Origin: Rickettsiales bacterium | GTDB taxonomy: Bacteria; Pseudomonadota; Alphaproteobacteria; Rs-D84 | Direction of reading: 5' to 3' | Assembly (NCBI GenBank): GCA_031262525.1 | Contig: JAISHM010000019.1 | Span: 6,489 to 70,488 of the forward strand | DNA: 64,000 nt | Part shown: in pieces, positions 1 to 64,000 of the stretch | Layout: the number at the start of each line of letters is the position of its first letter | How positions within the stretch are numbered: position 1 is the first letter of the stretch | The notes under the pieces: generated by a model | Seen by the model: only the letters and a program-made list of their open reading frames with translations | What the model was told of the DNA's origin: nothing | Database searches by the model: none | Program-made: the position numbers and the translations under genes

Positions 1-303
1 GGAATGTTCCCTGGAACAATTATGGAAGTATCAAAGAAAGTCCGCCGTAATGAGACCGACGAAAAAATAGACCATATGACCGTAAAGCCCGTTTGTCTGA
101 TTTCTCATTTAATCAAATTATTTACACGCACGGGACAAACGGTGCTTGACCCATTTTTGGGCAGTGGTTCGCACGGCGTGGCGGCAGTGGAAGACAAGCG
201 CAATTTTATCGGCTTTGAGATTGAAAAGAAGTATTTTGATATCGCAAAAAAGCGCATTGAAAAAGCGGATTCCCCAGCGCACGATTTATTTTCTGCTATT
301 TAA
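1..303 (+). CDS. DNA methyltransferase (N4/N6, PF01555-like, beta-class), C-terminal fragment; 5' end lies outside the window
   Basis: Frame is open from nt 1. Has 'HMTVKPVCLISHLIKLFT' and the SAM-binding 'VLDPFLGSGSHGVAA' motif near the C-terminus, as in beta-class amino-methyltransferases. Confidence 0.75.
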   Translation, partial: GMFPGTIMEVSKKVRRNETDEKIDHMTVKPVCLISHLIKLFTRTGQTVLDPFLGSGSHGVAAVEDKRNFIGFEIEKKYFDIAKKRIEKADSPAHDLFSAI

Positions 304-721
304 TTCCAAGCAATTTTTTCAGGAACGCAAAAATGTCTTTGCGGGTTTTAGCGCCTGCATTTTGCAAGAATGTTTTAACAACACGAATTCCGTCGTTTGT
401 TTCGGCAACTTCAATAACGCGACCTGTTTTATCATAAATCCAGCGATTGCGGTCGGCACGATTGCAAATTTGACATTGCGGGATTATATTGCCAGCAACC
501 AATGGCTTTGACGGATTCATATGACCTTCTTGCAACTGAATCTTTACACCTTTGCGGAATAAATGGTCGTGTCCTTCCAGACTGCCACAAGTGGCGCAAC
601 GATTGCCATATTGCTTTTTTAATTCGTCAAAAGATGCGCTGGCAAATCCCGTGCGGCGGTCTTGCCGAAATGCAGGATATGGAGTATCAAGAGTTATCAG
701 TTTGTATGAGCCAGCAGGCAA
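296..721 (-). CDS. HNH (beta-beta-alpha-Me) nuclease, candidate type II restriction endonuclease partner of the adjacent methyltransferase
   Basis: Two CxxC pairs (CATCGS, CQICN) bracket 'EGHMNP...AGNIIP', an HNH-like arrangement. Convergent with the MTase, with an 8-nt 3' overlap. Only a TTG start is available and the frame stays open upstream without an ATG. Confidence 0.5.
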   Translation of the reverse strand: MPAGSYKLITLDTPYPAFRQDRRTGFASASFDELKKQYGNRCATCGSLEGHDHLFRKGVKIQLQEGHMNPSKPLVAGNIIPQCQICNRADRNRWIYDKTGRVIEVAETNDGIRVVKTFLQNAGAKTRKDIFAFLKKLLGIK

Positions 722-1257
722 TTTTAATTCATTATCGCTGCCAGAGATGCTATCTCCACGGGTGCCAGATGTTGTTTATGTAAAAAAGAAACATTGGACC
801 CGTCCGTTCTAAAAAAAGCAAAAAATAATTTTCTGGGTGTTCTGAGCAATCCAGAATCTTTGTTTTCAATTTTTTTAACAAATGTGTGTTGTGATAAACT
901 GGATACAAAGACAAAACAATGTAAGGATTACAATGAACGCGATTGTCCAAAACTGACGTATCATCGTGCCATATATGAAGGTTATAGTATGCCCGCTTGT
1001 TGTGCATACGTAAAAAAATATATTTATTCAAATAATTTTACAACACCAAAAATTGATTGGGATAATATTATAACAGAATCAGAAATGAAGCAACGTGGCG
1101 AAACTCTGATAGACCACATTATATCAAAAACAAACAAGTATTTTCATTATATAAAGAAAATAAAAAATAAAAATCACTAATTTTTAATCCTTTGTTTTTT
1201 TTAATTTGGCTTGATTTTTGGGCGCGGAAAATTTACAATATCGCAAAGGATTTAACA

Positions 1258-2256
1258 ATGAATACAGATAAAAAAATTATTCTGACGGGCATTAAACCGA
1301 CGGGGACTTTACACTTTGGTAATTATGTTGGTGCGTTAAAACCCCTGGTCCAAATGGCCAAAACACAAACAACTTTTATGTTTTTGGCTGATTTGCATGC
1401 ATTAAATTTTATGCGCGACCCTGCACAGATTAAACAACATACTTATGAAATTGCAGCGTTTTTAATGGCGGCGGGATTGAATTTACAAAATGCGGTTTTG
1501 TTCCGTCAATCCGATGTGGCGGCTGTATCGCAATTATCAACATTGTTGATGAATGTAACCCCAAAGGGTTTAATGAATCGCGCCCATTCGTATAAAGATA
1601 ATGTGGCAAAAAACATAGCAGCGAAAAATGACCCTGACGATGGTATAAATATGGGGCTTTATACTTATCCTGTTTTAATGGCGGCGGATATTTTAATTTA
1701 TAATTCTGACCTGGTGCCAGTCGGCAAAGACCAAAAACAACATGTGGAATTTGCGCGCGACATTGCGGGATATTTTAATAATATCTATGGCAATATATTA
1801 AAATTGCCCGAACCTGTGATTGGTGATGATACAGGGATTATCCCTGGTTTGGACGGACGCAAAATGTCTAAATCGTATAATAATATCATACCAATTATGG
1901 CAACAGAATCAGAATTGAAAAAGAAAATTATGCAAATTATAACTGATTCTAAATTACCAAATGAGTCCAAAAACCCCGATGAATCTACTATATTCTTGTT
2001 ATATAAACATTTTGCAACGGATTCGGAAATCGCTGATTTTCGTGAAAAATTCGTGGCTGGCGGATTTGGCTATGGCGAATTAAAGACAGAATTATTTGAA
2101 AAAATAAATTCATTTATCGCACCAATCAGAACCGAATACGAACGGCTGATGAATAATAAATCAGAGATTGACGCGATATTAAATGATGGCGCAAAACGCG
2201 CCAGCGCGGTCGCCGCGACAACATTATCGCGTGTGCAAAAAGCAATGCTGGATTAA
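1258..2256 (+). CDS. trpS: tryptophanyl-tRNA synthetase
   Basis: 'GIKPTGTLHFGNYVGA' (HIGH-type) and 'GRKMSKSYNN' (KMSKS). Start moved to the internal ATG at 1258 (MNTDKKIILTG). Confidence 0.93.
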   Translation: MNTDKKIILTGIKPTGTLHFGNYVGALKPLVQMAKTQTTFMFLADLHALNFMRDPAQIKQHTYEIAAFLMAAGLNLQNAVLFRQSDVAAVSQLSTLLMNVTPKGLMNRAHSYKDNVAKNIAAKNDPDDGINMGLYTYPVLMAADILIYNSDLVPVGKDQKQHVEFARDIAGYFNNIYGNILKLPEPVIGDDTGIIPGLDGRKMSKSYNNIIPIMATESELKKKIMQIITDSKLPNESKNPDESTIFLLYKHFATDSEIADFREKFVAGGFGYGELKTELFEKINSFIAPIRTEYERLMNNKSEIDAILNDGAKRASAVAATTLSRVQKAMLD

Positions 2257-2260
2257 AAAA

Positions 2261-3301
2261 ATGATTGCTGTATCTGTGATTGTCCCTGTGTATAATGTTG
2301 TGCCGTATTTGCGCCGCGGTCTGGATTCGCTGGTGAATCAAACCCTGGGCGATATTGAAATAATTTGTGTTGATGATAAATCAACCGATGGGTCGTTGGA
2401 AATTCTGCGCGAATACGCAAAAAAATATCCGAAAATAAAACTGGTTGAGTTTCCGGAAAATTGTGGTGTATCGGATGCGCGAAATGCAGGAATGGAAATT
2501 GCGACGGGTGAATATATCGGATTTATGGACCCAGATGATTTTGTTGAATATGATTTTTATGAAAAACTTTATAATGCGGCAAATGGTGCGGACCTGGTCA
2601 AAGGGAATATAATTGTTTTTAATAATCTAACGGGGCAGACGAAACAAACAAATAACAAAAAAATTCGTGAAAACATTTATCACTTTTATAGGGATTTTTA
2701 TACGGCTATTTATAAACAAAAATTTTTGACCGAATACAAAATAAGGTTTCCGTCCAAAGTTATTACTACCCAGGATTTGATATTTATAGCCAGTGTAACA
2801 ACGCGCGCAAAGACAATAAATTTTGCCGATGATGCGATATATCATTATATGCAATATAATCCAGGTTCTTTGGATGGTGAATTTGTAACATTACAAAAAG
2901 CGAAAAGTTGCTTGGACTCTTTTAATCGGTTATTGGTTATTATGGACGATAATAATTTATCTGGGGATAATAAAAAAATATATCTGGATAACTTAATGTG
3001 GCTGATAAAATCACATATTGTTTATAAAAAATTCGCAGACAATAATGATATTAAAAAGTTTTTTGATTTGTTTGTAAAAATATATGATACAAAAATTGCA
3101 AATGATTCACGTATTGTGAATTATTTCTCCAAACATTGGGAATGTCCGGTTTCATGGGCACGAAATTATAATTATGAACAATTTATTGCGATTTATAAGT
3201 CGGAAAAACTGATTGGAAATATATTGTTAAAATTCAGATATTATGATGGTACCCGCCAGATAAAATTGTTTGGAAAAACAATTTATGAGTATAAGAAATA
3301 G
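2261..3301 (+). CDS. glycosyltransferase family 2
   Basis: 'VSVIVPVYNVVPYLRRGLDSLVNQT', 'DDKSTDGS' and 'DPDD'. Start set at ATG 2261, 2 nt after the trpS stop. Confidence 0.8.
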   Translation: MIAVSVIVPVYNVVPYLRRGLDSLVNQTLGDIEIICVDDKSTDGSLEILREYAKKYPKIKLVEFPENCGVSDARNAGMEIATGEYIGFMDPDDFVEYDFYEKLYNAANGADLVKGNIIVFNNLTGQTKQTNNKKIRENIYHFYRDFYTAIYKQKFLTEYKIRFPSKVITTQDLIFIASVTTRAKTINFADDAIYHYMQYNPGSLDGEFVTLQKAKSCLDSFNRLLVIMDDNNLSGDNKKIYLDNLMWLIKSHIVYKKFADNNDIKKFFDLFVKIYDTKIANDSRIVNYFSKHWECPVSWARNYNYEQFIAIYKSEKLIGNILLKFRYYDGTRQIKLFGKTIYEYKK

Positions 3302-3308
3302 TTAAAAT

Positions 3309-3566
3309 TTATCTGTTTTTGTAATTTTTACAATGATTTGGGTTGCAATATAAATTTTTGGGTATCAGAGCAATTTTATGTTCGCCTGATTCATAAATTT
3401 CTCTTTTTTGTGGGGTATAAGTCAAAAGCCCCATTGTATATCCATTGTTATACGGATTATGACAGGCGTGACGTGTATATCCCGCATACCAAAACATCAA
3501 ACGATAACAGCACCCCAATACAACATTTGGGCGAAAGTGTTTGCAATTTTGACAATATTGGCTCAT
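3309..3566 (-). CDS. small Cys-rich hypothetical protein (85 aa)
   Basis: ORF-track ORF trimmed to MSQYCQNCKHF. Putative TTGACA-17-CAAAAT promoter at 3595-3623. No recognisable family. Confidence 0.3.
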   Translation of the reverse strand: MSQYCQNCKHFRPNVVLGCCYRLMFWYAGYTRHACHNPYNNGYTMGLLTYTPQKREIYESGEHKIALIPKNLYCNPNHCKNYKNR

Positions 3567-3594
3567 AAATTTTCTCTTTTGATTGTTTAATAGT

Positions 3595-3623
3595 ATTTTG
3601 ATATAAATATATAATTTTGTCAA
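3595..3623 (-). promoter_or_regulatory. sigma70-like promoter (TTGACA-17 nt-CAAAAT) for the small Cys-rich ORF
   Basis: Read on the minus strand: -35 at 3618-3623 and -10 at 3595-3600. Confidence 0.35.
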
Positions 3624-3685
3624 TTATTAAAAAAGGTATAAAAATATGTGGTTGTTTTGTGATTACCCTGTGTATTTTTTATGAT

Positions 3686-5152
3686 TTAGAATGAGTATTT
3701 TAACCCCAAACGCAATGCAAATGATTGCCACATTGCATGCTTTAATGAATCCGCAACATTCACGGTTTCTGCGGGGACATCTACCAAAGCGGGGGTGCAG
3801 GTGCCACTGCTGCCTGGGGTACAGATTGCGCCATTTCCGCCCTCGCGCCAGATGACGCTTTTCCCGTCGTCGGCGTATTCATAATCGGTATAACCCGCCA
3901 GATATAATTTTCCGCCAATTTTACCGACATAAAAATAATTCATATCTGCGCGCAATGATAAAGCCAAGCGGTCTGACATTTGATAATTATATTCAATTTC
4001 CCCCTGATACGAATATGCGCCAGTGCTGCCCTCGTCGATGAAACTGGGACCTTGTTGCCAATCTGTGCGGTTGGGCCAGATACCTTCGGACGAATAGTTC
4101 GGCATTCCGAATTGCGCATAAAAACGCAGACTATCTTTATAGGTCATTTGTTTTGCAACCTCTAATCCTATAAATGCCCCACTCCAAGTCGTGTTATAAA
4201 TGTGTGTTGTTCCCTCTATTACAATAGGTCCGTCACCGCCAACGATAACGCATTGCCCCGGCAATACACCCCACGGCTGATAAGGGTTCAATGGGTCTTG
4301 TTGGTATGCACCCGTGGTCAAAGAACCCGAATTTACAACGCCGATTGCAATATCTTCGGGACTTAAACATACTTGGAAATATCCATTTTCTGCGTATTCG
4401 TCGCGCTGACCCGGTGCCACAGCGACATAAGTCCCGTCTTCCTTGCCGAAAACATAATCGCCATTTTGGGTCAGCAGTGGCAGATAAATTCCAGGATTTG
4501 GGTAATAATGATTGCTCATCTCCAAATCGTGTTTGAAAATTTCATATCCGATGCTGGGGGATAATTTCCAGCCCCCAATATCCCAGATATTTTTTGCGCC
4601 AAACGCAAATTTTATATTATTTGTTTTGCCACTTTGGTCGCCAACAGAAATTGTAAAAATACCAACATCTTTTTGCGAATGGTCATAAGGTTCCAGGTCG
4701 TAATCTATGGAAAAACCACCCGAACCCATTGTCCCAGCGCGATATTCACCATACGCAAATAAATCAAAATTTTTTAATGCAAAGTTAGAATCAAAACGGA
4801 CCCCAACCTCGTTAAAAATCATATCGTCCCATTTCAGAACGGAATTGACACCGGTCTTAAACTCAAAATTAGCAAACCGCCGTGAATAATCCGCAGATAA
4901 AACAAAAGGCGGATTAGTGCCAGTTGCAATACCATTTGCAGTTGTCGCAGTCGCAATGTCAGAGGGCAATGTTTGACGCGGAACTTGGTATGAATAAGTA
5001 TTTTGTCCGACAACCTGAACAGGTCGCTGCGAACCGACATAGGTTGGTGTTTGGTTGTAATAATTCGGCACACCTTCGCTTGATGTGGCGTGCGCAAAAC
5101 CCGCGCAAAATAACGCGGATACAGATAAAATAAATGATAACCTACTTCTCAT
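3686..5152 (-). CDS. outer-membrane beta-barrel protein (porin-like), unknown family
   Basis: Signal peptide MRSRLSFILSVSALFCAGFAHA. Alternating aromatic/Gly-rich strands and a C-terminal '...LRLGLKYSF' ending in Phe. Confidence 0.65.
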   Translation of the reverse strand: MRSRLSFILSVSALFCAGFAHATSSEGVPNYYNQTPTYVGSQRPVQVVGQNTYSYQVPRQTLPSDIATATTANGIATGTNPPFVLSADYSRRFANFEFKTGVNSVLKWDDMIFNEVGVRFDSNFALKNFDLFAYGEYRAGTMGSGGFSIDYDLEPYDHSQKDVGIFTISVGDQSGKTNNIKFAFGAKNIWDIGGWKLSPSIGYEIFKHDLEMSNHYYPNPGIYLPLLTQNGDYVFGKEDGTYVAVAPGQRDEYAENGYFQVCLSPEDIAIGVVNSGSLTTGAYQQDPLNPYQPWGVLPGQCVIVGGDGPIVIEGTTHIYNTTWSGAFIGLEVAKQMTYKDSLRFYAQFGMPNYSSEGIWPNRTDWQQGPSFIDEGSTGAYSYQGEIEYNYQMSDRLALSLRADMNYFYVGKIGGKLYLAGYTDYEYADDGKSVIWREGGNGAICTPGSSGTCTPALVDVPAETVNVADSLKHAMWQSFALRLGLKYSF

Positions 5153-5205
5153 TACCCGACAATTATATCACAAAATAGTGCCAGTAAAAAGAAAAAATAT
5201 TCTGC

Positions 5206-5233
5206 TTGCAAATTCTGTATTTTTGTATAAAAT
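5206..5233 (+). promoter_or_regulatory. possible promoter for rpmF-plsX (TTGCAA-16 nt-TAAAAT)
   Basis: -35 at 5206-5211 and -10 at 5228-5233, about 30 nt upstream of the rpmF ATG. Confidence 0.35.
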
Positions 5234-5262
5234 ATGGCGTTGAATTATAAAAGGATTATGAA

Positions 5263-5412
5263 ATGGCAGTTCCAAAAAAGAAAACCAGTGCATCTCGTTC
5301 AAAACAACGGCGCGCACACGACGCATTGCCGGTTATGCCGACATCTGTTTGCAAAAAGTGTGGCGAAAAGAAACGCCCACACCATGTTTGTGCGGCATGT
5401 GGCGCAAAATAA
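5263..5412 (+). CDS. rpmF: 50S ribosomal protein L32
   Basis: Hand translation gives [49 protein letters not shown]. It is below the ORF-track size cut-off and lies in a different frame from the N-terminal extension of ORF 5234-6493. Confidence 0.9.
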
Positions 5413-5419
5413 TTGGGTA

Positions 5420-6493
5420 ATGACAGACACAAAAAAAATCATTGCAATTGACGCGTTTGGGGGCGATAGTGCCCCCCGCTCTGTTTTGGGTGGAATGAAT
5501 CAGTTTTTGTTTCAAAATGGTGAAAATAAAACTTTTTTTCGTGTTTTTGGCGATGAAAAAAAATTGCGTCCGATGATGAAAAAGTATCCGCGTGTGGCGC
5601 GAAATTGTGAAATTATTCACGCCCCTGGGGTGATAAAGGGAACGGATAAAATCGCCAGTGTTATTCGCACCGCATCTGATACCAGTATGTATATGGCGAT
5701 ACGGGATGTTCGCGCGGGAAATTCTGTTGCGGTTATATCGGGTGGAAATACGGGCGTTTTGATGGCTTTATCAAAACTGGCGCTGAAAACAATTGTTGGG
5801 ATTTCGCGTCCTGCGATAACGACAATGGTCCCCAGTGGTGGTGGCGATGGGCGCACTGTTATTCTGGATTTGGGGGCGAATATCCAAACGGATGCGGAAA
5901 ATTTATTTGACTTTGCATTGATGGGGGCGGTGTATGCTGAAACGATTGGGAAAATGTCGCGGCCGAAACTGGGGGTATTGAATATTGGTGAAGAAGAAAC
6001 CAAAGGCAACAAAACCCTGCAAAAACTGAATCGTGTGCTGAATGAAAATCGGGATAAATTGCCGTATGAATATATCGGTTTTGTAGAGGCAACTGACATC
6101 AGCGCCGGTGTGGTCCAGGTGGTGGTAACAGATGGCTGGACGGGTAATGTTGTTCTGAAAACGATTGAGGGGACTGCGAAACTGATTAAAAGGGTTTTGA
6201 TGGATACATTGAAAAAATCGTGGATTGTAATTGCTTTGTCGTTTTTACTGGTTCATGTTTTCAAGCGGTTAAAAAATAAAATGGACCCACGTTCTTATGC
6301 TGGGGCTGTGTTTTTGGGGTTGAATGGTTTTGCGGTAAAAACGCATGGAAATTCGGATGCGCTGGCTTTTGCGAACGCGATTAAATACGCGACTGATTTG
6401 GCGGATGCGGATTTTAACGAACAAATTAGGGTGGGGGCATCTGCGCTGGAAAATATAAAATCGGAATTAAAGGAACATCCAACGGGGGAATAA
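5420..6493 (+). CDS. plsX: phosphate acyltransferase PlsX
   Basis: 'KIIAIDAFGGDSAP' and 'GLNGFAVKTHGNSD'. Start set at ATG 5420, just after the rpmF stop. Confidence 0.9.
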   Translation: MTDTKKIIAIDAFGGDSAPRSVLGGMNQFLFQNGENKTFFRVFGDEKKLRPMMKKYPRVARNCEIIHAPGVIKGTDKIASVIRTASDTSMYMAIRDVRAGNSVAVISGGNTGVLMALSKLALKTIVGISRPAITTMVPSGGGDGRTVILDLGANIQTDAENLFDFALMGAVYAETIGKMSRPKLGVLNIGEEETKGNKTLQKLNRVLNENRDKLPYEYIGFVEATDISAGVVQVVVTDGWTGNVVLKTIEGTAKLIKRVLMDTLKKSWIVIALSFLLVHVFKRLKNKMDPRSYAGAVFLGLNGFAVKTHGNSDALAFANAIKYATDLADADFNEQIRVGASALENIKSELKEHPTGE

Positions 6494-6494
6494 A

Positions 6495-6767
6495 ATGGCG
6501 ACGATTACACGACGGGATATTGCGAAAAATATCAGTGAAAAAATGGGGCTGGGGGCCAGTGCGTCATACCAATTGGTTGATACTATATTTTCAGAAATTG
6601 CGGAATCTTTGACGCGTGGCGAAGAAGTTAAAATTGCAAAAATCGGAACTTTTCGGATATTGGATAAGAATGCACGAATGGGTCGTAACCCGAAAACGGG
6701 TATGCCGGCGGTTATCAGTGCGCGCCGAATTGCTGCGTTCAAGCCTTCATCATATATGAAAAAATAA
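6495..6767 (+). CDS. ihfA: integration host factor alpha subunit (HU/IHF family)
   Basis: 'FRILDKNARMGRNPKTGMPAVISARRIAAFKP' closely parallels E. coli IHF-alpha '[28 protein letters not shown]'. Confidence 0.75.
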   Translation: MATITRRDIAKNISEKMGLGASASYQLVDTIFSEIAESLTRGEEVKIAKIGTFRILDKNARMGRNPKTGMPAVISARRIAAFKPSSYMKK

Positions 6768-6809
6768 CAGATGGTGGCGCGGGTGTCACTTTTATGTTAT
6801 AATGTTTTT

Positions 6810-7796
6810 ATGAAAAAAATATCTGTTTTAATTGTTGGTTTTTTGTGTTTGATGTCGTCTGCCACGCGCGCGGAAACGGGTGCATTTGATTTTGACCGAT
6901 GGAATACAATGTTGAATAATATCCAAAATCGCGCGGTCGCTGAAAAGATAGATGATGGCGTTATAAACGCAACGATTCAGGACGCGGCGTTTATCCCAAA
7001 AATTGTTTGGCGTGATAAAAATCAGGCGGAATTCAAGATGACGATGGACGGATATTTGGCGCGAATGATAAACGATAAACGGATTGGTGATGGTAAAAAA
7101 ATGCGTAAAACTTATCCGACTTTGTTGAATAAAGTTTATGAAAAATATGGTGTTCCTCCGAATGTGATTTTGGCGTTTTGGGGAATGGAATCAAATTATG
7201 GAAAATATAAATCTCATTATCAGTTGTCGGACGCTTTTTTAACCTTGATTTACGAGGGGCGACGCGAAACTTTTTTTACGGACCAGTTGCTGGCGCTGAT
7301 GAGAATTGCGGATAAAAATAATCTGGCGGTGGATGAAATTCGTGGGTCGTGGGCGGGTGCGATGGGACATTTTCAGTTTATACCAACGACGCTGTTGGCT
7401 TATGGTGCGGACGGAAATGGGGATAAAAAAATAGATATAATTCATAACATTTCTGATGCGATGTTTTCTGCTGGGAATTACCTGAATAAATTAGGGTGGA
7501 ATAAAAATGAAAAAATTTTGCGACGTGTTGAGTTGCCAGAAAATTTTGATACCGCGCTATGTGACGGGAAAACAAAAATGCCATTAAATGATTGGGGTGC
7601 AATGGGTATTGTGGGTGTTCCAAATGCTGATATTATTGCTGGAATAGTGTGTGATACATCTGTCATCCCCCAGACCTCAGCCCCCTGCCACCAGACCGCA
7701 TATTTAACATATCCGAATTTTTATCGTATAAAAAGGTGGAATAATTCTAATTGGTATGCGGTTGCGATTGGGGTGTTGGCGGACGAATTAAAATAA
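6810..7796 (+). CDS. lytic murein transglycosylase (MltB/SLT_2 family)
   Basis: Signal peptide, then 'ILAFWGMESNYG', 'GSWAGAMGHFQFIPTT' and 'SAGNYLNKLGW'. Confidence 0.85.
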   Translation: MKKISVLIVGFLCLMSSATRAETGAFDFDRWNTMLNNIQNRAVAEKIDDGVINATIQDAAFIPKIVWRDKNQAEFKMTMDGYLARMINDKRIGDGKKMRKTYPTLLNKVYEKYGVPPNVILAFWGMESNYGKYKSHYQLSDAFLTLIYEGRRETFFTDQLLALMRIADKNNLAVDEIRGSWAGAMGHFQFIPTTLLAYGADGNGDKKIDIIHNISDAMFSAGNYLNKLGWNKNEKILRRVELPENFDTALCDGKTKMPLNDWGAMGIVGVPNADIIAGIVCDTSVIPQTSAPCHQTAYLTYPNFYRIKRWNNSNWYAVAIGVLADELK

Positions 7797-7824
7797 TTGC
7801 ATATATGCGTATTTATATTATAAT
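7797..7824 (+). promoter_or_regulatory. sigma70-like promoter (TTGCAT-16 nt-TATAAT) upstream of olsB
   Basis: -35 at 7797-7802 and -10 at 7819-7824. An AAAGGAG Shine-Dalgarno precedes ATG 7849. Confidence 0.5.
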
Positions 7825-7848
7825 ACAAGGGTAAAAAGGAGTATAAAA

Positions 7849-8793
7849 ATGGCAATCAAAGTGCGCGATTTCGAAGTGCGCCTGACCAGGAATAAAGAAG
7901 AACGCAGACAGGTGCGCGCATTGCGCTATACAGTGTTCGTAGAGGAAGAGGGCGCGTCAGCGACCGAAGAACAAAAAAATCTGCGCGAAGAATATGATTC
8001 TTATGACCGCTTTGCGGAATATATGGGTGTTTTTCATAATGGAAAAATTGTCGGGACTTATCGTATTATTGACCGGGAAGCTGCCGAAAAAATGGATGGA
8101 TTTTATACTGAAACGGAATATGACCTGAAAAAGATAAAGAAAGTTCGTGGGAATATCGCGGAAATGTCGCGTGCGTGTGTTGCGCCAGAATATCGTGATA
8201 ATGGTCTGGTTATGCGAATGCTGTGGATGGGTTTGGCGGATTATTTGTTAAAGAGAAAAGTTGTGTTGATGTTTGGTGTTGCGTCCTTTGTTGGGACACA
8301 TCCCGCCCAATTTGCTCAGGTTATTTCATATCTGTATTATAATCATTTGTCGCCGTTGTCCATACGCGCGCGGGTGGAAAGCGACAAAATGGATGAATCT
8401 GTGGACAGGGGGCTGACCCGTATGCGAATTTTGCCACAAAACTTTGTTGTAGAATCCATGGCGCGGGCGGAAATGACGCCACTGATAAAGGGGTATTTGC
8501 GATTGGGTGCGACATTCGGATTGGGTGTCTTTATTGACAAGCCGTTTAATAGTTGTGATGTGTTTGTTGTTCTGCAAAGTAAAAATATCAGCAAGGCATA
8601 TCAAAAACACTTTACAGGAAATGAAAACGCATTTGACCACTTATCGGCGGGTGATGGTGCGATGAAGAAATTAGGTCGTGTAATGCTGTCGCCTTTTACG
8701 GGCAGTGTGGCACTTTTCAAAGCGGCGGCGCAATTCTTTTTGCGTGATGACGCGGACGATGCAGAATTGGCGGACGACGAGACAAAGGAATAA
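7849..8793 (+). CDS. olsB: ornithine-lipid N-acyltransferase OlsB-like (GNAT-fold, hemolysin-like)
   Basis: N-terminal 'EERRQVRALRYTVFVEEEGA...EYDSYD' and 'AEMSRACVAPEYR'. Followed directly by a PlsC-family gene, which is the olsB-olsA arrangement. Confidence 0.65.
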   Translation: MAIKVRDFEVRLTRNKEERRQVRALRYTVFVEEEGASATEEQKNLREEYDSYDRFAEYMGVFHNGKIVGTYRIIDREAAEKMDGFYTETEYDLKKIKKVRGNIAEMSRACVAPEYRDNGLVMRMLWMGLADYLLKRKVVLMFGVASFVGTHPAQFAQVISYLYYNHLSPLSIRARVESDKMDESVDRGLTRMRILPQNFVVESMARAEMTPLIKGYLRLGATFGLGVFIDKPFNSCDVFVVLQSKNISKAYQKHFTGNENAFDHLSAGDGAMKKLGRVMLSPFTGSVALFKAAAQFFLRDDADDAELADDETKE

Positions 8794-8796
8794 AAA

Positions 8797-9627
8797 ATGG
8801 AAATACTGAAAACGATTTCTGGGGCGGCGCGATTTATTGCTTTTTGGGTTGCTGTGATTGTTCAACTGCCAATAATTGTTTTAATCCCAACGGGCAAATT
8901 GTCGGTTGGCTATGCACGAATTTTTTGGAAAATTTTAATGAAAATTACGGGTGTAAAGACAAAAGTATCAGGCGAAAAATTGTCCAATGCGCGTCCGCTG
9001 ATGTTGGTGTCAAATCATATTTCGGTATTTGAATTTCCAGTTTTCCAGATTGTATTCGGAACCGGATATTTTGGTAAGGCTGAAATTGCAAAAATGCCAC
9101 TGGTCGGATACATTGCCAGAAAAATAGGTGTTGTGTTTATTGACCGAAATCCGCGCACGGCTGTCCAAACAACGGAAAAAATAAATAAAGTGATGGCGTG
9201 TGTATCGTATCCGATGACTATCTTTCCAGAGGGAACAACGAATAATGGGAACTTTATTTACCCGTTCAAGACGGCAATGTTTGATGTTGTTGATAAAGTG
9301 CGGGGCATAACAATTCAACCAGTCGTTATGATTTATCGTGATAAAAATGGAAAAAAACTGGGCGAACAAGAAATCGCGGACGATTATTCATATCCAGATA
9401 ATAAAAAAATTGAAAAATATAATACGGATTTCGGAAAAAAAGAAAGATTGGTAAAGAAGGAGCGCAGCGCATTCGGTCAAGTGTTTCACATTATGAAAAT
9501 GGGCGGAATGATTGTTGAATTAAAAGTCCTGAAACCTTTCAAATATCAGGGTATGGACCGCAAAGAAATCGCCAGCGCCCTGCATGGTATAATAAACGAC
9601 GAATTTATGAAATTAAAGGATAAGTAA
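8797..9627 (+). CDS. olsA: lysophospholipid/lyso-ornithine-lipid O-acyltransferase (PlsC family)
   Basis: 'VSNHISVFEF' (HX4-acidic box) and 'IFPEGTTNNG'. N-terminal TM segment. Confidence 0.6.
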   Translation: MEILKTISGAARFIAFWVAVIVQLPIIVLIPTGKLSVGYARIFWKILMKITGVKTKVSGEKLSNARPLMLVSNHISVFEFPVFQIVFGTGYFGKAEIAKMPLVGYIARKIGVVFIDRNPRTAVQTTEKINKVMACVSYPMTIFPEGTTNNGNFIYPFKTAMFDVVDKVRGITIQPVVMIYRDKNGKKLGEQEIADDYSYPDNKKIEKYNTDFGKKERLVKKERSAFGQVFHIMKMGGMIVELKVLKPFKYQGMDRKEIASALHGIINDEFMKLKDK

Positions 9628-9630
9628 AAA

Positions 9631-11064
9631 ATGGCAAAGACAGGTATCACCCCAACGCGGGCAGAAAATTACAGCGAATGGTATCAAAATGTCGTGGTGG
9701 CGGCGGATATGGCGGAAAATTCGCCAGTGCGGGGATGTATGACAATTAAACCATACGGCTGGGCGATATGGGAACTGATGCGCGCCGAGATGGATAAACA
9801 AATAAAGGCGGCGGGCGTATTAAACGCGAATTTTCCATTGCTGATACCGATTGAATATTTTAATAAAGAAGCCCAGCATGTTGCAGGCTTTGCCAAGGAA
9901 TGCGCGGTTGTAACACATCATCGGTTAAAAATGATTGATGGTAATTTACAACCAGACCCAGATGCGAAATTATCCGAACCATATATTATTCGTCCGACCA
10001 GTGAAACGATTATTGGCGAGGCTATGTCCCGCTGGGTGCAATCTTATCGTGATTTGCCGTTAAAGTTGAATCAGTGGGTAAATGTTATGCGTTGGGAAAT
10101 GCGCCCGCGTATATTCTTGCGGACATCGGAATTCAATTGGCAAGAGGGGCACAATGTTTTCGCAACTGCGGCGGACGCTATGGCGGACGCGCGAAAAATG
10201 CATAAAATGTATTGTGACTATGCCGAAAATTTTCTGGCGATACCTTGTATTCGTGGTGAAAAGACGCCCCAGGAAAGATTTGCTGGCGCGGACCATACAT
10301 TTACAATGGAATGGATTATGCAGGACGGGCGCGCATTACAGGGCGGAACTTCGCACGATTTGGGACAACATTTTGCACATTCTGCGAATATAAAGTATCT
10401 GGGTGCAGACGGGCAACAACATTTTGCATATACTACATCGTGGGGAACATCAACGCGTATGATTGGTGGTTTAATTATGACGCATAGTGATGATGATGGA
10501 CTGGTTCTTCCACCCAGTGTTGCCCCTTATCAGGTTGTGGTTATCCCGATTTTACCAGAACAAAATGAATACGCACACGCGCTGGCAGATAAATTGCGCG
10601 CGGCGGATATCCGTGTTTTTGTTGATGATACGGATGCGCGTTCATCTGATAAAATGTGGAAATGGATTAAACGGGGCGCCCCATTGCGTATTGAAATTGG
10701 TGGGGCAGAGGTTGCAGACAACACTGCAACAATTACGCGGCGTGATTTGGGAAAATCCAGCAAACAAACTTTGCCAACCACGGGAATTGAATCAGAAATT
10801 AAAAATATATTGAACGCGATGCAAACGGATTTGTTAAATGCGGCGCGTGCGCGTAATGAAAAAATGATTTTTGATGTTAAAACAATAGCGGATTTAGAAA
10901 GCGGGTTGTCGGACGAAAAAATTGGATTTTTCAGATTGCCATACGCGGAAACAATCGGCGAAAATGAAAAACATTTTGACGCGTTGATTGAAAAATATAA
11001 AATATCGCATCGGTGTCTGGACGACAACGACCCGTCATTTGTATTTGTTGCAAAATCGTATTAG
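9631..11064 (+). CDS. proS: prolyl-tRNA synthetase, archaeal/eukaryote-like subtype (no INS domain, C-terminal extension ending in Tyr)
   Basis: 'TRAENYSEWYQNVVVAADMAENSPVRGCMTIKPYGWAIWE'. Length 477 aa and terminal '...VFVAKSY'. Confidence 0.88.
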   Translation: MAKTGITPTRAENYSEWYQNVVVAADMAENSPVRGCMTIKPYGWAIWELMRAEMDKQIKAAGVLNANFPLLIPIEYFNKEAQHVAGFAKECAVVTHHRLKMIDGNLQPDPDAKLSEPYIIRPTSETIIGEAMSRWVQSYRDLPLKLNQWVNVMRWEMRPRIFLRTSEFNWQEGHNVFATAADAMADARKMHKMYCDYAENFLAIPCIRGEKTPQERFAGADHTFTMEWIMQDGRALQGGTSHDLGQHFAHSANIKYLGADGQQHFAYTTSWGTSTRMIGGLIMTHSDDDGLVLPPSVAPYQVVVIPILPEQNEYAHALADKLRAADIRVFVDDTDARSSDKMWKWIKRGAPLRIEIGGAEVADNTATITRRDLGKSSKQTLPTTGIESEIKNILNAMQTDLLNAARARNEKMIFDVKTIADLESGLSDEKIGFFRLPYAETIGENEKHFDALIEKYKISHRCLDDNDPSFVFVAKSY

Positions 11065-11076
11065 GGGGCGGGGGAA

Positions 11077-11220
11077 ATGTCAAAGCGTAAAGATTGCGAT
11101 TGTTGCACTAATCCTTTTCACAAAGTGAAGTGGTTATTGTATGATTTTGTGATGTGTTTTTTTACCTGTATCCTGGTGCATTGGTTGATGCATTGGCTGG
11201 GATTTTGGAGCGGACATTAA
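11077..11220 (+). CDS. 47-aa Cys/Trp-rich membrane peptide (hypothetical)
   Basis: Hand translation gives MSKRKDCDCCTNPFHKVKWLLYDFVMCFFTCILVHWLMHWLGFWSGH*. Sits between the proS stop and a strong terminator. Not in the ORF track. Confidence 0.3.
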   Translation: MSKRKDCDCCTNPFHKVKWLLYDFVMCFFTCILVHWLMHWLGFWSGH

Positions 11221-11246
11221 AACGCGGAACACTTCCGCGTTTTTTA
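11219..11246 (+). terminator. rho-independent terminator
   Basis: AACGCGGAA-cac-TTCCGCGTT followed by TTTTT. Confidence 0.75.
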
Positions 11247-11303
11247 GTTATAAATAATTTTTTTCTTGCCATAATTTCCTAAAATTTTCTATACTGATAG
11301 ATA

Positions 11304-12494
11304 TTGGAGAAATGTAAAAAAATCTTTGTAAAAAGGCCGTTTTTGGCCGTTTTGCGTATTTTTACGTGTTTGGTTTTTGCGCTGTGTTTTGGATTTTTAT
11401 CAAACGATTCGTTTGCGGCAATTATTACATCAAAAACTTATGTTGATAATGCGGTCAATCAAATCACGCAAGAGTTATCATCTGTCGCCGAAATCGTTGA
11501 TACTGCATTACAATCAGAAGATTTAAGTGGATATGCAACGCAGAGTTGGGTTCTGGCCCAGGGATATTCCACTGGTGTTGATGAAAACGGAAATGTTCCC
11601 GCGACCGAGGCAAATGTCAATGCGCTGCAAACCTCGATTTTAACACACATTGACGATGCATCTAATCCGCATGATGTTGGTAAAACTCAAATTGGTTTAT
11701 CCAATGTTCCAAATGTTGATACCACGAATGCAGCAAATATAACCAGTGGAATAATCGGTTTTACACATCTGCCAATTGGCACGACCGCGACATCGGTTGC
11801 TGCTGGGAATGACGCGCGATTCGCCGAAATTGAAAACAAAGTAGATGCCACAGATTTGGGAACATCTGCATATACTGATTCAAGCGCATACGCAACCGCC
11901 GCCCAGGGGGCGCTGGCGGATACAGCGTTGCAAGAATCTGATGTTGCGGATTTGCGTTCGTTGCTGGATTTGGGTTCTTATATTGGAACAGCAGCGACAA
12001 AATCGCAATTACCATCAACGATAGCGGCGGCAAAAACCCTGTGGGGGGATAACATTACACCAACTGTAAATGACTTTTCTGATGTTCTGGTTGATGAGTC
12101 TCGTGATGGGGCAAACGATTCATACAGAATTACATCTATCAACGCGGGGGTGATTACATGGGGTGCTGAACCTTTCCGAATTTACACCCAGGATACAACT
12201 GGTCTGATGTCCAGACAGGCAGGCGCAACATCGGGACATATAGCAACCTTTGATTCCAGCGGCGGGGTTACAGACAGCGGACACACAACCGACGAATTTG
12301 CAACTGATGCTGATATAGCCACAGCGGTCAGCACAAAGGTTGATGCCGATGATTTGGGGCAGGGCGCATTTGATGATATTGGCACAACATCGGGGACGAT
12401 TGCGGCCGGCGATGACGGGCGATTTGATACAATACCGACATCTATGCCATCATCGCAATTGCAGCCTGGACGGGCGTTTATCTGGATTGAATAA
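11304..12494 (+). CDS. secreted protein with phage-tail-fibre-like motifs
   Basis: Hydrophobic N-terminus ending '...SNDSFA|AII'. Has 'NPHDVGKTQIGLSNVPNVDTTNAANITSG' and two copies of GT[TS]xx[ST][VI]AAG[ND]DxRF. Start uncertain (TTG 11304, or TTG 11343 behind AAAGG). Confidence 0.5.
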   Translation: MEKCKKIFVKRPFLAVLRIFTCLVFALCFGFLSNDSFAAIITSKTYVDNAVNQITQELSSVAEIVDTALQSEDLSGYATQSWVLAQGYSTGVDENGNVPATEANVNALQTSILTHIDDASNPHDVGKTQIGLSNVPNVDTTNAANITSGIIGFTHLPIGTTATSVAAGNDARFAEIENKVDATDLGTSAYTDSSAYATAAQGALADTALQESDVADLRSLLDLGSYIGTAATKSQLPSTIAAAKTLWGDNITPTVNDFSDVLVDESRDGANDSYRITSINAGVITWGAEPFRIYTQDTTGLMSRQAGATSGHIATFDSSGGVTDSGHTTDEFATDADIATAVSTKVDADDLGQGAFDDIGTTSGTIAAGDDGRFDTIPTSMPSSQLQPGRAFIWIE

Positions 12495-12497
12495 AAA

Positions 12498-15230
12498 ATG
12501 TTTTGCATAACGACATTTTTCCAAAAAAATAAATTTGCTTTTGCAAAATGTTTTTTATTTGTTTTTTCTATGTTTATTTTTGTTGGTGCGGCAAACGCGG
12601 TCAGTATGAATCTGAATAAGGCAGGTGGCTCGGGCGCGCTGGGGACATCAACCGGAACAGCGGCTGTGCGAATAAAATGCCAAGGTTCGTCTTGTTTATT
12701 ACCATCTGTGGGGGGGCTGACGCGCGATGGTTCAATTTATACGCAATCGCCACTTTATATGCCGGGCACGACGACTGCGCCGATACTGGGGTCCAGCATA
12801 GATGGAAATGTTCGTAATGGCTCGCCCAGCACGATATATTCGGCGGGGGTATGGTGTAATGCAGTATATGGGAATGGAACAACTTGTTTTGCTGGGAATA
12901 CGACCGTAAAGATAAAGGGAAATATGCAACTTTATGCGATGTGGTCTTGTGATGCTGGATATTACGCACCAGACCAAGATACTTGTGTGCAGGTTGAGGC
13001 TGGTTATTACAGTCCATATCAAGAACTGGATAAACATGATTGCCCAGCGGGTTCTTATTGCCCAGCGGGTTCGGCGGCTGCAAATCCATGTCCGTCCAGT
13101 CATCCACTATCAGACCCATTAAACGATGAAATTGGAAAATGTTACGCGGATACGGAATGTCCGCTGGCGCCGAATGCGACCGCAATGTCGGGACGAGATT
13201 CGTATGACGCGGCGTATGATTCTTGTGAAATAGTATCTTGTGAAGCGGGGTATAATATAATTGACGGAATGTGTATCCAGGGATGTCCATCGGGTCAATA
13301 TTTATCGGGGACGACCTGCATAGAATGCACCGCGGACAATTATTGTCTGGGTGGTTTTACACCACAAATGGAATGCCCAACAGAGTTTCCATTTGCCGAC
13401 GCGGGCAGTCATGGTTCAGACCATTGTTATTCACAATGCGAAATGTGGCCGAATGCCACGGCGATGAGTGGATATAATTTTTATGACGGGACAACAACTT
13501 GCGCGGCATCTGCATGCGCAACGGATTATACGGTTGTAAATAGCGAGTGTGAATTGACATGTGCAATTGGGTATTATTCCGAAGATGAAACAACATGTGT
13601 GCCTTGCTTAGCGGGGTATTGGTGCCCCGCTGATACTCCTTTTGAGCAAGATTGCAAGGAAGGTTTTTATTGCCCCACGGGCGCGGGCGCACAACTGGGA
13701 TGTCCCGAAGATTATCCAAACTCTGATATGCACAGCGATGCAATGACGGATTGTTATGCGGTTGGGTCGTGTTCTTTGACAACTGGCGCAACACAAATGA
13801 CCGGATATAATTTTTATGGTGGGAGCAGCACTTGCAAGGCGACGGCCTGTCAAACGGATTATGACCTTATTGACGGGGCGTGTGTTCCGGCGGCGGATAA
13901 TGTTTCGGTAACATTTTATAAATCTGGTGGAACGGGAACATTGCTGGGGGCGACTGGCACAATCGCGCCAGAATACGATTGTAATGGCGACCAATGTACT
14001 TTACCGAGTGCGGCAATTTTAACGCGTGCAAATTCAACTGCTTTTTATGCACCTGATGGGACATATCATGCAAATGGAATGTGGTGCACTGGGCCGAATG
14101 GCACGGGCGTTTGTTATGAGGGCGGAACAACGATAACACTGACCGAAGATGATGACGATGATGACACTGGCACAGACCAATACCTGTATGCAATGTTTAC
14201 TTGTATGGGGGGATACTATGCCGCGAACGACAGCACGACCGCGTGTGTCCAGGCGGGCAGTGGTTATTTCAGTCCCGCATATTCATACACACGCACCGCG
14301 TGTGAAGAAGGTAATTATTGCACAGGAACAACATTGGCACGACAAACGCCATGTCCCGAAACACATCCTGATTCTGGACCAATGAATTTATCAGTCTTGA
14401 ATTGTCGAACAGGATGTACCCTGACCGCGGGCGCAGCAACCATGGTTTCTGGGGGGTATGATTATTATGGTATAACGGATACATGTGCGGCCGCATCTTG
14501 CAATACGGGGTATGATTTAACGAATGGGGTATGTATTCCAACAAGCACAGAATGCGACCCAGGTTATTATTATAACGGGACCAGTTGTTCGGAATGTGCC
14601 GCTGGAAATTATTGCCCTGGGGGTGAAAACGCCCCTTCAAATCCGTGCCCAGAAGGTTTTATCAGGTCGGCATCAAAAAATGAAAATGTATCAACTTGTT
14701 ATGCTAATTGCGCTATCACGGAAAATGCGGTATCTATGACTGGTTATAATTATTATATGGCAACTGATACTTGCGCGCCATCAGCGTGCAAAGTAAATTA
14801 CGCGTTGGAAAATGGTGTGTGTGTATTAAACGCTTGTCCGATGGGGCAATTTATGAATGGTGGAATTTGTGATACATGTGGCGCGGGGCTTTGGTATGCG
14901 GGCGCAGGGACAAGTTGCGAATCCGTAGGAACAAGTTATTACAGCCCGATGGATGACAGCCGTCGTTATCAGTGTCCTGTGAATAAATTGTCGGGTGGAA
15001 ATGGAGAGTATGCAGACAGCATTATTGACTGCACAAATTATAAAACGCTTAAAATTTCGGACGGGACAAACCTGGTCAGTATTATTATGAGAACACAAAA
15101 AATGACCAGTCCTGCGTTAAATGTTTATGATGGGGCAAATGTTTATTATGGAAATTTATCGGGTGTTGCGCCATCTGGACGGGGAATTCATATCGGAAAT
15201 TATTATTTATCAAGCAATCAAAGCGATTGA
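12498..15230 (+). CDS. 910-aa secreted Cys-rich repeat surface protein (two super-repeats)
   Basis: Signal peptide '...FVGAANA'. A module beginning 'V[ST][MV].[LF].K[AS]GG[ST]G...C.LPS...LTR...LYAM[WF][ST]C..GYYA' starts at about aa 35 and again at about aa 469. Many 'C..G.YC[PT]GG/AG' and 'C...Y.L..G.C' units follow. Confidence 0.8.
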   Translation: MFCITTFFQKNKFAFAKCFLFVFSMFIFVGAANAVSMNLNKAGGSGALGTSTGTAAVRIKCQGSSCLLPSVGGLTRDGSIYTQSPLYMPGTTTAPILGSSIDGNVRNGSPSTIYSAGVWCNAVYGNGTTCFAGNTTVKIKGNMQLYAMWSCDAGYYAPDQDTCVQVEAGYYSPYQELDKHDCPAGSYCPAGSAAANPCPSSHPLSDPLNDEIGKCYADTECPLAPNATAMSGRDSYDAAYDSCEIVSCEAGYNIIDGMCIQGCPSGQYLSGTTCIECTADNYCLGGFTPQMECPTEFPFADAGSHGSDHCYSQCEMWPNATAMSGYNFYDGTTTCAASACATDYTVVNSECELTCAIGYYSEDETTCVPCLAGYWCPADTPFEQDCKEGFYCPTGAGAQLGCPEDYPNSDMHSDAMTDCYAVGSCSLTTGATQMTGYNFYGGSSTCKATACQTDYDLIDGACVPAADNVSVTFYKSGGTGTLLGATGTIAPEYDCNGDQCTLPSAAILTRANSTAFYAPDGTYHANGMWCTGPNGTGVCYEGGTTITLTEDDDDDDTGTDQYLYAMFTCMGGYYAANDSTTACVQAGSGYFSPAYSYTRTACEEGNYCTGTTLARQTPCPETHPDSGPMNLSVLNCRTGCTLTAGAATMVSGGYDYYGITDTCAAASCNTGYDLTNGVCIPTSTECDPGYYYNGTSCSECAAGNYCPGGENAPSNPCPEGFIRSASKNENVSTCYANCAITENAVSMTGYNYYMATDTCAPSACKVNYALENGVCVLNACPMGQFMNGGICDTCGAGLWYAGAGTSCESVGTSYYSPMDDSRRYQCPVNKLSGGNGEYADSIIDCTNYKTLKISDGTNLVSIIMRTQKMTSPALNVYDGANVYYGNLSGVAPSGRGIHIGNYYLSSNQSD

Positions 15231-15239
15231 ATAAGATAT

Positions 15240-15623
15240 CTATCTTGTTTGTTCCAGCGCCCTGGCACACACAAAACATTTTTGGTCGGTTTTGCAATCG
15301 GGACAATTATATTTGATATAATTATTCATCGGACATTCGTCGCAATAATTATAACAATGTGTTATAAGACTATGTGAGGATATGTTCGGAAATAATATCT
15401 TATCACAACTATCTTCTGGAAATTCACATACTGGATTTTGATTGTTTTTATAATCCACAGTACCAAATTGTTGAACCAGTTCCAAAACTTTACATTTTCG
15501 TTCATCACCAGAATTATGATAGGAAACTGCGTTTTGACAGTATAAAATGATTCTTGTATTTCGCCAATTTTCTGAAAAACCAACTGGCGCATAATAACGA
15601 AATGATATAAAACTGGACGACAT
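15240..15623 (-). CDS. Cys-rich hypothetical protein (127 aa)
   Basis: CxxC-type clusters (CYNYCDEC, CPDC, CFVC). Convergent with the 910-aa gene across a 9-nt gap. Confidence 0.4.
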   Translation of the reverse strand: MSSSFISFRYYAPVGFSENWRNTRIILYCQNAVSYHNSGDERKCKVLELVQQFGTVDYKNNQNPVCEFPEDSCDKILFPNISSHSLITHCYNYCDECPMNNYIKYNCPDCKTDQKCFVCARALEQTR

Positions 15624-15673
15624 TTATAATATCTGTTTTGTTTGTATCTCTCTCTTACCCCAGATATTATTAT

Positions 15674-15701
15674 GGAAACGCGGGGGGTCCCCCGCGTTTC
15701 C
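15674..15701 (-). terminator. GC-rich hairpin immediately after the rpsA stop
   Basis: GGAAACGCGGGG-ggtc-CCCCGCGTTTCC. The U-tract is weak on the minus strand and strong on the plus strand, so it may act in both directions. Confidence 0.5.
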
Positions 15702-15708
15702 GTGTTTT

Positions 15709-17397
15709 TTACTTTTTGCTGTTTTCAATGGCCGCGCCCAAGATATCGCCCAACACACTGCCGCTGTCGGCCTGGTTTGCGTAATCTTTGACTGCTTGTT
15801 TTTCCATTGCAACCTGTAATGCGCGCACAGACAATTTAACATCCGACCCGTCTGTTGCGACGACAGATGCCTCTATCGTATCGCCAACATTGAATTTTGA
15901 TGTGTTTTGTCCTTCTTTTTCACGCGACAGGTCTGTGCGACGGATAATTCCGCGCGCATCCCCCGGCAGGGCAACAATAACTTCATCAGGCGTGATTTCG
16001 GAAATTGTTCCCGCAACCACCGCGCCTTTTTTAAGGGATGATTTATTGTCTTCGCCACCATCGGTCATCTGTTTGATGCCCAATGTGATGCGTTCTTTTT
16101 CAGGATTGATGTCCAGGATTTTCGCCGTGACTTCTTGACCGCGAACGAATTTTTTCAATTCTTCTTCGTCCAGTTTATTCCAGGACAAGTCAGAAATATG
16201 AACCATTCCGTCTAATTCTGGTGTCAGCGCGACAAACAAACCAAATTCGGTTGTGTTTTTAATCGGACCGGTTACAACATCGCCAACATTGTGTGTTTCT
16301 GCAAATTTTTTCCAAGGATTACCTTGTAATTGTTTATAACCCAATGAAATACGGCGTTTATCTTGGTCAATACCCAAAATAATCACATCAATTTCTTGAC
16401 CATTTTGCAGAACGCTAGACGGATGAACATTTTTGTTGGTCCAGGATAATTCAGACATATGGATTAAACCCTCTATCCCGTCGCCCAAATCAACAAACGC
16501 ACCATAGTCGGTAAGTGATGATACTTTCCCGTGCAAAGTATCGCCGATGTTAAACGCACGTGACGCGGACGCCCATGGGTCTTCTTCCAGTTGTTTCATC
16601 CCCAATGATACACGACCGGATTCTGGGTCAAATTGAATAACTTTTACCTTAATCTTTTCGCCGGTATGAACAACTTCGCGTGGGTGATTTACGCGTTTCC
16701 AAGACAGGTCGGTAACATGCAACAGCCCGTCAATTCCGCCCAAATCAACAAACACACCATAATCGGTAATGTTTTTTACAACCCCATCCAGCACCGCGCC
16801 CAGCGATATGTTTTTCATCGCTTCTTTTTGTGCCGCTGCAATAGAATCAGATTGAATTGCACGACGCGATACAATCGCGTTTGTCCGCAAAGCGTCCATT
16901 TTCAAGACACGGAATTTGTCGGTTACACCAACCAAAGCCTTTGGGTCGCGTGGAGGGCGACTATCTGCCTGACTTGCTGGCATAAACGCAAACACCCCAT
17001 TCAAATCAACTGTGTATCCACCGCGCACAGCCTCTATAATCGTTCCTGTTGGGTCAATTCCATCTGCAACCGCTTTTTCCAGTTCTTTCCATGCTTTTTC
17101 TGCACGTGCCTTTGCATACGATAAAACTGCGGTCCCTTCGCGTGATTCATAGCGTTCAACAAAAACATCAATAATATCACCAACCTGTGGGGGATTTGCG
17201 CCAAATTCTTTTAATGGAACGCGCCCCTCGGATTTCAGACCAACATCAACCAAAACAAAGTCATCACGAATATCTTTGACTGTTCCCTTGGTTGCATAAC
17301 CCTGAAGAGTTTCTTGTTTGCCATAATTGGTATCAAACATTTCTGCGAAATTTTCGTTCGCAATTGGATTAAATAAATCTTTGGATAAATCTTTCAT
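15709..17397 (-). CDS. rpsA: 30S ribosomal protein S1
   Basis: Six S1-type repeats, for example 'GTVKDIRDDFVLVDVGLKSEG' and 'GVVKNITDYGVFVDLGGIDGLLHVTDLSW'. Start trimmed to MKDLSKDLF (ATG 17397). Confidence 0.93.
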   Translation of the reverse strand: MKDLSKDLFNPIANENFAEMFDTNYGKQETLQGYATKGTVKDIRDDFVLVDVGLKSEGRVPLKEFGANPPQVGDIIDVFVERYESREGTAVLSYAKARAEKAWKELEKAVADGIDPTGTIIEAVRGGYTVDLNGVFAFMPASQADSRPPRDPKALVGVTDKFRVLKMDALRTNAIVSRRAIQSDSIAAAQKEAMKNISLGAVLDGVVKNITDYGVFVDLGGIDGLLHVTDLSWKRVNHPREVVHTGEKIKVKVIQFDPESGRVSLGMKQLEEDPWASASRAFNIGDTLHGKVSSLTDYGAFVDLGDGIEGLIHMSELSWTNKNVHPSSVLQNGQEIDVIILGIDQDKRRISLGYKQLQGNPWKKFAETHNVGDVVTGPIKNTTEFGLFVALTPELDGMVHISDLSWNKLDEEELKKFVRGQEVTAKILDINPEKERITLGIKQMTDGGEDNKSSLKKGAVVAGTISEITPDEVIVALPGDARGIIRRTDLSREKEGQNTSKFNVGDTIEASVVATDGSDVKLSVRALQVAMEKQAVKDYANQADSGSVLGDILGAAIENSKK

Positions 17398-17486
17398 AAA
17401 AAATACACAAAGTTTGCCAGATGTTAAACATCGGTCTTGGCGGGTTATTCTGATTGCCCATACGCCGCCCCGCATAGACAAGCCAA

Positions 17487-17515
17487 ATTTTATATCAAAA
17501 AAAATAAGATTGCAA
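17487..17515 (-). promoter_or_regulatory. sigma70-like promoter (TTGCAA-17 nt-TAAAAT) for rpsA
   Basis: Minus-strand -35 at 17510-17515 and -10 at 17487-17492. Leaves an untranslated leader of about 80 nt. Confidence 0.5.
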
Positions 17516-17543
17516 GTAAAAAACGCGGGGATTCCCGCGCTTT
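17516..17543 (-). terminator. rho-independent terminator after tig
   Basis: CGCGGG-gatt-CCCGCG flanked by an A-run and a T-run (bidirectional design). Confidence 0.7.
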
Positions 17544-18824
17544 TTATTTTACTTCTTTTTGCTTAAACAATTCTTCGGGTTTAACCTTTTTTTCTTTGGG
17601 TTTCACCTGCTTCAACATTTCGTCCAAGACTTTTTGTTCAAACAACATTCCACGAACCATGGTCAGCGCATTCGGATTCTTGTTATAGAATTGGAACACT
17701 TGTTGTGGGTCGGGATAGCGTGATGCCTCGTCCCAAACAGCGCGTTGCAATTCTTCATTAGTAATCGCAACTTTGTTTTGTGTTCCCCATTCCGCCAGAA
17801 TCAGCCCCAGCAATACGCGTTTTGATGAATCTTTGCGTTCTTTTTTCTCATCAAATTTTGCGCCTGAATGCACAGCCTCATCCGCTGCCATTTTTAATTC
17901 TTGTTCAATTAAAACCTCTGGGATATCCATTTTGACCTTGTCCGCCAAGATGTCCAGCAATTCGTTCCGCATTTCTTTTTTTGCGGCACCAGAGTATTGT
18001 TCAGTCAAAATTTCACGAATATGTTCGCGTAATTTTTGGACAGATTCAATACCAACTTCCTTGGCCAATTCATCATTTAATTCTGGCAAAATGTGTTTGC
18101 GAATTTCGTGGATTTTAATCTCAAACTTTGCTTCCTTACCCACCAGGTCCGCGCTATGATACTCTTTTGGAAAGCGTACCTTTATATCAAATTCATCGCC
18201 AGCTTTATGTCCGATAATTTTTTCTTCGAATCCTGGGATAAAACTGCCGCTGCCCAAAATCAAGTGATGTTTTTTTGCTTCACCACCATCAAACGCTTTG
18301 TCGCCCATAAATCCCTTGAAATCTATGACCACGACATCGCCGTCGGCCGCTGTATATTTTTCGTTTTGTTTTTCAGCCTGGGCGCGTGATTTACACAAAT
18401 TTTCAATTGACTTTTCAACTTCGGATTCTGGAACATCTGCCACTGGTTTTGTAATTGTAATTTTTGATAAATCTATTTCCGGCAGTGTCGGCAAAATATC
18501 AAATTCCAGTGTGTATTCCGCGTCCGCCCCATCCTTGTAATTTACAAAGTCTGCACGCGGCGCCGCCGCCAAACGCAGTTTTTTATCCGCAACATATTTT
18601 TCCATATCCGCATTCATCATTTTATCCAGCGCTTCACCACGCGCGGTTGCACCGAATTTTTGGCGTAAAATAGTCAATGGAATATGCCCCTTGCGAAAGC
18701 CCGCCATTTTTGCAGTTTTTCCATATTCTGTTAAAATTTCATCCGCGCGCGCCGCAATATCCGCCGCAGAAATCACACCTGTCAAAGAATAATGTAAATC
18801 TTTTATTTTTTCTTTTTTTATCAT
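17544..18824 (-). CDS. tig: trigger factor
   Basis: 'MAGFRKGHIPLTILRQKFG'. Central FKBP-like segment 'GDVVVIDFKGFMGDKAFDGGEAKKHHLILGSGSFIPGFEEKIIG'. Confidence 0.9.
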   Translation of the reverse strand: MIKKEKIKDLHYSLTGVISAADIAARADEILTEYGKTAKMAGFRKGHIPLTILRQKFGATARGEALDKMMNADMEKYVADKKLRLAAAPRADFVNYKDGADAEYTLEFDILPTLPEIDLSKITITKPVADVPESEVEKSIENLCKSRAQAEKQNEKYTAADGDVVVIDFKGFMGDKAFDGGEAKKHHLILGSGSFIPGFEEKIIGHKAGDEFDIKVRFPKEYHSADLVGKEAKFEIKIHEIRKHILPELNDELAKEVGIESVQKLREHIREILTEQYSGAAKKEMRNELLDILADKVKMDIPEVLIEQELKMAADEAVHSGAKFDEKKERKDSSKRVLLGLILAEWGTQNKVAITNEELQRAVWDEASRYPDPQQVFQFYNKNPNALTMVRGMLFEQKVLDEMLKQVKPKEKKVKPEELFKQKEVK

Positions 18825-18895
18825 CGCAAAAACCTTTATTCTGAAATTGCAAAATTACGGCGCGATAAATTCGCGCCATAAAATTGCAAGTTTTA

Positions 18896-19453
18896 TTAAC
18901 GCTTGCTGAACTGAGTTGAACGACGCGCCTTATGAAATCCATAGTGCTTACGTTCAACAACACGGCTGTCGCGTGTCAGGAAGCCCGCGCGTTTCAATGC
19001 GCCACGCAAATCTGGTTCGCGCAGGACCAACGCCCGTGAAATTCCGTGTTTAACCGCGCCCGCCTGACCCGACAGACCACCGCCCGCACACATCGCAATA
19101 ACATCGTATTGACCGGTGCGTCCCGCAACATCAAATGGTTGCGCGATAATCATTTGCAAAACATCACGACGAAAGTATTTGTTCATCGGTTTGCCGTTGA
19201 TTGTCATACTGCCTTTGCCAGGGATTAAATAAACGCGTGCAACGCTGTCTTTGCGCTTTCCAGTTGCGTATGTTGCGCCCTGAATTTTTGCAGTTGCCAC
19301 AGATTCAGTTTTAACCGCCGCAGTTTTCACAGGTTTTGCAACCTTTGCAACTTTTTCAGTGGTTTCTTTCTTTGGCACGGCCGCCTTTTTCACAGCGGGC
19401 GCTTTCTTTGCCGCAGTTTCTTTTTTTGCGGTTGTTTTTTTAACTTCTGCCAT
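18896..19453 (-). CDS. rpsI: 30S ribosomal protein S9 with Lys/Ala-rich N-terminal extension
   Basis: '[24 protein letters not shown]' and a C-terminal '...[10 protein letters not shown]'. Confidence 0.93.
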
Positions 19454-19935
19454 TATTCGCCCCTTTTGTTTTTGCGATTCATTGCGCCAAAGTCAATTGT
19501 CTTTGGATTTTGCGCCGAATGTTTGTGTTCCGCGCCCGCATAAATATGCAACTTTGTCAGACGTTTGTCCGCCAATGCAACCGCGGTGCGACGCCCCATC
19601 ATACGTTTTACCGCATTAAAAACCAATTGTTCTGGTTTTTCATTACGCATTTGACCCAGGGTGCGTTCCTTTATCCCGCCGGTCCAACCAGTGTGCCAAT
19701 AGAATTTTTCGCCATCGGCCTTGTTTCCGGTCAGTGCGATTTTTTCGGCATTGATAATAATTACATGGTCGCCGCAATCCATATTAGGCGTAAATGTGGG
19801 TTTGTTTTTTCCGCGCAGTAATGTCGCGACATACGCCGCCAAACGACCCAGAGTTATGTCGGTGGCATCTATTAAATACCAGTCGGCGGACAACTCTTTC
19901 GCACGCAGCGATTTTGTTGATTTTGTTAAATTCAT
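19453..19935 (-). CDS. rplM: 50S ribosomal protein L13
   Basis: '[54 protein letters not shown]'. Its stop overlaps the rpsI ATG by 1 nt. Confidence 0.93.
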
Positions 19936-20025
19936 TTTGTTTGCCTTTGTTAAAAGTTGCCGTATTATGCCCCACCGCCCCAGAAAAGTCAAGAAAATTA
20001 TATAAGGTATAATAATACCACATTG

Positions 20026-20940
20026 TTATTTAGGCAGAATTCCCGCCCGCGGATGCGAATGATTATAAATATCCATTATTTGCGTCATATCCACCCGTGT
20101 ATAAAGTTGTGTTGTGGAAAGCGACGAATGCCCCAATAACTCTTGTAAAGAACGCAAATCCACCCCGCCCGCCAGCAGAGCCGTCGCAAATGTATGACGC
20201 AGTGCGTGTGGCGTTACATAATCGGGTAATTGTAAATAATTTCGGATTTTTTCAACCTGTTTTTGCGCCATTCGCGGCGTCATTGGTAACCCGCGGACAC
20301 TGCGGAACAGCGGTCCGTCCGAAAAATTAAAAGGCAATATTTTTTTGTATTTTTCCAACGCGTCCATAACCGCGGGCAAAATCGGAACAATTCTTTCCTT
20401 GCCACCCTTGCCCATAATTCGCAACACTTCGGGGCGACCACGAATGTCGGCGGGCGTCAATGACAACGCCTCGGATATTCGTAGCCCGCACCCAAAAATC
20501 AGTAAAACCAACGCAAAATCACGCGCTGCAACCCAGGGCTCGGTATCTATTTCGCGCACTGCATCGCCCATCTGAGCAACTGACGCAGATTCAATTGCTT
20601 TTGATAATTTTCGCGGAACCTTTGGAGAAGATATTAAACCAATCGCCGTATTTTTTATCCCAAATCGCCGCGCCAAAAATTTATAAAACGCGCGTAGTGA
20701 TGATAAGGCCCGCGCCGATGATTTCGCTGAAAGTTCGCGACGTGCCCGCTGTGCCAACCACGCACGAAACACATACGAATCAGCGTTTGCTATATCCACG
20801 CGTAAAATATCGTGTCCAATATATTCCCCCATAAAACGCACAAAATCATCAACATCTGTGCGGTATGCGTTCGCGGTGTATGGTGAATACTTTTTCACCC
20901 CCAATAATTCATTTATAAAATCAGTAATTTCCGAATTCAT
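20026..20940 (-). CDS. xerC: tyrosine recombinase XerC/XerD family
   Basis: 'HALRHTFATALLAGGVDLRSLQELLGHSSLSTTQLYTRV' and 'GLRISEALSL'. The C versus D assignment is tentative. Confidence 0.8.
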   Translation of the reverse strand: MNSEITDFINELLGVKKYSPYTANAYRTDVDDFVRFMGEYIGHDILRVDIANADSYVFRAWLAQRARRELSAKSSARALSSLRAFYKFLARRFGIKNTAIGLISSPKVPRKLSKAIESASVAQMGDAVREIDTEPWVAARDFALVLLIFGCGLRISEALSLTPADIRGRPEVLRIMGKGGKERIVPILPAVMDALEKYKKILPFNFSDGPLFRSVRGLPMTPRMAQKQVEKIRNYLQLPDYVTPHALRHTFATALLAGGVDLRSLQELLGHSSLSTTQLYTRVDMTQIMDIYNHSHPRAGILPK

Positions 20941-20956
20941 CGGTTTATTATAACAT

Positions 20957-20986
20957 AAAAAAATGTGGGCGATGCCCACATTTTTA
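20957..20986 (-). terminator. rho-independent terminator after the DsbA-like gene
   Basis: ATGTGGGC-gat-GCCCACAT with flanking A and T runs. Confidence 0.65.
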
Positions 20987-21805
20987 TTTTAATGCTTCAC
21001 GAATTGTTGATTCTGGAACCGCACCAGGAAATGCCTGGTCGCCAACAATCACGAATGGTGTGCCCTGGATGCCGAACTCTTGGGAAACCGCACGTGTTTC
21101 TGCCAATTCCGCGGCAACAACTTCGCCGTCCATATCTGCGTTCATCTTGTCAATGTCACAGCCCGCTTTTTGTGCAGCAGCCAAAACATTTTTCAAAATG
21201 GTTTTTTCAATTTTCGCAGGGTCTTGTTTCAGGTCAGATGGCCAATAATTTTTTTCCATCAAGATATGATTTAATTTTTCTGAATCACATCCCTGGACCT
21301 TGGACGCAACCATCGCCTTGGCCGCTGCATCCGACAACAATCCATGGTTAGACAGGTTTTTCAAAACAACGCGAACATCTTTTTCTGTTTTCAGCAGATT
21401 TTCCAATTCGCCATTCAGACGACGGCAATAACCACATGAATAATCTGTGAAAACATAGATTGTTTTTTTCGCGTCTTTGTTGCCTATAATTGGCGCGTTT
21501 TTCATCATTTCGTCGCCATATTTTTTGACGTGTTTTTTAATGCCTGTTGTCATTTTTTCTTGTTCGGCCGCCTGGGCGCCACGAACCATATCCATCACAA
21601 TTCCAGGATTCGTAGATGTCAAATAAATTGGTGTCCAAATACGCGCAACACCAACAATCAGTAACACCAACGCCACCAATTTAATGGATTTTTTAACCAG
21701 CATTTTTTGCAGGTTCGGTTGTTTTTTTGGGTCGTGTTTTACCAACATTCCGCCAAACATAAAAAGTGCAATTGCAATCAGCAGCACCAGTATTGTCAAA
21801 GCCAT
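20984..21805 (-). CDS. membrane-anchored DsbA-family thiol:disulfide oxidoreductase
   Basis: N-terminal TM helices. Thioredoxin-fold active site 'FTDYSCGYCRRL' and 'GIQGTPFVIVG'. Confidence 0.75.
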   Translation of the reverse strand: MALTILVLLIAIALFMFGGMLVKHDPKKQPNLQKMLVKKSIKLVALVLLIVGVARIWTPIYLTSTNPGIVMDMVRGAQAAEQEKMTTGIKKHVKKYGDEMMKNAPIIGNKDAKKTIYVFTDYSCGYCRRLNGELENLLKTEKDVRVVLKNLSNHGLLSDAAAKAMVASKVQGCDSEKLNHILMEKNYWPSDLKQDPAKIEKTILKNVLAAAQKAGCDIDKMNADMDGEVVAAELAETRAVSQEFGIQGTPFVIVGDQAFPGAVPESTIREALK

Positions 21806-21980
21806 TTTTTTCTCCTTTTGTTCTTTGATGCGTCCAATATAGCAACATAATCATAACAATAGCAAGTAGTTTTTTATTATAAATTTAGTATAGGTGTTTG
21901 TGGCAGAAACAGGGCTTTTGGTCGCTGTCCCTTATAAAGGACAAATTTACCATTTTTTACAGAATATTTGTAAAAATGTA

Positions 21981-22009
21981 TTGACAAAATTATATTATGT
22001 TGTTATAGT
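21981..22009 (+). promoter_or_regulatory. consensus sigma70 promoter (TTGACA-17 nt-TATAGT)
   Basis: -35 at 21981-21986 and -10 at 22004-22009. An AAAAGGAAAAG Shine-Dalgarno precedes ATG 22036. Confidence 0.6.
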
Positions 22010-22035
22010 AATAAAAATAGCCAAAAGGAAAAGTA

Positions 22036-22245
22036 ATGACAGATACAAATACTTATATCATTCCCCTTGACCAAGACGCATTTTATGAATTTATTAATGA
22101 TGCGCAGAAAGATTCAGACACCCCAGAAATTTATATGGGCTCAACAAAAGAAAGAAATAAAATGCCTGAATTATATAAAGCCGCAAAAAGTTTTTACCCT
22201 GCGGCGGGGTTTGTAATAGCGGAACGAATCAAAGTTCGTAAATAA
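22036..22245 (+). CDS. hypothetical 69-aa protein (AT-rich cassette)
   Basis: ORF behind a consensus promoter and Shine-Dalgarno. Tandem TAA TAA stops overlap the next ATG. No family recognised. Confidence 0.45.
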   Translation: MTDTNTYIIPLDQDAFYEFINDAQKDSDTPEIYMGSTKERNKMPELYKAAKSFYPAAGFVIAERIKVRK

Positions 22246-22247
22246 TA

Positions 22248-23015
22248 ATGAATAAAATAACATTAAATCTTTATGAACAAAACAGAGAACGCACATACCC
22301 AAAGTATAAATTATTCTTGCGATTAAAAAGATCTATCACTGATTTTAATGACGAAAAAATTTTACTGGTTGGCGGTGGGTTGGGCTGTTATACTTTTTAT
22401 GATTATTTTTATCAAAATTGTGCTTGTATTCCAAATGTAAAATTTACAAATGTTGATCTGGATACCAGTCACAAAGCTTATAGTTATATCCCTAATACTT
22501 CTGATTTTATGCCGGTCGAACAATCGGTAAAATACAATGAAATAATGAAAAATATCCAGGCCGATTATCTGGACTGGGATTGCGCGCCCGATACCTTTGA
22601 CGAAATATGGGCGTTGTTTTCTTTACCCTATTATTCGCCGGATATTACACATGCAAAATTATTTTTTCTGAAATGTATTTTACATCTGAAACCTGGCGGA
22701 ATTTTGCGCGTTGGACCAACAAATTTTAATAATTCTGTTGATGGGTGCGCGACATTACCAGTGCCGCGTGAATCTATATTAAATTTTTTCATAAAATATG
22801 TATCGGATTATAAATTTACAAAAAAATTAAACCATCAAAATTTATTCAAAAAGAAAAAAAGAATAATCTTAGGTTCTTACAAATGTATTTACGAATCGCT
22901 GGTTATGAAAAACGGAAAAACATCAGAAGACAACAAAGAATTATTACAACAAATAAAACAAATAGATGCGAGCCGCATAAAATACGAGGTGGATTTAGGA
23001 TATAAAATCCACTAG
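22248..23015 (+). CDS. putative class I SAM-dependent methyltransferase-like protein (AT-rich cassette)
   Basis: 'ILLVGGGLGCY' (motif I-like), 'NVDLD', 'FDEIWALFSLPY' and 'LKPGGILRV'. The assignment rests on motif resemblance only. Confidence 0.45.
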   Translation: MNKITLNLYEQNRERTYPKYKLFLRLKRSITDFNDEKILLVGGGLGCYTFYDYFYQNCACIPNVKFTNVDLDTSHKAYSYIPNTSDFMPVEQSVKYNEIMKNIQADYLDWDCAPDTFDEIWALFSLPYYSPDITHAKLFFLKCILHLKPGGILRVGPTNFNNSVDGCATLPVPRESILNFFIKYVSDYKFTKKLNHQNLFKKKKRIILGSYKCIYESLVMKNGKTSEDNKELLQQIKQIDASRIKYEVDLGYKIH

Positions 23016-24145
23016 GCTGCTTTTTTCATCGCGGTTTTCGCGTCACGCACCATTTTTCGCAATGAATCTATGGCAACTAATTCCCCGTTGTTTTTCTGCG
23101 CAGACCAATAATCCCAGCCGTTAAAACTGACCGTATGTTGAATTTTTGCCGCCATTATATGAATTGAATTTTTTCCATAGATTGGGTGCGTCAATTGCCC
23201 GTCCCGTGTTATCATTACTCGGTCGCCACGCAATCCAACCAATGTCTGCCCCGCAAACAATAATCCCGCATCCAGCAACTCGGCAAAGGCAACCCGAATC
23301 TCTTCGCGTTTTGCCGGAACCTCTATATCCGATAAATCCACCGCGTGTGCCGACGCGATTCGTGACTGCGCCGCCGAAACATAATTTGCGTCTTGTTCAA
23401 TACCAATAAATTTCCGCCCCAATTCTTTGGCAACCGCGCCCGTTGTTCCGCTGCCAAAAAAAGGGTCCAGAATAATATCCCCGGCCCGTGTGCTGGCCAA
23501 AATAATTCGCCGCAATAAATCCGATGGTTTCTGCGTTGGATGCAGACTTTTCCCGTCAGTGTCCTTTACCCGTTCGCCGCCCAGGCAAATATCCATATTC
23601 CAATCGCTGCGCATTTGTTTGCCGCCGTTTAATTTTTTCATCGTATCGTAATTAAAAGTATATTTTCCCGTCTTTGTTGGTGTCGCCCAAATCAGCGTCT
23701 CGTGCGCATTCGTAAACCTGGTTCCACGAAAATTAGGCATAGGATTCGTTTTAACCCATACAATATCATTTAATATCCAAAAACCCATATCTTGCAACGC
23801 CGCACCCAAACGAAAGATATTATGATAACTGCCAATTACCCATAAACTGCCCGTGGGTTTTAACACGCGTTTAACCTGGGTCAGCCAATCGCGCGAAAAT
23901 TTATCATACGCTGCCACAGACTCAAACGAATCCCAATCATCGCGCACCGCACGCGCAGCGGTTTGGTCCTCGGGCCTGTATAATGTTTTCTGTCCCAATT
24001 GTAAATTATAAGGGGGGTCGGCAAAAACCGCATCCACAGACGCGTCCGGCATAGCGCGCATTTTTTCCACACAATCACCGACCAAGATTTGATTTTCCCA
24101 TTCTCTCACACCGCATTTTACCATATTTTGGGAATAAATTTTCAT
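23012..24145 (-). CDS. ccrM: CcrM-type N6-adenine DNA methyltransferase
   Basis: 'FADPPYNL', 'DPFFGSGTTGAVAKELGRKFIGIEQD', and the C-terminal extension of about 80 aa typical of CcrM. Confidence 0.85.
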   Translation of the reverse strand: MKIYSQNMVKCGVREWENQILVGDCVEKMRAMPDASVDAVFADPPYNLQLGQKTLYRPEDQTAARAVRDDWDSFESVAAYDKFSRDWLTQVKRVLKPTGSLWVIGSYHNIFRLGAALQDMGFWILNDIVWVKTNPMPNFRGTRFTNAHETLIWATPTKTGKYTFNYDTMKKLNGGKQMRSDWNMDICLGGERVKDTDGKSLHPTQKPSDLLRRIILASTRAGDIILDPFFGSGTTGAVAKELGRKFIGIEQDANYVSAAQSRIASAHAVDLSDIEVPAKREEIRVAFAELLDAGLLFAGQTLVGLRGDRVMITRDGQLTHPIYGKNSIHIMAAKIQHTVSFNGWDYWSAQKNNGELVAIDSLRKMVRDAKTAMKKAA

Positions 24146-24210
24146 TAAATTAAACGCCAGCGAAAAATAATTTACTTGATTTTTTTATAAAAATTTTTTT
24201 ATGTTGGATT

Positions 24211-24909
24211 ATGATACAAAAACCAATTCTTTCTTTATGCATACCGACTTATAATAATTCAGATGCTGTTTTCGCGAAAATACAAAGAATTTTAGCGTCA
24301 AAATCAAAATTATTCCAGATTGTAATTTCCGACAATCGTTCTGATGATGATATTTTGGAAAAATTATCAAAGGTCAAAGATAGTCGCCTGAAAATAGTTG
24401 TTTTGCCGGAAAATCGTGGCTCTGTATTTAACATTATGAATGCGTATGCAAATGCCGATGGAATGTATGCGATGATTTGTATGGATAAAGACGGGATAAG
24501 ACCGGAAAATTTAGATTCGGCGATTTCTATTCTGAAAGATGGGGAAATAAATTTTGGATATTTTGCGTTGAAATCAAAAAACACACAGATTGAAAAAGCA
24601 GTGTGTTTAACAAAGAACTCGGATGATTGTTTATTAAAATTTGGGTATCGGGCGATGCACCCCAGTGGAACATTTTTCAAGACACAGATTATTCGGGATT
24701 TATTCGGTGATTTTCATTTAGCGGATGCGAATATAGTTGATGGTTTTATAACTGATTTTATGCTGGCCGAGGCGTCAAAATACGGAAATGGTGCGGTTTT
24801 GGATTTTGATTTTATGGAAATTGACGCGCCCCCGTTCAAGGGTAAAAAACATTCTGATACTTACTCGCCAGCACGCGGCAATGTGTTTTTTTGTCCCGAA
24901 AACAGGTAG
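24211..24909 (+). CDS. glycosyltransferase family 2, N-terminal catalytic part (ends at an in-frame TAG)
   Basis: 'LSLCIPTYNNSDAV...' and 'VISDNRSDDD'. Same frame as ORF 24916-25260. Confidence 0.6.
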   Translation: MIQKPILSLCIPTYNNSDAVFAKIQRILASKSKLFQIVISDNRSDDDILEKLSKVKDSRLKIVVLPENRGSVFNIMNAYANADGMYAMICMDKDGIRPENLDSAISILKDGEINFGYFALKSKNTQIEKAVCLTKNSDDCLLKFGYRAMHPSGTFFKTQIIRDLFGDFHLADANIVDGFITDFMLAEASKYGNGAVLDFDFMEIDAPPFKGKKHSDTYSPARGNVFFCPENR

Positions 24910-24915
24910 AAACTT

Positions 24916-25260
24916 TTGGAAAAATATGTGGGACATATAAAAGGTATGGGGCTGGACAACAATCTGGAGAAAAAAGTTTTTGATAATATAATATTAAATA
25001 CTTTTTGGAAGTGCACTACCGAGTATGCCCGCGTTTTATCACAAAAAAATCTGTGTGATTGGTATGGTGTTTTAATGCGAAATTTATCTGAAAAAGAACA
25101 AAAAAAATTTGGTTTTGAATTTATAAAAAAAATTGCCGTGTCTGATTTTTATCAAAACGAAAAAGATAAAAAAGCGATTATAAGAAGAATAATTAAACTG
25201 GGTCGGTTTGATTTTGCGCACAGGTGTGTTTTATTGTTGTGGCTGATGACGCAGAAATAG
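24916..25260 (+). CDS. probable C-terminal part of the preceding GT2 (separate ORF after TAG + 2 codons; TTG start)
   Basis: Same reading frame as 24211-24909. The combined length of about 349 aa is typical for a GT2. Confidence 0.4.
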   Translation: MEKYVGHIKGMGLDNNLEKKVFDNIILNTFWKCTTEYARVLSQKNLCDWYGVLMRNLSEKEQKKFGFEFIKKIAVSDFYQNEKDKKAIIRRIIKLGRFDFAHRCVLLLWLMTQK

Positions 25261-25287
25261 TCTTGACGCGGGTTATTAAAATTCGCT

Positions 25288-27666
25288 ATGATTTATATGG
25301 AAATGAGAAGATATTTCATCTTTACAGCGATTTTTATTGCGCTGGGCGTAATGCCCTTGTGCGCGGCGACGCGTGATGCGCGCGTGGTTCGGACATCTGG
25401 GACAACTGCGCGGACGGCGGTAAGCGCACCGCGAACGACGCGCCCGGCAACCACAAATACGGCGCGTTCGGCGCGTGCGGCGACATCTGTATCACGGGCG
25501 ACGACGACTGCGCGTGGTGCGACGATTTCGCGTGCTGCGACGGATAGCGCGGCGCAAACACGAACTGGCGCGGCGTATGAAACTTGCAAGGCTTCGTATT
25601 TTGCCTGTATGGACCAATTTTGCGCGGTAAAAAATGCAAATTATAAACGTTGTTCTTGCTCTGATAAAATTTTTGATATAACCCAGACGCAAAGCATTAT
25701 CCAAGATGCTGGTACAGAATTGACCGAATTCACAGAAAACCTGGGAAATGTTGGTTTGACTGCATCCCAGGCGACGGTTATGAAGCAAGCGACCGAGGGG
25801 GAAAAAGCATTGACAGATGACGGGTCGGCGTCTGCGGCAATTTTACAGGCAATAATGAATTCTATAAAGGGCGAAAACGCAAATGTCGGCGGAATTTACG
25901 AGGGTATGAATAGTATAAATATTCAACTGGATGATTCTGCGGGATTGGGTGGTGGTGAAAGCGCGAATACAATTGCAAATTATAATGGTAAAAATATTTA
26001 TACCGCGGTTTATGGAACATGTCGCGATGTCGTGCGTGCGGATTGCACAGATGCGTCTTTGCAACGGGCGATTACGGCGTATTTAATGGCGATTGAACAA
26101 GATTGTAATTCGGTGCAAACGCAATTGGAAGCAACGAAAAAGAAAATGGTCTCTGGCGTGCGCGAGGCCGATGCAATGTTAAAATTGGCGCGCGTTGAAA
26201 ATCGTAAAACTGAAAATTCCCTGGATATTACGGCGTGTTTGGACGATGTAGAGCGGGCCGTTTTATCCGAAGAAGTTTGTGGTGCAAATTATCACAAATG
26301 TTTGGATAATGGAAAATATATAGATGTCGCAACGGGTAAGCCACTGACCGGTGTCGTAGAGTTTTATAAATTACAAGAATTGTTAAATTTTGCTACGGAT
26401 AAAAGTATTGACGACCAGCGTCTGGCGAAAAATCCAAAAAATCGCGCTTTTGTAAATGCTTTCGAGGGTAAGGTTCGTTCATTTGCGCAACCTGTGTTGG
26501 ATAAGTGTCGGGAAATAGCGGACGATGTTTGGGCGGATTATTTGGACAAAGCGATGTTGGAAATTTATTACGCGCAGCGGGGTAAGGTTGATGAAATTAA
26601 AACAGGGTGTATGGATTTTGTATCGGCGTGTTATACAAATGGAGAGAGGTCTATTACTGCGGCAATGTCGGGAATAATAAATGGCGCGACTGGATTGGCA
26701 CCAGATACAATAAATTTATTGGACGATACTTGTAAAAATTATGTTGCAGCGTGTGATAAAATGTTTGATGGAAATATAATTGCGCAATACATTGACACGC
26801 GCAAAGAAACAGATTTAACAGATTCTTGTCGTGCGATTGTCCAGCAGTGTTTTGATAACTTTGGTGGTGTTGCATATAATAATTTTTATAATCCAGTCAA
26901 TGGGCTATTTTCAACAGGGCGGGCGCTGGATTGGTTTTCTTATGAGCAATTTTGTGTCCAGGGCGACCCGAATTGCACCATTGGTATAAAATCGCCGTGC
27001 GCCCAGAAATTGAGTGAGGTTGCGGCCTGTAATCCATCAAATGACCCAGAATTTGCAAAAAATATATTTGGCGGATTTGATACTGATGGGACGAATTATG
27101 GACTGGTTGAAAATGGCGTTTTGGATACAATGAAAATGCGGGCTAATGGCGTCGCGACCGAGGTTTATAATCAAATTGTAAAAAACTTGACATCTGATTG
27201 TGCAAATTATGGTGCGGAATTTGTGCAATACAGATATGTAATGTATCAAAATGCGAGTTATTATTATCAGTATGCTGATACCGCGGGTAATGGATTATGT
27301 ACTGCGACATTTTCTTCGGGGAATAACATCAGGGCGGATTATTTAATTGGTGGTGGCAGTTGGGTTGAAAATATGTGTCCGCAAAATTATTGGAATCGGG
27401 TTGATACTACATCATGGGGTGTTTGCTCGTGTTGGGAAAATGGTGGTCGGCGCAGTGATGGTGGAATATCATTAAAATGTATCCCAGGGACATACAATAA
27501 CTCTGGTAATGTCCGCGGGATATTTACAGGAATAAACGCAGCGTATCCAAAAAACACGGGTAAAATTTGCCCAAAAACTTACAACGCCCAAACCAATCAA
27601 TGTTTTAATGGTGGTAATGTTCCTTATGACCAAGACAACTTAAATTTAATACCAGATGCAATGTAA
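25288..27666 (+). CDS. 792-aa secreted Cys-rich protein with Arg/Thr/Ala-rich N-terminal low-complexity region
   Basis: Signal peptide '...ALGVMPLCA'. An R/T/A tract of about 65 aa is encoded by locally GC-rich DNA. More than 30 Cys follow in paired spacing. Confidence 0.7.
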   Translation: MIYMEMRRYFIFTAIFIALGVMPLCAATRDARVVRTSGTTARTAVSAPRTTRPATTNTARSARAATSVSRATTTARGATISRAATDSAAQTRTGAAYETCKASYFACMDQFCAVKNANYKRCSCSDKIFDITQTQSIIQDAGTELTEFTENLGNVGLTASQATVMKQATEGEKALTDDGSASAAILQAIMNSIKGENANVGGIYEGMNSINIQLDDSAGLGGGESANTIANYNGKNIYTAVYGTCRDVVRADCTDASLQRAITAYLMAIEQDCNSVQTQLEATKKKMVSGVREADAMLKLARVENRKTENSLDITACLDDVERAVLSEEVCGANYHKCLDNGKYIDVATGKPLTGVVEFYKLQELLNFATDKSIDDQRLAKNPKNRAFVNAFEGKVRSFAQPVLDKCREIADDVWADYLDKAMLEIYYAQRGKVDEIKTGCMDFVSACYTNGERSITAAMSGIINGATGLAPDTINLLDDTCKNYVAACDKMFDGNIIAQYIDTRKETDLTDSCRAIVQQCFDNFGGVAYNNFYNPVNGLFSTGRALDWFSYEQFCVQGDPNCTIGIKSPCAQKLSEVAACNPSNDPEFAKNIFGGFDTDGTNYGLVENGVLDTMKMRANGVATEVYNQIVKNLTSDCANYGAEFVQYRYVMYQNASYYYQYADTAGNGLCTATFSSGNNIRADYLIGGGSWVENMCPQNYWNRVDTTSWGVCSCWENGGRRSDGGISLKCIPGTYNNSGNVRGIFTGINAAYPKNTGKICPKTYNAQTNQCFNGGNVPYDQDNLNLIPDAM

Positions 27667-28726
27667 TCTTTATATTCATATTCCTTATTGTGTAAAAAAA
27701 TGTAATTATTGTGCGTTTTATTCGCGATGCGATGCGCCAGATTGGATGCGATATACATCGGAAATTTTGGCGCAAATTTCATATTGGCGCGAAAAATTAG
27801 GACGCGTAAAAATTTCAACTATATTTTTTGGTGGTGGCACGCCCAGTTTAATGCCGACAAAAAACTTTGCGCAAATTATGAACGCGGTGCGTGAAAATTT
27901 TGATATGGCAGCGGATGCTGAAATTACACTGGAAGCAAATCCAAAAACACTGGACACGACGCGTTTGCGTGAATTTATATCGGGTGGGGTCAATCGTATT
28001 TCAATTGGTGTTCAGTCATTAAATGATAATGAATTACAATTCCTGGGACGAATCCACGGCGCGCGCGACGCGCTGGATTTAATAAACGCGGCGCTGGGCG
28101 AGGGGTTGCGTGTGTCGGCGGATTTTATTTACGGGTTGCCAGGGCAGGGCGCAGATGATATTCATAAAATGTGTGGTGATATAAATGCGTTGGGTTTAGA
28201 ACACGCGTCTTTGTATGAATTGACGATTGAACCGAATACTCTGTTGGCGCGACAAAATCCAAAAATGCCAGATAATGAAACAATGGCAACGATGTATGAA
28301 ATTATTGGGACAGAGTTATCATTGCCGCGGTATGAGGTTTCTAATTACGGAACGCCGTGCGTGCATAATCAAAATGTTTGGGACGGCGCGCCTTATATTG
28401 GATTGGGGGACGGCGCGGCGGGTCGTGTTTTTATGAGTGATGATTGGTATGAAACACGGGTAAAAGATGGAAAAATTATATCACAAAAATTATCAACGCG
28501 GGAACGTGCAATTGAAAAAGTTTTAACGGGATTGCGCACAACGCGTGGGGTTTTATTGACCGATGATGTGATTGATGTTATAAAATATTCCGATATAAAA
28601 ATCTCCGCCCTTGGGGGCGGGGTGGATTTTTGCATTAGCAAAAATACGGGGCGGGGGAATACACAACGTTTATTTGTAAACAACTTCTTGCTTTTGGATT
28701 CTATATTGGTAAAGTTGATAAAATGA
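27656..28726 (+). CDS. hemW: radical-SAM heme chaperone HemW (HemN-like, oxygen-independent coproporphyrinogen oxidase family)
   Basis: 'LYIHIPYCVKKCNYCAF' (CxxxCxxC), 'FFGGGTPS' and a C-terminal '...LLLDSILVKLI'. Confidence 0.85.
   Translation: MQCNLYIHIPYCVKKCNYCAFYSRCDAPDWMRYTSEILAQISYWREKLGRVKISTIFFGGGTPSLMPTKNFAQIMNAVRENFDMAADAEITLEANPKTLDTTRLREFISGGVNRISIGVQSLNDNELQFLGRIHGARDALDLINAALGEGLRVSADFIYGLPGQGADDIHKMCGDINALGLEHASLYELTIEPNTLLARQNPKMPDNETMATMYEIIGTELSLPRYEVSNYGTPCVHNQNVWDGAPYIGLGDGAAGRVFMSDDWYETRVKDGKIISQKLSTRERAIEKVLTGLRTTRGVLLTDDVIDVIKYSDIKISALGGGVDFCISKNTGRGNTQRLFVNNFLLLDSILVKLIK
28594..28664 (+). repeat. G-rich double-hairpin repeat element, copy A (inside the hemW coding sequence)
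   Basis: TATAAAAATCTCCGCCCTTGGGGGCGGGGTGGATTTTTGCATTAGCAAAAATACGGGGCGGGGGAATACAC. Homologous to 62651-62714. Confidence 0.7.
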
Positions 28727-30618
28727 AAAATAAAACACTAAATATTATTGGAATTATTGCAGTGTTGATTATTATGTCGATAATTGTCGGGGTAAACAAA
28801 GGTGATACAAATATGAATTTTATTGAGATGGCGCGCGCGGATAAAGAACTACAAAATACCAGATGGGATTTATCTGATTTGTATAATAGTATAAATGACC
28901 CACAAATTTTGGCAGACGTTGAAAAAATTGAAAAACTAAGCGCAGATTTTGCAAAGTATCGTGGAAAATTGGATATCGAATTACCAAATGCTTTGCGTGA
29001 TATAGAAACTATTGAAAAATTATCTTTACCGATTGGGGCTTATTTATATATGCGGTCTTCAACCGACAATGAAAATCAAGAAATTAAGAAGATTATGTCG
29101 TCCGTTGATGAACGTTTAACGCGTGCGGCAACCATTATGGAATTTTTCAGTATTGAGTTTGCCGATATGGCAGATGATACATATAAAAAATTATTATCTG
29201 ATTCAATCGTTATTCGTAATAAATCAATGCTGGACGAGATTCGTAAAAATAAAAAACATTTATTGTCGGAAAAAGAAGAAATTATTTTAACCCGCCTGTC
29301 GCCTTTTGGTAGTTCCGAATGGGGTGATATGATAGACGAATTTGAAGCGGGACTAATTTTTACTTTTGAAGATAAAAAGTTAAAACTGGCCGAAATCCAA
29401 AATATTATGAGTTATGACGAAAATCCAGAGCGACGCGAAAATGCAATGCGTGTTATAAATGATACTTTGCGCGATAACAAATATGCGTGGATGCGCGCAC
29501 GTGCGTTAAATATAGTTGCAGGCAAAAAAAATACTATGGACGAAGTGCGCGGATATAAATCAGTTTTATCTTCGCGAAATTTAGCAAATGATATTGATGA
29601 TGAAGTTGTTGATGCGCTACATACCGCTGTGCGTGAATATGGTGTGTCTGCGACGGCGCGATACTTTGATATAATGGCAAAAATTCTGGGACGCGATAAA
29701 TTAAAATGGTCCGATAGAAATGCAAATATACCAAATGCAGATTCAGAATATATTGATTGGGAAAATATGAAAAAAATTGTTTTGGCCGCATACGATGAAT
29801 TTTCACCAACAATGGCGCAAATTGCGCGAACTGAGATAATTGATAAAAATCATATTGATGCCCCCATATTCAATGGAAAATCAAACGGGGCATATAATTA
29901 TACGATAATTGATAAAAATAACAGACCACAATCTTTTGTTTTATTAAATGCACTGGGTAATTACAGTTCGCTACAAACATTGGCGCACGAAATGGGACAT
30001 GGTGTTCATGGTATTTTGGGTGCTCGTAAACAATCACCGCTGGTCTTTCTTGCGCCGATGGCGTATGCCGAAACCGCCAGTGTTTTTGGAGAAATGCTGA
30101 CCTTTGAATATATGATGTCACATGAAACCGACGATAATAAAAAATTCGTAATGTTGATGAATAAGTCCAAGGATTGGCTGAATACCGTTGTGCGTCAAAT
30201 CAGTTTTTCTGAATTTGAAAAACGCGTTCACGAAGCGCGCAAAAATGGAAAGTTGTCTGTGGAAGATATAAATAAAGTTTGGGTTGATATCAGTCAAGAA
30301 TTTTATGGCGACCGATTTGATTATTCGGATATGGATTATATGTGGTCTTATGTCAGTCATTTTATGGACCCTTTTTATGTTTATTCGTATGCTTTCGGTG
30401 AATTGTTTGTTCAATCCTTATTCGCACAAAAAGATAAAATTCCAGATTTCGAGAAAAAATATATTGAGTTATTAGAAAGTGGTGGCACAAAAAATGCGGT
30501 TGAATTGATGGCGCCATTTGGGTTGGACCCACGCGACCCAGAATTTTGGAAAAAAGGGATAGAAAACAGCATTACAAAATGGTTGAATATGGCGGAAAAA
30601 ATAAAAATGGGTTTATAA
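28723..30618 (+). CDS. pepF: M3-family oligoendopeptidase F
   Basis: 'HEMGHGVH' zinc motif and 'NTRWDLSDLY' near the N-terminus. The start is either 28723 (ATGA overlap with hemW, adds a TM segment) or 28813. Confidence 0.85.
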   Translation: MKNKTLNIIGIIAVLIIMSIIVGVNKGDTNMNFIEMARADKELQNTRWDLSDLYNSINDPQILADVEKIEKLSADFAKYRGKLDIELPNALRDIETIEKLSLPIGAYLYMRSSTDNENQEIKKIMSSVDERLTRAATIMEFFSIEFADMADDTYKKLLSDSIVIRNKSMLDEIRKNKKHLLSEKEEIILTRLSPFGSSEWGDMIDEFEAGLIFTFEDKKLKLAEIQNIMSYDENPERRENAMRVINDTLRDNKYAWMRARALNIVAGKKNTMDEVRGYKSVLSSRNLANDIDDEVVDALHTAVREYGVSATARYFDIMAKILGRDKLKWSDRNANIPNADSEYIDWENMKKIVLAAYDEFSPTMAQIARTEIIDKNHIDAPIFNGKSNGAYNYTIIDKNNRPQSFVLLNALGNYSSLQTLAHEMGHGVHGILGARKQSPLVFLAPMAYAETASVFGEMLTFEYMMSHETDDNKKFVMLMNKSKDWLNTVVRQISFSEFEKRVHEARKNGKLSVEDINKVWVDISQEFYGDRFDYSDMDYMWSYVSHFMDPFYVYSYAFGELFVQSLFAQKDKIPDFEKKYIELLESGGTKNAVELMAPFGLDPRDPEFWKKGIENSITKWLNMAEKIKMGL

Positions 30619-31019
30619 TGAAACAAAAAATCCCAACTATTTTTTGTGATATTGATGGCGTGCTGACGCAAAAGTTTGCGATTGCTGATTATGACCGGTT
30701 TGGCGAACCGAATGAGAATATGGTGCGAATTCTAAATTCTTTGGCGCGTGATTTTACAATTATTTTTATCACGGGGCGTTGGGCAATCGGTCAGGAAAAA
30801 GTTGAAAATTTTATAAAATCAGTCTTGCCCGATGTAAATGCAATTGTGTTTTGCAAGCCAAGTGATTATCCGGGAACAACCGCAGAATACAAGTTAGCCA
30901 AGGTGAAAGAATTAGAAGCAGCAGGCTATGAATTTTATATAGGGTTTGATGATTTTTTACCGATTGTTGGAATGCTGCATAATCATGGAATGTTCGTTGC
31001 CCAGGTAATCAGCGACTAA
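30618..31019 (+). CDS. HAD-superfamily hydrolase-like protein
   Basis: 'IFCDIDGVLT' (DxDG motif I). TAATG overlap with the pepF stop. Confidence 0.5.
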   Translation: MKQKIPTIFCDIDGVLTQKFAIADYDRFGEPNENMVRILNSLARDFTIIFITGRWAIGQEKVENFIKSVLPDVNAIVFCKPSDYPGTTAEYKLAKVKELEAAGYEFYIGFDDFLPIVGMLHNHGMFVAQVISD

Positions 31020-31026
31020 TACATTT

Positions 31027-32274
31027 TTACATCGGTATAAATAGATTCGGATATTCTGCCAGGGTTTTATCAGCCTTGTCAATGTTTTTACGAACTTTTA
31101 TAAAATCTTTTTTCTGGGCCGCGGTCAAATCGTCAATCCGTGGGAATGTGACCGTCATCGGATTTACATGCTTTCCATTTTTTATAATTTCGTAATGCAG
31201 GTGCGGCCCCGTTGATATTCCGGTTGAACCGACATAGCCAATAATTTGCCCCTGGATAACGCGCGTACCAACATTCACACCCTTTTGGAATTTTGACATG
31301 TGCGCATACAATGTTTCAAATCCATTGGTGTGTCGAATCTTTACAAAGTTCCCATGCCCGCGGTTAAAACTGCGCGCTACAACGCGTCCATCGCCCGCCG
31401 CGGGGATTTTTGTTCCTGTGCGTGCGCGAAAATCAACCCCCTTGTGCGCACGGGTATAACCCAACACAGGGTGTTTGCGATTCGGATTAAATTTGCTGGA
31501 AATACTGGCGCCGTCAATTGGTGTGCGTTTTAACGATTTTATCGCGCCCTTGCCGTCTTCGTCATAGTATCCGAATTTGCCATTGTCTTTTTCATAGCGA
31601 TACATTTTTAATTTTCCACGCCGCGACAGATGAGTATCAAATTCAATCGCGATTACGCGTCCGCCGTCCACAACCTGACCATCGCGCAGATTTTCTTCGT
31701 ATAAAACCTTGAACTCTTGCCCAGGCTGAATATCGCGTTCAAAGTCAATCTCAAACGCCAACAAGTTTATAATTTCATACACAACACCAATCGGAATCCC
31801 CGCATCAACGCCTGTTTGGCTGAATACACCACCATTTGGAATTTTTCCAGTTTTGCGCACCAGACGCGTATCTTTTTCAATACTGACCACATCGGCGCGC
31901 CATTTTCCATTTTCATCGCAAATCATATCAACCCGTTGCCATGGGCCCTTGGACAGGGTGATTTTATCCACAGGCGCAGATTCATCAGATTTTTGTATCA
32001 CCAGAACATCAGAATTTGCGCGTAATCCATGAACGCCACAATCTTTTTTTAACAATCCCGCAATGATATTTATATCCGAACCGGATACGCCATACTTTGA
32101 TAAGATAGTGGACAGGGTATCCCCCGCGCTGACCGATACGCGTGTTTCAATTGGCGCACGTGTTATCAGTTGCCGTGTCGGCTTTATCGTATAAAGTATC
32201 GCCGCAACCACAAACAAGATTGCGCCCGTTATCATCAGAAATTTAGTTGTTTTTTGTATGTTGAATTTTGTCAT
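31027..32274 (-). CDS. M23-family murein endopeptidase with N-terminal anchor and OapA/LysM-like region
   Basis: 'HKGVDFRA', 'GHGNFVKIRHTNGFETLYAHMS' and 'GSTGISTGPHLHYE'. Confidence 0.85.
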   Translation of the reverse strand: MTKFNIQKTTKFLMITGAILFVVAAILYTIKPTRQLITRAPIETRVSVSAGDTLSTILSKYGVSGSDINIIAGLLKKDCGVHGLRANSDVLVIQKSDESAPVDKITLSKGPWQRVDMICDENGKWRADVVSIEKDTRLVRKTGKIPNGGVFSQTGVDAGIPIGVVYEIINLLAFEIDFERDIQPGQEFKVLYEENLRDGQVVDGGRVIAIEFDTHLSRRGKLKMYRYEKDNGKFGYYDEDGKGAIKSLKRTPIDGASISSKFNPNRKHPVLGYTRAHKGVDFRARTGTKIPAAGDGRVVARSFNRGHGNFVKIRHTNGFETLYAHMSKFQKGVNVGTRVIQGQIIGYVGSTGISTGPHLHYEIIKNGKHVNPMTVTFPRIDDLTAAQKKDFIKVRKNIDKADKTLAEYPNLFIPM

Positions 32275-32289
32275 AGGGTGGATTATACT
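32261..32289 (+). promoter_or_regulatory. sigma70-like promoter (TTGAAT-17 nt-TATACT) with the prmC ATG 6 nt after the -10 (leaderless layout)
   Basis: -35 at 32261-32266 and -10 at 32284-32289, with the ATG at 32296. Confidence 0.45.
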
Positions 32290-32295
32290 GAATTT

Positions 32296-33054
32296 ATGAA
32301 TTTTAATCAAGCATTTGTAATCTTAAAAAATGCGTCTGATGCACATGACGCAAAAATTATTTTGGAACATTTCCCAAAAATGGGGCGTATCCGGTTATGG
32401 CGAATCGCACGACAATTGCGCCGCGGTGTGCCGGTTGCAAAAATAATTCACGAAAAATGGTTTTATGGTTTAAAGTTTTATACAGATAAAAATACATTGG
32501 ACCCACGACCAGATTCCGAAACTTTGGTTGATGCCGCGTTGGGGGCAGATGGGGACAGGGTGTTGGATATTGGGACTGGAACGGGTTGCCTGGTTTGCGC
32601 GATTGTAAAAAACAAAAAAGACGCGTCGGGGGTGGGAATTGATATCAGTTGGCGTGCGCGTTGTATTGCACAAAAAAATGTGCAATCGTTAAATATGGGC
32701 GCGCGTATAAAAATTATATATGGTGATTTTAACAAGCCTATGAATATGGGAAAATTTGATATTATCGTATCAAATCCACCATATATTGCGCGCGGGGATA
32801 CGCGGGTAAATCGCGGGGCATTAAATGACCCAAAAATTGCGTTGTATGCGGGTGCGGACGGATTGGATGCGTATCGCGCTATTGCAAAAAATGCGTATAA
32901 TTTGTTAAATTCAGATGGGCGAATTTTTTTGGAAATAGGATTGGGGCAAATGCGCGCGGTGCGTAAAATTTTTGCAGATAAAAATTGGAAATTTGTAAAA
33001 TTTTATCGGGACCTGGGTGGGGTTATTCGCGTGCTGGAATTTTCGTTAAAATAA
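32296..33054 (+). CDS. prmC: release-factor glutamine N5-methyltransferase
   Basis: 'VLDIGTGTGCL' and 'IVSNPPYI'. Confidence 0.85.
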   Translation: MNFNQAFVILKNASDAHDAKIILEHFPKMGRIRLWRIARQLRRGVPVAKIIHEKWFYGLKFYTDKNTLDPRPDSETLVDAALGADGDRVLDIGTGTGCLVCAIVKNKKDASGVGIDISWRARCIAQKNVQSLNMGARIKIIYGDFNKPMNMGKFDIIVSNPPYIARGDTRVNRGALNDPKIALYAGADGLDAYRAIAKNAYNLLNSDGRIFLEIGLGQMRAVRKIFADKNWKFVKFYRDLGGVIRVLEFSLK

Positions 33055-33119
33055 CAATAAAAAACATTTGCATTTTTTTTTTGACTTTACTAAACTGATG
33101 AAAAGTAAGGGAGAAAACT

Positions 33120-33851
33120 ATGGCTATTTTTACACAAAATTTCAAGCGTGCCGTGCCTTGGGGCGTTTTATTTTTAATTTTAATTGGTGTAATTATTTTT
33201 CAGTGGTGGGGTGTGTTTGCTGGAAAAAATTCGCGTGTGATAAATGTTATTGGGGAATGCACAACGAATGTTTCGCGTGATATAACGGCGATAACTTTGC
33301 GGATTGAAACATTGGCGCCGACGGGTGGTGAATCTATTGCGATGGCGCGCACGACATATAATAATGTTTCTATTTTGCTGGACCTGTATCCGAATGTTGA
33401 AAAACAAACGACGCGTTGGGAATCTTATGAAAAGACCGAGTGGTCAAATAACGCACAAAAATCATTAGGGGTACAAACGATTATCAGCGTTGATGTAACC
33501 AGTAAAACAATGGGGGATATTGAAAAAATCCTGCGTGATGCCGAGCGGTTAAATAATGTATATCCAGAAAATCTGCGTATGTTTGCGTCAGACGCTGCGA
33601 AAAAGCCGGCGATAGAGGCGTGCTTGAATGACGCTGTGCAAAATGCGCGCGCCGATGCCGAGCGGATTGCCGCGTCCGAGGGTGCATCACTGGGTCAAAT
33701 GATTTCTGCGCAATATGGAACCGATGGCGGTGGTAAGCCCGCACCAATCTTGATGCGCGCGGTCGCATTGGATTCTGTTGCGAATGCGGGATTGATGACA
33801 ACGGATGAAAAAATTTCTGTGACCGTCAGCGCCAGTTTCAAGTTGAAATAA
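33120..33851 (+). CDS. SIMPL/DUF541-like periplasmic protein (BP26-like)
   Basis: N-terminal anchor, 'VINVIGECTTNVSRDITAITLRIE' and a C-terminal 'ISVTVSASFKLK'. The resemblance is recalled, not searched. Confidence 0.5.
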   Translation: MAIFTQNFKRAVPWGVLFLILIGVIIFQWWGVFAGKNSRVINVIGECTTNVSRDITAITLRIETLAPTGGESIAMARTTYNNVSILLDLYPNVEKQTTRWESYEKTEWSNNAQKSLGVQTIISVDVTSKTMGDIEKILRDAERLNNVYPENLRMFASDAAKKPAIEACLNDAVQNARADAERIAASEGASLGQMISAQYGTDGGGKPAPILMRAVALDSVANAGLMTTDEKISVTVSASFKLK

Positions 33852-33879
33852 AAATCGCGGATTATCCGCGATTTTTTTT
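33851..33879 (+). terminator. rho-independent terminator
   Basis: AAAATCGCGGA-tta-TCCGCGATTTT followed by a T-run. Confidence 0.75.
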
Positions 33880-33892
33880 ATGATTTTTTTGC

Positions 33893-33921
33893 TTGACTTT
33901 CTGATTCGTTTTAACTATAAA
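33893..33921 (+). promoter_or_regulatory. sigma70-like promoter (TTGACT-17 nt-TATAAA) with a leader of about 135 nt
   Basis: -35 at 33893-33898 and -10 at 33916-33921. The next credible ATG is 34064. Confidence 0.45.
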
Positions 33922-34063
33922 ATGTATAGACAAATGGTTCCCTGTTTGGGGCAGACTGCAACAGACATTGTCTGGGGTAAGCCGGGTGTTAAAAACGCTG
34001 AATGTATGCGATTATTCGCAAACCAATCTTTTGGTCGTATCATAAAAAACAAAGGATTGTGTA

Positions 34064-35077
34064 ATGAAAAACAAAAATTTAATAACCAGAAATGCGCGTG
34101 CTGTGGCGACACTGATTATATACGGAATAATGGCGATGATGGGTAAGGACGCGATTGCCCAAGATAATCAACTTGTCAATACAAATACTCACGCGGCCAC
34201 AACATCAAATATATTGAATATAAATGCGATGGATTTTTCGGCGCTAATTTCAAGTCGCGCGGACGCGGCAATAAATGCATATATAGATACCGTTGAATCC
34301 AGGGTGATGAGACTGGACGGAAAAAAGGGGAAACCCGGGTATCGTCGCGAATTGCAAAACACTTTGCAGACGCGTTATGTGCCAACAATGAATGGAAAGA
34401 ATGCGCATTGTGTATTCGGTCAGCGTTTGTCATTTGATGCAGCAATGAACGCTTTGGGAATGGGTGATTTATCTGTTTTTCCGAAAACGGATGCGTGTCG
34501 CACACTGATTGGAATGATGCGACAGGATAACGGAGATAATTCTTTTTACGGCACGATTTGGCAAAACGATTCAATTATGAATGTGGCGCGGAATAGGGCG
34601 CGGGATAAAAAAGAATTTGATAAAAATAATGCAACAATTGCGAAATTGACGGCGGGCAGTGTAATCAGCACAAATTCTCATGCCGAAATGATATTGGGAC
34701 GCGGTCAAATTGTCGCTGGTAAATTTGTTGCGGATTCGACCAGTAATAAAATCTATGCTATTGGGTTTAATCGCGAAACAATCCGCGAGATTGGGTTCCG
34801 AAATGGGCGACTGCCAACGTGCGTGTTTATTGGGGATTTGCGGGAAATTATTGTGGAAAAAATCACTGAAAGACAAAACGAAATTATGAAAATGCCGTAT
34901 GCGGATTTGGTAAAGATGGCGGTATCTGGCGGGTTGATTTCTTCGGCGGCAGTCAATATCTCGGAACAAGAATTACGAATAATGCTGTTGGAAAAGTTGT
35001 TTGGGGTATCGTTAAACAAAAAATATTATTTGACACCACAAATGCTGAATACATTATCAAGACAAAGGGAAGGGTAG
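34064..35077 (+). CDS. secreted hypothetical protein (possible papain-like/NlpC-P60-type fold, very tentative)
   Basis: Signal peptide '...GKDAIA|QDN'. Has 'GKNAHCVFG' (candidate nucleophile Cys) and a downstream 'GSVISTNSHAEMILG'. Confidence 0.5.
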   Translation: MKNKNLITRNARAVATLIIYGIMAMMGKDAIAQDNQLVNTNTHAATTSNILNINAMDFSALISSRADAAINAYIDTVESRVMRLDGKKGKPGYRRELQNTLQTRYVPTMNGKNAHCVFGQRLSFDAAMNALGMGDLSVFPKTDACRTLIGMMRQDNGDNSFYGTIWQNDSIMNVARNRARDKKEFDKNNATIAKLTAGSVISTNSHAEMILGRGQIVAGKFVADSTSNKIYAIGFNRETIREIGFRNGRLPTCVFIGDLREIIVEKITERQNEIMKMPYADLVKMAVSGGLISSAAVNISEQELRIMLLEKLFGVSLNKKYYLTPQMLNTLSRQREG

Positions 35078-35108
35078 AAAAAAACGCGGAAAAATCCGCG
35101 TTTTTTTA
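35078..35108. terminator. bidirectional rho-independent terminator shared by convergent genes
   Basis: AAAAACGCGGA-aaaa-TCCGCGTTTTTTT between the stops at 35077 (+) and 35109 (-). Confidence 0.8.
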
Positions 35109-35315
35109 TTAGAAACCGAAAACCATACGTTGTTTAGATTGACGCTTTTTCTCGTTCCGAACGGCTTCTTCTTTCAGACGCTTGCGGCGAGTGGTGGGTT
35201 TTTCATAATTTTGACGCTCTTTCATTTCGCGATATAAACCTTCTTTTTGGGACTTGCGTTTAGACACGCGCAGGGCCTGTTCAACATTGTTATCACGAAC
35301 CAAAACTTTTACCAT
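35109..35315 (-). CDS. rpsU: 30S ribosomal protein S21
   Basis: [46 protein letters not shown]... Confidence 0.9.
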
Positions 35316-35368
35316 ATAAATCACCCCCTTTTGCGGATTTTGTTATTCCCGCTATCGCGGAAAATTTT

Positions 35369-35444
35369 TGGTGGAGTTGATGGGACTCAAACCCACGACC
35401 TCTACGATGCGAACGTAGCGCTCTATCAACTGAGCTACAACCCC
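35369..35444 (-). tRNA. tRNA-Ala (anticodon CGC), CCA-encoded
   Basis: Reverse complement reads GGGGTTGTAGCTCAGTTGATAGAGCGCTACGTTCGCATCGTAGAGGTCGTGGGTTTGAGTCCCATCAACTCCACCA. G3:U70 identity pair, anticodon loop TTCGCAT, GGTTTGAGTCC in the T arm (canonical GTTCGA replaced). Confidence 0.93.
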
Positions 35445-35465
35445 AAAACTTTATTTTGCTTGCTC

Positions 35466-35494
35466 ATATTACAATTATCACAAACAAATGTCAA
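35466..35494 (-). promoter_or_regulatory. consensus promoter (TTGACA-17 nt-TAATAT) for tRNA-Ala
   Basis: Minus-strand -35 at 35489-35494 and -10 at 35466-35471, about 20 nt upstream of the tRNA 5' end. Confidence 0.55.
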
Positions 35495-35547
35495 ATTAAA
35501 AAAAGGTCGGTCTTGACCGATTGGATTTTTTTCGCTAAACTGCGTCT

Positions 35548-37350
35548 ATGTTGAAAAAATTAAAAAACAAAATTGTTGAATTTTTCCGCCCCAGCGACAA
35601 AGATATCCAAATAAAGTGGTCTTTGTATTGGCGTGTCTGGCGCGAAATTGGATTGCCATATTGGAAATGGTTGCTGGTTGGTGTTATTTTTACGATTATT
35701 GCCGCCAGTGCCGAGGGGTATTCAATCACCCTGGTAAAACAAATTATTGACCGGGCGTTGGGCGACCGCAGTATGACACAACTTTATTTTTATGCGGCCC
35801 TGGTTGTTGGTGCGTTTTCGTTAAAAGGGATATTTAACTATGCAAAAAGTTTGGTTATGAGTAAGGCCGGATTATTATCATCAGCGGCATTAAAAAATAA
35901 AATTCATCGTCATATGATGCGTATGGATATTACAAAATTTTATGGTGGCGGAATTGGGCGTCATCTAAATTATTTCAGTGTCCAGGCAACCACGGTTTTG
36001 GCATTGGTTACATCTTCGGTGGTCCAGTTGGTGCAAAACATTGCGACAATGATAATCACATTGGGGATTATGATTTATTTTGCGCCTTGGTTATGTCTGA
36101 TATTATTGGTGTTGGCACCTGGGGTTATTATACCGATTATTTTAATCACGCGTAAAAAGCGTAAATTATCGCGTCAATCATTTGGTATTGCGAATGATGT
36201 TACCCAGCAGTTAAATCAGTCATTACAGGGTATGAAGACAATTCAAGCGTTCGGCAATGAAGATGTAGAGTCTGATAGATTTGCAAAAGTATTAGATGTT
36301 TCTAATTGTAATGCATATCGTATGACCCAGGCGTCATCGTTACAATCGCCATTATTGGAAATAATTATTTCTGTGGGGTTGGGATTGGCAATGATTATTG
36401 GGGGATATTTTATTATCAGCGGGCAAATGACGATTGGTGATTTTACGGCGTTCTTAATGGCGTTATTGGTTTTGTATAAACCCGCGCGCACGATGACAGA
36501 CTTGAACGGCGGAATCCAGACGGGTTTAATCGCTGCCGAGGTTTTATTTGATTACCTGGATACCGAACCCAGTATAAAAGATGCGCCGAATGCGATTGCG
36601 TTAAAACCTGGGAAAATGTCGGTTAAATTTGATAATGTTTCATTTTCTTATGTGCCGGATGATGTTGTATTATCGGGTGTCAGTCTGGATATTCCAGCAG
36701 GTTCGGTATGTGCGCTGGTTGGACCATCGGGCGGTGGCAAAACGACTATATTGAATTTACTGGAAAGATTTTACGAACCAAATCGCGGAAAAATTTTAAT
36801 CAACGGCACAGATATTAAAAAACTGACACTAAATTCTTTGCGTAAGAACATAGCAGAGGTTTCCCAAGATGTGTTTTTGTTCAATGGTTCGGTTATGGAT
36901 AATATAAAATATGGCGCGCCGAATGCGACCAAAAAACAGGTAGAGGCCGCGGCACGTGCGGCGAATGCACACAACTTTATTATGGATATGCCGAAAAAGT
37001 ATGACAACATTATCGGCGAACGCGGGCAATTGTTATCAGGTGGGCAAAAACAGAGAATTGCAATTGCGCGGGCAATTCTGAAAGATGCGCCAATTTTGTT
37101 GCTGGACGAAGCGACCAGCGCGCTGGACACGCAAAGCGAAAAACAGATTCAGGCGGCATTAAAGGGGTTGATGGTTGGGCGCACAACGATTGTTATTGCT
37201 CATAGATTATCAACTATTTTGGATGCGGACCAGATTTGTGTTATTGAAAATGGGCGGGTTGTTGAACGCGGAACTGATTCCGAATTGGTAAAACTGGACG
37301 GGCGGTATAAACAACTGCGTGATATTCAATTCAAGAAAAGTAAGAAATAA
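35548..37350 (+). CDS. ABC exporter, fused permease/ATPase (MsbA-like)
   Basis: Six predicted TM helices. Walker A 'GPSGGGKTT', signature 'LSGGQKQR' and Walker B 'ILLLDEATSALD'. Confidence 0.85.
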   Translation: MLKKLKNKIVEFFRPSDKDIQIKWSLYWRVWREIGLPYWKWLLVGVIFTIIAASAEGYSITLVKQIIDRALGDRSMTQLYFYAALVVGAFSLKGIFNYAKSLVMSKAGLLSSAALKNKIHRHMMRMDITKFYGGGIGRHLNYFSVQATTVLALVTSSVVQLVQNIATMIITLGIMIYFAPWLCLILLVLAPGVIIPIILITRKKRKLSRQSFGIANDVTQQLNQSLQGMKTIQAFGNEDVESDRFAKVLDVSNCNAYRMTQASSLQSPLLEIIISVGLGLAMIIGGYFIISGQMTIGDFTAFLMALLVLYKPARTMTDLNGGIQTGLIAAEVLFDYLDTEPSIKDAPNAIALKPGKMSVKFDNVSFSYVPDDVVLSGVSLDIPAGSVCALVGPSGGGKTTILNLLERFYEPNRGKILINGTDIKKLTLNSLRKNIAEVSQDVFLFNGSVMDNIKYGAPNATKKQVEAAARAANAHNFIMDMPKKYDNIIGERGQLLSGGQKQRIAIARAILKDAPILLLDEATSALDTQSEKQIQAALKGLMVGRTTIVIAHRLSTILDADQICVIENGRVVERGTDSELVKLDGRYKQLRDIQFKKSKK

Positions 37351-39587
37351 TGAAAGAAATTGTGGAAAATATATCTGGTCAGCAGTTGGGCGATGCGCTG
37401 AGCGAGCGTTATCTGGCGTATGCAGTATCAACGATTGTAGCGCGTGCGTTGCCCGATGTTCGTGATGGGTTAAAGCCTGTTCATCGTCGTATTTTATATT
37501 CAATGTTGCGTAATAAATTGACGCCGACCGCCGCTTTTCGTAAGTGTGCCAAGGTGGTGGGTGATGTTCTGGGTTCGTTTCATCCGCATGGGGATTCATC
37601 TGTGTATGATGCGCTGGTGCGCCTGGCCCAGGATTTTTCTGTAAGGTATCCACTGATAGACGGCCAGGGAAATTTTGGGAATATTGACGGAGACCCCCAG
37701 GCGGCATATCGTTATACCGAATCAAAAATGACGAATGCGGCGATGATGATTATGGAGGGTTTGGACGAAAATAGCGTTGATATGATGCCTAATTTTGATG
37801 GCACAACGCCAGAACCGACCGTGATGCCGGGTGCTTTTCCGAATTTACTGGCAAATGGTTCAATGGGGATTGCGGTTGGTATGGCGACGAATATACCGAC
37901 CCACAATGTGGCCGAGGTTTGTGATGCACTGACCCTGATGCTGGACAAGCCGGATGCGACAACACCGCAAATTATGAAAAAATTGGTTGGACCGGATTTT
38001 CCCACAGGCGGGGTCTTGATTGACGATTTTGATACGATTGTAAAGAATTATGAAACTGGGCGCGGGGCGTTTCGTGTGCGGGCAAAATGGGATTCCGAAG
38101 ATTTGGGGCGCGGCGCGTATCAGATTGTGATTACGGAAATTCCGTATGGGCTGGAAAAACAGAAATTAGTGGAACAAATTGCGGCAATGATTGACGCGAA
38201 AAAGTTGCCTTTGGTTGATGATATTATGGACGAATCCACGACGGATATTCGGATTGTAATTACGCCAAAAAATCGCAGTGTGCCCGCGGACAAGGTTATG
38301 TCGCATTTGTTTGCGATGACCCCATTGGAATCGCGTTTTAATATGAATTTTAATGTGATAGATTCTGTTGGTGCGCCACGGGTTATGGGAATTGGTGAAG
38401 TGTTGGGTGAATTTTTAGCACACCAAAAAAATGTTTTATTGCGTCGGACTAGTTGGCGATTGGGGAATATCGCGCGGCGATTGGAAATTCTGGGCGGATT
38501 GCTGGTTGTGTATCTGAACTTGGACAGGGTAATAGAGATTATCAGAACCGAAGATGATGCCAAGGGTGTCCTGATGGCAGAATTTAATTTGACCGAGGTC
38601 CAGGTAGAGGCAATTCTGAATACTCGTTTGCGTTCGTTGCGGAAATTGGAAGAGATGGAAATTCGGCGCGAAGATGCTGACCTGCGCGCGGAACAAAAAC
38701 AATTGCAAGATTTGCTGGCGTCGGACGAGATGCAACGCGACCAATTACGGGCGTGGTTTGCGGATATTAAAAAGCAGTATGATAAAAAAACTGCGCTGGG
38801 ACGGCGTCGGACGATTTGGGCGGCGGCGACAGATGCGGATACAGAAATCAACCTGGACGAATTTATTGAAAAAGAACCATTGACGATTATTTTATCAACC
38901 CTGGGGTGGATTCGTGCGGCGCGCGGACACCTGGATTTGGGCGCGCTGGATGTAAAGTTCAAGGAAGGCGACGAGTTGCAAACCGCGTTTCACGCGCAAA
39001 GCACGGATAAAATAAATTTATTTGTATCGGGCGGAAAAATGTTCTCGTTGGCGGCGAATACTTTGCCGGGTGCGCGTGGTTTCGGGGAAAGTCTGCGTTT
39101 AATGGCGGACATCGCGGCAGACGAAACGATTGTTTCGGCGTTTGTGCTGGATACAAATGAAAAGTATTTATTGGTTGCGCGTCATGGGACCGGATTTATT
39201 GTCAGTGGTGAAAATTGTTTGGCGCAAACACGCACAGGGAAACAGATTATGAATACAGACGCAAAAAACCCCGCAGTGCTGTGTGTGCCTGTGCCGACCG
39301 ATAACGAGTATTTGGCGATTGTAGGTTCCAATGATAAACTCTTGATATTCCCATCATCGGAAATCCCAGAATTGGCGCGTGGCAAGGGGGTCATACTGCA
39401 AAAATATAATGCGGAACGAACATACACAATGGACGCAATGTTCTTTGATAAAAAGTCGGGATTTGGTTGGACGACAGGGCGCGGGCGCACATTGGTTGAT
39501 GATTGGTCGCCGTGGGTTGGAAAACGTGCGGCCCAGGGGCAAACTATACCGGTTGGCTTTCCACGTAGTGGGAAATTTGGAAAATAA
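37350..39587 (+). CDS. parC: DNA topoisomerase IV subunit A
   Basis: 'ALPDVRDGLKPVHRRILYSM' and the active-site region 'AAYRYTESKM'. Length is 745 aa and no GyrA-box is seen. The ATG overlaps the ABC stop by 1 nt. Confidence 0.8.
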   Translation: MKEIVENISGQQLGDALSERYLAYAVSTIVARALPDVRDGLKPVHRRILYSMLRNKLTPTAAFRKCAKVVGDVLGSFHPHGDSSVYDALVRLAQDFSVRYPLIDGQGNFGNIDGDPQAAYRYTESKMTNAAMMIMEGLDENSVDMMPNFDGTTPEPTVMPGAFPNLLANGSMGIAVGMATNIPTHNVAEVCDALTLMLDKPDATTPQIMKKLVGPDFPTGGVLIDDFDTIVKNYETGRGAFRVRAKWDSEDLGRGAYQIVITEIPYGLEKQKLVEQIAAMIDAKKLPLVDDIMDESTTDIRIVITPKNRSVPADKVMSHLFAMTPLESRFNMNFNVIDSVGAPRVMGIGEVLGEFLAHQKNVLLRRTSWRLGNIARRLEILGGLLVVYLNLDRVIEIIRTEDDAKGVLMAEFNLTEVQVEAILNTRLRSLRKLEEMEIRREDADLRAEQKQLQDLLASDEMQRDQLRAWFADIKKQYDKKTALGRRRTIWAAATDADTEINLDEFIEKEPLTIILSTLGWIRAARGHLDLGALDVKFKEGDELQTAFHAQSTDKINLFVSGGKMFSLAANTLPGARGFGESLRLMADIAADETIVSAFVLDTNEKYLLVARHGTGFIVSGENCLAQTRTGKQIMNTDAKNPAVLCVPVPTDNEYLAIVGSNDKLLIFPSSEIPELARGKGVILQKYNAERTYTMDAMFFDKKSGFGWTTGRGRTLVDDWSPWVGKRAAQGQTIPVGFPRSGKFGK

Positions 39588-39589
39588 AA

Positions 39590-40441
39590 ATGGGTATTTT
39601 TACAAAAATAAAATCTTTGTTTGTGAAAAAAAGACTGGACGATGAAACATTATCGGCGATGGAAGAATCGCTGATTGCAGCGGATATTGCGCCAGAAATT
39701 GCGGCGGACGCGGTTAAAAAATTACGTGCGAAATTTCGCCCAGATAATGACACGACCGATACAGAAATTAAAAGTGCGCTGACCCAAATTTTGCGACCAA
39801 ATACAGAAAAATTGACGGCGGCGACGGACCGAGATGCAAAAATTATTTTGGTGATTGGCGTCAATGGGGCGGGAAAAACCACAACTATTGGAAAGTTGGC
39901 GAAAAAATGGACGGACGTGGGGAAATCGGTTGTGATTGGTGCGTGCGATACTTTCCGTGCGGCGGCGGGCGAACAATTGACCGAATGGGCGACTCGCGCG
40001 AATGCGAAATTGGTCTGTGGTGTGTCAAATGACCCAGCGGCAACGGCGTATGCAGCGATAGAGCAGGGTGCGGGCGCAGATAAGATTATTTTGGACACGG
40101 CGGGCAGGTTGCATAATCGCGCAGATTTAATGGCAGAATTGGAAAAAATGATTCGCGTGATAAAAAAAATTGCGCCGAATGGTCCCGATGAAATATGGCT
40201 GGTTTTGGACGCAATGACTGGTCAAAACGCGCTGAATCAAATAGAATTTTTTAATCGTGTTGCGCCATTGACTGGATTGGTTATAACAAAAATGGATTCT
40301 TCGTCGCGTGGCGGTTTCCTAATCAGTTATGCGGCGCGTGAAAAAAATCCATTGCCGATTGTTCGGGTCGGATACGGCGAAAAAATTGGCGACCTGCGTG
40401 AATTTGATGTTGATGAGTATCTGAAAAAATTGTTGGATTAA
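39590..40441 (+). CDS. ftsY: signal recognition particle receptor FtsY (short form, NG domain only)
   Basis: 'GVNGAGKTTTIGKLA', 'DTAGR' and 'ITKMDSSSRGG'. Confidence 0.88.
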   Translation: MGIFTKIKSLFVKKRLDDETLSAMEESLIAADIAPEIAADAVKKLRAKFRPDNDTTDTEIKSALTQILRPNTEKLTAATDRDAKIILVIGVNGAGKTTTIGKLAKKWTDVGKSVVIGACDTFRAAAGEQLTEWATRANAKLVCGVSNDPAATAYAAIEQGAGADKIILDTAGRLHNRADLMAELEKMIRVIKKIAPNGPDEIWLVLDAMTGQNALNQIEFFNRVAPLTGLVITKMDSSSRGGFLISYAAREKNPLPIVRVGYGEKIGDLREFDVDEYLKKLLD

Positions 40442-41046
40442 AACAAGATTCGCACATCACACACAGGGCGTAAATCGCGTGGCGCATCTGCAACCAATTT
40501 ATTATCTATCAGTTTATAAATTTTCTCATACGCCATTGTTGGTGTGTCCGGGTCAGAATCAGATACGCGCCATATACTTTTTATTGAAAACACGGGCGAA
40601 AAAGAAAATTGAATTTGGGCTTGGTCGCAATCCAGCCCTGGGGCGGTGGTCATATAATCTGGGGTTATGTCATAAAGTTTATCACCATCGTTCAGTTGTA
40701 TTGTATATTCCCAAAAGTCGGGTAATTTCGCGCTGGCGTATCTGGTTTTTGTAATTAAATCAAGTGCGCCGTCCCCGTTTATATCCAATGAAAATGTTTG
40801 TATTTCCATCACATTATCATCACGTGTTCCCCAATCAAAATTTTCATCAGTCGTTGGCGTGGGCAGATTGTCCGTAAAGTTTGGGTTTGTTTCGGGTGCG
40901 GGCGCGTTATTCCAATCTGTGTTTGTTTGTGTTGGATAGATATCGCCACCGCTGGCCGGAGTTGTCTTTTTTTCGGATAGGTATGACCAAAAAATTATTC
41001 CACACAAAATCAAAATACTAATGGTCAGTAAAATTATTTTTTTCAT
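40438..41046 (-). CDS. secreted/anchored hypothetical protein with FG-GAP/VCBS-like 'DINGDGALD' motif
   Basis: Start set at MKKIILLTISILILCG, behind an AAGGA Shine-Dalgarno. Last gene of a three-gene operon. Confidence 0.5.
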   Translation of the reverse strand: MKKIILLTISILILCGIIFWSYLSEKKTTPASGGDIYPTQTNTDWNNAPAPETNPNFTDNLPTPTTDENFDWGTRDDNVMEIQTFSLDINGDGALDLITKTRYASAKLPDFWEYTIQLNDGDKLYDITPDYMTTAPGLDCDQAQIQFSFSPVFSIKSIWRVSDSDPDTPTMAYEKIYKLIDNKLVADAPRDLRPVCDVRILF

Positions 41047-41047
41047 A

Positions 41048-42268
41048 TCAGTTTCCTTTTGATGCATTCAGAAATAAATCACGACGGGCGGCCTTTCTGG
41101 ATTGTGTTCCTTCACCGATATTGGTCGCATTAGCCGCGCAATTCCAATCCATTTTACGGATACAATTATCCAGTGTTCGTAAACGCGTTGCCCACCCATC
41201 ACCCCAATTATACGCGTAATCCAGGATTGCGGTTTTTGCACTGCGCGGAAATGCGTCCCAGTTTTTATATTTTTTCTTTTGGTATGAGATGCTGTTTTCT
41301 GTATAACGATTGACTTCGTTTATAATAGATTCCCGTGTTGTTTGTATATCCGCAACGCGTGTTCCGTCGGACAGGGTTCCACTGCGTATGGAATTACGAC
41401 TGGCACTGCGTACCATTGGGTCGCGCCGTGATTTCGCATCGCGTGCAAAGTTTAATATATAACTATGATATTCTCGTTTTTGACTATCGGTCAATTTACG
41501 TCCGTTTGCAAAAAAATCAAAAGGTGCGAATCGCGAATAATCTTTGACCAAACTACCAATCCCAACCGTTGGAAAGTATTTTGTGTCCAAATAAACCTGG
41601 GTCCTGTATCCTTCGTGTTTTAACAGAAAATCAGCCAATGACCCAAATGGCAATACCGCATCAACAATGGCGACAGGCTTTGGCACTGGTGCTGGTTCTG
41701 GCGTTGTTGTCTCTGTTGCTGTATTTTCGGATAACACAACGACATTTGTATTCTGGTTCGTGTTCTGTTGCCCATCGCCCGAGCCATCATCAGTCGCAAC
41801 ATTTATTTCCCCCAAGAACGCAACCGCATCATCATAATCAGAATCAGTAATATGAATTTCTTCGAATAACTGATTATCTGGACGTGCTTTTAATTTTAAT
41901 TCTGTTGCGCCAATCGCGCGTTCTATGTTCGCAGTCGGAATTCGTATTGTACGGCATCCAACATTAAATAAATCCCCACCCCACACAGCATTTATAATAA
42001 CCCGCGAACACGATAAAATCGCCATAATTAAAAATAAATTACGCAGGTTATTTACAATTTCGCCACCGGCACGCCGTATCAACGCAATACCCCAACCAAA
42101 CAATAAAATTCCCGCCATAATGGTAATAATCAACCACGCAACATCTAAAAAGTTGGATAAATCACGAACAAAGCATGTTGGGTCTTCCAGTAAAATATAA
42201 TCGGCATTTGCATTCAGGACATTAAGTCCCGAATTTTTAAGATGTAAAATCAGTTCATTCAGATTCAT
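41048..42268 (-). CDS. membrane protein: two N-terminal TM helices, linker, C-terminal GH24 (T4-lysozyme-type) domain
   Basis: TM helices at aa 43-64 and 76-97. 'HEGYRTQVYLDTKYFPTVGIG' has E219, D228 and T234, the same E-9-D-6-T spacing as T4 lysozyme E11/D20/T26. Also 'AILDYAYNWG' and 'AARRDLFLNA'. Confidence 0.6.
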   Translation of the reverse strand: MNLNELILHLKNSGLNVLNANADYILLEDPTCFVRDLSNFLDVAWLIITIMAGILLFGWGIALIRRAGGEIVNNLRNLFLIMAILSCSRVIINAVWGGDLFNVGCRTIRIPTANIERAIGATELKLKARPDNQLFEEIHITDSDYDDAVAFLGEINVATDDGSGDGQQNTNQNTNVVVLSENTATETTTPEPAPVPKPVAIVDAVLPFGSLADFLLKHEGYRTQVYLDTKYFPTVGIGSLVKDYSRFAPFDFFANGRKLTDSQKREYHSYILNFARDAKSRRDPMVRSASRNSIRSGTLSDGTRVADIQTTRESIINEVNRYTENSISYQKKKYKNWDAFPRSAKTAILDYAYNWGDGWATRLRTLDNCIRKMDWNCAANATNIGEGTQSRKAARRDLFLNASKGN

Positions 42269-43011
42269 TTCAGATTAAAAAAACTGGTCGGGGCATCGTC
42301 TTCATTTGCGGCAATTCCGGCCCATCCAAACAGGTCGCCCAAAACCCCAGTTTCATCTTTTTTTGCTTTCTTGAAAGGCAGGATATTTTTTAACGAACGC
42401 GAACGTTTTGGTTTTTCTGTTTCAATTGGGGTATCATCCATCGCAATAAATTCCGTTGCCAATTGTGTCAAGGTTGCGTCGTCGTCCAGATTCTGTGTTT
42501 CGGTTTTTCCCGCTGTGATTTTGGTGGTTTCAATTATTTTTTCTTCGGCCAGGGGTGTTAAATTATCAAAAATATCCTCTATGGTTTGGGGTGTATTTCC
42601 TGTTATATCTGGTAATTCTTCGGCCAGAGCAACACTGATTCTTTCGTTTGGGGTTTGTATTTCAATTTCAGTGATTATTTCATCTGGTTCGGGTTCTATT
42701 TCTGGCTCAATCTCTGTTTTCGTGTCTGCCAGTCCGCTGTGCAATACGGATAAAATCGGAATCACGGGCGTTGTTTTTTCTTCTGTATCAAGGGCTGTTT
42801 CATTTATAATTTCGTCTGTGTCTGCGCAACTTTCGGTTATGTAATCATCATTATTTGTGGTAATTTCTGCCAGCTCGGAATCCACTGGCACACCCAATAA
42901 AATAGTATCACCTGGTAATTCCAGCGATTCACGAACAGCATCAAATGCAGATTTTATCATTTGCCTATCCAAATTTTCACCGCCAGAAATATAAATGATT
43001 TTTGTCTTCAA
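42265..43011 (-). CDS. highly acidic hypothetical protein (248 aa)
   Basis: Asp/Glu/Thr/Ile-rich with 'EIEPEIEPEPDEIITEIEIQ' and a basic/amphipathic C-terminus. ATGA-type overlap with the next gene. Confidence 0.5.
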   Translation of the reverse strand: MKTKIIYISGGENLDRQMIKSAFDAVRESLELPGDTILLGVPVDSELAEITTNNDDYITESCADTDEIINETALDTEEKTTPVIPILSVLHSGLADTKTEIEPEIEPEPDEIITEIEIQTPNERISVALAEELPDITGNTPQTIEDIFDNLTPLAEEKIIETTKITAGKTETQNLDDDATLTQLATEFIAMDDTPIETEKPKRSRSLKNILPFKKAKKDETGVLGDLFGWAGIAANEDDAPTSFFNLK

Positions 43012-43088
43012 GTGCCCCCCCTTGCTTGCGCAGTATTATATCATATTTTAACCTTGAAAGCACATAAAAAATATCTTATGATTAGGGT

Positions 43089-43292
43089 ATGAATACAACT
43101 GAACAGATTTTGGCAGGGTTGGACGCGCTGGAATCAGCGGTTCATAAAATTTCAGATTTATCAAAGAATTCTGACGCTGTGTTAAAGTCGCGAATTGCGG
43201 ATTTAACCATGCAATTAGAAACTGAACGCGAAAAAAATATCCGTGCACAAAAACTGATAGATGCCGCGTTGGAAAAAATGGGGGCTTTGTAA
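43089..43292 (+). CDS. coiled-coil protein, ZauP/DUF4164-like (ZapA-associated)
   Basis: 67-aa heptad-rich sequence immediately upstream of zapA, as in Caulobacter-type loci. Assigned by position plus composition. Confidence 0.45.
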   Translation: MNTTEQILAGLDALESAVHKISDLSKNSDAVLKSRIADLTMQLETEREKNIRAQKLIDAALEKMGAL

Positions 43293-43293
43293 A

Positions 43294-43563
43294 ATGGCGG
43301 TTGTTGCAATTCCTATTCTGAATAAAAATTATATGATGGGTTGTGCTGATGGGCAAGAGGCGCGCTTGATTGAAATCGGAAAAATGGTTGATTGTCGCGC
43401 GCGCGCTATCCAGGAAAAAATTGGAACTTTGCCCGAGGGTTCGTTGCTGGCGACGCTATGTATTGTATTGGCAGATGAAATTATGTCTGGGAATAAAATT
43501 GACACGGATGCGGCGGAAAAAATTCTGGCGCGGATTGAACAAATAAAAGCGGGGATTGAATAA
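43294..43563 (+). CDS. zapA: cell division protein ZapA
   Basis: 'VAIPILNKNYMMGCADGQEARLIEIGKMVD...LLATLCIVLADEI'. Start trimmed to ATG 43294. Confidence 0.65.
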   Translation: MAVVAIPILNKNYMMGCADGQEARLIEIGKMVDCRARAIQEKIGTLPEGSLLATLCIVLADEIMSGNKIDTDAAEKILARIEQIKAGIE

Positions 43564-44326
43564 AATGTTGCCGTCGGTCTATGCACCAAAGGATTTTAAG
43601 AGATTACGCGCTTCGGGCGACATAATTGCGCGTTGTTTTGACTTTATTTCCCCGTATATTCGCGCGGGGGTTACAACGGGCGAAATAGATAATATGGTTG
43701 CGGAATTTTTGCGTGAAAATGGCGCGCGGTCTTCGGATTTGGGTTATATGGGTTTTCCGCGTCATTGTTGCACCAGTCGTAATGATGTAATCGTGCATGG
43801 AATTCCCCGTGATGATGAAGTTTTGCGCGATGGCGATATTATAAATATTGATTTAACGGCCGAGTACAAGGGCTTTCACGCGGACGCGTCCAGAATGTTT
43901 ATGGTTGGAAAGGTGTCTGATAAGGCGCGAAAAATAGTAAATGTATGCGCGGACGCATTGAACAGCGCGATTGCGGTTTGTGCCCCAGGGGTCCCTTTGT
44001 CGGAAATTGGAAAGACGATTCAGGCGGTGGTTGAACCGCACGGATATACAATCTCGCGCGATTTTATTGGGCATGGTATTGGCAAGGTTATGCACGATGA
44101 CCCACAGATTTATCACTGGTATGATAAAAAGTTTGATAAAATGATAATGGTTCCCGGCTTGGTCTTTACGATTGAACCAATTATTTGTGAAAAATCTAAT
44201 AAATGTAAAATAGACGATGATGGTTGGACCGCGCGTACCGCGGACGGGGGGTTGTCTGCGCAATGGGAACATACAATTGGAATCACCGAAGACGGGGCGA
44301 TAATTTTCACAGAGTTGGGGGTGTGA
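43556..44326 (+). CDS. map: type I methionine aminopeptidase
   Basis: 'VIVHGIPRDDEVLRDGDIINIDL', 'FIGHGIG' and 'FTIEP'. An alternative ATG is at 43565. Confidence 0.9.
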   Translation: MNKMLPSVYAPKDFKRLRASGDIIARCFDFISPYIRAGVTTGEIDNMVAEFLRENGARSSDLGYMGFPRHCCTSRNDVIVHGIPRDDEVLRDGDIINIDLTAEYKGFHADASRMFMVGKVSDKARKIVNVCADALNSAIAVCAPGVPLSEIGKTIQAVVEPHGYTISRDFIGHGIGKVMHDDPQIYHWYDKKFDKMIMVPGLVFTIEPIICEKSNKCKIDDDGWTARTADGGLSAQWEHTIGITEDGAIIFTELGV

Positions 44327-44327
44327 A

Positions 44328-45008
44328 TTGGAAAAACAGGCCGATGATTTCAGGAGGGGACACCGGGCGCGTTTGCGTGAAAAATTTATGGAAAATCCGC
44401 AAATAACAGACGCGGAATTATTGGAATTATTATTGACTTATGCCGTGCCACGCATAGATGTAAAGCCGATTGTGCGGGGGCTGTTGGCGCGCTTTGGCTC
44501 TTATTCTGGGGTTATATCTGCCACGCCCACGGATTTAATGAGGGTGCGTGGGGTTGGGCGCGGGATTGTAGTTTTTATTTGTGCGTTGTATTCTGGGACT
44601 TTGCGTGGGTATGTTTCGGCGATGAAAAATTCTCCTGTGTTTAACGATTGGGCGATTTTGGAAAATTATTGCAAGATGCGTTTGGCAACTAAGACAACCG
44701 AAGAATTTCATATTTTATATCTGGATAACAACAGCAGGTTGCAAGAAGACGAACTGCATGCGGCGGGTACGATTGACCATGCGGTGGCTTACCCGCGTGA
44801 GATATTAAAACGCGCGTTGGATCTGAATAGTCGGTTTGTGATTTTGGTTCATAATCATCCGAATGGATCGCCGTTATTTTCACAAGATGATATTGTTCTG
44901 ACCCGCGCAGTGATAGAGATATTAAAAACTGTTAAAATAACAATGCATGACCATTTATTGGTGGCAGGCGGACAATTGTTTTCTGCACGCGCAATGAATT
45001 TGATTTAG
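44328..45008 (+). CDS. radC: RadC-family JAB/MPN domain protein
   Basis: 'VILVHNHPNGSPLFSQDD' (JAMM motif). TTG start. Confidence 0.85.
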   Translation: MEKQADDFRRGHRARLREKFMENPQITDAELLELLLTYAVPRIDVKPIVRGLLARFGSYSGVISATPTDLMRVRGVGRGIVVFICALYSGTLRGYVSAMKNSPVFNDWAILENYCKMRLATKTTEEFHILYLDNNSRLQEDELHAAGTIDHAVAYPREILKRALDLNSRFVILVHNHPNGSPLFSQDDIVLTRAVIEILKTVKITMHDHLLVAGGQLFSARAMNLI

Positions 45009-45050
45009 GTTATATATTGTGATAATGTTATAAAACAAAGGAAAAATGAA

Positions 45051-45953
45051 ATGTTTGGGCGCACTTTTGCGATTGCAGAAATTTTATTGCGGGGGCATAT
45101 AGGCAATCCTTTTTGGTGGCCGCGTATGCGTCGTCGTGCGTATCGTCGCGACATAACGGCAATTGTAATCCCAGAATATATGAAAAAATATGTTCCACAG
45201 AATGGCACAATCCCAGTGTTGCAGACAATAAAAAATAAAGACGAAAAGATATTTTCAATATGGCAACAGGGGGTTGAAAATGCTCCGCCGATTGTGCGTG
45301 CATGCTTTGATTCTATGCAACGCAATTGCAATCAGGAATTGTTGGTTTTGACAGACAAAACATTGTCTGATTATATAGATTTACCGGGTGTTATTATGGA
45401 CAAGCGGAAACAAGGGAAAATAGGGAATGCTCATTTTTCTGATATTTGCAGGGTAGAATTGCTGTATAATTATGGTGGGATATGGATGGACGGGACAAAT
45501 TTTGCGACGGGTCCTGTGCCAACAGATATTATGAATTTGGACTTTTTTGTTTATATGGCCGATGATTCCGGTAGTCGTTATTCTTTTATACAAAATTGTT
45601 TTATTCGGGCGCGAAAAAATTCATATTTACTGGCGGCGTGGCGCGAAATGATATTGGAATTTTGGAAAAACGAGCCACGGGAATTTGACTATTTTATGCA
45701 CCAGTTAATGTTCAAATCATTGGTAAAATATGACGCGGAAGCGAAAAAATTGTTTAATAATATGCCGCATATAATGCAAGAACCTACACACAGATTATGG
45801 GCGAAATACGCGGGAAAACCTTTTGACGCAGATGAGTTTACAAAAATCACGGGGGACGCGTTTTTCCAAAAAGTAACTTATCGTGGAAGAGATGCAACTA
45901 ATCCTGTCCCGGGCAGTTTTTCTGATTACTTGATAAATATGGGGAATAAATAA
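45051..45953 (+). CDS. capsular-polysaccharide-synthesis (Caps_synth-like) glycosyltransferase, paralog 1
   Basis: 'IFSIWQQGVENAPPIVRACFDS' and 'NAHFSDICRVELLYNYGGIWMDGT'. Confidence 0.55.
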   Translation: MFGRTFAIAEILLRGHIGNPFWWPRMRRRAYRRDITAIVIPEYMKKYVPQNGTIPVLQTIKNKDEKIFSIWQQGVENAPPIVRACFDSMQRNCNQELLVLTDKTLSDYIDLPGVIMDKRKQGKIGNAHFSDICRVELLYNYGGIWMDGTNFATGPVPTDIMNLDFFVYMADDSGSRYSFIQNCFIRARKNSYLLAAWREMILEFWKNEPREFDYFMHQLMFKSLVKYDAEAKKLFNNMPHIMQEPTHRLWAKYAGKPFDADEFTKITGDAFFQKVTYRGRDATNPVPGSFSDYLINMGNK

Positions 45954-45955
45954 AA

Positions 45956-46837
45956 ATGAGACGAATGATTGTAAAACTTTATGTGATATTATTTGGGGAT
46001 TTGTTTAATCCATTTTGGAAACCCAGATTACAAAGACGAACCCGACGCTATGATATTATTGAACGTGTTTTTACAAAATATCTAACGCGTTATATTCCAC
46101 AGAATGTCGGTATTCCGCGCGAAAAAAAAACAAAGAATGAATATATTTTTTCAATGTGGTTGCAAGGGGAAAAAAATGCACCACCGATTGTCCATGCTTG
46201 TTGGCGCAGTATCAAACGAAATTCTGGAATGAAACTGATTATCTTGGATGAAAATAATCTGAAAGAATATTTGGAGTTGCCTGATTTTATATTGCGTCGG
46301 CGGGCGCGTGGTCAGATTGGAAACGCGCATTTTGCAGATATTATACGGGTAGAATTATTACGAAAATATGGTGGCGTATGGATGGATTCTACATTATTTA
46401 TGACGGGTCCGATACCAGAACAAATTATGTCGTCTAATTTTTTTATGTTTTTGGCTAATAAAAATAATGCCTGGGGGTATGGTGGGGTCCAGAATTTCTT
46501 TATTCGTGCAAAGAATAATGATTATTTAATAAACGCATGGGGCGAAATGATTCTGTCGTATTGGAAAAATGAAAGCAGGGCAATGGATTATCTGGTACAT
46601 CAGTTAATGTTTAATGCGTTGATTAAAAATGATGCGTGCGCGCGTGATGAGTTTGCAAAAACTCTGCATATAAATCTATCGCCAACGCATACGATATGGC
46701 CGTGTCATCGCGATGCGCCCTTTGACCAGCAGATATTTGAGAGAGCAAAAAAACAAACATTTGTTCAGAAACTATCGTATCATGGGACAGAAAATCCAAT
46801 TCCTGGGTCATTTGCGGATAAAATAAAGGATATGTAA
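45956..46837 (+). CDS. Caps_synth-like glycosyltransferase, paralog 2 (tandem duplicate)
   Basis: Collinear with paralog 1: 'IFSMWLQGEKNAPPIVHACWRS' and 'NAHFADIIRVELLRKYGGVWMDST'. Contains an A9 tract at 46122-46130. Confidence 0.55.
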   Translation: MRRMIVKLYVILFGDLFNPFWKPRLQRRTRRYDIIERVFTKYLTRYIPQNVGIPREKKTKNEYIFSMWLQGEKNAPPIVHACWRSIKRNSGMKLIILDENNLKEYLELPDFILRRRARGQIGNAHFADIIRVELLRKYGGVWMDSTLFMTGPIPEQIMSSNFFMFLANKNNAWGYGGVQNFFIRAKNNDYLINAWGEMILSYWKNESRAMDYLVHQLMFNALIKNDACARDEFAKTLHINLSPTHTIWPCHRDAPFDQQIFERAKKQTFVQKLSYHGTENPIPGSFADKIKDM

Positions 46838-46838
46838 A

Positions 46839-47585
46839 ATGCCAAAAGTCTCTGTGATTATTCCTGTTTATAATGCGGAAAAATTTCTACGAAAGTGTTT
46901 AGAATCTGTGTTAAATCAGACTTTTTCAGATATAGAAATTATATGTGTAAATGATGGCAGCACGGATAAATCATTGGAAATTTTGCAATCTTATAAAGAT
47001 AAAAGAATAAAAATTTTGGATAAAAAAAATGCGGGTGTGTCGGCGGCACGGAATGATGGATTGTCGGCGGCAACGGGAGAATATATACATTTTATAGATG
47101 CAGACGATTGGATTGACGATGATTATTATGAAACATTATTAGCGGGCGCAAGAGCGGATATTATTGCCAGTGGTTTTGTATCAAATACAAAATTTACAAA
47201 CGGAATAAAATATACCAGAAATCATATTGTAAAAACTTTGTCATGGAAATTGTGGGTGTCGGGCGCGATGTCTAAATCGTATGTGTGGCGGTATTTGTTT
47301 CGTCGTAAATTTCTGATTAAAAATAAATTAAAATTTCGCACTGATTTAATTTCCCAAGAAGATACATTATTTGTTCTGAATGCAATGGCGTTATCTGATA
47401 AACTGGTTATTCGTCGTGGTGCAAAATATCATTATATAATGAATACGAATTCTGCGCTGAATGCACGCGACCCAGAACATCAAAAAAAGATGGATAAGCA
47501 TTATCAAATCGGCAGAAAGTTCCGCAAAGATTTCGCAAAAAAACACAATGTTTTGTGGGTGTGGGTTTTACGAAAATTTTCGTAA
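46839..47585 (+). CDS. glycosyltransferase family 2
   Basis: 'VSVIIPVYNAEKFLRKCLESVLNQT', 'NDGSTDKS' and 'DADD'. Ends '...LRKFS*'. Confidence 0.8.
   Translation: MPKVSVIIPVYNAEKFLRKCLESVLNQTFSDIEIICVNDGSTDKSLEILQSYKDKRIKILDKKNAGVSAARNDGLSAATGEYIHFIDADDWIDDDYYETLLAGARADIIASGFVSNTKFTNGIKYTRNHIVKTLSWKLWVSGAMSKSYVWRYLFRRKFLIKNKLKFRTDLISQEDTLFVLNAMALSDKLVIRRGAKYHYIMNTNSALNARDPEHQKKMDKHYQIGRKFRKDFAKKHNVLWVWVLRKFS
47568..47585. repeat. 18-bp perfect palindrome TTACGAAAATTTTCGTAA shared by two convergent GT2 genes
   Basis: The sequence is its own reverse complement and encodes LRKFS* in both directions. Confidence 0.95.
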
Positions 47586-48317
47586 ATACCAATCCAATAT
47601 AAATCCGTGTTTCCACGCCCAATTGCGGCGATAGCGACGCGATAATTTCATATTTTTATTTCTGGTCTTTCGCCGTGTTTTGTCGTGCATAATAGAAGAC
47701 TCATTCAGCGCGTAATGATATAAAACATTTGGAACAACCGCTATTTTATTCGCCAAACGAACTAGTTCTAGTGAAAAAAATGCATCCTCCATCGCGCGAA
47801 GCCCTGTTGGAAAAAATAATTTATTTTGTGTTAAAAAATCGCGCCTTGATAAATACCGCCATACATAATTATTCGCAATAACGCGTGTTCCGCGCACACG
47901 CTCGCGCAGAGTTTTTAATGTCATTAGTTTGCTGTAATTTATGCTGTGGTTGTATGAATTTTCGTTATCAAACCCGCTGACCGCTACATCGGCATTTGCC
48001 TTGGTCGCTGATGATAACATTTTTTCATAATAATCATTGTCAATCCAATCATCAGAATCCAAGTAATGAACCCAATCCCCCGTTGCCGCGGCAAATCCGT
48101 TATTTCGCGCATCTGACAATCCCATATTTTTTTGTCGTATGATTTTTATTCGTTTATCTTTTTTTGCATATTTTTTTAATATGTCTATGGATTTGTCGGG
48201 ACTGCCGTCATCAACACAAATAATTTCCAGGTCCCGGTATGTTTGACCCACAACCGAATCCAGGCAACGCACCAAGTATGGTTCGGATTTATAAACAGGT
48301 ATTATAACAGATATCAT
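47568..48317 (-). CDS. glycosyltransferase family 2 (paralog of 46839-47585, inverted)
   Basis: 'ISVIIPVYKSEPYLVRCLDSVVGQT', 'DDGSPDKS' and 'DSDD'. Ends '...LRKFS*'. Confidence 0.8.
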   Translation of the reverse strand: MISVIIPVYKSEPYLVRCLDSVVGQTYRDLEIICVDDGSPDKSIDILKKYAKKDKRIKIIRQKNMGLSDARNNGFAAATGDWVHYLDSDDWIDNDYYEKMLSSATKANADVAVSGFDNENSYNHSINYSKLMTLKTLRERVRGTRVIANNYVWRYLSRRDFLTQNKLFFPTGLRAMEDAFFSLELVRLANKIAVVPNVLYHYALNESSIMHDKTRRKTRNKNMKLSRRYRRNWAWKHGFILDWYLRKFS

Positions 48318-49135
48318 ATTTTTATCCTTTGGAATCGTTTTGGAATTTTGGTTACCAGTTTTAATCCCAGCATAGCAGGCTTGTTCCAGGCATAAACTGG
48401 GCGAAAAATAGTTTGTAAAAATCGTGCGAGTTTTATGTATGATTCACGCCGATGTTTAGAGTTCGTTATCGTCGTAATTGTGCGATAAATTTGTCGCGCC
48501 ATATGTTTTTTCCAAGATTCATCACGATTTTTAATTTTTTCGTGCGTCATATTATAATCTATTGTGCCAAAATGTAATAAATACAGATTTGGGTCAATAT
48601 GAAAATTATGCCCGCGAACCTTGTGAAAGCCGCTACCCCATTTAACCGGTCGTGCCAACACAACTGGTTTTGTATAACGCGTAGAGAGCAGGGCATACCC
48701 GCGTTGTATCAGAAAAGGTTTCTTTTTGTCTAATTCAATTTCGCGATTCATATCTTGTCCGATATCCAGCCCCAGTCCAGAAAGTGAGGTTTTAATATTC
48801 GCATCCGATAGGTATTGTTTTAATGATTTATTGGTTGCTGGGTCAACAACCAAAAATTCATCTGTATCACACCCAATTACAATGTCATAGCCGCGCGAAA
48901 ATAGTTGGCTTGCTAAATCTGATAACAAACCAATACGATATCGGTCGCCCGCCAATCGCTGCATATCTTTATGCGCCAGTTTTTTTATGTGCGCCCCATC
49001 AGGTTCAGATTGGTCCAGTCCGTCCAGATAAACATATAAATTATCATGCCCCAGTTCGCGACCATAATATTCAATCCAACGCCCCAGAAAAAATTCATCA
49101 TTGCGGGACATTGTAATTGCGGCAATACGTTTCAT
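48314..49135 (-). CDS. glycosyltransferase-like protein (GT2/GT92-type, tentative)
   Basis: 'ITMSRNDEFFLGRWIEYYGRELGHDNLYVYLDG' and 'GCDTDEFLV' (DxD-like). Confidence 0.4.
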   Translation of the reverse strand: MKRIAAITMSRNDEFFLGRWIEYYGRELGHDNLYVYLDGLDQSEPDGAHIKKLAHKDMQRLAGDRYRIGLLSDLASQLFSRGYDIVIGCDTDEFLVVDPATNKSLKQYLSDANIKTSLSGLGLDIGQDMNREIELDKKKPFLIQRGYALLSTRYTKPVVLARPVKWGSGFHKVRGHNFHIDPNLYLLHFGTIDYNMTHEKIKNRDESWKKHMARQIYRTITTITNSKHRRESYIKLARFLQTIFRPVYAWNKPAMLGLKLVTKIPKRFQRIKI

Positions 49136-49992
49136 CGCGACATCCTTTTGCTAAGAATATGTTTTATATTTCGCCATAAAATTTTAATAGGATTATAGGT
49201 CAATAGATTGTTGATACATTGTTCGCCAAATTCGCGCTGTGCATTTTTAATAATAGCATCACGCAATTTTGGGTCAATACGATTTAATACATATTTAATT
49301 TGTCCCCCCAGCGCACCATGGTGGCGAATAAAGTTTTGTTTTTTTATAAATGGAAATCCGCGACGGAAAAAATACTTTATCTTGTTATATACCGCATGCC
49401 CAGATACCGTATATACAGATGCAAAACGCGCGCCGTGTTCAATCAGCATACGTGTAAAACCATGTTCGTATAAACTGATTATTTTTCCTTTGCCCATACC
49501 GGGTTGTACCGACATTATCAGGTCGTCAAATTGGTCCGACATAAACACTAGTGGGCGCATACCCAAAAACCAAGATTGTAAATGAGGCTTTTTTTTGTTT
49601 TTATTAAATACAATTCCACTGGCGTCAATTTGTTGATGTTCCAAATTTTCCAATAATGGCAATATCGGGTGCAGTGGCGCATACATAGAATCATTGACCA
49701 AATAAACCCAATCATATTTTTCTAAATCCAGATTTTCACGCGCCCAAACAAACCCGCGTTTATAAGAGCCAAAATCATATTCTGTATGACGATTCGCCCC
49801 AGCATATAAAACATAAGGCGTCAGCTTTTTTAATTCGCTGGGCGGGGTATCGTTGTCCATATAAAACACAACATCGCCCAGTTCCGATAGAGCGCGAATA
49901 TATAATATCTTGGAATCATCTATGACTGCGTCATTATAAGCGTATGCAGCAAATATAAATAGTCGTTTTGTATCAGGTTTAGTGTCTATCAT
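49132..49992 (-). CDS. polysaccharide biosynthesis protein, RgpF (rhamnan synthesis F)-like, tentative
   Basis: 'HTEYDFGSYKRG' and 'WVYLVNDSMYAP'. Contains an A8/T8 tract near 49588-49597. Confidence 0.4.
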   Translation of the reverse strand: MIDTKPDTKRLFIFAAYAYNDAVIDDSKILYIRALSELGDVVFYMDNDTPPSELKKLTPYVLYAGANRHTEYDFGSYKRGFVWARENLDLEKYDWVYLVNDSMYAPLHPILPLLENLEHQQIDASGIVFNKNKKKPHLQSWFLGMRPLVFMSDQFDDLIMSVQPGMGKGKIISLYEHGFTRMLIEHGARFASVYTVSGHAVYNKIKYFFRRGFPFIKKQNFIRHHGALGGQIKYVLNRIDPKLRDAIIKNAQREFGEQCINNLLTYNPIKILWRNIKHILSKRMSR

Positions 49993-50004
49993 TTTATCCC
50001 TTTA

Positions 50005-51312
50005 TTATTTGCATATTGCGGTGTATGGCGGGTTGGATTTTTTCGTGTCAATGCGTCCGCCCAATCCACAATCCAGACAATTAAATCGTCTGTTTTGTGA
50101 ATGCATTGTATCAAAAATAATTTCTGTTGCATTTAATTTTGAGATGTTTTTTTCCACATTATCCAGATATTTTTCATCTGCCGGGAATCCAAAATAAAAT
50201 GCCCGCGCCGCCCCGCTACATTTTTTTCCCCCCGCATAGCACGCAGAATCATTTACTTTCGCAGCATCTGGCACACAAGAAATTTCACAAGTGTCGGGGT
50301 TTGTAATCATCATCTCGCAATCGTTACAAGGGTTCGTGGGGGCCACAGAAACCCCGTCAATAATCACAGAATTATCGCATTTTGTCGCAGGGGTTGAAAC
50401 CAATTGTATCGCCATTGGTGCAATGGGTGCATTACAAACCCATTCCATTGTTGTATAATCTAACATTGCCGCCACCCCATTCGGACAAATTCGCGCCGCC
50501 GTGGTCGTAATGCATTCCCATCGGTCATCAACAACTACCGCCGTTGTGTCCCCCGGACATAGCGGACGCAAGGACGGGTCCATTTCACACATCTCGGTCG
50601 TTGAATTCCAAATCGTATCGCCCATACAAACCGCAGTCGGATTTTTATCCAGGCATTCCCATTTGCCAAAGCGAAATACTTTCTGTTGCGATGATGCACA
50701 GAATATAGTTTTTTCAGATTGTATTGCCGCCGTCCCGATATCGGTATTCGTTTCAACCGCGTATTGTGTAATGTATAATAATTTTCCATCGGTTAAACCC
50801 GCGGCGTTGATAATACTGGTCGGGATTGTTCGCCGATGTCCGTTACCTGATAACAAAGCAAAAGAATTATTCGTTGTTTTTATCAGTATTCCAAAATTAG
50901 GTGACGCGTCATAATCCGTTGTTAAAATTTTTAATATATCATTTGTATATTTTTCATCCGGCATATCCGCAGTTGTTATAATAAAGTTTTGCGCGCTGCG
51001 CCCCGCGCGTTCCGGGGAACATACCGAAATTTGTTTGTTTCCATCAGAGCATAATTTCGCGCTGATTACATTGTATTGTTTTGTGCATGGTTGAGTGTCA
51101 GAATTTATAACCGCATTTTCGGTTATATGACCCGCGCTGTCCAGGGCGGCAGCCTCGTCATGGGTGCGTACCATACAGGACAGGATAGATTTTATATGTG
51201 TGTTTTGTATGGCTGTTTCCAGTTTGTTATCGGTCATTTTTTGGTCTGGGCCATCCAACAGGAAATAACCGCCCATCAGAATAAATACCAAAATCATCAC
51301 AAAGATATTCAT
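50005..51312 (-). CDS. N-terminally anchored Cys-rich hypothetical protein with 'W-E/V-C' repeats
   Basis: TM 'MNIFVMILVFILMGGYFLL'. Repeats 'FGKWECLDKNPTAVC', 'DDRWECITTTAARIC' and 'TMEWVCNAP'. Confidence 0.55.
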   Translation of the reverse strand: MNIFVMILVFILMGGYFLLDGPDQKMTDNKLETAIQNTHIKSILSCMVRTHDEAAALDSAGHITENAVINSDTQPCTKQYNVISAKLCSDGNKQISVCSPERAGRSAQNFIITTADMPDEKYTNDILKILTTDYDASPNFGILIKTTNNSFALLSGNGHRRTIPTSIINAAGLTDGKLLYITQYAVETNTDIGTAAIQSEKTIFCASSQQKVFRFGKWECLDKNPTAVCMGDTIWNSTTEMCEMDPSLRPLCPGDTTAVVVDDRWECITTTAARICPNGVAAMLDYTTMEWVCNAPIAPMAIQLVSTPATKCDNSVIIDGVSVAPTNPCNDCEMMITNPDTCEISCVPDAAKVNDSACYAGGKKCSGAARAFYFGFPADEKYLDNVEKNISKLNATEIIFDTMHSQNRRFNCLDCGLGGRIDTKKSNPPYTAICK

Positions 51313-51413
51313 AAATTTTCTTCCCCTGGTTTTTATATCATAATAGAAAAAATTTGTGTTAGCAATAGTTTTAGAAATATGATAAAATAAAATAAATAAA
51401 GTATGGAAGGGCT

Positions 51414-52532
51414 ATGAAAAAGTCAGGAATTTTTTCGTTTGCGATTGCTATGATTATGGGGCTGGGTGCGGCTGATGCTGCGTATCCGGCATATGGCGCG
51501 CAGACCCAGTATGTTCAGGTTGCGGGTTCATCGCAGTATTCATCGGCGGCAAATCGTTCGGCGGTACCACAAACCTATGCGGGGGCGAGTTCGACCAGTG
51601 TGGCGTCATCAAGTGCGAATCGGGTAACGGGTGCGTTGCCACGGGTCGGAACGGCGTCTACGACGGCGGGGCGTTCTTATTACCAGCCTGCGGATTATGA
51701 TAGATTGGCGGACAGCGGTCTGTATGTTGGTTTGTCGGTGGGTTATATGATGGGTGTGAATGGTGGAATGTTGGCGAATTATCGGGGTGAGTCTGATGGG
51801 TATTTTGCACCTGGGTCATTTGATACTTCGGATTATAAAACGGATACGATTTTGCCTTTGCAGTTGTCAATTGGCGCGGCGATAAACAGCGATGTTCGTG
51901 TTGATTTTTCTTATACTCGGTTCAGTGGGTTATCGTATGCGGATAGTGTAAAGACCAGTAATGGCGCGGAACTGATAGATGTCAGTGCGACTGGTGGCGC
52001 AATTTCCAGCACGGCGACAATGATAAATTTATATTATAATTTGGATTCTTTTACGGGGTATATGGCGGGTGGCTCGCTCAGTCCTTATGTTGGTGTTGGT
52101 TTGGGTATTTCTACGAATACGATTGCGGACTATTTGGTTTATGACCCATCGTTTTATAGTGAAAATGGTATAGTAGAGGGAAATACCTATCCGGCGGGTG
52201 TTTTGACGGCAATTTCGGATATTTATGCATATCATGCAGGCGGCACGACCGAACAATTATCCTATATGATAGAAGGTGGTGTCACAACCGAAATGGAAGG
52301 TGGAATAAAGTTGGACTTTTTTGTGCGGTATTCTGGAATGGGTAAGGTTCAATCGTCGGGTAGTGTTGTTGTGTCCCAGACAGATTGGCTGTCCACGGGT
52401 GGTGCAGCGATTGGTCAAGACGGGGCCGAGGTGCCGTCCGAATTTGACAGCGTGTTCCACTATACAAATTGGTATGAAAGTGGAAAATTATCAACCATAG
52501 ACGCGGGTGTTCGTATGCGAATACAGTTCTAG
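51414..52532 (+). CDS. outer-membrane beta-barrel protein
   Basis: Signal peptide '...GLGAADA'. Ser/Ala/Gly-rich linker, alternating strands, C-terminal '...GVRMRIQF'. Confidence 0.65.
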   Translation: MKKSGIFSFAIAMIMGLGAADAAYPAYGAQTQYVQVAGSSQYSSAANRSAVPQTYAGASSTSVASSSANRVTGALPRVGTASTTAGRSYYQPADYDRLADSGLYVGLSVGYMMGVNGGMLANYRGESDGYFAPGSFDTSDYKTDTILPLQLSIGAAINSDVRVDFSYTRFSGLSYADSVKTSNGAELIDVSATGGAISSTATMINLYYNLDSFTGYMAGGSLSPYVGVGLGISTNTIADYLVYDPSFYSENGIVEGNTYPAGVLTAISDIYAYHAGGTTEQLSYMIEGGVTTEMEGGIKLDFFVRYSGMGKVQSSGSVVVSQTDWLSTGGAAIGQDGAEVPSEFDSVFHYTNWYESGKLSTIDAGVRMRIQF

Positions 52533-52567
52533 TGAATAACGAATAATGGGAAAAATAGGAGAGAGTT

Positions 52568-52918
52568 ATGGCAGAAAGTATAGTTGCTGGTAAAAGTGAG
52601 CTTTTTGCTATACGTATTATAAATCTCTATAAATATCTTTTTGATAAGAAAAAAGAATTTATTTTATCAAAACAAATCTTGCGTTCTGGGACCAGTATTG
52701 GTGCAAATCTGGTTGAAGCTAAGTTTGCTATATCAAAAAAAGATTTTATTTGTAAGTTTCATATTTCAATAAAAGAGTGTTCTGAAACTTTGTATTGGCT
52801 TAGGTTATTAAAAGAAACTGGGTATTTATCACAAAATGAATTTGATAGTATTTATTCTGAATGTGAAGAAATACTTAAAATACTTGTAACATCCATAAAA
52901 ACGGCAAAGAAAAAATGA
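52568..52918 (+). CDS. four-helix-bundle protein (23S rRNA intervening-sequence protein / Avd family)
   Basis: 'QILRSGTSIGANLVEA', 'SKKDFICKFHISIKECSETLYWLRLL'. Visibly more AT-rich than its flanks. Confidence 0.8.
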   Translation: MAESIVAGKSELFAIRIINLYKYLFDKKKEFILSKQILRSGTSIGANLVEAKFAISKKDFICKFHISIKECSETLYWLRLLKETGYLSQNEFDSIYSECEEILKILVTSIKTAKKK

Positions 52919-60564: not shown

Positions 60565-62442
60565 ATGGTAAGATTAAAGAAAAACAATAATAATAAAAAT
60601 GAAAATGAAAATAAGATAGAGCGGTTGCCTTTTTTGATGAACGGCCTTGCCGATATCGAAGACTATGCGGAATATGATGATGATAAAGACATAGCAATCG
60701 CGGCGGCACGCGGCGCAACAAAAAAGAAAGGTGGCGCGAAACAACAACCCGAAGATTCAATTGCTTTCTTTGCGCTGGGCGGATTGGAACATATCGGGCA
60801 AAATATGTATGTTTATCGTTATGCTGGAAAATACCTGGTCGTTGATTGTGGTATGGGATTTTTGGACCAAGATGTTGGGGGCGATGATACCAAATATTCT
60901 GATACGACCTGGCTGGAAAAACATAAAAAAGATGTTGTCGGCATGATTATCACCCATGGCCACGAAGACCATGTTGGTGCGTTAAAATACATCTGGGAAA
61001 AATTCCGTTGTCCGATTTATTGCACTCGGTTTGTTGCGGCGTTTATGACCAAGACTTTTGACGGATTGGGAATTGAATACAAAGCGGACACATTCCATAT
61101 TTTTGACCACAACGGCGCAGAGTTCAGCGTTGGTCCATTTGATATTGAAACTTTTCACGTAACCCATTCCGTGCCCGAGGCGCAAATGATTATCATCAAA
61201 ACACCCGCGGGAAAAATACTGCATACTGGGGACTGGACATTTAATGATGCGATTCCGATTGAAAATCCAACGGACTTTGCACGACTGAAAGAAATTGGCA
61301 GCGACCCAAAGTTGCTGGCGGTGGTTTGCGAATCAACAAATCCAGCGCGTCCTTTCCGCCAAATTACCGAGGTTGAGGTCAAAGAGACCCTGGAAGAAAT
61401 TATGAAAAAAGCCCCGGGTCGTGTGTTTGTTGCGGGTTATTCACGCAGTTTGGCGCGTATTGACGGCTTTGCGCGCGCGGCTGCATTGGCGGGCCGCACG
61501 GCAGCGATAAAAGAGCGCAGCAGTGATAGAGCGGTCCCATTCGTTGGTCTGCCAGAGTTTCGCCAGATTGGTATAGATTTGGGATATTTGGGTGCAGATG
61601 ATACACAACTTTATCGTGATATTTCGTCGCTGCCGGCCGAAAAACAAGCAATTTATCTGACGGGTTCCCAGGGGGAAAAGTTCGCGATGCTGACGCGTCT
61701 TTGCCGCGGTCATGTAAAAGAGTTAAAATTGCAACCAACCGACACCGTCGTATTCAGTGCGATTGTTATCCCAGGGCGCGAGCAACAGGTTTCGTTCTTG
61801 TATAACAAATTGGCGAAAATGGGAATCACGACCAAAACTATTTACGATACCGAACGCGTTCATGCGTCGGGGCATGCGGGACGACCAGAATTTGAAAACT
61901 TTTGGGATATTGTTCATCCCCAGGTTGTAATCCCAATGCACGGCGAATATATCAGCGAAATGCTGGTTGCAAAAATGGCGATGGAACGCGGCGGAGCAAA
62001 ACAAATGATGCTGGTTCATAATGGCGATGTCGTGGTATTGCGCGCGGGTGATGAGCCGTATGTTGCGGAAACAATCCCAACCGGGTTTATTGTTATGGAG
62101 GGCGAAACCGAACGCAATGGCAATGACCCAGTTCTGAAAAATCGTAAAAAATTATCAACCGAGGGTGCGGTGTTCGTAACTCTGTCCGTGGATAAACGGG
62201 GATTTCTGAAAGATACGCCGATGGTATCCAGTGCGGGTTTATTTGAATCTGATAATACAGGATACGCAAAACGCCAGATTCAGATAGAGATTACAAAATC
62301 TATTGGCGATATGGGTAAGGCGGCGCGGAAATCGGAACAAAACCTGCGCACAGCGGTTGAGGTCGCTGTGAAAAAGGTTATTCGTCCGATGATGGGTGAC
62401 CGAAAATCACCCGTGATTTACGTCCACTTCATACAAAAATAA
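60565..62442 (+). CDS. rnj: ribonuclease J (metallo-beta-lactamase/beta-CASP) with low-complexity N-terminal extension
   Basis: 'ITHGHEDHVGA', 'GDWTFND' and 'HASGHA'. The N-terminal extension of about 65 aa is Asn/Lys/Asp-rich. An alternative start is M25. Confidence 0.85.
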   Translation: MVRLKKNNNNKNENENKIERLPFLMNGLADIEDYAEYDDDKDIAIAAARGATKKKGGAKQQPEDSIAFFALGGLEHIGQNMYVYRYAGKYLVVDCGMGFLDQDVGGDDTKYSDTTWLEKHKKDVVGMIITHGHEDHVGALKYIWEKFRCPIYCTRFVAAFMTKTFDGLGIEYKADTFHIFDHNGAEFSVGPFDIETFHVTHSVPEAQMIIIKTPAGKILHTGDWTFNDAIPIENPTDFARLKEIGSDPKLLAVVCESTNPARPFRQITEVEVKETLEEIMKKAPGRVFVAGYSRSLARIDGFARAAALAGRTAAIKERSSDRAVPFVGLPEFRQIGIDLGYLGADDTQLYRDISSLPAEKQAIYLTGSQGEKFAMLTRLCRGHVKELKLQPTDTVVFSAIVIPGREQQVSFLYNKLAKMGITTKTIYDTERVHASGHAGRPEFENFWDIVHPQVVIPMHGEYISEMLVAKMAMERGGAKQMMLVHNGDVVVLRAGDEPYVAETIPTGFIVMEGETERNGNDPVLKNRKKLSTEGAVFVTLSVDKRGFLKDTPMVSSAGLFESDNTGYAKRQIQIEITKSIGDMGKAARKSEQNLRTAVEVAVKKVIRPMMGDRKSPVIYVHFIQK

Positions 62443-62542
62443 ATTTCTGTGTGCATCTGCTCGCTTTTGCCGACCCTCGTGTATTTTTATACACGTCGGG
62501 TCGTCGAAACCATCGCATCTGCCACACATAAATTTATTTTTT
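62441..62542 (+). terminator. long imperfect hairpin plus T-run immediately after the rnj stop
   Basis: The arms AAATTTCTGTGTG...GACCCTCGTGTAT and ATACACGTCGGGTC...CACACATAAATTT surround a TTTT loop, followed by ATTTTTT. Confidence 0.5.
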
Positions 62543-62597
62543 AAGAGTGTCTGTGAATGCCTGCTTGCGGTTTACTTTGCTCGTGTATTTTTATACA

Positions 62598-62669
62598 CTC
62601 GGTCTAAAATCCCCGTTTGAACTCGGTATAAAATCCCCGCTTGAACTCGGTATAAAATCCCCGCCCTTT
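62598..62669 (+). repeat. 24-bp tandem repeat, about 2.7 copies (CTCGGT[C/A]TAAAATCCCCG[T/C]TTGAA)
   Basis: Units at 62598-62621 and 62622-62645. A third unit from 62646 runs into the double-hairpin element. Confidence 0.9.
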
Positions 62670-62714
62670 GGGGGCGGGGTGTCCGCGCAGCGGACGGGGC
62701 GGGGGAACCACCAC
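62651..62714 (+). repeat. G-rich double-hairpin repeat element, copy B (intergenic)
   Basis: TATAAAATCCCCGCCCTTTGGGGGCGGGGTGTCCGCGCAGCGGACGGGGCGGGGGAACCACCAC. Homologous to 28594-28664. Confidence 0.7.
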
Positions 62715-62751
62715 AGAAAAAAACTTTATCATATAAACAACCTCCGTCATA

Positions 62752-62777
62752 CCGCCGAATGGCGGGGAATTTTTTTT
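62752..62777 (+). terminator. rho-independent terminator
   Basis: CCGCC-gaat-GGCGG followed by GGAA and T8. Confidence 0.6.
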
Positions 62778-62802
62778 ATAATTCAACTGGGGGGATAAAC
62801 AA

Positions 62803-62831
62803 TTGACATTGCGGACCATAACCTTTACGAT
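62803..62831 (+). promoter_or_regulatory. sigma70-like promoter (TTGACA-17 nt-TACGAT) for the downstream outer-membrane-protein gene
   Basis: -35 at 62803-62808 and -10 at 62826-62831. A leader of about 110 nt has an AAGGAAG Shine-Dalgarno before ATG 62947. Confidence 0.45.
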
Positions 62832-62946
62832 TCGATTGCAAACGGACATAAAAATGCGTTATTGCCGATTACGGGTGACGCAGTTCGGGCGCCTGTGTCT
62901 TGCCAATAATGGGGGCACGGAAATAAAAAGAACAAAGGAAGAAAAA

Positions 62947-64000
62947 ATGAAAAAAACTTTGACTCTGACCGCTTTGGTGGCGTTGTTTTCTGCGCCAGCG
63001 CTGGCGGCAAATATGGAAAACCCGTTATATGCACCAAAGACGGGCGAAATCTATACAAAAACTGGTGCGGGTCTGATGTATAAAAAGGCCGACCACTCTG
63101 ACGCGATGAAACAAAATGGTAAGGCGGGCGGAACCGAATTTCCAATTTGGCGCGGCGCGTTTGATGCGGGGTATGGAATCACCGAAAGATTGTCCGTCAA
63201 TGGTGGAATTGCATGGACCCAGGACGATGATATTGGGCGCAAGGGTATGAACAATGGGCAATTAGGATTGACCTATCGTATATTGGACGGGTTGGATAAT
63301 GAACATGGGCTGATTTGGGATGTTTATGCGAACGCTCATCTGGGTGGCGTTATGGAAATGAAAGGTTCGTATTCATCCAAAGGTTTCAAATACGACAACT
63401 ATACCAATGGGCGCTATGGCGTTTATGCTGGTATGAAATTAGGTAAAACATGGGATAAATTCACGTTTATGGGATTTGCAGAATTGCAACAAACATTCGG
63501 CAATCATAATAATCTGATTGACCTGAGGACGGGTAAGGACGAAGCGACAAAAGCGGCAATCGCCGCAGGCGGGGCGGGAAATCTTAAAACAGCGTGTGAT
63601 GCTGGTAACGAAAATGCTTGTTTAGCGGTGGCGATGTTAGCGATAACATCACAAACTGATGAATTGTCGGTCAATCTGAAATCCACCTTGGAATTTAATA
63701 CTGGGTTCCGTGCATTCTATGAACTGGATGAAAAATGGTCGTTTGGTGGTGCGTTTAAGTTCAGCACACGCGAAAATAATGGAATCAAAAGTGTTTATAC
63801 TCCATTGACAGGTAAAGCGTCAGACGCTGCGAATGAATTGGCGGCAAAAATGTCTGATATGCAAGATGGCTGGGACGAATATGTATTCACCCTGTCGGCG
63901 GCATACAATTTGACAGAATGGACCCAATTGGTCGGATACGCCGAATACACATTTGACGCGTCCGAGGCACAATCCCAAAATGGCACAGATATAAAGGCCG
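62947..64000 (+). CDS. secreted/outer-membrane protein, 3' end outside the window (absent from the ORF track)
   Basis: Hand translation is open from ATG 62947 to the window edge (351 codons). Starts MKKTLTLTALVALFSAPALA|ANMENPLYAPK... and has alternating beta-strand-like segments rich in Y/G/W. Confidence 0.65.
   Translation, partial: MKKTLTLTALVALFSAPALAANMENPLYAPKTGEIYTKTGAGLMYKKADHSDAMKQNGKAGGTEFPIWRGAFDAGYGITERLSVNGGIAWTQDDDIGRKGMNNGQLGLTYRILDGLDNEHGLIWDVYANAHLGGVMEMKGSYSSKGFKYDNYTNGRYGVYAGMKLGKTWDKFTFMGFAELQQTFGNHNNLIDLRTGKDEATKAAIAAGGAGNLKTACDAGNENACLAVAMLAITSQTDELSVNLKSTLEFNTGFRAFYELDEKWSFGGAFKFSTRENNGIKSVYTPLTGKASDAANELAAKMSDMQDGWDEYVFTLSAAYNLTEWTQLVGYAEYTFDASEAQSQNGTDIKA

Follow-up and report, generated by a model that had tools for sequence, protein, structure and literature searches.

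A tail-fibre-like exported protein and a cysteine-rich repeat protein encoded side by side in an Rs-D84 alphaproteobacterium: a probable envelope apparatus for cell contact

Related systems

Phage long tail fibres and tail-collar fibres (PHROG 11029, 25620, 2712, 7389, 1446 and others) have short repeat modules in common with the family of the first gene described here (gene 1), namely NPHxVTKxQVGLGNVxN, DFIKNKPxLG, LDxxGKVPxxQLP and VAAGNDxRF, and the Pfam family PTR (PF12789) is found among the distant matches on this side. Unlike phage fibres, gene 1 encodes a Sec signal peptide and lies in a housekeeping region of the chromosome that is free of virion genes. The Flg_new or Listeria-Bacteroides repeats (Pfam PF09479; InlB B-repeat) exhibit a landmark order, xTFxxNGGxG ... 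LPxxxxTRxG ... tLYAxW, that is retained in two modules of the second gene (gene 2), whereas these modules harbor in addition two extra cysteine pairs and long insertions. Similarly, the cysteine-rich domains of ephrin receptors and TNFR, as well as ELAPOR1 (PF07699 Ephrin_rec_like, PF23091), present CxxGxYC...C motifs matching those of gene 2, although the setting of the latter is bacterial and devoid of any kinase or death-domain partner.

Giant Cys-rich exported proteins of Enterousia-like and Rs-D84 genomes combine units of the gene 2 type, an association with Flg_new and the C-terminal tail profile of gene 2. Compared to them, gene 2 is compact (910 aa), is the sole tail-bearing gene of its genome and is paired with a tail-fibre-like gene. 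Such a pairing was absent from the Enterousia-like genomes checked, where tens of kb separate the gene 1 core from the tail genes, if they share a contig at all. No published description of the gene 1 and gene 2 proteins was found.

The locus

The window, i.e., the whole stretch of 64,000 nucleotides that was analyzed, encodes the two proteins as intact open reading frames separated by 3 nt between the gene 1 stop and the gene 2 ATG, as an earlier note on this DNA had reported (Table 1). An intrinsic terminator sets the pair apart from the upstream housekeeping genes, and, from its sequence, a strong hairpin downstream likely terminates transcription of both genes. Because of the position of the promoter-like site, the start codon of gene 1 is uncertain, being either TTG 11304 or TTG 11352, the latter corresponding to the public gene call of 380 aa that starts 16 codons downstream. 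All genes within about 10 kb of the pair are housekeeping genes (SLT, OlsB/OlsA-like, ProRS, S1, trigger factor, S9, L13, XerC/D-like, DsbA). The locus was present in one DNA sequencing run only and in zero RNA runs.

The earlier note had also attached to the module a convergent CxxC-rich ORF of 127 aa. This ORF does adjoin gene 2, lying antisense between the gene 2 stop and the plus-strand terminator, but it had zero homologs in 100 genomes of the family and no match in Pfam, PHROG or NCBIfam, and is probably an unconserved orphan rather than a gene of the module.

Table 1. Features of the locus, in positions of the window.
Feature	Position	Strand	Description
Intrinsic terminator after proS	11219-11243	+	11-bp stem, then T-run; sequence inspected
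Promoter-like site	11266-11295	+	TTGCCA-18-TATACT; 10/12 positions match, consensus match only; directly upstream of gene 1
Gene 1	11304-12494	+	396 aa from TTG start; intact ORF
Gene 1 signal peptide	11304-11417	+	aa 1-38, cleavage SFA-A; read from sequence
Gene 1 tail-fibre motif block	11589-11822	+	aa 96-173; NPHxVxKxQxGLxNVxNVDxTNAxNIxxG...LPxG...VAAGNDxRF
Gene 1 central domain	11946-12293	+	aa 215-330; specific to gene 1 orthologs (alignment)
Gene 1 second repeat motif and C-terminus	12384-12491	+	GTTxxTIAAGDDGRF; DTIPTSxP...GRAFIWIE-COOH; kept in orthologs
Gene 2	12498-15230	+	910 aa; intact ORF
Gene 2 signal peptide	12498-12599	+	aa 1-34, cleavage ANA-V; not lipoprotein type
N-module 1	12600-12947	+	aa 35-150; divergent Cys-containing Flg_new-like module, long insertion
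Cys-rich units U1-U3	12948-13892	+	aa 151-262, 263-354, 355-465
N-module 2	13893-14201	+	aa 466-568; Flg_new-like
U4, U5 and half-unit	14202-15032	+	aa 569-685, 686-779, 780-845
C-terminal tail domain	15033-15227	+	aa 846-910 (~65 aa); YKTLK...IMRT.K.TSPAL.VYDG.N.YYGNLS...YY...
Convergent ORF	15240-15623	-	127 aa
Strong GC hairpin with T-run	15671-15704	+	Abuts rpsA end
DsbA-like periplasmic thiol oxidase	20984-21805	-	Pfam DSBA E 8e-17, Thioredoxin_4 E 3e-15; outside operon

Gene 1, a tail-fibre-like exported protein

Every tail-fibre motif previously quoted for gene 1 was found, i.e., NPHDVGKTQIGLSNVPNVDTT (aa 121-141) with ANITSGII and the repeats GTTATSVAAGNDARF (aa 159-173) and GTTSGTIAAGDDGRF (aa 361-375), and its signal-like start is a signal peptide. 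The latter is followed by SKTYVD (aa 43-48), and a SK.YVD.G motif at this place is common to all fibre-like proteins of the larger cluster found in relatives. The similarity to tail fibres is present by profile: PHROG tail, tail-collar-fibre and minor-tail families match the motif block (E 3e-7 to 7e-5) and reach E 5e-20 and 2e-18 with orthologs, which are 41-47% identical; Pfam and NCBIfam gave no match for gene 1. In Enterousia-like genomes, stand-alone mini-proteins of 111 aa are 58% identical to the block and retain the C-terminus as IPTAQP...GMALVWFN, and 62 of the 201 genomes sampled encode the gene 1 core as an exported mini-protein. The central domain, for which no family match was found, exhibits many invariant residues (W247, P253, D257, SYRI 273-276, W286, PF 290-291).

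Profile matches show gene 1 to be a fibre protein made of short modules that elsewhere characterise phage tail fibres, and by analogy it probably forms a trimer. The pair might be what is left of a prophage, a tailocin or a phage-like particle, gene 1 being the tail fibre and gene 2 either the tip that binds the receptor or an accessory of the fibre. Such an origin is in keeping with the many PHROG tail and tail-fibre matches, to the gene 1 family as well as to the collagen-like protein of the relatives' cluster, and a fibre gene with a second gene directly behind recalls the phage pairs of a fibre gene and a tip-adhesin or chaperone gene. On the contrary, both proteins bear Sec signal peptides, which are absent from virion fibres, the neighbours are housekeeping genes here and likewise in relatives, tblastn yielded no match in 50,697 GenBank phage records, and gene 2 has no PHROG match below E 0.05. 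A phage remnant is therefore largely refuted, and we regard it as highly improbable.

Gene 2, a duplicated cysteine-rich protein

Gene 2 encodes 68 cysteines (7.5% of residues), nine CxxGxY and four CxxxYxLxxGxC motifs, and two modules of the form VS(M/V)x(L/F)xK(A/S)GG(S/T)G...C(L/T)LPS...LTR...LYAM(W/F). Its halves (aa 35-465 and 466-845) are 34% identical over 405 columns (E 8e-52), which corroborates the internal duplication proposed earlier, and all the motifs then quoted are in place, including a run of six aspartates in N-module 2 (aa 551-556, nt 14148-14165) that the alignment reveals as an insertion missing from orthologs. The repeats amount to 5.5 units of about 95 aa with 10 invariant cysteines per unit (unit alignment). 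Orthologs, whose signal peptides read MKKLL...SAHA-A, are 39-41% identical, and every cysteine of the mature protein is kept across four of them at an identity of only about 40% (alignment). Duplication and conservation of cysteines are far beyond chance.

The relationship of the N-modules to Flg_new, also suggested earlier, stands through a transitive chain, whereas a direct Pfam match was lacking even at E 10. Indeed, the N-modules align with shorter modules of P0098 and P0096, and the Cys-bearing repeat of P0100 matches the gene 2 modules (hhalign 96%) and itself covers 64 of 65 positions of Pfam Flg_new (E 5.6e-6). In addition, bona fide Flg_new domains are fused to gene-2-type Cys units and the tail in relatives of gene 2. 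These sequence comparisons support a common ancestry of the modules; the AF2 model has a pLDDT below 50 in this part.

The earlier comparison of the units with ephrin receptors is supported. U5, the unit chosen for AF2 modelling, gave a confident model (pLDDT 96.3, pTM 0.79) whose top Foldseek match is the EphA2 cysteine-rich domain (43 residues superposed at 1.8 A with prob 0.99). TNFR members come next, and the further matches include ELAPOR1 as well as viral proteins of the TNFR or Ephrin_rec_like type; E-values are weak (at least 0.045). The unit profile also recovers proteins with Pfam Ephrin_rec_like, but gene 2 itself does not reach the threshold of that family. For the second half of each unit (CY..C....NAT.M.GY.YY...TC.A..C...Y.L..G.C), the PDB yielded no significant match in structure.

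Such a fold, together with the recovery of eukaryote-type Ephrin_rec_like proteins, could indicate that gene 2, alone or along with gene 1, is released in soluble form as an effector or decoy, imitating eukaryotic Eph/TNFR-like ectodomains to manipulate the insect host or gut protists. We consider this improbable, since the likeness is restricted to a generic disulfide-ladder scaffold in the first half of the unit (~45 residues) and gene 2 contains no Eph or TNFR ligand-binding domain; its C-terminal tail, common to proteins of up to 3,552 aa, and the genomic linkage to outer-membrane barrel and fibre genes both suggest cell association.

The full-length model is poor (pLDDT 46) and matches ELAPOR1 and a fibrous Cys-rich mastigoneme protein, Mst1 of Chlamydomonas (PDB 8wa2, 8tx1, 9b4h), the latter being its best Foldseek match (E 1e-7) in a low-confidence model with TM-scores of about 0.1. 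Gene 2, like Mst1, is long and consists of small disulfide-rich modules in series, which in Mst1 build a hair-like fibre, and like Mst1 it would be extracellular. With no sequence homology between the two, Mst1 may serve as a working analogy only.

Conservation of the pair and of the tail

The pair is co-conserved: five contexts, each from a termite-gut or similar metagenome, show a gene 2 ortholog whose flanks can be read, and the two genes are adjacent in four of them (the window, L034, Lab288P3bin104 and Nt197P3bin125), while one is without gene 1 upstream. A larger operon ends with the pair in relatives; it runs from an OmpA-like barrel through a collagen-like protein and further fibre proteins to gene 1 and then gene 2. 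Housekeeping genes surround these clusters too. The rest of the cluster is found in this genome on contig C18.

The tail profile matches 134 of the 201 genomes sampled in the order, in ORFs of 140-3,552 aa, and the tail was at or near the C-terminus in both examples read through. Relatives encode 1-17 tail-bearing genes each, of very different architectures. The tail of gene 2 has no relative in PDB or Pfam. Many exported proteins of this bacterial family have it in common while differing elsewhere, and it is probably a shared anchoring or sorting module.

A proposed role in cell contact

We favor, with moderate confidence, a conserved and tightly linked two-gene operon for an apparatus of the envelope or surface, most likely serving cell contact or adhesion. 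Both proteins are, according to their signal peptides, Sec-exported. Gene 2 would form a stiff disulfide-laddered rod, in which each of the two Flg_new-like modules precedes Eph-receptor/TNFR-like Cys-rich units, each unit with five disulfides by prediction. The DsbA-like enzyme, whose gene lies 5.7 kb away, presumably introduces these bonds in the periplasm. The two proteins would most likely join in contact or adhesion toward a partner cell or a host surface; that they touch each other is pure conjecture. The earlier note had read the locus as an adhesin or host-interaction module built of phage-derived and eukaryote-like parts: the phage-fibre-like and eukaryote-like Cys-rich matches are borne out, while surface location, adhesin role and phage-derived origin are what we infer.

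Signal peptides, rigid repeats and fibre modules would suit equally well a non-adhesive structure without partner recognition, for instance a coat that protects the cell, a scaffold of S-layer-like or glycocalyx type, or braces in the periplasm or outer membrane. The OmpA-like barrel that begins the relatives' cluster fits such a coat, as does the fact that gene 2 is the sole tail-bearing protein of this genome, expected for a single structural component. We nevertheless hold it unlikely, though less so than a decoy: Flg_new, Eph/TNFR-type cysteine-rich domains and tail-fibre modules mostly bind ligands or receptors in characterised proteins, orthologs have diverged to about 40% identity and show indels in their loops, as in exposed recognition proteins, and the tail-bearing genes of relatives differ greatly in architecture.

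A role in contact or adhesion is consistent with the lifestyle of Rs-D84, which have reduced genomes and are probably partner-dependent (PMC12306168). A termite-gut alphaproteobacterium with a reduced genome retains this two-gene unit, most likely for cell attachment. No outer-membrane translocation or anchor domain is recognisable in the pair (Pfam, NCBIfam, PDB), and no dedicated export route was found for it, since the sole secretin of the genome has a lipoprotein signal and looks pilus-type, judged from its neighbours. Besides this secretin, the envelope machinery of the genome includes the DsbA-like gene and TolC-like genes, in keeping with exported products.

Organization and genomic context of the gene pair

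Gene 1, coding for a tail-fibre-like protein, and gene 2, coding for a Cys-rich repeat protein, probably belong among the modular bacterial surface fibres and adhesins. Only 3 nt separate the stop of gene 1 from the ATG of gene 2, and public gene calls make gene 1 380 aa long, with a start 16 codons downstream of the one retained here. An ORF check confirmed the placement of all three ORFs of the locus by the earlier note, and every motif that it quoted for genes 1 and 2 was found in the sequence. The assembly, obtained from a termite-gut metagenome, comprises 790 kb in 21 contigs (86% complete), about 200 related genomes measure 0.7-1.1 Mb, and the closest loci belong to the higher-termite MAGs Lab288P3bin104 and Nt197P3bin125. 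Members of Rs-D84 occur widely in the guts of animals and insects, have reduced genomes of about 0.8-1 Mb and a poor metabolism, and probably depend on partner cells (PMC12306168).

Housekeeping genes surround the pair and code for an SLT transglycosylase, OlsB- and OlsA-like acyltransferases, ProRS, the ribosomal proteins S1, S9 and L13, trigger factor, a XerC/D-type recombinase and a DsbA-like oxidoreductase. No phage structural gene was found among these neighbours, as had been remarked before, and a prophage origin of the pair was rejected on these neighbouring genes.

A convergent CxxC-rich ORF of 127 aa had also been grouped with the pair. It is antisense within the 440 nt from the gene 2 stop to the terminator of the + strand and has no family match. 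As 100 genomes of the family contain no homolog, it was rejected as a member of the module; it is probably not a real gene, or in any case not connected with genes 1 and 2.

Features of the locus, of the gene 2 protein and of associated loci. Coordinates without prefix refer to the window, those with G000 to contigs of this genome's assembly, those with L to loci of relatives, and aa ranges to the gene 2 protein.
Feature	Coordinates	Strand	Remarks
Terminator	11219-11243		5' of gene 1
Promoter-like site	11266-11295		5' of gene 1
Gene 1	11304-12494	+	396 aa, TTG start
Gene 2	12498-15230	+	910 aa
Signal peptide of gene 2	aa 1-34		ANA/V
N-module 1	aa 35-150
Units U1-U3	aa 151-465
N-module 2	aa 466-568		contains D6 run (nt 14148-14165)
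Units U4-U5	aa 569-779
Half-unit	aa 780-845
Tail	aa 846-910
127-aa ORF	15240-15623	-	Cys-containing, convergent to gene 2
Terminator (strong hairpin and T-run)	15671-15704	+	3' of gene 2
DsbA-like oxidoreductase	20984-21805	-	273 aa; with adjacent XerC/D-type recombinase, 20026-21805
Fibre cluster, remainder	G000 C18:7384-13833	-
Secretin	G000 C11:5225-7588	-	524 aa, lipoprotein signal; 253-aa partner upstream
Gene 1 mini-version	L029:1432-1767	+	111 aa
Recombinase-like ORF	L029:694-1296	-
Small GIY-YIG/23S-intervening-type genes	L003:9572-9934; L007:10102-10455; G000 C18:6565-6879; 52568-52915
Multi-copy large exported family, window copy	25288-27666	+
Multi-copy large exported family, other copies	G000 C21; C18 (two); C4:591-2051; C15; C11; C7

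Gene 1, an exported protein of tail-fibre-type modules

No match to gene 1 is found in Pfam or NCBIfam. Its residues 96-173 are similar to PHROG tail, tail-collar-fibre and minor-tail families (E 3e-7 to 7e-5), and its orthologs P0010 and P0007 have many tail or tail-fibre PHROG matches (best E 5e-20 and 2e-18, respectively), which supports the tail-fibre similarity proposed on first reading. The signal-like start noticed then proved to be a Sec signal peptide, also found at the N-terminus of 4 of 6 aligned relatives; among the others, P0006 has a different hydrophobic leader and P0009 no visible one. In the family alignment, SK.YVD.G directly follows the signal peptide, the fibre repeats DFIKNKPxLG and LDxxGKVPxxQLP are present in varying number, and a block NPH...GLGNVxNVD...VAAGNDxRF, an ortholog-specific central domain and the invariant end DTIPTxAP...GRAFIWIE are found. 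The core (signal peptide, NPH block and IPT...W(I/F)(E/N) end) occurs as a mini-protein of 110-190 aa in Enterousia-like genomes, one such protein being 58% identical to gene 1 across the NPH block, and the gene 1 profile matches 62 of the 201 sampled genomes of the order.

Gene 1 and phage tail fibre proteins have sequence modules in common. However, phage tail fibres are encoded within phages or prophages beside virion genes and are assembled in the cytoplasm without a secretion signal, whereas gene 1 and its relatives have housekeeping neighbours and gene 1 carries a Sec signal peptide. Since a tblastn search of 50,697 GenBank phage records matched neither gene 1 nor gene 2, gene 1 is an exported chromosomal protein made from tail-fibre-type modules, not a prophage fibre. 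The signal peptides and the housekeeping surroundings run counter to an origin of the pair as the remnant of a prophage or tailocin, which is highly improbable. Autotransporter adhesins differ by their C-terminal beta-barrel translocator: gene 1 ends in ...GRAFIWIE, the tail of gene 2 has only about 65 aa, and neither gene has a Pfam or NCBIfam match to the type V secretion translocators YadA_anchor and Autotransporter.

In one Enterousia-like genome (locus L029), the exported mini-version of gene 1, 111 aa long, adjoins an ORF for a putative serine recombinase or resolvase, as read from its sequence. The arrangement recalls phages Mu and P1, whose tail-fibre genes are under invertase control.

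Gene 2, an internally duplicated protein of Cys-rich units with a C-terminal tail

Gene 2 combines a signal peptide, Cys-rich units of about 95 aa and a tail of about 65 aa near the C-terminus, and fits the tail-bearing Cys-rich exported proteins of Rs-D84. It contains 68 Cys, nine CxxGxY and four CxxxYxLxxGxC motifs, and the internal duplication reported earlier is borne out by the alignment of its two halves (34% identity over 405 columns, E 8e-52). All Cys downstream of the signal peptide are kept in four orthologs (39-41% identity), and 10 invariant Cys are common to 17 aligned copies of the unit. No significant match came from Pfam, NCBIfam and PDB sequence searches, whether with whole proteins, with single modules or with the profiles of the unit and of the tail; the gathering scores of PF07699 and PF23091 were not reached, the best match being TNFR_ELAPOR1_6th in the last segment (E 3.3).

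Modelled at full length with AF2 from 4 sequences, gene 2 gave a poor structure (pLDDT 46), so that the best Foldseek matches of this model, to a Chlamydomonas mastigoneme Cys-rich fibre protein, ELAPOR1, Eph ectodomains and TNFRs, are a hint only. The model of a single unit, built on the 17-copy alignment, reached a pLDDT of 96.3 and a pTM of 0.79. Its top PDB match was the CRD of EphA2 (8trs_D, prob 0.99, TMq 0.41), followed by TNFR family members, and 43 columns aligned with 8trv_B at 1.8 A and 26% identity, in agreement with the ephrin-receptor-like reading of the C..G.YC units. No PDB match had an E-value of 1e-3 or below, viral TNFR and Ephrin_rec_like proteins likewise matched weakly, and the good local matches cover the first half of the unit and leave its beta-rich second half uncovered. 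As modelled, the disulfide ladder of the unit superposes on the solved Eph/TNFR cysteine-rich domain over this first half only; half of a high-confidence model is left without a known structural neighbour. Searched against 1.8 billion representatives, the unit profile matched 1,240 proteins (E <= 1e-3), many of them giant proteins in which the repeat is matched tens of times and some with Pfam Ephrin_rec_like, and scans of metagenomes and genomes for further gene 2 orthologs retrieved the known loci and one weak match. Gene 2, with 910 aa against 2,000-6,500 aa, is a compact and tractable example of these family-wide Cys-rich exported proteins; this compact form is new here, as are the high-confidence unit model and the tail distribution.

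The two N-modules had been likened to Flg_new repeats. Directly, this was not recovered, as PF09479 matched neither the whole of gene 2 at E <= 1 nor the isolated N-modules at E <= 10; the likeness is suggested by a transitive chain of relatives. The N-modules align with tandem modules of P0098 and P0096, which are shorter; the homologous one in P0098 has a score of 13.2 bits against PF09479 (E 0.1; gathering score 27 bits). A Cys-bearing repeat of P0100 (P0100_1089) covers positions 1-64 of the 65 of PF09479 (E 5.6e-6, 26.8 bits), and hhalign of the N-modules with three strict Flg_new repeats gave a probability of 10%, and of 96% once P0100_1089 was added, all on small alignments. Bona fide Flg_new domains occur in the relatives P0100, P0101 and P0156, and in the latter two they are visibly fused to gene 2-type units or tail. 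Judging from these sequences, the N-modules can be read as divergent, disulfide-stapled Flg_new derivatives, their formal membership being unproven.

When the final ~70 residues of gene 2 were made into a profile (A5; E 4e-30 in gene 2 itself), matches were obtained in 134 of the 201 genomes sampled from the order. Each of these has 1-17 copies, located in open frames of 140-3,552 aa, and the only copy in this genome is that of gene 2. The tail stood at or near the C-terminus in both examples read through, has no Pfam or PDB relative, and a homolog search with the tail of P0207 returned P0207 only. It may serve as a shared anchoring or sorting module, and the domain now defined may be a new signal of this type.

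Conservation of the pair and the fibre cluster

Gene 2 orthologs were found in five contexts, in four of which gene 1 is linked upstream, so that the pair is co-conserved. In the window, gene 1 lies directly upstream of gene 2. In L034, assembled from a public run as a contig of 6.3 kb, a 479-aa gene 1 ortholog overlaps by 4 nt a 950-aa gene 2 ortholog (41% identity). All that lies between the two orthologs is a small GIY-YIG gene in Lab288P3bin104 and a small 23S-rRNA-IVP-type gene in Nt197P3bin125 (identical to G172). In Ga0123353_10077255 (5.3 kb), a spermine-synthase-like gene stands upstream instead of gene 1.

In both MAGs, the pair ends a co-directional cluster of an OmpA-like barrel, a collagen-like protein, one or two exported fibre proteins, gene 1 and gene 2; the extra fibre proteins share the SK.YVD.G start, and the barrel gene of Nt197P3bin125 has one base in common with the collagen-like gene. 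The remainder of this cluster lies on another contig of this genome (C18), where the gene for a 324-aa OmpA-like barrel overlaps by one base that for a 352-aa protein, followed by proteins of 828 and 609 aa. The 828-aa protein is truly collagen-like (GXY) with phage-like inserts SAYELA..GF.G..EEWL.SL.G. This conserved pairing of gene 2 with an exported protein of phage-tail-fibre modules, within a fibre operon, is new here. The locus documents a bacterial chromosome that combines building blocks of tail fibres with disulfide modules of receptor type for the envelope of the cell itself.

The small GIY-YIG or 23S-rRNA-intervening-sequence-type genes that stand exactly between genes 1 and 2 in two relatives have homologs beside the C18 cluster and elsewhere in the window, and may mark rearrangement points of the fibre cluster. 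The pair was also considered as the target of a diversity-generating retroelement and rejected, as the assembly holds no template repeat: the single blastn match of 11200-15749 to the whole assembly was a 67-nt segment, 80% identical, shared by gene 1 and the paralogous 609-aa fibre gene.

Export and proposed function

Both genes encode Sec signal peptides, and the DsbA-like gene is the only Thioredoxin_4 match in the assembly. The disulfides of gene 2 would form in the periplasm, and gene 1 may trimerise, by analogy with tail fibres and the collagen-like partner of the cluster. Both products would be displayed at the cell surface with a role in contact or adhesion, which suits a probably partner-dependent lineage. 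No publication describing either protein was found, the Rs-D84 literature is silent on surface proteins (PMC12306168), and no published work addresses how these bacteria make contact.

That the pair is a passive envelope scaffold is unlikely. The tail and the context of the cluster speak against release of gene 2 as a receptor-mimic effector, which appears improbable. As to a surface role in contact or adhesion, a more ambitious version, which we consider unlikely, would give Rs-D84 a surface-display system not recognised before, with the conserved gene 2 tail and the conserved N-terminal SK.YVD and C-terminal IPT..P...G.A.IWIE motifs of the gene 1 family as its docking elements. Exported trimeric fibres of tail-fibre modules would be anchored via an OmpA-like barrel and tipped by exchangeable disulfide-rich rods that resemble eukaryotic receptors. 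Encoded on the chromosome and dependent on Sec, such a system would parallel the 'fibre plus tip adhesin' of phages and be the main apparatus for holding partners.

The genome has one secretin and two TolC-like genes. From its lipoprotein signal and a reading of its neighbours, the secretin looks pilus-type rather than type II, and is not counted as evidence for type II export. Large exported proteins of a multi-copy family, related to an 873-aa protein that adjoins the relatives' cluster, are encoded at at least 9 loci of the 0.79-Mb assembly, and the copy in the window has a weak RET_CRD match (E 0.0025).

Follow-up and report, generated by a model that had tools for sequence, protein, structure and literature searches.

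In-frame palindromic selfish DNA is best known from Rickettsia, whose palindromic elements (RPE) were reportedly described by Ogata et al. in 2000. Mobile, GC-rich palindromic mini-elements also occur in AT-rich mitochondrial genomes, namely, the GC clusters and double-hairpin elements of yeast and Allomyces mtDNA, which at times lie within coding or rRNA genes. The HPG1 and HPG2 motifs of E. coli are presumably the same repeat as BoxC. BoxC is a family of 50-56 bp units (PMC2267715), and HPG1/HPG2 has been characterized as a G-quadruplex-hairpin-duplex switch that is reported to occur in opposite-strand pairs separated by less than 50 bp (Kaplan et al. 2016, PMC5100583). The REP/REPIN sequences, including the GTAG- and CGTC-tagged intragenic REPs, are the subject of Di Nocera et al. 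2013 (PMC3733652, where the Rickettsia elements are discussed as well) and Bertels and Rainey 2011 (PMC3116915). Some REPs are intragenic, residing in replication and repair genes, DNA ligase and tRNA synthetases, Sphingomonads included (PMC3733652), and in the Sphingomonad CGTC-1 REPs, the encoded peptides are of the VIPAKAGI/VAPAQAGA type (PMC3733652 supplement).

The window analyzed here, a 64-kb stretch of a low-GC alphaproteobacterial contig, contains a small, G-rich, hairpin-forming repeat, with one copy within hemW (copy A) and another after rnj (copy B). We consider it reasonably likely that copies A and B are members of one widespread family, made up of small GC-rich palindromic DNA repeats that are non-autonomous and that spread and survive where they do little harm. 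The behavior known from Rickettsia is now seen in a distinct G-rich family, the settings being an uncultured low-GC alphaproteobacterium (hemW), free-living Sphingomonads (recF, ileS and ligA) and intergenic sites elsewhere.

Two double-hairpin copies in the window

The first-pass annotation of this DNA had proposed that two copies share one architecture, and both are present in the window sequence, copy A at positions 28603-28657 and copy B at 62659-62705 (Table 1). Common to the two are a C-arm/G-arm hairpin of 8-9 bp (hairpin 1), a second hairpin (hairpin 2), and a 3' GGGGCGGGGG block (G2). The 8-bp stem of hairpin 1, including a T.G pair in copy A, is seen in the sequence just as described, and hairpin 2, likewise as described, differs in sequence between the copies and forms in both: in copy A, it is AT-rich and 8 bp long, whereas in copy B, it has the canonical CCGCGCAGCGG core. 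The exact GGGGCGGGG string occurs five times in the window, all on the plus strand, compared to 0.56 occurrences expected, and none of the 100 shuffles contained five or more.

Table 1 Features of the two copies and their surroundings (window positions), with the loci of the same architecture elsewhere
Feature	Position	Strand	Sequence or remark
hemW ORF (radical SAM heme chaperone), host of copy A	27656-28726	+	356 aa
Imperfect 15-nt tandem duplicate before copy A left flank	28576-28590	+	
Left flank in both copies	28591-28602 (copy A)	+	CGATATAAAAAT; not significant alone
Copy A hairpin 1	28603-28622	+	CTCCGCCC (28603-28610)-TTGG-GGGCGGGG (28615-28622), 8 bp including one T.G pair
Copy A hairpin 2	28626-28645	+	ATTTTTGC-ATTA-GCAAAAAT, loop ATTA
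Copy A G2 block	28648-28657	+	GGGGCGGGGG
Three 24-nt tandem units	62597-62668	+	ACTCGGTMTAAAATCCCCGYTTGA; third runs into copy B hairpin 1
Copy B hairpin 1	62659-62679	+	CCCCGCCC (62659-62666)-TTTGG-GGGCGGGG (62672-62679)
Copy B hairpin 2	62681-62695	+	GTCCGC-GCA-GCGGAC; core CCGCGCAGCGG is the commonest in the family
Copy B G2 block	62696-62705	+	GGGGCGGGGG
Intrinsic-terminator-like hairpin with T run, 3' of copy B	62752-62790	+	
Solitary G block	11064-11074	+	GGGGGCGGGGG; directly 3' of proS stop codon, before small ORF
Same architecture, Sphingomicrobium and Sphingomonas			L127, L139, L146, L150, L152, L161, L166
Same architecture, contigs titled Salinarimonas, Acidimicrobiaceae and Prevotellaceae			L128, L135 and L134, respectively
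Same architecture, low-GC intergenic loci			L076, L115

A dispersed repeat family that resides in reading frames

The wider search that had been suggested as a check was carried out as pattern scans of other genomes and metagenomes. These scans found the same architecture, and a covariance model (R1), built from 13 units with copy B included and copy A left out, links both window copies to the matches. The score is 35.7 bits (E 1e-7) for copy A and 59 bits for copy B, which was a seed member, so that its score is not independent; across the matches, the E-values range from 1e-7 to 1e-20. The metagenome scan yielded at least 120 loci, mostly poly-G junk, and many of the matches in the pattern scans at large are likewise poly-G junk or arise by chance in high-GC DNA. 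Because the scan patterns required G blocks, the conservation of these blocks across the matches is in part a matter of ascertainment. The hairpin-2 core CCGCGCAGCGG recurs in several of the loci that share the architecture, and copy B has about 45 of 57 core positions in common with the Sphingomonad units, including the 11-nt hairpin-2 core.

Covariation, another of the checks that had been proposed, supports both hairpins. Among 30 units, base pairing is found in 98.8% of the cells overall and in 99.6% of those of hairpin 1; compensatory changes occur at all five hairpin-2 pairs, and the center pair of hairpin 1 switches from G:C to U:A. None of the 500 shuffles equaled the observed values, and the slid controls collapse. 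Head-to-head doublets of the unit were found at six loci (L166, L150, L082, L087, L084 and L078), whereas both window copies are singlets. A plasmid BLAST search with a Sphingomonad doublet as the query gave one partial match, and the literature searches returned nothing specific on the motif or a named family.

Sphingomonads have the unit in frame, frequently as a head-to-head doublet, within recF, ileS, ligA and a 319-aa ORF (L070) that encodes a probable peptidase, an assignment made by eye only. The in-frame family members vary in orientation and do not all use the same reading frame. The recF copies (L061, L088, L109 and L166) account for about 40 extra residues compared to the solved RecF structure 8a8j, the ileS copy (L150) for about 56 compared to 8wnf, and the ligA copy (L152), where the element is antisense to the gene, for 37 compared to E. 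coli LigA (4glx). RecF orthologs with 74-89% identity to that of L166 differ in what they have at the same loop, which is empty in some (353-354 aa) and in others is occupied by a singlet with or without hairpin 2, by a doublet, or by another repeat type. This variation among close orthologs points to mobility of the repeat family. The original suggestion of an in-gene palindromic repeat family resembling that of Rickettsia is supported by the in-frame copies in the three essential genes and by the site polymorphism in RecF. The RecF loop and the HemW C-terminal hairpin are natural insertion hot spots that could be useful for studies of loop-insertion tolerance, and annotators gain a model for spotting Gly/Pro/Arg-rich 'insertions' in essential proteins.

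Under the scenario we favor, a unit would consist of a C arm, CCCC[G/T]CCC(C), and a complementary G arm, GGGG[C/A]GGGG, that together form hairpin 1, followed by an optional second hairpin of variable sequence and by an unpaired G block, GGGG[C/T]GGGGG. Such units would spread within genomes and survive in 3' intergenic regions, as copy B in the rnj 3' untranslated region, and in protein surface loops, where they would persist only if the reading frame is kept and no stop codon is introduced, and would be translated as Gly/Pro/Arg-rich residues, as copy A in HemW. Mobilization could involve single-stranded hairpin DNA, as in the case of REP/REPIN and the RAYT transposases, or recombination between copies. 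Given its in-frame location in recF, ileS and ligA elsewhere, the repeat behaves like the selfish palindromic repeats of Rickettsia and E. coli rather than as a new system, and we infer that it is selfish DNA without a dedicated host function. The stable hairpins or a four-tract G-quadruplex might have side effects, possibly, protection of mRNA 3' ends and pausing of the polymerase or the ribosome. Two observations provide a counterpoint to the selfish interpretation: the G tracts are strongly conserved even among distant taxa, which could reflect function, and the 64 kb of the source genome contain two copies only, as indicated by both the repeat-family search and the covariance model.

It appears unlikely that the element is, instead, a cis-acting switch, whereby the C arm would pair with either G block, or a G-quadruplex would form with hairpin 2 as its central loop, affecting the host genes at the level of transcription termination, mRNA stability or translation. 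Mutually exclusive folds had been suggested early on and are possible in the window copies: the minimum-energy RNA fold of copy A is the alternative pairing of the C arm with G2, whereas copy B folds into the two hairpins, with the C arm paired to the G arm (fold Z-scores of -2.7 to -3.6 for the window copies). In the T/A subtype, however, the center base of G2 is T, that of the G arm is A and that of the C arm is T, so that G2 neither duplicates the G arm nor complements the C arm, and the alternative hairpin is not conserved. For variants without hairpin 2, the G-quadruplex model of ViennaRNA prefers the quadruplex to the hairpin (-39.2 vs -32.8 and -68.0 vs -35.8 kcal/mol), and the four G tracts are kept even where the center base differs, but the central loops of the window copies (16 and 25 nt) are above the ViennaRNA loop limit, so that no four-tier quadruplex is predicted for these copies. 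The E. coli repeat of the same architecture is reported to toggle between hairpin and G-quadruplex in vitro (PMC5100583), and the low-GC intergenic copies (copy B, L115 and L076) are on the same strand as both flanking ORFs. Against a switch, neither window copy matched an Rfam 15 family at the gathering thresholds, the sole match in the window being a tRNA (35372-35444), and a search of the copy B region and nine related loci with relaxed E-values gave only sub-threshold, chance-level matches. Furthermore, the essential genes in which copies reside are unrelated, the copies differ in orientation and frame, and they are gained and lost among close relatives, so that a parasite fits the observations better than a regulator.

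Copy A within hemW and copy B behind rnj

The product of the ORF that hosts copy A matches the TIGR00539 HemW model with 234.8 bits (cut-off 205.4), and the hemW stop codon overlaps the start of an M3 peptidase gene. As had been recognized at the outset, copy A is read in frame, as KISALGGGVDFCISKNTGRGNT. In relatives (L001 and L002), GC-rich palindromes of other kinds likewise occur in frame, at different positions in hemW. An alignment with HemW orthologs, suggested as a check for a lineage-specific insertion of 20-25 aa, bore out the absence of the G-rich-encoded residues from the orthologs (342-351 aa, vs 356 aa here) but not a contiguous block of that size: the net gain is about 14 aa, in two blocks on either side of a conserved beta-strand. 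Hairpin 1, together with the preceding AAA ATC codons (28597-28602), encodes KISALGGGV, which the closest orthologs do not have, and G2 encodes the TGRG part of an enlarged beta-turn; in the AlphaFold2 model, the G-rich-encoded residues are located in a helix-strand loop and in this beta-turn. Hairpin 2, by contrast, encodes DFCISKN, which aligns to the conserved HemW strand DF[IV]IK[DN]N. Copy A is therefore not a simple contiguous insertion, and its hairpin 2 is probably host sequence. This structure is not predicted by a simple cut-and-paste or copy-and-paste model, and its oddity offers a concrete starting point for tracing how such elements are gained.

One way to account for copy A, which we nevertheless consider improbable, is that the repeat is not a fixed DNA block but a hairpin/G-quadruplex module, the two G-rich halves of which would be installed around, or completed by selection on, a host-encoded hairpin, as exemplified by the HemW strand with G-rich pieces on both sides; this would imply either a mechanism of writing or recombination, or selection acting on the structure as a whole. 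Consistent with such assembly, orthologous copies at one recF site come with or without hairpin 2 (L061 vs L088). In L001, a hairpin resembling hairpin 1 lies to the left of the same strand, with a different palindromic insertion to the right, and a GGGGCGGGG/CCCGCCC hairpin replaces residues without a change in length. There is, however, a single clear case, and the resemblance of hairpin 2 to the host strand may be, in part, cheap convergence, given that a T5...A5 palindrome in this frame by itself yields F...K. In most family members, moreover, hairpin 2 is canonical and clearly of non-host origin. If correct, a module of this kind would entail an undescribed mobilization or templating mechanism and a multi-phylum factor that recognizes GGGG-N-GGGG tracts.

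In the surroundings of copy B, the third of the 24-nt tandem units continues into hairpin 1, so that these units are partial duplications of the left end of the element, and the terminator-like hairpin downstream places the copy within the rnj 3' untranslated region. An independent assembly (Logan SRR14710920, L167) agrees with the window at every one of the 411 bases that align, a segment that spans the rnj 3' end, copy B and the terminator, so that copy B is not an assembly artefact. The search with RNase J recovered only an identical contig of 9.9 kb. The reading frame that had been noted across copy B is indeed open, but the corresponding ORF (62547-62798) was rejected as a real gene: it has no Pfam match, is built of repeats and crosses the terminator. 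Hairpin 1 was similarly rejected as a terminator, the pattern being matched only on the minus strand, where no ORF of at least 40 aa ends at this site.

A local segmental duplication that would relate the two copies, with copy B being a degraded piece of the 3' end of hemW or vice versa, is very improbable. The weaker downstream similarity pointed out previously is marginal (right flank, local-alignment p ~0.017); the segment involved, AAC-TTTAT..TAAACAAC[T/C]TC, falls in conserved hemW codons (VNNF), and in the frame that is open over copy B, KLYHINNL resembles RLFVNNF. The left-flank similarity, however, is not significant (p ~0.12), no other similarity to hemW is detectable beside copy B, the canonical hairpin 2 of unrelated genomes is found in copy B and not in copy A, and the family is plainly present outside the source genome.

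The solitary G block after proS had been listed as a recurrence of the 3' block. An exact GGGGCGGGG is found there (11065-11073), but scored as an element, the site reaches just 12.4 bits (E 0.18), and the block could be what remains of an element or an unrelated run of Gs. At L115, a full element lies 25 nt after proS; the two proS sites were rejected as orthologous because the ProRS proteins are of different types (563 aa vs 477 aa).

The least credible explanation, that terminator-like GC-rich hairpins in an AT-rich genome have come to resemble each other by chance or have converged, can draw on the minus strand, where hairpin 1 followed by ATTTTATA fits the terminator pattern, and on the junk among the scan matches, but runs against the core positions common to copy B and the Sphingomonad units, the model E-values and the excess of exact GGGGCGGGG described above.

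Comparison with described repeat families

The closest known repeats are the E. coli BoxC-type elements by architecture and the Rickettsia palindromic elements and intragenic REPs by behavior. The family described here is tied to an architecture that has been studied as a hairpin/G-quadruplex switch. The BoxC-type repeat, which occupies a median of 18 sites in an E. coli genome, consists of a C arm, a short loop, a complementary G arm, a short spacer and a second G block (CCCCTCTCCC-TTT-GGGAGAGGG-TTA-GGGTGAGGGG in E. coli) and has four G tracts; its TTA spacer is also found in family variants without hairpin 2 (L058), and its opposite-strand pairs are reminiscent of the Sphingomonad doublets. 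In an 834-nt search, it aligned to R1 end to end, with hairpin 2 deleted, at 17.7 bits, with different tracts (GGGAGAGGG vs GGGGCGGGG). Unlike the units described here, the BoxC-type repeat has GGG tracts with 3-nt loops rather than GGGG-C-GGGG, is devoid of the hairpin-2 module and is described as intergenic, in-frame coding copies not being reported. Given the low sequence similarity, the likeness is one of architecture and does not demonstrate common descent. The mitochondrial GC clusters are organellar and are not known to be related in sequence.

The REP/REPIN sequences are similarly short palindromic repeats that reside mostly downstream of genes and include intragenic copies, Sphingomonads among their hosts. 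They form head-to-head dimers, an arrangement seen for the unit at the six doublet loci but in neither window copy. They differ in having one hairpin, compared to two hairpins and a G block here, and in the GTAG/CGTC tag, which by inspection is absent beside both window copies and the aligned units. Identity with the Sphingomonad CGTC-1 REPs was ruled out because the encoded peptides differ, which indicates a different sequence family.

The Rickettsia elements were compared by behavior, so that the likeness means working in the same way rather than membership. RPE-1 is 100-150 bp long and AT-richer, whereas the unit here is about 50-70 nt, G-rich, and has an unpaired G block. Both, however, are palindromic repeats of alphaproteobacteria that are found between genes as well as in frame within protein-coding genes, including housekeeping ones, where they are translated as extra loop residues, and as with RPE, the in-frame residues are absent from orthologs, in HemW and, for the related elements, in RecF, IleRS and LigA.

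Copies of the repeat in the window

Two copies of a G-rich double-hairpin repeat, one inside hemW (copy A) and one after rnj (copy B), had been reported in the first-pass annotation, and both were found at the positions given, each comprising a C arm and a G arm that pair as hairpin 1, a second hairpin and a 3' G run (G2). A repeat search of the window (family D7) yielded no copies beyond these two. The exact sequence GGGGCGGGG occurs at 5 sites in the window, where 0.56 would be expected, and every site is on the + strand; the fifth (11065) follows the proS stop codon. Single-strand folding of both copies gave z-scores of -2.7 to -3.6, with copy B folding as the double hairpin and the minimum-energy fold of copy A being the alternative C-arm:G2 pairing. 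Over 411 aligned bases, from the 3' end of rnj to the terminator and including copy B, an independent Logan assembly is identical; copy B is therefore not an assembly artefact. Ahead of each copy, its left flank is partly duplicated in tandem, which may be a trace of element acquisition or of replication slippage.

Features of the window
Feature	Position	Strand	Details
Copy A hairpin 1	28603-28610 / 28615-28622	+	CTCCGCCC with GGGCGGGG; 8 bp, one T.G pair
Copy A hairpin 2	28626-28645	+	ATTTTTGC with GCAAAAAT
Copy A G2	28648-28657	+	GGGGCGGGGG
Copy B hairpin 1	62659-62666 / 62672-62679	+	CCCCGCCC with GGGCGGGG
Copy B hairpin 2	62681-62695	+	GTCCGC-GCA-GCGGAC
Copy B G2	62696-62705	+	
Copy A left-flank duplication	28576-28605		GTTATAAAATATTCC + GATATAAAAATCTCC
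Copy B left-flank duplication	62597-62668		three 24-nt units
49-nt repeats, rnj 3' region	62446-62494; 62550-62598		palindrome GTGTATTTTTATACAC
Terminator-like hairpin after copy B	62752-62790		
Promoter-like site	62803-62831		past rnj 3' region
G run after proS	11064-11074		GGGGGCGGGGG
Hairpins AAAAAACGCGG..CCGCGTTTTTT	17518; 20958; 33849; 35079; 54554; 11219		A and T runs on flanks
Inverted 147-nt arms	46995-47141 / 48015-48161		73% complementary, 873 nt apart

Copy B is bracketed by the rnj stop codon (62442) and the terminator-like hairpin. Its surroundings (62443-62790) are packed with repeats and strongly structured when folded (z = -5.8): the 49-nt repeats come with three tandem units of 24 nt, followed by copy B and the terminator. 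Copy B has two further partial copies of its left end, each of 24 nt, on its 5' side (family D15). The ORF over copy B was not regarded as a gene because it has no Pfam match and reads through the terminator. The G run after proS could be what remains of an element or have no connection with one; it precedes a small ORF (start codon ATG at 11078; ~46 aa by eye) that ends ahead of a terminator-like hairpin (11219-11246). L115, an unrelated metagenome locus, has a full element 25 nt past a proS of a different type. The AAAAAACGCGG..CCGCGTTTTTT hairpins look like bidirectional intrinsic terminators.

Copy A within HemW

The 356-aa ORF that hosts copy A is HemW (Radical_SAM; TIGR00539 over cut-off). 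As in relatives, an M3 peptidase gene starts in overlap with the hemW stop codon. The hemW start is overlapped by the end of a 792-aa cysteine-rich ORF (25288-27666) with a Thr/Ala/Arg-rich N-terminal region and no Pfam match. The window comes from an uncultured alphaproteobacterium. The best non-self HemW matches are 55-62% identical, the named ones being labelled alphaproteobacterial MAGs, and the orthologs are mostly 342-351 aa long. In the protein alignment, the orthologs lack KISALGGGV, encoded by hairpin 1, and NTGRGNT, encoded by G2, but keep a DF[IV]IK[DN]N strand that aligns with DFCISKN, the translation of hairpin 2. In the AlphaFold2 model (mean pLDDT 85), FCIS 325-328 and RLFV 338-341 form a beta-hairpin with the G2-encoded residues in its turn, and the hairpin-1-encoded residues occupy a helix end and the loop after it. 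HemW has therefore gained a net ~14 residues, as two loop blocks. The middle of the "element", hairpin 2, is most simply host sequence.

GC-rich palindromes are attracted to this part of hemW, as seen in relatives. Locus L001 has a hairpin-1-like hairpin at the position of copy A, and in its hemW (protein P0002) a palindromic insertion of 130-150 nt stands in frame directly after the strand (1400-1600), bounded by the 15-nt inverted termini CTTGTTAAAGGGGGG and CCCCCCTTTAACAAG. Elsewhere in the same gene (1065-1085), a GGGGCGGGG/CCCGCCC hairpin, given also as GGGGCGGGGTCTACCCGCCC, replaces residues with the length unchanged. The hemW of L002 contains an antisense unit of the same architecture at another site.

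A repeat family and its probable mobility

We scanned metagenomes and genomes for CCGCCC-N-GGGGCGGGG-N-GGGGCGGGGG. The majority of the matches listed are poly-G junk or chance occurrences in high-GC DNA, and a clean subset has the full architecture, including a hairpin between both G blocks; several clean matches share the copy B hairpin-2 core CCGCGCAGCGG. Titles of matching records name Sphingomicrobium, Sphingomonas, Salinarimonas, Acidimicrobiaceae and Prevotellaceae, and two low-GC metagenome loci (L076, L115) hold intergenic copies. Against R1, a covariance model of the family trained on 13 canonical units with copy A left out, copy A scored 35.7 bits (E ~1e-7) and many further units reached E values of 1e-8 to 1e-20. 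In an alignment of 30 units, pairing holds in 98.8% of cells, compensatory changes occur at 5/5 hairpin-2 pairs and the hairpin-1 centre pair changes from G:C to U:A in one subtype; none of the shuffles and slid controls came near the observed pairing or covariation values. Sphingomonad units are usually head-to-head doublets, and variants at L088, L058 and L116 lack hairpin 2.

In-frame units were found in recF (L061, L088, L109, L166), encoding PRPFRGGEE..GAGE and ~40 extra residues compared with solved RecF; in ileS (L150; ~56 extra residues compared with solved IleRS); and in an ORF of 319 aa (L070) judged peptidase-like only by eye. In ligA (L152), the unit is likewise in frame but antisense to the gene, with 37 extra residues compared with E. 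coli LigA. Together with the R1 matches and the covariation, these copies support the palindromic-repeat family proposed earlier, with hairpin 2 of copy A corrected.

Among RecF orthologs 74-89% identical to that of L166, the same loop is empty (proteins of 353-354 aa) or holds a singlet that has or lacks hairpin 2, a doublet, or another palindromic repeat type. The loop is a natural hot spot for insertion, where gain or loss has been recent, and its variation is the best evidence here for mobility. In the RecF alignment (A7, columns 107-188), one Sphingomonad loop harbours at least three or four palindromic repeat types across strains, with peptides such as PFVSSEVETR..STSLGTNG and PPLPPAGGERGEG.

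Folds, persistence and known elements

In the 30-unit DNA alignment (A6), the G2 centre base follows the hairpin-1 centre pair, being C where that pair is G:C and T where it is T:A. In the T/A subtype, G2 therefore does not repeat the G arm, nor does it complement the C arm. The mutually exclusive fold suggested initially is possible in the window copies but unconserved in this subtype. A quadruplex from the four G tracts is plausible: ViennaRNA favours it for variants without hairpin 2, the central loops of the window copies (16 and 25 nt) being beyond its quadruplex modelling.

The best reading of the element is a selfish, non-autonomous palindromic repeat, which would persist in 3' intergenic DNA and, if in frame and stop-codon-free, in protein loops; G/C-rich sequence is stop-codon-free by nature. 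No transposase was identified for the element, and we found no GTAG/CGTC tag, no Rfam match and, in the literature, no paper naming this repeat family.

The known element most similar in architecture is the E. coli BoxC-type repeat (CCCCTCTCCC-TTT-GGGAGAGGG-TTA-GGGTGAGGGG; median 18 places per genome), which can be aligned with R1 over its whole length, hairpin 2 being deleted. We take the motifs of a published E. coli hairpin/G-quadruplex switch to be BoxC. The switch study concerned an E. coli repeat of this kind (PMC5100583), and BoxC is listed among E. coli repeat families (PMC2267715). The Sphingomonad CGTC-1 REPs are a sequence family distinct from the element. By behaviour, the closest analogues are the Rickettsia palindromic elements and the intragenic REPs of Di Nocera et al., some of which sit in repair genes, ligase and tRNA synthetases (PMC3733652).
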